A stretch of DNA of 63,719 nucleotides, the filler included, from Octopus bimaculoides (lineage: Eukaryota): assembly GCF_001194135.2 (NCBI RefSeq). It is 9 parts of 9 records of this genome, joined end to end, with 100 filler letters (N's around TTAATTAATTAA, not from the genome) between each part and the next. Parts side by side here need not be neighbours in the genome. Positions count along the whole stretch, not along the records: positions 4,421 to 32,989 come from NC_068982.1; 8 more parts are not named here. One strand, given 5' to 3'. A model generated the notes under the pieces. That model saw nothing but the letters and a program-made list of their open reading frames with translations, was not told the DNA's origin and ran no database searches. The position numbers and the translations under genes are program-made. This document shows, piece after piece, positions 1 to 63,719 of the stretch; position 1 is the stretch's first letter, and each line of letters opens with the position of its first letter.

Positions 1-14881: not shown

Positions 14882-15361
14882 CATACACACACACTTACAC
14901 ACACAGACACACACACTTACACGTGTGCGTGCGCATGCACACGCTCATGATGGCTGCACCTTGAGTTAAAGCAATATAATACCTAGATGCTTGGCCAAAA
15001 GCAGCACAGATGTGATTTTTCAACCTTGGTAAGGGCCCAGACTCTCCTGCACAGATGTGACGCCTCTCATTGCAGTTATTCAAATATTCGTCACTCACAC
15101 TGATATATGTCTTCGTTCCATCGTGAAATTTTTCAGAGTGTTTTACCTTTTGTCCGCTACGACCAGCCGTAGTATAGCAACGCATAATACAGTTATTGAA
15201 AATGAAAGTCTGTCTGTGCTCGAAGCGTTTTAAAGCAAGGAAAAGCCTTGAACAGAGCTAATTCCTACTCTCTCACCAATACATGCATTTGTTCATAAAG
15301 TCTAGTCTACGTTATTGGATGCAAACAAAGTTGCGGGTGTTACATCAGAATTTTCTTTCTC

Positions 15362-15736
15362 CTAGAGCTGGGATTCTCAACTATTTTTTACCTGTGGACT
15401 CCTTTGATTACTATTTTATTCTGGTGGACCCCATAGCCATTCGATGTTCAAAAACTTGTTTCATAGAAACTGCTTTCAAATTCTTATTTTGTTTTTCACC
15501 CATAAACTTACTTGTGTGGATTGATCTTCGTAAATTGTTAAAGAAAGAAACCTATCTGTTTCTTGCAATGCATACCCCTACATACATCTAAAACAAAATT
15601 TTTTCAGGGGCCCTTAAAATACTATTGCAGGATCCCCAATTTACTAATTTGCTACTTGGACCCCGACCAAAAATAATAAAAGCTTATATTAACCCTCAGG
15701 TGCCATTTGGATCCCACTTGAGAATCATTGTCCTAG
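15362..15736. mobile_element. Old hAT/Charlie-like MITE
   Basis: Imperfect terminal inverted repeats ctagagctgggattctcaac / ttgagaatcattgtcctag resemble the CAGTGGTTCTCAAC ends of hAT elements. Confidence 0.5.
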
Positions 15737-18042
15737 AGGGATGTCTAAACAAACACTAGGGCACTCTAAACCCCAGTTTTGCTTTTCGTCCGGCAGTGTG
15801 TCCAGCAAAAACCGAACTTCTTACCAAAGAAGTATGGTAGCGTTGCCGACCCCCGACCATACAATGGATTGTTCTGGGTTACGTGAGTGACTTGACAGAA
15901 ATATATACATTCATGCATGTGTGTGTGTGTGTATGTATGAGACATATGTCTTCATTCCATCATAAAATTTTTCATTGAGTCCTTTGCCTTCTTCGGTTAC
16001 GGTCTCCTCAAATACAATACATATCGCTTATCTGAAGTTGATACAGCTACTGGTTTCCCGATGCCCTACTAGCATTTTATCTTTTTCACAATGGGGAAAA
16101 GACATTGGTGCCGAACGAAGACAATTATTCCAAAGAAAATTCCACACTGAACCAAACATGTGTGCTGAAGTTCAAATGCAATGTACTGTAGGTATTTCTG
16201 AGCGCTGAAATGGTGATCATATTTTAATTTGACAGATGAAGAATTCTATGTAGAGGAATAGTATTTCGGTATCATTTTTGTACTAGAATCATTCTAGAAA
16301 CAATATTTTGCTTGCAAGTAATTGTCAGCTCAATTAAAATCTATGTTATATCCCCAAACCTTTTAGCTCCATTGAAGTTGCATTTGTTTCCACACCCTAG
16401 GTATGATAAACCAAAAAAAAAAAAAAGAAAAAGAAAGAAAAAACCTGTACCTGTTCATACAACTTCTTAGGAATAGTAGCCAAACATGCCTCAAATAATA
16501 CTCAATCGTCTTAAAAAGACAAAGATGCATTTGATAATAGAATAATGTAGTTCGAGACATACTATTCCTGGAAATATGACTGAGTGATCGTGACTTGAAT
16601 GCATTTCGTCATAGATTTGCTCAATTAAGGTCGTCTTGTATGCTAAACAACCACAATCCTAAGTATGTGCTATACCCGATTAGTCACATGAAATGCAAAT
16701 ATAAATTCCATAATGCCAGTCTCACTAATGTGATTAACTTCTTGTCTAAAAATTTCATGCACAAAAAGAATCACTACCACCACCAAAAATCCTTTTATAA
16801 AATTTGAGCATTTTTCACACATAAATGAATTTTCTTGAAGTTCTGTATGTATGAGCAAGAAAGAAAAAATATCTACTTATAATTTAGATCGAAACTGTAT
16901 CATATACCTTCATAAACTTGGAATCTACGCATCTAAATTGTTGGCGTTTTTAAGATTATTGGTTCTCGCTTTGTAATGTTATTGTTGGAATATTGCCAAT
17001 AAATAAGGAAGACATAAGAAGATGCAAGCACTTCAAGTAAGATATATTCCGATATGGGAGTGGGGTTTGTAAAAATCGTTTCAACAAACAGACTTAAACG
17101 AGATTCTAAATGTGATGTGATGTTTTTCTGATCGAGCTAGAGAAAGCAATAAAATTTGATAAAACGTTCAGAAATCAGTGTAACAGCTAATCGTTATAGA
17201 GACTATTGCAAACCAATGTATCATATTTGGATGCATTGATTCATAATTACCATATTAAAAACTGTGTAATTTTCTGTAATTCTTTAAACTGATGATAAAG
17301 TACTTCAAATTCCATCTAGATGGTGTGATTCGAAAGAAAAAAAGAAAAACAAGCAGTGGAATTTTCCATATTTCTTTATTTGATTTGATGTTACATTTCC
17401 AAGTTGACGACACACCCTAAGTAATATTTATGCTACATTACTTCAAACGAATGGGTTGTACTTCAAAAGATATTTATTTTCAACTAAGTGCACTCAGTCA
17501 CATGGAATCAAGTGATATATTCAAGGACAAAGAACACTACTGATAGCAGGATCCGACACTACGATTATTATTCAACAAGCTAACGTCCGAACGTTTCATG
17601 TGAAATGTCTATAACCGGAAAACAAAATGAGGTTGACGACTCCAGTTGGTGAACAACAATGAAGTTTGTTATATTGTATGTCGCATAAAATGATTAGCTG
17701 TACGTCTATAAGATACTTAGTTTCCAATAAATGGACCTAGTTCAGAGGGTATCTAATACAAATACATCGACGCTTGCGTGTCTGTCTACTCTCGGCAGCA
17801 TGAGCACCTAAAACAAATAGCGAAATCATGGTACATATGCTACCGAGTCATACTCGCTAACGCGTGACGGACAGTATTAGTTTTAGTGTATGTGTGTATG
17901 TGTGTGTGTGAGAGAAAGAGAGAGATAAAATGAGAGTATGTATATATACAGGCATATGTACACAGATAACAGTGTGTTTATATATAGAAATATTAATATT
18001 TCTAAGTCTCTCTAAAGGAGACTACGACAGCGGTACTGGATA

Positions 18043-18432
18043 TTAATAGTTATCGCCAAGCTAACATGGCAGTCCAAAAAAATAGGACGAATGCTGCCGT
18101 TGATTAGCTCCAAGAGGCCATCGCCTCCAGTTAGCTATGTGACACACGAACCTGTGTCCATTAGCGCTAACTACGGCCCTGGTGGGACCGTCCACCTAAA
18201 AACACCGGGCGTCTAGGCTAGGTAGATTCTGCGTCGAGCTTCTGTCGCACACGCGTAGATGAACGATCTCCGGATGCGTGGCTTGTACACAAAAGTCGGC
18301 AGCACCGCTTCGACTGGCGAGGTTCGTGTGTCACATAGCTAGCTAGCTAGAGGCAGTGACCTCTTGGAGCTAATCAACGGCACCATTAGTCCTATTTTTG
18401 GGACTGCCATGTTAGCTTGGCGATAGCTATTA

Positions 18433-18433
<1 letters not shown>
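18043..18433. mobile_element. MITE with ~110-bp terminal inverted repeats, TTAA at both ends
   Basis: 18043-18153 is the reverse complement of 18320-18433 (about 90% by eye). The right-end fragment recurs at 32102-32146. Confidence 0.9.
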
Positions 18434-18477
<44 letters not shown>

Positions 18478-18639
18478 CACAATAATGAAAATCGAGATTT
18501 GCATATCGATAATTTATTTTACAGTTATTTACAGCATATTGTAATGACTTAAACGTGTTTCCACTGCAGCGACTGCACACTGTTGCAGTCCTGAATAGGA
18601 CACACGGAATTACCTAAAAAGAAAATTTACCAATGTCTA

Positions 18640-20228
18640 ACAACTTGTAAGAATAGGCATCGAATACGGACCGTTGTATTAGCCGGCATCTGGGACCGAA
18701 CTGAGAGCAAAACCAGCAAAGGGTACATAGCAAGACCATTGCAGATCCCCTTCCAAAGTTTCTTAGCAAGTGGTAGACTTCCAAGAAAGTTAAAATAGGA
18801 CATATGCCCTATTCATAAAGGAGGAAGCAGATCAGATGATAAAAGTTCTCTCTAACAACATATGTTGGCAAAGTCATGAAGCGAATTGTCAGGAGGAAGC
18901 TTTTTACGTTTCTAGAAGACAATGACTTGCTCTCTGACACCCATCATGGCTCTCTCAGGAAGAAGCTGCCTTATATGGCTTCCACAGCTTAATGAGTGTG
19001 TGTTGAAACGATTTATGAATCACTCAGATGTGGATGTAATTATATCTCGATTTTTAAAGGTCTTTGATAAGGTTGATAACAGGATGATACGCCACAATTT
19101 GCGAAGATTCAGCATAGTTGGAAAACTGGGAAAATGATTGCACAACTTCTTAAAAGATTGAAACCAGGTTTTAGCAGCCAATAGAACCCTCTCCAAAGAC
19201 ATAATAATAGCGAGGGGAGTACTCCAGGAAACTGTCTTGGGGCTGCTGCTGTTTGTTGTGGCCCTCTCAGATACACTATCAGTTATACACGCAACCACTT
19301 TTACTAACTATGCTGATGGCACAAAAGCAGTACAAGCAATCAAGATTCCTTTCGATGCAGAATATGTAATGGACTGAAGAATACAATATGCAATTTAACA
19401 CAAGAAAATTCTTCACTATCAACCAGTTTGTACTAACACGCCACAACAAAAGTGCTTTAAACCAAAAGGAGCGTCACTCCTAGATTCAAAGCCAGTGATG
19501 ACTTGTGGATTGATATGAACAACAAAGCATCATTTCATGTATGGATCACGATGATGGTGAATGCAGTATGCGGGTGAATGGTTGCATGGATTCTGAGACT
19601 TTCAGAACAAGAGACCAGAAAATAATGCTGCTCCTATGGATGACATTTATCTTCAATCGTCTGGATGATCACTCTTAGTTATGGTCACCCAACAGTTTCA
19701 ATTCAAAAGCGGAACTCGAGGTAGTTCATGGGTGAAACATCAAGAAGATTGCTTAAAAAACATTGAAGCTACTGGTAGAGACTTAAATAATAGCGACGCT
19801 ACTCTTTAGCGCGAAGATAGCAAAGATATGCAGTTATATACATATTGATACCGAGATTAATGCCAGTCCTTGAACTGGACGCTACTTCAGTGTTCCGAAG
19901 GTCCTGCCCATCCCGTTAAAGTAAGGGCCAGGTAATGCAATTCTTTGGGATTCAAAGGCCAACGTCTAGTTAATATTTTGCCAAAAAAGTTGAAAGATCT
20001 ACTTGCAAAGGGGTGAGGTAGATGTTTTCAAGAATTACCTTGTCCTTCTATTGTCCAAGATCCCAGATGAACCTACAACACGGCAAGAAACTCAAGCGAG
20101 GGTAGTAATACCAAGCTCCCTCATTCACCAAAAGACATCCATAAAAGAATGAACATTGAAAGGTGATGATATTCAAGGTGCCCCAACATGGCCACGGGCT
20201 TTAGGCTGAAATGCATAAAAGAATAAAG
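18640..20228 (+). mobile_element. Decayed CR1-like LINE (RT domain to 3' end)
   Basis: IARPLQ..F...G.LP..PIHKGGS, DVIISRFLKVFDKVD, GVLQETVLGLLLF, NYADGTK and C-terminal FKNYL.LLLSKIPDEPT. Confidence 0.8.
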
Positions 20229-20271
20229 TATGTGTGTGTGTGTGTGTGTGTGTGTCTGTGTGTGTTGTGTG

Positions 20272-20683
20272 TACACGAGGAGGTGCTGAAAAGGTGGCTT
20301 TGAGTAAAAGAAAATACAAGAGAATCAGTTAGTTATGATTTTATTCAACATATTTCTCTCTCGGATTCACACATTTATAAAGGCGGCGAGCTGGCAGAAA
20401 CGTTAGTACGCCGGACGAAATGCTTAGCGGTATTTCATCTGTCTTTACGTTCTGAGTTCAAATTCTGCTGAATTAAGTACTTGTTGCGTACTGGGGTTGA
20501 TCTAATCGACTGGCCCCCTCCCCCGAAATCTCGGGCCTTGTGCCTAAGTAGAAAAGATTCACACACTTATTGCAGCAGTTCTTCAGTTTTTCTAAACCCT
20601 GTAAAAGAAATAGGAAGAATAGGCCTCCAGCCAGCCCTTTCGCGATACCCTTAAAGCTAAGAACTTTTCAACACCCTCTTGTA
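20272..20683 (-). mobile_element. Non-autonomous mariner-derived element, interrupted by a SINE
   Basis: TA-bounded TIRs (ta)cacgaggaggtgctgaaaag.. / ..cttttcaacaccctcttg(ta). After removing the SINE, the minus strand reads KLKNCCNKCVNPREKYVE*, resembling a mariner transposase C-terminus. Confidence 0.75.
20374..20555 (+). mobile_element. SINE type B with 10-bp target-site duplication
   Basis: GATTCACACA at 20364-20373 and 20556-20565. Confidence 0.9.
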
Positions 20684-20689
20684 TATATT

Positions 20690-21075
20690 TGATTGATGGC
20701 ACTCCGTCGCTTACGACGTCGAGGGTTCCAGTTGATCCGATCAACGGAACAGCCTGCTCGTGAAATTAACGTGCAAGTGGCTGAGCATTCCACAGACACG
20801 TGTACCCTTAACGTAGTTCTCGGGGATATTCAGCGTGATACAGTGTGACAAGGCTGGCCCTTTGAAATACAGGTACAACAGAAACAGGAAGTAAGAGTGA
20901 GAGAAAGTTGTGGTGAAAGAGTACAGCAGGGTTCGCCACCATCCCCTGCCGGAGCCTCGTGGAGCTTTAGGTGTTTTCGCTCAATAAACACTCACAACGC
21001 CCGGTCTGGGAATCGAAACTGCGATCCTATGACCGCGAGTCCGCTGCCCTAATCACTGGGCCATTGCGCCTCCAC
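20690..21075 (-). mobile_element. Full-length tRNA-derived SINE (middle module M1 + tail T1) with 12-bp TSD
   Basis: tRNA-like head on the minus strand (ggcgcaatggcccagtgattagggc...gtttcgattccc). CTTGTATATATT at 20678-20689 and 21076-21087. Confidence 0.9.
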
Positions 21076-21507
21076 CTTGTATATATTACAGAACTGAAAT
21101 TACTCTGTTATTCTTCCACTCATTCATGATCTCAAACGCGCGTGTGTGTGTGTGTGTGTGTGTAAAATTAAGTTCAAATTTATCCTAATCATTTTCAGTA
21201 TTGCTATCATTTGCAACTTTCTATTCTTTCTAATTTCGTATCCAAGCTAAAATCCTGGTTTCAATTTCGTGACACCTACGTTTTGATTCTTCTTTTACAT
21301 TATTAATCACTTGTATAATTAATGCCTTTGAGCTGTTTCCCTTTCCTCTTTACTATAAATTTTCCTTAAATAATTGGTGCCCTCGAGGCATTAATTATGT
21401 TAGAGATTAATTATATAATTTGCCCTTTCCTCTCCGTTAAATGTCCCGTGTATGATTGTGTGTCTATGTATGTGTGTGTGTATGTGTGTGTGTGAGAGCA
21501 CACACAC

Positions 21508-21549
<42 letters not shown>

Positions 21550-23278
21550 ATTATAAGGTGTTAATGCCCTAAAAAAAGCGCATGAATATCGCAGTTCCTG
21601 CTTCCTTTGATAAAATTGTATTCATTTCCTCCGCATCTTTTCAGCTAAAATCTGTGTGGACCAACTTCATATTCATCATTCATATATCTGAATCGATTCG
21701 TCTTTTGAAATTCCGGAAGCTTTTTACCAACGCAAAAGAAATGTTATTTGCATTTTTTTTTTTAGTTTTTTGGGGGTTTTTTTCGTGATGCATAACCCCA
21801 GATTAGCTCCTGAGCAGTCCTATCATATATAGGTAACCCGCAGAGCAATTCGCTGCCACCAACTTATCTATTATTCAAGATATAACATGCCCCCGCCTCA
21901 CGGAATATTATACTGCACACCCTGACATATAGTAATTAATCTTCTGGGATGTTGTATGACAGTTCATAATCATGGCTATTTCTAGACATCTGTAGTTTCT
22001 GGTTTTAGTATCGTGGAGGCAGCTAAAGTGGGCGTGATCAGAGAATAACAGTTGCATTTTCTCTTGCTCTTATAATTAGCTGCGTATATCGCAGTACAGT
22101 TATAGAGGGTAATTATGATATTGATGCTACGGTAAATTCTTTTTATTTCAACAGAGCAGCAGCAGTAATGCTTTTAGGATAGTGTTGTACTAGAGTTCTA
22201 GATGTTGTAGGTGTACCTAGATGTACCCAGATGTACCTAGGTGTACTGTCAAGGAGTGTGAAGGTTGAATTTTGCTACAGCAACGAATTTCATTCTCACG
22301 TGTGCAGGAAGTCTTAAATTTTTAGTGTCTACTCTTTAGTTTTTGCAGGTGATCTATGAATGCGGATTCTGATAATAAGATGAAGTGAACCGTTTTTTAT
22401 TTGTTATTGTTTACTGTGGGTTCTCTATAAATATACAGGGTGCCTGCGTAGTCTTTTTAGTCTACTGTTATGTTTAAAAAATATGCTGCCCAGGATCGTA
22501 TATTTCGGATGTCCTAGGTGTGCGTTGCACACCCATCGAAAATGGAAAATTCATTATAAATATTAACTTTACTCATTGATTTAATCACAAATTTTAATGG
22601 AAAACTTTTGCTATGCCCCTTCTTAAAATTTTGTGACATTGGATGTGGTCGCACAACCAGACCTAAGTGAATGTATACTCTGGTTCATTTTCTTTTTATA
22701 CCATCTATGTTTGCTGTAGATGTTGTAAAAGTTGTTGCATGTAATTCCCAATATTTTTGCTTTGTCTGTGTATAGGGGGTATTTATATTGCTAAGTATGA
22801 TGGTTATATTTGATATTGTCTGATGTCACGTATTACAAAGGATACAGTGGAATTAGTAGGTGATGGTTTTATGTATGTTCCCTTTGACCCAGGTTCCTTT
22901 GCGATTGATGTATGCCTGAAATAGTAGTGCGTTATTATCTGGAGAATGGTGGAAGGACATGGGTCTGATGGCGTCTTTGCTTGAAGCTGCAGTAATCTTT
23001 TTGAAGAGACATGAGTATGTCGTATAGGTTTAAGGAAGTGAACAAGAGAACGGATCCCTCTAGTACCATATTCTGGAAATCGCAAATTCTTCGTGATTTG
23101 CTTTCGTTAATAGACTTAGCAACCTGGGATATAGTTTTCTAACCAGCATTTTGCATTGTTTAGAATTTAGCGTAAGAGTGGGAATCGAGAAACTGGGCCC
23201 GAAAGCTTAGTAATTAGGGTGATGTGTGTGAAGTGGTTAATAGTTGAAGCCATTATGTAAATTACATATTAGCGACAT

Positions 23279-23587
23279 TGTTGTTGTTTGTTTCTTCTCG
23301 AGCCATGCCTGGCTCATAAGGGGCAGCTTCCCAGTTTCATTGGTGTATAAGTTTTCCACCTGGACGGGACGCTGGTCCGTCGCAGGTGAGCTGCTAGATG
23401 CATGAGGAAAGAGTGAGAGAAAGTTGTGGCGAAAGAGTCAGCAGAAGTTCACTATTACTTTCTGCCTGAGCCGCGTGGAGCTTATGTGTTTCGCTTGTAA
23501 ACACACATATCACCCGGTCTGAGATTCGAACTCGCGATCCCTCGACCGCGAGTCCGCTGCGCTAACCACTAGGCCCTGTGCTTCCAC
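23279..23587 (-). mobile_element. Full-length tRNA-derived SINE (M1 + tail T2) with 11-bp TSD
   Basis: ATTAGCGACAT at 23268-23278 and 23588-23598. Head and middle are homologous to 20890-21075. Confidence 0.9.
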
Positions 23588-23738
23588 ATTAGCGACATAG
23601 GCAGTATTAATACTGAGAGGTAGTACTTATACCCACTTAAACGTGGATGTTCTGTTAGAACAAATTATATTACCGTAGATACCATAAGAAAAATCCCCAT
23701 ATTGGCTTTTAGACCAAAATGTATTCTTTTTTATATCA

Positions 23739-23868
23739 CTAGCGGAGAGATAAATCCCTGTCCCCTCCAAGGCCGAGACCTCCTGGTTATGTGATCTCGA
23801 CCTTCTTTAGTTTTGTCAATGATGGACGCTCGGCCGTTAGATATAGCAGCGACTCATCTCCCCGCTAG
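23739..23868. mobile_element. Putative 130-bp mini-MITE
   Basis: ctagcggagagataaatc versus the reverse complement of gactcatctccccgctag (about 15/18). Confidence 0.45.
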
Positions 23869-25949
23869 CTATATGTATATAGAAAAACAGAGTCAGAACA
23901 AGTGCTGGTGTCAAGATTAGTCAGTGAGCTTATTAAACAATATCTATTAGCGACAGAAGTAGTATTAATACTGAAAGGTAATATTTATCTCTACTTAAAC
24001 GTAGATGTTCTGTTAGAACAAACTATACTACGATAGATACCATAAGAGAAGCTCCCATATTGACTATGTAAATTTGCTATTGTTTAATCATAGACCAACT
24101 CCGATCGAACATACCCATCGCTTTCCTATAGTCAAAAGCATTCAATCCGTGATTCTCCCGTTTTTTCTGGTTTTTTTTTTTTTTTTTTAGATAAAACATT
24201 TATAATTTCAATATCCAATTTGTCCTCCCCTTTTTCGGACATTAGGTAATGATTTAAGAGAGATGAGACTTCTATTTTTAGCATGTCGAGCGACCACATA
24301 CAAGCTCTCTTATTGACTCTTGATATACTATTTGATCGTAGCGGTCTGATCTCATGTTGTGATTTAGAAAGAAGGTGTGGGTTGGTAATGCCGAGGGTGA
24401 GCCTTTCTAGGATTTTTGAGGTGTGCATTGGATAATGTTAAATCTGAATGTTGCTACTTCAGTTTGGTTTACGTCATGCTTTTAAACATTATGAGAATTT
24501 TTTCTGGTTCTTAGAATAACTTATCATTCAGATCTGTCACTCTCACTAGGCACGCCTTAAAATTCTAAAAAGACTCAGCCTAGAGTTACCAACCCATATT
24601 TTCTTATATGCTGTTTCTAATATATGAAAATAGTACCGATGCGTGAGAAGCAGAGGAACATACTAAGCGGTCTTACTTTCAGTCATTACCATATCAACTA
24701 ATCCTTTTTCCACACCAGTGTCGATATGTTTTCTTCTTTTCGCACACGAAAACACTGGAAGAATAATTTATGTCCATGACTTTCCTAGAAGCATTGGCGA
24801 TATAAATATAAGGAAAATATGAAACTTAGACTCCATATGCTTAGAAACTTAACGTTTTTTCTTGGGCGCTCGCCAACAAAGTTCAGAAAATAGCGGTTTC
24901 CTTTTGACGTACGTAAGTGGCGTACTGAATGCATAACATGAGGATCAGGTCGTATTCCTGATGCGCTGTAGTTTAGGGAAAGCACTGCTCTTTTTTTAAA
25001 TTAGGCACAGACAGTTTATAATTTGAGGCAGCATAAATGTGAAGTTATGGTCTTGAGGCGTTTTCCAGGGAGATTCGTGATGAAATATAAAAGAATTATC
25101 TTTAACTAGGGTGTGGAAGCCGCGTTGTAATTCCAACTTCTTTCTAGACATTACGTGCTAAACAGTATATTGGTCCGTCCACGTTTATCATGCTCTCTGA
25201 ATACTTTGGAAGATTTTTAATTATGCCAGAAAATAGAAGCTGTTAGCCCCTGACTCAACTCTCCTCCATTTCTTGGAGGAAATGAATACAGTGAGTGATT
25301 CTTACACAACTCTTGAGCAGTACAGTGTAACCGATTCTGAGAAAAGAAAAGAGAACAATTATCTTTCACCGATGTTAGAAACCGCATTACGATCCCAGCT
25401 TGCCAGGAACATATCTCATGTTCTACGACTGCAGTGAAACTCAAGGAAATATCAGCAATAAATTGGAATCTAGTCAAATGACTCATCCGTACAAAAATAT
25501 CTCATGTCTATAGAATAAAAAAGAAAATTTCTAGTTGTCTTGAAGGTAGAGAACCGAATTAGATAGTAATATGATGTCAGTTACAGTGACTAACGATTTT
25601 GCATTCAAATCCAGCTAGTTTCAACTTAGTCTTTTATCCTAAATTGGATCGATAATACAAGCAACACTAACATATTGGATTTGTATGGATCTAATTTGTT
25701 CTTTTCATAAATAAAGATAAAATGCAAAAGCGACTTCTGTTCAATAAATATTCCCCCCCTCTCTTATTATTCAGTAAAAAAACAAAGAAAAAACGAAAAA
25801 CAAAAACGAAACAATCAAAACACACAAAATGGTCAGGAGGATAAGCTTATGTAGACTTTACATTGTATCTCTGGGCAACTGGCTTAATTCTCTACATTTA
25901 TATTCAACTAGCTTTCGCTTGTGGATACTAGATATTCAGAGAATAACAT

Positions 25950-25980
25950 TAACGGTAGACTGACTGATGTAGTAGTAGTG

Positions 25981-26051
<71 letters not shown>

Positions 26052-26300
26052 TGTTGTTGTTGTTGTTTTTGTTGTTGTTGTTGATGTTCTTCTTCTTCTT
26101 CTTCTTCTTCTTCTTCTTCTTCTTCTTCTTCTTCTTCTTCTTCTTCTTCTTCTTCTTCTTCTTCCTGGTGATGATGAGATCAGATAATGATGTTATTGTC
26201 AGTGATGTTGCTGATCTTGATGGTAATGATGATGATGCTGTTGCGTCTACTGCTACTGCGTTGCTGTTGTTGTTGTTCTTGTTGTTGTTGTTGTTGTTAT
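25950..26300. repeat. Compound (GTA)n(GTT)n(CTT)n trinucleotide microsatellite
   Basis: Directly visible. Confidence 0.95.
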
Positions 26301-26655
26301 GTGAACCGAGGTCAACTTTCATCGCGCAGATCTGCGATCAAAAGTTTTCCAACCGTGATCAGCCTGTCTTTTCAGGGTTATATCTAGGACTACATCATCC
26401 ATTGTGTCCTTTTCTTATTTCACAAAGTAAGATACAATTTGAGGAAGATTTGAGCTACTGCTTCTAACAAAGCAGATGAAATGAATATGGAAAGGGGTCC
26501 TTCGTTTGCTCTGCAAAAAAACTACTGTGCTATCAAGTGAATATAGTCTATTACCCTCCGCTGAATGTAGAGATAAATACCGGTTTTATGGGCAGTATTA
26601 CTGTCTGTGAATAATTCTCATCTAAACGACTTGAAATATATAAACTCGAAGATGT

Positions 26656-26755
<100 letters not shown>

Positions 26756-26971
26756 ATATGTAACAAAAATGTTCGGCAACATGTCTGAAAACAATCGCAA
26801 ATGTATTACCTGAAGAAATGGCACTTTGTGTAAACAAGAACTTGCATAATGTTACATAGTAAGTTACGCAATAGTACTCATGTTCTGAATAAACATGCTA
26901 TGGAAGCATAACATGTAGTTATACCCTAAAATATTCATCCGATTTTATTCTTGTTTAATATACATATATGC

Positions 26972-27027
<56 letters not shown>

Positions 27028-27246
27028 ATAAAAATTAAAAATAGAGTTTGTATGATAGTGCATAGAGGAATATATTATTCAAAAGAATTCCAACTCAGTC
27101 TGTTTTTTATGTTTTATTTATATTCTTATAAAATTAATGTGGGATATAGAATATGGAATATATAATATATATAGTAAAATGAAATGAAATATTGAATGTC
27201 TTATTGAAAAAGTATACTTTCCTGCTTTCTAGCAGTCTTCAAGGTC

Positions 27247-27495
27247 ATATTTGCCAACTAAATGTGGCGGTCTCATAGAGGGCGATGTTACTGTTGTTTT
27301 TAGCCCCAAGAAGACATCTCTTCCAGCTGGTTAACAACACACTGTCTATGTCCGATTAGTATTTGCGAGGGGAAGTCATCGTACCCATCACTAGCCTTAC
27401 GTGATACACACAGACCCGGGTTTCTGGAGGATTACCCCTCTCCAGTGTGTGATAATTACCAGTTAATGCGACCGCCACTTTTAGTTGGCAAATAT
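27247..27495. mobile_element. ~250-bp MITE with 26-bp TIRs
   Basis: atatttgccaactaaatgtggcggtc / gaccgccacttttagttggcaaatat (1 mismatch). Confidence 0.8.
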
Positions 27496-27672
27496 ATTTT
27501 ACGATTTTGTTCTGTTACTGTTTATCTCTCGCTCAGAGATTTAATATAGCTTATTTCTCCTTTTACGAGATGAGCGACAGTTTGTCGCCGAAAAATGCAT
27601 TTAGAATTTTGCGAGTGGAATTAGTTTTCATCACTAGCTGGTGATTATCATACACTGAAGACGGGCAACTAC

Positions 27673-27945
27673 CCAGAAACTCGATTCTGTGTATATCACG
27701 TAAGGCTAAAGAATGGAGCGATGACTTCCCCTCGCAAATACTAATCGGACACAGACAGTGTGTCGTTAACCAGCTGGAAGAGATGTCTTCTTGGGGCTAA
27801 AAACAACAGTAACATCGCCTTATATGAGACCGCCACATTTAGTTGGCAATATGACCTTGAAGACTATGGGACGGCTACATTTAGTTGGCAAATATATTCT
27901 ACGTTTCCGTTCTGTTATTGTTTATCTTTCGCTCAGAGATTTGAT
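27673..27945. repeat. Inverted duplication of 27234-27427 followed by a direct duplication of 27470-27545
   Basis: Direct comparison. The duplicated segments include sequence flanking the MITE. Confidence 0.85.
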
Positions 27946-28399
27946 ATAATATATANNNNNNNNNNNNNNNNNNNNNNNNNNNNNNNNNNNNNNNNNNNNN
28001 NNNNNNNNNNNNNNNNNNNNNNNNNNNNNNNNNNNNNNNNNNNNNNNNNNNNNNNNNNNNNNNNNNNNNNNNNNNNNNNNNNNNNNNNNNNNNNNNNNNN
28101 NNNNNNNNNNNNNNNNNNNNNNNNNNNNNNNNNNNNNNNNNNNNNNNNNNNNNNNNNNNNNNNNNNNNNNNNNNNNNNNNNNNNNNNNNNNNNNNNNNNN
28201 NNNNNNNNNNNNNNNNNNNNNNNNNNNNNNNNNNNNNNNNNNNNNNNNNNNNNNNNNNNNNNNNNNNNNNNNNNNNNNNNNNNNNNNNNNNNNNNNNNNN
28301 NNNNNNNNNNNNNNNNNNNNNNNNNNNNNNNNNNNNNNNTATATATATATATATGTATGTATATGTATGTATGTATGTATGTATGTATATATGTATGTC

Positions 28400-28852
28400 T
28401 GTATATGTTAAGATTTGTATGTATTGTTTTATGTATGTATTCTGATGCATATAGTTGCATGCCTAACATGCTCATATATACTTAAATGATTAACTTCTGG
28501 AAAGTTTTACAGATCTTTACAGTTTCAGTGATGGATTGGATCTGTAGTTTTCGAATCAGCTTTCTTCTTTCTGGCTTTGAGAAGCCTAATTTCCCAAGAT
28601 TGGTTTTTAGGCAGTGTGTTACATATCCCAGTTCAGCAATAATTACAGGTATAAACCTGAGCTTATAAACTGGAGAGAGTAGCTGTAGATTTCTCAAAAG
28701 TTCAGCGTAGGTATTTTCTTTCTCGCTGATCTTTAGCTTTACGTTGTCATCCGCTAGGCAGCTGATTTCCACAACTGTACATAGTTTCTCTTCTCTATCC
28801 CAAATTATTATGTCAGGTCTCCCATCTTTACATTTTATTGAAGTTTTCTCTG
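28400..28852 (-). mobile_element. 5'-truncated REL-endonuclease non-LTR retrotransposon (CRE/NeSL/R4-group-like), with ~120 open codons
   Basis: KCKDGRPDIIIWDREEKLCTVVEISC...KISEKENTYAEL...FIPVII.ELG...TVKICKTFQKLII*: a PD..E..K REL signature. Confidence 0.85.
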
Positions 28853-29060
28853 ATGTATGTATGTATGTATGCTTAGTATAGTATAGTATAATTCGAGTAT
28901 AATGCGAGTATAATTCGAGTAAAAACTTGTAACGTGCATTTAAGCGTTCTTATGTCGTTATTTGACAACCACATGATATCTAATTGGATCTCTTGGGATC
29001 TTCTCTCCCTCTCTGGACACAAGGAACCGCAACAACTAACATTCATGAAGAACTTTATTC

Positions 29061-29137
<77 letters not shown>

Positions 29138-30812
29138 CCTCTCTCTTTCTCTCTCTCTCTCCGATGACGGATTACTCAGCATATGGGGGTCTTCGCTCGG
29201 CACGATGTTCCAACAGCTGGGATATCTCAGAAACAGCCATCAGAGACTATCTATATTTTCATTATATAGCTAAATTTAATTAAATGTCCTTGTCAAGTCT
29301 TGCCAAACTGTCTTTCCTTTCTATTTTAACCTATACAAACATGCATACATACAGACAGACAGACACACATACAGACAGACAAACAGACAGACACACACAT
29401 GCATGCAGACAGACAAACACAGACATATTCATGTTTGAGATTTCAATGTTTAAGAAAAATTATCGTTTATTCTTTTATAACGCTTAGAGTCAATTTACAC
29501 TCGAAAACAAAGCTTCAACACTCAGCAATCCTCATTACTCATTAATCCTTTGAGTGAGTAATCAAATTTCCTGATCACTCCCGTAATGACGTTAATTATC
29601 CGCCCCAAAGCTAGAACTAGTATTTTCTGCTTCTGCAATACATTTTCGGTATTTCCTGTAAATTCGGTTTTCCTATTCAACATTGAAAACATTTGATTCC
29701 TGCTCTGTAAAGAAATATCTGATGAAATATGGGAATAAATTAAGAAAATCTGAGAAAATGTCACTTGTGAAATGTGTCACTGAGTGTGTCTCGGATTCTC
29801 GCAGCTTAAGGAGAAGTTTTTTTCAAAGCCGTCGGGTAAAACGCTTTCCTCAGTTAAGGATAATAAAAATTTTAAGGGATAAATATTCGCTTTCTTCTTT
29901 CAAAGAGTTAAACCATTGGTTCTGAAACCTACAAATATTAAAACTCCACGGAAAATTTGTGCATGTGTGTGTGTGTGTNNNNNNNNNNNNNNNNNNNNNN
30001 NNNNNNNNNNNNNNNNNNNNNNNNNNNNNNNNNNNNNNNNNNNNNNNNNNNNNNNNNNNNNNNNNNNNNNNNNNNNNNNNNNNNNNNNNNNNNNNNNNNN
30101 NNNNNNNNNNNNNNNNNNNNNNNNNNNNNNNNNNNNNNNNNNNNNNNNNNNNNNNNNNNNNNNNTGTGTGTGTGCGTGTGTGCGTGTGTGGGTGTGTGTG
30201 TGTGCGTGCGCGTGCGCGTGCGTGCATGTCCGAGCGTATTTGTCCGCACGCGCGTTATTTTGAGCTCCGCATCTCTTGTTTTTTGATGGAAACACGATAG
30301 GGTTTAGATCTATATAATACTTTTTACTGCACCATGGTGCAAAATCCATTTAATTTCCTTTAACATGACAATGTGTCCGTGTCCCTCCTTTTCAATCCTC
30401 AAAGACCATCGTCCCTACAGGAAACACTGCATCAAACTTAAATTATTGTTTGCCTTTCCCTCCTTTTTTATTATTTTGTTCAATGACATTGTGGGTGTCC
30501 TTGTTTTCTTTGATGTCTCAGTATTTCATCATTGCCTTCCTCATTATCTTTATATACACCGCTTTCCCCAACTGTTATCTTTTTAATGTTTCCTCTTGTT
30601 CTTATCAGACTTTTGCCTGTAATATCCGTTCATAAAATACGTCAGTTCGCTTTTCATACTCGCTTCTTGCCTTTCATTGCTTCTATGTGGTATACATTCT
30701 TTACGTCACCATGAATATCGAAAAGAAAAAGGATTTACAGAGAGAACGTAGCGCGAAAATCTGGGTAGCAAAGAAGTGGTTCATTCTTTTCTTCTGAACA
30801 GATAAAAGGTGC

Positions 30813-30876
<64 letters not shown>

Positions 30877-30929
30877 NNNNNNNNNNTAATAATGCATCTC
30901 GCTTATACCTTCAATGTTGTTATATATTC

Positions 30930-31045
30930 TTTTATTCTTTTATGGGTCTTTTTTGCCGAACCACTAAGTTACGGGGATGTAAACAGACCAACATCAGTTG
31001 TCAAGCGATGGTTGTGGTACAAACACAAACACACAAACACACACA
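30930..31045 (-). mobile_element. SINE type A 3'-half fragment
   Basis: ttttgccgaaccactaagttacggggatgtaaacagaccaacatcagttgtcaagcgatgg is the reverse complement of the type A body. Confidence 0.75.
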
Positions 31046-32101
31046 AATATACTCTTCGTACCCCTTCGTCAAAACAGTCGTTACTGCAAAGCAAATTAAA
31101 TAAAATTTGGGATTTGCGGAGGGTTAAAGTTGGTAACGTAAACAGGACAGTTAAATCAAACGGTAAGTGCTGTTAAGCCATAATGAGGTGAAGTGGTGAA
31201 CGCTGGAGAAACAAGCTTTGACAGGAGACAGACAAAAATGCGTGCTATCTCTTGTAGCTTAAGGAGAATAAAGAAAGAAATTCGAATTAAAAGAAAGATG
31301 TCTGCTGGTCACGTGTGAGCAGCGAGAGAGTCAAGGTGGAAGAGTGAGGGAGAAAGAGGGACAGATAGAGAATGGTGAAGGGGGAGGAGAAGAATTAGAG
31401 AAAGGTCAGGAGAGAAAACAGAAAGAAAGAAGAAAAGAATCAGAAGACGAGATAGTGATAGAATAGTATCGCATCGGAATTATTAACATAAAACTTACTT
31501 GGAAATGAATGCATGGCGTTCGATCATATAATAATATAAATAATATATATATTATATATGCATATATACATACATACATATACATACATACATATATACA
31601 TATACATACATACATATATACATANNNNNNNNNNNNNNNNNNNNNNNNNNNNNNNNNNNNNNNNNNNNNNNNNNNNNNNNNNNNNNNNNNNNNNNNNNNN
31701 NNNNNNNNNNNNNNNNNNNNNNNNNNNNNNNNNNNNNNNNNNNNNNNNNNNNNNNNNNNNNNNNNNNNNNNNNNNNNNNNNNNNNNNNNNNNNNNNNNNN
31801 NNNNNNNNNNNNNNNNNNNNNNNNNNNNNNNNNNNNNNNNNNNNNNNNNNNNNNNNNNNNNNNNNNNNNNNNNNNNNNNNNNNNNNNNNNNNNNNNNNNN
31901 NNNNNNNNNNNNNNNNNNNNNNNNNNNNNNNNNNNNNNNNNAACCAATTGCTTCTCGCGGCTGACGTCGACTCACCACCATCAACAGCGCAACAATCACC
32001 AACATTATCATAAACAAACAAAAATAAGTTTTTTTATTTTAAAATTGTTTCATGCAAAATATCGTTTTTATTATTTAAAATGTTGTTTTATATGAATATT
32101 C

Positions 32102-32146
32102 GTCCTAATTTTGGGACTGCCATGTTGGCTTGGCGATAACTATTAA
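32102..32146. mobile_element. Solo end of the 18043-18433 MITE family
   Basis: gtcctaattttgggactgccatgttggcttggcgataactattaa. Confidence 0.85.
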
Positions 32147-33419
32147 TTATATGAATATTGTTTTCCATTTATTTACTTATTTATTATTTAGATATTGTTT
32201 TATATGAAAACAGAATACTATTCCTTTCTGATGGTTTGCTAGTTTCTGGTTAATTGCTGCAGAGTTCTGGTTTTCATCTATGTTTTCACAATAGATAATT
32301 TTCGCATTTTATCTCTAATTATTGCCAGATTATCTCTTTGCTTGCGTTTTTTTTAATATATATTTTTGTTTTACTGTAGTCTCCATTATATATTTGATTC
32401 TCACGAAGCCTAGCCATTTTTCCCCCACTCGTTCAATCTCTCTCTCCTGCACGCTTAAATCTCTCTCAAATATATGAATCCATGTCTCTGCTTACGTGTA
32501 TCTACGTATCAATATGTGATTTAACGTATGGAGGATGCACACATTTATATGTTTATATGTGTGCGCAAGGGGTAACGTGTGCCTGTGTGTATGTGTGTGA
32601 GAGAGAGAGAGAGAGAGAGAGCGAGGAAGGGTGAGAGGGAGGGAGGGAGAGAGGGAGAGAGAAAGGGAAGGATAGAGATGGAGAAACAGAGAGGGAAAGA
32701 CAGAGAGAGAGTGAGAGAAGGGGAGAGTGAGAGTATGTATGCTTAATATTTTCTATGCGTTAGTAAGAATAGGCAAACTTAAATGATTGCTCAGTTCAGA
32801 TAAACATCCAATTGCATTTTGCAAAGCAGAGGCGATGCGTTAATCAATACAGAATGTATATATAAACTCAGTCTCTTCGTACCCCCATCCTTCCCTCTAC
32901 ATCTAGTGCCGAATATCGATCAAATCCCACGCAACAACGCACACGCACGTACTCATATGCACACCCACATGCATTATTTATATATATATNNNNNNNNNNN
33001 NNNNNNNNNNNNNNNNNNNNNNNNNNNNNNNNNTTAATTAATTAANNNNNNNNNNNNNNNNNNNNNNNNNNNNNNNNNNNNNNNNNNNNATATATATATA
33101 TATACATAAATATATATATGTATAGGTATATGCGCGCTCGTGTGTGTGTGTTTACATATATATACGTAGATGCATTGACAAAAAGACGCGTTCATTTGTG
33201 CACTTATTTAATCTAAAGCCAGGTACAGTCGTACTGAAAATAAAAGCTTAATTAAGGTAGCTGTCAATTCAGCCATACCTCAACTCCATACCTCCACTCC
33301 ATACCTTCCTCTCCACACTTCCACTCCACTCTTCCTCTAATCAATCATTGTCCATTGTCCAGGGCCATTACTGAGACAAAGAGAGTGCATTTAGGGAAAT
33401 TCACCACCATGTTCACCAT

Positions 33420-33470
33420 TGCGACAGCGAGAACAACAACAACAACAGCTGCTGCTGCTGCTGCTGCTAC

Positions 33471-33521
<51 letters not shown>

Positions 33522-34110
33522 TTACTGACAACCACCACTACCACAACCAACAACAACACCAACAAGACGACAAAGATCGTCACCCTGCCACGAACATCGC
33601 CGCCACCCATAGCAAGAAGCTGACATACACCATCACCGTCTCCACCATTATCCTCACAGCCATCCTCGACAACAAGACAAGCACCACCACCACCACCACT
33701 ACCGGCGCCGCCGCTACCACAATCACCATCACCACCATTCTATTCTCATCAAGGAGACGATTAACACAACGACCACCACAACCGCCATCATAAAAAGCGA
33801 TAAATACCACCACCACCACCACCGGCACTACTACCACCATCACCATTGTATACTCATCAACACGACAAACTCCACCACCACCGGCCCTATCCCTACCACC
33901 CTTATCCCCACCACCATCATTATCATCAAACTCTGTTATCACCATCATCTTGCAGAAGGCGACAAATACCATGACTACCATTATCAACGAGGATGTCAAG
34001 CACCGTCAGCAGAGTCATTGGAGACAACAAACGCCATTACCACCGTCAAGACAACAACTGCCATCTTCATCGTCGTCGTCGTCGTCGTCGTCGTCATCAT
34101 CATCATCTAT
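33420..34110. repeat. Degenerate CAA/CTA/CAC/TCG trinucleotide tract
   Basis: Directly visible. Confidence 0.9.
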
Positions 34111-34850
34111 ATGTTCCATTGAGCGAACATATAGAAACATGTGGTTAGAAAATGTTTCTAATTTTTCCTTTTCACAAACTACATGACACAAGTGAGGTTG
34201 GAAGAAAGATAAAAGGAAAACGTTTTATTAAAATGTTCAAACCCGTCCTGAACGGAAATAACAATAAGGATATAACAACCAGTTAATGATGTTGATTAAA
34301 AAAATATCTTTAATATATGAAAATAAACAAATTACAGAATATCGGCACTCCTAATAGAATATCGGCACTCCTAACAGAATATCGGCACGTCTGACATTTA
34401 AGCTGCATGCGGATTGGTCAAAACCGTATTCCATAAATTTAGCTTGTTGGAGCGTTCTAAAAGGTACTACAGTTGTCAAGAACTCAGCTGTCAGTTAAGT
34501 ACATTTGAAATCTGATGATTACTACTAAACGTATGAAAGCGCTAATTGAACTGTATGAACATTACAAAATATATTTTTAATGTTAAAATACCATGATAAA
34601 GAACGTGAAAACCAGACCATGTTTTAACTTTATTCAACTGATAATTAATCGTAGACCGGTCTACGATTAATTCTTTATTTTGTATATTTTCATTTGTCTT
34701 GCCCGTTCATATTCTGGTGTGAGCTTAATTTTCCTAGAGAACATTCTTTTCTTTTGTGGTTTGACCGTAGATGGTCTATTTCTAGCATAATGGATGTCCA
34801 CTTAGTGGTCATCCCTTCTCATATGTATATATATATATATNNNNNNNNNN

Positions 34851-34894
<44 letters not shown>

Positions 34895-35382
34895 GTGCAG
34901 TTAGATGTATGAGTTAGAGCTCCATGTAGATTACCATCGGTGTTCCCCTGATGATCCATTGAGATTAGGGATCCATTTGAACATCCAATGCATAGTTTCA
35001 AGTAACTGCAATGGCGTTTATCTTAATTTTCTCTCTATACACGAAGTCATGTACCCATATGTGCATGTATATATACATACATATATTTCTCTCTCCGCTC
35101 CTTTGCGCCGCATGGGCTCAACTCCCCTCCCCTCTTCATCTAACCCCCTCCTCCTGTCTCTCTCCCCCACCCATCTCTCCCCCTCCCCCACCTCCCCTCC
35201 TGCTCCGACTCCTACTTCTTTGTACGTCTCTTCACCTCTCTTCACTCCTACTTCTATTCACTCCTACTTCTCTTCATTCCTANNNNNNNNNNNNNNNNNN
35301 NNNNNNNNNNNNNNNNNNNNNNNNNNTTAATTAATTAANNNNNNNNNNNNNNNNNNNNNNNNNNNNNNNNNNNNNNNNNNNN

Positions 35383-35417
<35 letters not shown>

Positions 35418-36422
35418 AAATTAAAAAAGGAAAATACACACACTTTACATAGTTTTAATATAATTTTTAATATATCGACCGGTTTCGCTTTCGGCATTCA
35501 TGATATTATAGTTAACTTATTTGAATATGTATTTTCTTAAGAAGAAATTTTTGTCTATGTTGTGTGTGATGATATTTACGAGTGAATGGCTTCACAAGTA
35601 GAAAAATAAGGAGAGGTAATTGGTTACCGTTATTATATACTTACAAACACATACATAGACTCTCCCTTCCTACAGTGAACTCCTATACTCTACCTTACTA
35701 TACTAAACCCATTATACTATCCCTTCCTTCCTATATAATACCTGGCTGTACTAAACGTTTCCTATCTCCGTATTAAGAAACCGTTCTGTGTTAAACTTCT
35801 AACACAGTCCACTCCTGAAATAGAAGCTTCATACTTCATACTTTTATGAAACCCTGTTGCAACACACATACGAGTGTGCGCAATGTTTTAACCTGTTATC
35901 TCATATCATCACTCGATAAAATATTGGTTTTATTTGTGGAAGGCATCATTAAGTCGCCAACAATTGATACAAAAGATCTTCTCAGATAGTTTACGATAGA
36001 TTTTAATATTTTCTTTCAGCGAAAATAAAATTCATGTTCTGAGCAGTTTAGTTTGTGCTTGTCATCGGCTGTTCTGTTAAACTTGCCTTAAGTGTACAGG
36101 TATTTTGTCATAGTCTGCTGAAAAAAAGGACTAGAAACATCGTAGACGAAAAAATCCCTGTGAGTTCAATCTCCAAACGAGCACAGGTACATATTATAAA
36201 GCACCTGATGACGAACGGATATTAAACCAATCGAGATGTTGTGATTGACTAAAAGAAGGAAGGAAAAACCCCCAACCCAACAAAGTAGAAGTTAGGCAGA
36301 CGAGCTGAAAATATTTCTTTGAGTGTTTAGAAGAATGCTTTGTTGTTACAAATGGTATTTCAGCTTGTTATTATGAATTGTTTCTTCTTCAAGACTACAA
36401 AGAAAGCAAGAGCGCACGCACA

Positions 36423-36471
<49 letters not shown>

Positions 36472-36487
36472 TCTCTCTCTCTTTCTT

Positions 36488-36549
<62 letters not shown>

Positions 36550-36565
36550 TCTCTCTCTCTTTCTT

Positions 36566-36608
<43 letters not shown>

Positions 36609-36674
36609 TTCTCTCACACACACAAATGATACCACATATCTGCCCACATACATATACAGTTACATTTTCTCTCC

Positions 36675-36717
<43 letters not shown>

Positions 36718-37024
36718 CCACGAAGATAGGCACGCGTACACATACAGTTAGATACACATACACACGTACACACATTATATATATATATATATATATCTTC
36801 CTTTCTTTCTCACTCGCTCGCTTTCACTTACACACAGAACACACATACGCGCGCGCGCACACACACACACAAACCCATGTAAATTAGATTTTCATGGATG
36901 AATATTTTTCGGCGATTGAAATAAAAACAAAAACAATGAAAAAATCCATTATTATTATCATTATTATTATTATAGCGGTTGTTTTTGTTGTTATTTTGTT
37001 TGTTATTTTGTTTTCAAAGCAGTA

Positions 37025-37720
37025 ATGTCTGCTAAGTTGATTGGACGGTTGACTGGCGTTGTTAGATCGACTTTTGTGTGTTTTATGCGCAGAATAATAC
37101 GAAATATTTCAAGGAGAATCCACTTTCTCCTTTACACCGACAATTGTCGTTCAATTTCCTCGTTTGTTAGGCTTCCATGTTCTATTTTCACCCATTCCAA
37201 CAACGAGTTCTGCGTACCTGTCAATACAAGCGTACGCTGTCTCACTGTGACAACGGCCGGCAAAAGAGCTACATTTTTCCAGACGCCGTGTGGCGTGGAA
37301 TGGTGAAGAGTGCTGGTTAGATGGCAAGAAACACAAGAAACAATAACGGACCTGGTTACGTCACCATGTAGAAGGGAAACAAGAAAGAAAGCGAGAGAGA
37401 GAAATTATGTGTGTATGTATATATATGTGTGCGAAAGCAGAGAAGAAAGAGCGGTAAGGGGAGGAGACAAAGGAGGAATGAGTGAGAGAAACTAACAGAA
37501 CAAGAAAGGAAAGGAAAGAGCGAAACTACGAGGGTTTCATTCGAGAACCATTATTCGCGCATGACTAAACTGAAATGTCACCGAGAATAATGATTGAATT
37601 GTAAAGTGTGAAGCAGAGCCGACCGAAAGATGTTGGAGAGATAAATATTGATCGGTAGCAGCCATGGAACGCCATTTTAAGTTGCCATTTTGTTTTTGCC
37701 TTCATTTCTTCTTTTCTTTT
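37025..37720. promoter_or_regulatory. Candidate promoter / 5' region of a host gene
   Basis: Non-repetitive, CpG-richer island with an inverted CCAAT (37040-37044) and two YY1-like GCCATTTT motifs (37670-37678, 37684-37691). Motif evidence only. Confidence 0.35.
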
Positions 37721-38220
37721 CCTATTTTTCTTTTGTTTTGTGATATTTTCGCCAGTTTTTCAGCCAAGATAGCTAGCATTTCATTTAAAGAACTGTGAAG
37801 CCGTCTATGTTCTCTTAGTTAACAATAATCATGAGCAAGCGGGAGGGCTACACTTGAGGTTTCACTGACTCGCATATCTATACATTCAGGCCATAATTCC
37901 AGCAGCATCAACAGCAGGCCTCCTGGACACAGAGTTTCCATAACATCGACATAAAACCGACAAGCTGTGCTTAAACTGCCCGGAGCTTGTAGAAAGTGGG
38001 CTACATTATGCCCAGTGCCCAAGGCTAATATTTCAAGTGCGATAAACACGACATGAAGAACAGAACAGACGGATTTGTGGGCTGTGAGACCCTCCCTCTC
38101 TTTCTCTCTCTCTCTTTATCTGCCTATCTATCTCATTCTCTCTAACTCTGAACACTCTCTTTGTGTGGGGTGTATATATAACTTTACATCTATCTATCTA
38201 TCTACCTGTCTGTCTGTCTG

Positions 38221-38263
<43 letters not shown>

Positions 38264-38634
38264 CCCCAGACACAATGCAGTAACATATTCTCTACTCTAT
38301 TCTCTAGTTCCTTCCCCTATAAAACAGCTTTCCCACTTGGTCTCTAACCTGTCGCCAACAATTTTTTAATTTTTGTTTTTATTTTATCTTATTGTTTTGA
38401 TCTTCACTGACTATTTCTGACTCTCACTTTCCACATAACTCGCTTTTTTTTTTTTTCTGATGAAGGTCTGAAGTCCTAAACGTTTCGACACTTTTTCGTT
38501 CCACAAAAGCGTTAAGCCAATACTTCATTTATCATACTTTGTTCCTTCCGTGTTTTCTTCTATTGTTTATTATATTTAAACTGCATGTGTATGTGCGCAT
38601 GCGCGTGCATGAGTATTGCTCTAAGATCACTTAA

Positions 38635-38702
38635 TTATGATTTTATTCAAGATCTTTCCCTCTTGGGTTCACACACTTATTGCAGCGGTCCTTCAGTTTT
38701 TC
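38635..38702 (-). mobile_element. Fragment of the mariner-derived element (uninterrupted paralog of 20333-20592)
   Basis: ttatgattttattcaa...ttcacacacttattgcagcggtccttcagtttttc. Minus strand reads KLKDRCNKCVNPRG. Confidence 0.75.
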
Positions 38703-38903
38703 TTCCTGTTTCTGTTGTACCTGTAATTCAAAGTGGCCAGCCTTGTCACACTCTGTGTCATGCTGAATCTCCCCCGAGAACTACGCTAAGGGTACACGTG
38801 TCTGTGGAGTGCTCAGCCACTCGCACGTTAATTTCATGAGCAGGCTGTTCCGATGATCGGATCAACTGGAACCCCCGTCGTCGTAACCGACGGAGGAGTG
38901 CCA
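38701..38903 (+). mobile_element. 5'-truncated SINE (tail T1)
   Basis: Reverse complement of 20695-20890. Confidence 0.9.
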
Positions 38904-38914
38904 CGACGCTATAC

Positions 38915-38973
<59 letters not shown>

Positions 38974-39601
38974 TGTGTGTGTGTGTATAATGCCTGGAAC
39001 GGTCCAGTTAAAGATTTTTATCATTTTAAAATAATATTTTCGTATTTACTCTTATTAGGGTCTTAGCAATTTCGTACGTTTTGTTATAACACTGAAAATT
39101 ACAGACGGAAAAATTATACTTTGTTTTTACAGTCCGCTTATTCACATGAAATTATTAACAATAATAAAGGTTTATGCTAAGTAAAATATTAGATTAAATA
39201 TTACTTAACTGGATCAAAACTTTCCTCATATATCTACATACATACATACATGCACATAAACATACATGTACACATACATATATACATACATGCACACATA
39301 CATACATACATGTATACATACATATATGCATACATACATACATACATAATACTTGGTTTCTTATATAGACATGATAATTGAAAGAGTAAATTGTGTATTT
39401 TTATTACATTTTTTCTCATGACTTCAGTTAACGTAGAATTTATTCGCATGAGCTTTATTAATTTATTCAAATTTATTCGCATGAGCTTTATTAATAATAG
39501 AGGTGTGTGAGTGCGCGCTCGTAAGTGCATGCGTGCAAATAGTGTCATTCATTGCTGTTATAATGTTATTATTACATAAATTACATAAATTATATAAACG
39601 T

Positions 39602-39768
39602 GGTCGCAGCAGTGGCTGTATGGTGAGAAGCTTGCTTTCCAATCACATGGTTCTGGGTTCGGTCCCACTGCGTGATACCTTGGGCAAGTGTCTTCTACTA
39701 TAGCCACGGGCTAACCAAAGCCTTGTGAGTGGATTTGATAGACGGAAACTGAAAGAAGCCCGTCGTAT
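39602..39768 (+). mobile_element. SINE type A, 5' half (ends at gap)
   Basis: tRNA head plus ccttgggcaagtgtcttctactatagcc. Confidence 0.88.
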
Positions 39769-39780
39769 ATNNNNNNNNNN

Positions 39781-39897
39781 GCAAAAATGAGTAACGCTGC
39801 GATGGACTGGCGTCCCGTCCAACTGGGGAACACATACGCCATTGAAACCGGGAAACCGGGCCCAAGGGCCTGGCTAGGCTTTAAAAGGGCGCATTTA
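39781..39897 (+). mobile_element. SINE 3' half (end of M2 + tail T2)
   Basis: gcaaaaatgagt, then ctgcgatggactggcgtcccgtcca..aaaccggg, homologous to the reverse complement of 23290-23385. Confidence 0.75.
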
Positions 39898-39903
39898 TTA
39901 TTT

Positions 39904-39965
<62 letters not shown>

Positions 39966-63719: not shown

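What the first reader, a model, noticed from the sequence alone, without database searches (positions are those of the whole stretch)
28400..28872. REL-endonuclease retrotransposon apparently targeting (CATA)n tetranucleotide microsatellites
Seen: two independent copies (28.4-28.85 kb minus, 49.65-50.16 kb plus) are truncated at different points, yet both 5' junctions abut (CATA)n in the element's orientation (gcatacatacatacatacatca|gagaaaac and (cata)n cgtacatatca|tgagag), and the 3' end is followed by (CATA)n. A tail cannot explain 5' junctions. Established: REL elements are often sequence-specific (R2/R4 rDNA, CRE and NeSL spliced-leader genes, Dong TAA). I do not know of a described (CATA)n-specific family. 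Inference: a new target specificity that may both exploit and seed the very abundant (TACA)n repeats of this genome. The copy here retains ~120 open codons including RPDIIIWD..VE..K, suggesting recent activity. Caveat: n=2 and CATA repeats are common.
Basis: partly seen in the sequence, partly recalled or inferred. Interest (0 to 1): 0.75.

Follow-up and report, generated by a model that had tools for sequence, protein, structure and literature searches.

The report
CATA-repeat-targeting LINE fragment in octopus
This is a dead, front-truncated copy of an octopus jumping gene (a LINE with a restriction-like endonuclease) whose whole lineage inserts, always in the same orientation, into (CATA)n microsatellites; this adds a new target to a known class of site-specific retrotransposons.

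Summary
The core of the finding holds. Window 28850-28485 (minus strand) is the last 122 codons of a non-LTR retrotransposon ORF. It is the restriction-like endonuclease (RLE) domain, with the PD..E..K residues kept. It is cut off at its 5' end directly against (CATA)4.75 (28871-28853). The genome is an octopus.

Relatives fetched from elsewhere show the same flanks, always on the element's sense strand:
- two Octopus vulgaris copies;
- a near-full-length Argonauta copy;
- four full-length elements from assemblies of unnamed origin;
- a 20-kb array with six (CATA)n-flanked copies counted;
- all three close hits of an unbiased metagenome scan.

The cephalopod background is about 0.002 per junction. 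3' junctions are precise (…|CATACATA), while 5' junctions are ragged. This is the signature of target-primed reverse transcription.

- The (CATA)n after the ORF in the window is an internal 3'UTR microsatellite. The real 3' end lies in the assembly gap.
- The second copy cannot be checked.
- "Recent activity" and "seeding" are not shown.

The architecture is that described for R4/Dong: an N-terminal three-helix domain without zinc fingers, then RT, CCHC and RLE. Classical Dong targets (TAA)n, and the APE-type Waldo elements already target (ACAY)n. I found no published (CATA)n-specific RLE family, but I could not check Repbase or Dfam.

The parts
28853..28871 (-). 5' flanking target remnant: (CATA)4.75 on the element's sense strand. 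Two extra bases 'ca' (28852-28851) follow before element homology starts.
   Evidence: Sequence read. Exact-repeat scan. The same arrangement is seen in L001, L005, L009, L011-L014, L004 and L006.
28485..28850 (-). 5'-truncated ORF remnant, the last 122 codons: the restriction-like endonuclease domain and the C-terminal tail of a single-ORF non-LTR retrotransposon. The RT and the CCHC knuckle are lost by truncation. Putative catalytic residues are kept: D (RPD) at 28814-28812, E (VVEIS) at 28769-28767, K (SEKEN) at 28721-28719.
   Evidence: Translation. 80% and 70% identity to Octopus proteins P0001 and P0002. 66% to P0003 and 50-54% to full-length CATA-flanked elements. Profile match to the R2 RLE domain.
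28482..28484 (-). Stop codon TAA of the element ORF.
   Evidence: Same position in L001 and L007.
28441..28481 (-). Proximal 3'UTR (unique sequence gtatatatgagcatg...).
   Evidence: Aligned with L001 and L007.
28340..28440 (-). CATA-rich microsatellite internal to the 3'UTR, expanded in this copy. The core gaatacatacataaa is conserved in all three copies of this family. It is not the 3' flank.
   Evidence: TRF row 28340-28440. Alignment A3.
27956..28339 (.). Assembly gap (N). The distal ~115 nt of 3'UTR (...ggcaagaaatcttRaaataaa...) and the 3' junction should lie here. Neither is assembled.
   Evidence: The distal 3'UTR is present in L001 10465-10582 and L007 ~760-877.

Best explanation
The window holds a 5'-truncated, non-functional copy of a single-ORF non-LTR retrotransposon of the RLE (R2-like) superfamily. 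Its architecture is that described for R4/Dong, and its lineage integrates sequence-specifically and orientation-specifically into (CATA)n microsatellites.

Inferred mechanism:
1. The element protein has an N-terminal three-helix, Myb/SANT-like domain, then RT, a CCHC knuckle and a PD-(D/E)xK endonuclease. It binds (CATA)n duplex DNA.
2. It nicks the (TATG)n strand at a fixed phase.
3. It uses the freed 3'-OH to reverse-transcribe the element RNA from its 3' end. A conserved 3'UTR hairpin probably positions the RNA.
4. The far end is joined imprecisely, often after incomplete reverse transcription. This leaves 5'-truncated copies that still abut upstream (CATA)n.

Shown: the domain identity; the flanks on both sides, on the sense strand only; precise 3' and ragged 5' junctions; tandem same-strand arrays.

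Inferred: which domain reads the repeat, the nick position, and the role of the hairpin.
For: Identity:
- Octopus homologues.
- 1910 relatives, with RT + CCHC + RLE and no APE in the full-length ones.
- The C-terminal profile hits the R2 CCHC/RLE domain at E = 3.7e-7, aligning C..C..H..C, RH, KPD, (D/E)V and K..Y.

Target, cephalopod copies:
- Window: 5' (CATA)4.75.
- O. vulgaris L001: 5' (CCAT)n(CATA)3, truncated at a different codon.
- O. vulgaris L005: 5' (CATA)21.
- Argonauta L009: (CATA)15 upstream, and CATACACA... after the 3' end.
- L007: 3' ...atctcga|CATACATACGTAC.

Target, other sources:
- L011, L012, L013 and L014 are full-length elements with (CATA)n at both ends.
- L004 has (CATA)n at both ends, plus 13-nt mini-copies.
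- L006 is a 20-kb array with at least 7 same-strand tblastn matches, six of them counted as (CATA)n-flanked copies. It has 523 nt of CATA runs on the sense strand and 0 nt antisense.
- All 3 close hits of an unbiased metagenome scan are CATA-flanked.
- Among the 177 fetched proteins, 3 read through sense-strand (CATA)n (6-residue criterion; 2 more carry shorter stretches) and none reads through the antisense repeat.

Statistics: background 0.0019 per junction, about 1e-11 for 4 of 4.

3'UTR hairpin: 36 of 36 cells paired, 5 of 6 pairs with compensatory changes, 0 of 500 shuffles as good.
Against: - No biochemical evidence. The nick site and the reading domain are inferred.
- The window copy's own 3' junction is missing (gap), and its 5' repeat is short (19 nt).
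- L001's 3' flank is only CATATATAT, and L005's is (AT)n followed by acatacatatat.
- Because the target is a repeat, target-site duplication or deletion cannot be read. I also cannot separate 'repeat carried at the RNA 3' end' from 'repeat of the target'.
- Pfam does not recognise the fragment.
- The fold search of the N-terminal domain is not significant (best E = 2.3; a Myb domain ranks second at E = 4.1).
- Most fetched loci come from assemblies whose organism I could not name.
Confidence: 0.85

Rival explanations
1. The (CATA)n belongs to the element, as a templated 3' tail like the microsatellite tails of CR1/L2/I elements. On this view 5' adjacency arises only because new copies land in the tails of older copies (self-tail targeting). 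There is then no recognition of free-standing genomic (CATA)n.
For: Head-to-tail arrays [copy-(CATA)n]xk on one strand in L006. The octopus family carries its own CATA-rich stretch in the 3'UTR. With a repeat target, tail and target cannot be told apart.
Against: The 5' repeats of the window, L001 and L005 copies are preceded by sequence that is not element 3' end: an 11-bp tandem repeat in the window and (CCAT)n arrays in L001 and L005. Landing in a (CATA)n tail is still (CATA)n-specific integration, so this rival changes the history, not the specificity.
Confidence: 0.1
2. Passive association. The element inserts non-specifically but accumulates or survives in CATA-rich, low-recombination or AT-rich regions, as proposed for Drosophila Waldo-A/B near CA repeats.
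For: Cephalopod genomes are microsatellite-rich: 57 TRF rows in the 28.6-kb piece.
Against: Junctions lie within 0-2 nt of the repeat, not merely near it. Orientation is sense at every one of 24 assessable junctions and antisense at none. The 3' junction phase is constant (...|CATACATA in about 10 of 11 copies). The background probability is 0.0019 per junction. A sister family is instead flanked by (CTTA)n.
Confidence: 0.03
3. Chance: two or three coincidences in a genome where CATA repeats are common.
Against: There are now at least 17 independent insertions across several families and sources, and p is about 1e-11 for the four cephalopod 5' junctions alone.
Confidence: 0.01

Closest known systems
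Dong and other R4/Dong-clade elements (Bombyx Dong, DongAg, DongBg)
   Same: Single ORF with RT, CCHC and a C-terminal RLE. N-terminal Myb/SANT-like domain without zinc fingers. Insertion into a microsatellite in a fixed orientation. Frequent 5' truncation. R4/Dong elements are reported as abundant, with some recently active families, in cephalopods (PMC7998251, PMC8967140, PMC13282606). A distant relative (L016, 34% identity) ends in (ATT)n, a TAA-type repeat.
   Different: The target here is the tetranucleotide (CATA)n, not (TAA)n or 28S rDNA. Clade membership by RT phylogeny was not tested. RepeatMasker-style labels in octopus also include 'Hero', which I cannot exclude.
R2 (28S rDNA-specific, RLE)
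   Same: The RT region is homologous to solved R2 proteins (E = 1e-24). The CCHC + RLE domain is too (E = 3.7e-7). The TPRT signature is the same: precise 3' junction, variable 5' junction.
   Different: No N-terminal zinc fingers. The target is a microsatellite, not rDNA. No HDV-like ribozyme was detected at the 5' end by Rfam.
Waldo (WaldoAg1/2, WaldoFs1; R1 clade)
   Same: Targets (ACAY)n, which includes (ACAT)n = (CATA)n (PMC3812793). The repeat itself is therefore not a new LINE target.
   Different: Waldo uses an N-terminal APE endonuclease and belongs to the R1 clade. The present lineage has a C-terminal RLE and no APE. This looks like independent convergence on the same repeat.
Togen ((TG)n-specific, NeSL-related) and microsatellite-specific HERO families
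   Same: RLE-type LINEs that are specific for simple repeats (PMC4640811).
   Different: They target different repeats. Their relationship to this lineage is unresolved here.

Membership tests
RLE (REL-endonuclease) non-LTR retrotransposons (R2 superfamily) | C-terminal CCHC knuckle followed by a PD-(D/E)xK restriction-like endonuclease | tested here: met
   Profile A2 hits the C-terminal domain of the R2 structures 9nl3, 9dou and 9nl2 at E = 3.7e-7 to 2.6e-6. The printed alignments (9nl3, 9dou) line up C..C..H..C, RH, KPD, (D/E)V and K..Y. The window keeps RPD, VVE and EK. Its CCHC is lost by truncation but is present in the sister copies L002 and L005.
RLE (REL-endonuclease) non-LTR retrotransposons (R2 superfamily) | Reverse transcriptase upstream in the same ORF, and no APE endonuclease | tested here: met
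   RVT_1 is the only family in P0004, P0042 and P0106 and the only significant one in P0034; the precomputed tables list only it for P0153 and P0165-P0174. APE-bearing LINEs appear only as remote hits (P0175-P0177). The window copy itself lacks the RT because it is truncated.
RLE (REL-endonuclease) non-LTR retrotransposons (R2 superfamily) | TPRT footprint: precise 3' junction, variable and often truncated 5' end | tested here: met
   About 10 of 11 3' junctions read ...|CATACATA. The 5' ends fall at different codons, with 0-14 extra nucleotides.
R4/Dong clade | N-terminal diverged Myb/SANT-like domain without zinc fingers (PMC7998251) | tested here: inconclusive
   A conserved N-terminal W..EL..L..Y...G(F/Y)..RL..LW...P motif is present, with no C2H2 motifs. 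AF2 gives a three-helix bundle with core pLDDT about 90. Foldseek is not significant, with Myb domain 1wgx second at E = 4.1. Pfam finds nothing.
R4/Dong clade | RT-domain phylogeny groups with R4_AL/Dong rather than HERO, NeSL or R2 | not testable with these tools
R4/Dong clade | Target is 28S rDNA (R4) or (TAA)n (Dong) | tested here: not met
   The flanks are (CATA)n. Only the distant relative L016 ends in a TAA-type repeat.
HERO clade | RT-domain phylogeny groups with HERO-1_SP/HEROTn | not testable with these tools
   No reference sequences. Some HERO families are reported as microsatellite-specific (PMC4640811).
Waldo / R1 clade ((ACAY)n-specific) | N-terminal APE-type endonuclease | tested here: not met
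   No Exo_endo_phos hit in any full-length relative. The endonuclease is a C-terminal RLE.
Microsatellite-specific LINEs (functional class) | The same simple repeat on both sides of insertions, in one orientation, across independent copies | tested here: met
   Both flanks are (CATA)n in L004, L006 copies 1 and 2, L011, L012, L013 and L014. Sense versus antisense is 24 to 0 at assessable junctions.

The most novel reading that the evidence does not exclude
This lineage may be a previously undescribed, widely distributed branch of R4/Dong-like RLE retrotransposons whose target reading has shifted among tetranucleotide repeats: (CATA)n in most families, (CTTA)n in a sister family, and a TAA-type repeat in distant relatives. 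If so, a small N-terminal three-helix domain and/or the RLE discriminates repeats that differ by a single base. That would give a natural series for working out, and re-engineering, target choice in R2-like integrases. In octopus, the family's own internal CATA stretch would also let each insertion plant a new target, which could help explain CATA-repeat abundance and the head-to-tail arrays.
Probability: 0.3. Interest if true: 0.6.

Novelty: new member of a known kind. Interest (0 to 1): 0.45.

Why it matters
Site-specific RLE retrotransposons (R2 and its kin) are the model for target-primed reverse transcription. They are also being developed as tools for inserting genes.

A lineage with a clean, orientation-specific tetranucleotide target, and a sister family that differs by one base of that target, would be a compact natural experiment on how these proteins choose DNA.

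For cephalopod genomics it explains one class of repeat-flanked 'Dong-R4/Hero' annotations and some assembly gaps. Here the element's CATA tract ends in a gap.

It is not a new kind of element. Microsatellite-targeting LINEs are well known, and one of them targets this very repeat.

Tried and rejected
- Pfam on the 123-aa fragment: no family.
- PDB phmmer with P0003 alone: nothing relevant. Only the 30-sequence profile reached R2.
So I have no read-level check of the gap, of polymorphism or of expression.
- Other copies in the window piece: none of this family.
- P0002 has no contig on record.
- Rfam on two full-length elements: only spurious miRNA hits on the repeats, and no HDV-like ribozyme.
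- Pfam on the N-terminal domain: nothing. Foldseek against PDB: not significant.
The narrower A5 worked.
- Literature. In seven full-text searches (an eighth returned only irrelevant hits) and ten papers read, I found no (CATA)n/(ACAT)n-specific RLE family. Fell et al. 2025 is not held. Repbase and Dfam cannot be queried, so 'undescribed' is not proven.
- Seeding. I looked for element 3'-end remnants next to the other CATA runs of the cephalopod loci and found none.
- I considered whether the distal 3'UTR (after the internal CATA stretch) is a separate SINE-like insertion. I rejected this because the proximal UTR, the CATA core and the distal UTR are collinear in L001 and L007.

Full report
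**1. What is in the window**

Read on the minus strand, the region is ...tatactaag CATACATACATACATACAT ca gagaaaacttcaataaaatgtaaagatgggagacctgacataataatttgggat....
- The perfect (CATA) run is 28871-28853.
- From 28853 an open frame of 123 codons runs to TAA at 28484-28482: SEKTSIKCKDGRPDIIIWDREEKLCTVVEISCLADDNVKLKISEKENTYAELLRNLQLL...VKICKTFQKLII*.
- Homology to relatives starts at about 28850.
- Downstream come 41 nt of unique 3'UTR, then a CATA-rich tract (28440-28340; TRF period 4). That tract ends in an assembly gap (N at 27956-28339).
- Only 1 of 20,000 shuffles of the same bases stays free of stops in that frame. The frame is therefore real coding sequence that has not decayed far.

**2. 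Whose genome, and what protein**

The only close database proteins are from Octopus vulgaris (P0001, 80% identity) and O. bimaculoides (P0002, 70%). Pfam does not recognise the fragment.

A longer relative, P0003, sits on a 673-nt contig (L002). The contig shows that the domain is preceded by a CCHC knuckle: CRLCHTSVEDITHVISSC...RHD.

An exhaustive HMMER search with P0003 found 1910 relatives.
- Full-length members are about 1085-1160 aa (P0042, P0106, P0153, P0165-P0171).
- Where RVT_1 is called (P0042, P0106) it sits at about residues 380-680, and the homologous domain is at the extreme C-terminus.
- There is no APE endonuclease.
- P0042 matches solved R2 proteins over the RT and linker (E = 1e-24).
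- A 30-sequence profile of the C-terminal domain matches the CCHC + RLE domain of the same R2 structures (E = 3.7e-7). It aligns C..C..H..C, RH, KPD, (D/E)V and K..Y.

The window copy keeps the three putative catalytic residues: D of RPD, E of VVEIS, K of SEKEN. It has lost everything upstream, so it is a fragment that was dead on arrival.

**3. Is the (CATA)n association real?**

I fetched the DNA around relatives. Every informative locus shows the repeat on the element's sense strand.

Cephalopods:
- L001 (O. vulgaris OX597824.1). The copy is truncated at a different codon (ISEKENTY). It is preceded by (CCAT)n CATACATACATAC ca.
- L005 (O. vulgaris OX597815.1). This is a P0003-type family. 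(CCAT)n(CATA)21 at 8925-9009 lies directly before a copy truncated in the RT.
- L009 (Argonauta hians). This is a near-intact element with the ORF in three pieces. (CATA)15 lies upstream, and its 3' end reads ...gaaataaaaaagaga|CATACACACA.
- L007 (a Logan assembly). It has the same 3'UTR as L001, and its 3' end reads ...gaaataaatctcga|CATACATACGTAC.

Other sources, organism not named in the records:
- L011, L012, L013 and L014 are full-length elements of 4.1-4.5 kb. L012 has an intact 1158-aa ORF. All four have (CATA)n at both contig ends.
- L004 has both flanks, plus 13-nt 'mini-copies' (aatgaatgtaaag) alternating with (CATA)n.
- L006 is a 20-kb stretch with at least seven same-strand tblastn matches from several families. 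Six are counted as (CATA)n-flanked copies, and the copies in its first third are separated by pure (CATA)26-35 tracts. It has 523 nt of CATA runs on the sense strand and none on the other.

Two less biased samples agree:
- A scan of JGI metagenome contigs with a C-terminal profile returned four loci. The three close ones (56-59% identity) are all CATA-flanked. The distant one (34%) ends in (ATT)n, a TAA-type repeat.
- Among the 177 fetched proteins, gene callers read through translated sense-strand (CATA)n (HTYIHTYI) in three cases and through the antisense repeat in none. Two further proteins (P0001, P0046) carry shorter such stretches.

In 89.6 kb of cephalopod DNA, the chance that a random position and strand lies within 8 nt downstream of a CATA run of at least 10 nt is 0.0019. 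Four of four cephalopod 5' ends do so, which gives about 1e-11. Chance and passive accumulation are excluded.

**4. Corrections to the observation**

- Aligning the window copy with L001 and L007 shows that the CATA-rich tract after the stop codon is internal to the 3'UTR. The core gaatacatacataaa is conserved. In complete copies it is followed by about 115 nt more, ending ...ggcaagaaatcttRaaataaa.... In the window this distal part and the 3' junction fall in the gap.
- The window copy is 86% identical to the O. vulgaris copy over 316 nt. It also has substitutions at otherwise conserved positions. It is not evidence of current activity, although a 2026 repeat annotation reports recently active Dong-R4 and Hero families in O. 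vulgaris (PMC13282606).

**5. How it most likely works**

- 3' junctions are precise and in phase: about 10 of 11 read |CATACATA.
- 5' junctions are variable. They fall at different codons, with 0-14 extra nucleotides.
- Orientation is invariant.

This is the footprint of target-primed reverse transcription after a strand-specific, phase-specific nick. I infer cleavage of the (TATG)n strand as 5'-TATG^TATG, so that the primer ends ...TATG-3'.

Full-length relatives share an N-terminal domain with the motif W..EL..L..Y...G(F/Y)..RL..LW..HP, and no zinc fingers.
- AlphaFold models it as a three-helix bundle, with core pLDDT about 90.
- The PDB fold search is not significant, though a Myb domain ranks second.
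- This matches the Myb/SANT-like domain described for R4/Dong elements and proposed there to direct site choice (PMC7998251).

About 45-60 nt before the 3' end, six families share the element CCTTG-[6-bp stem, 5-nt loop]-CGG.
- All 36 cells are paired, and 5 of 6 pairs show compensatory changes.
- 0 of 500 shuffles do as well, and all slid controls fail.
- I hand-aligned these sequences, so the result is suggestive. The hairpin is a good candidate for the RNA feature that the RT recognises.
- The octopus window family has a diverged version of this region, which I could not fold convincingly.

**6. Comparison with what is known**

- RLE LINEs are typically target-specific, and several target microsatellites: Dong (TAA)n, Togen (TG)n and some HERO families (PMC4640811, PMC3812793, PMC7998251).
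- (ACAY)n, which includes (CATA)n, is already the target of the APE-type Waldo elements of the R1 clade (PMC3812793). So neither the kind of element nor the repeat as a LINE target is new.
- Cephalopod repeat papers list abundant 'Dong-R4' and some 'Hero' LINEs, and none that I read discusses their targets (PMC8967140, PMC13282606, PMC10294476).
- In the searchable literature I found no RLE family described as (CATA)n-specific.
- Repbase and Dfam, where such a note would most likely sit, could not be consulted.
- Clade assignment (R4/Dong versus HERO) needs reference sequences that I do not have. The architecture and the distant TAA-type relative favour R4/Dong.

**7. Side observations**

- A sister family (43% identical to the window peptide) is flanked upstream by about 270 nt of (CTTA)n (L010). 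Two truncated proteins read through (CTTA)n. The target thus seems to have shifted by one base of the unit within the lineage.
- Several families, including the CTTA one, share a GGACGTGT motif 17-30 nt inside the 5' junction; in L003, L011/L013 and L014 it extends to GGACGTGTKGATTRYCGCTCT.
- An antisense tRNA-like head abuts (CATA)n repeatedly in L006, P0113 and P0164.

**8. Verdict**

The 5' junction is real. The 3' claim is mis-assigned for this copy. The second copy is not checkable.
- Novelty is modest. This is a new member of a known kind of element, possibly with a new target for its class. It has some value as a natural series of tetranucleotide specificities.

Noticed in passing
L010 840-1113 (and proteins P0032, P0122): A sister family (full-length copy, 44% identical to P0153) is flanked upstream by about 270 nt of (CTTA)n instead of (CATA)n. 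Two truncated relatives read through LTYLLTYL, which is translated (CTTA)n. This suggests a one-base shift of target within the lineage. L010's 3' side is rearranged, with (TAAG)n plus an antisense tRNA-like element, and cannot be interpreted.
   Followed up: partly
L009 13555-13584, L011 4396-4425, L012 4238-4267, L014 3950-3979, L015 1057-1086, L004 ~3404-3433: A conserved 3'UTR element, CCTTG-[6-bp stem / 5-nt loop]-CGG, lies about 45-60 nt before the 3' junction. All 36 cells are paired and 5 of 6 pairs show compensatory changes. It is a candidate RT-recognition hairpin. In the window copy this region would lie in the assembly gap.
   Followed up: yes
L003 ~19-39, L011 ~99-119, L013 ~123-143, L014 ~136-156, L010 ~1131-1138: A conserved 5' motif, GGACGTGTKGATTRYCGCTCT, sits 17-30 nt inside the 5' junction of full-length elements from different families. 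The CTTA-flanked family shares the GGACGTGT core. Its function is unknown. Rfam finds no ribozyme.
   Followed up: partly
L006 1-20477: A 20-kb head-to-tail array with at least seven same-strand matches to this lineage, from several families; six are counted as (CATA)n-flanked copies. The copies in its first third are separated by pure (CATA)26-35 tracts. All CATA runs are on one strand. The region around 15.0-16.6 kb looks like a segmental duplication, because the 3'UTR and flank are identical.
   Followed up: partly
L006 9290-9363 and 17490-17545; proteins P0113, P0164: An antisense tRNA-like sequence (...ggctcgaaccagcgacccatgg...ctaccacctgagctatc) ends directly against sense-strand (CATA)n in at least four places. 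It may be the 3' module of a non-autonomous passenger, or a SINE inserted in the opposite orientation. Unexplained. ARAGORN calls no tRNA.
   Followed up: no
L004 2003-2260: 13-nt units (aatgaatgtaaag), resembling the element's 3' terminus, alternate with (CATA)n several times upstream of the main copy. They look like extremely 5'-truncated insertions in tandem.
   Followed up: no
window 5141-5440 (+) and 6498-6959 (+): Two further degenerate RLE-LINE remnants of a different, older family. One is a C-terminal piece (...ILWDMPIHTDREIKAKIPDIVVRDHQEK...). The other is an N-terminal RT piece. Both have stop codons. (TGA)15(GAG)15 follows the first at 5512-5600.
   Followed up: partly
L001 10068-10149; L005 8905-9009: In both O. 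vulgaris copies the upstream (CATA)n is itself preceded by (CCAT)n. This is a compound microsatellite. I could not tell whether it is part of what is recognised or just a common octopus repeat context.
   Followed up: no
L016 3365-3867: A distant relative (34% identity in the RLE domain) from a JGI metagenome ends in (ATT)n/(GTT)n, a TAA-type trinucleotide repeat as for classical Dong. This links the CATA lineage to Dong-like elements.
   Followed up: partly
window 4421-32989: The piece is extremely rich in simple repeats (57 TRF rows in 28.6 kb) and contains several assembly gaps that start inside microsatellites. The gap next to this element is one of them.
   Followed up: no
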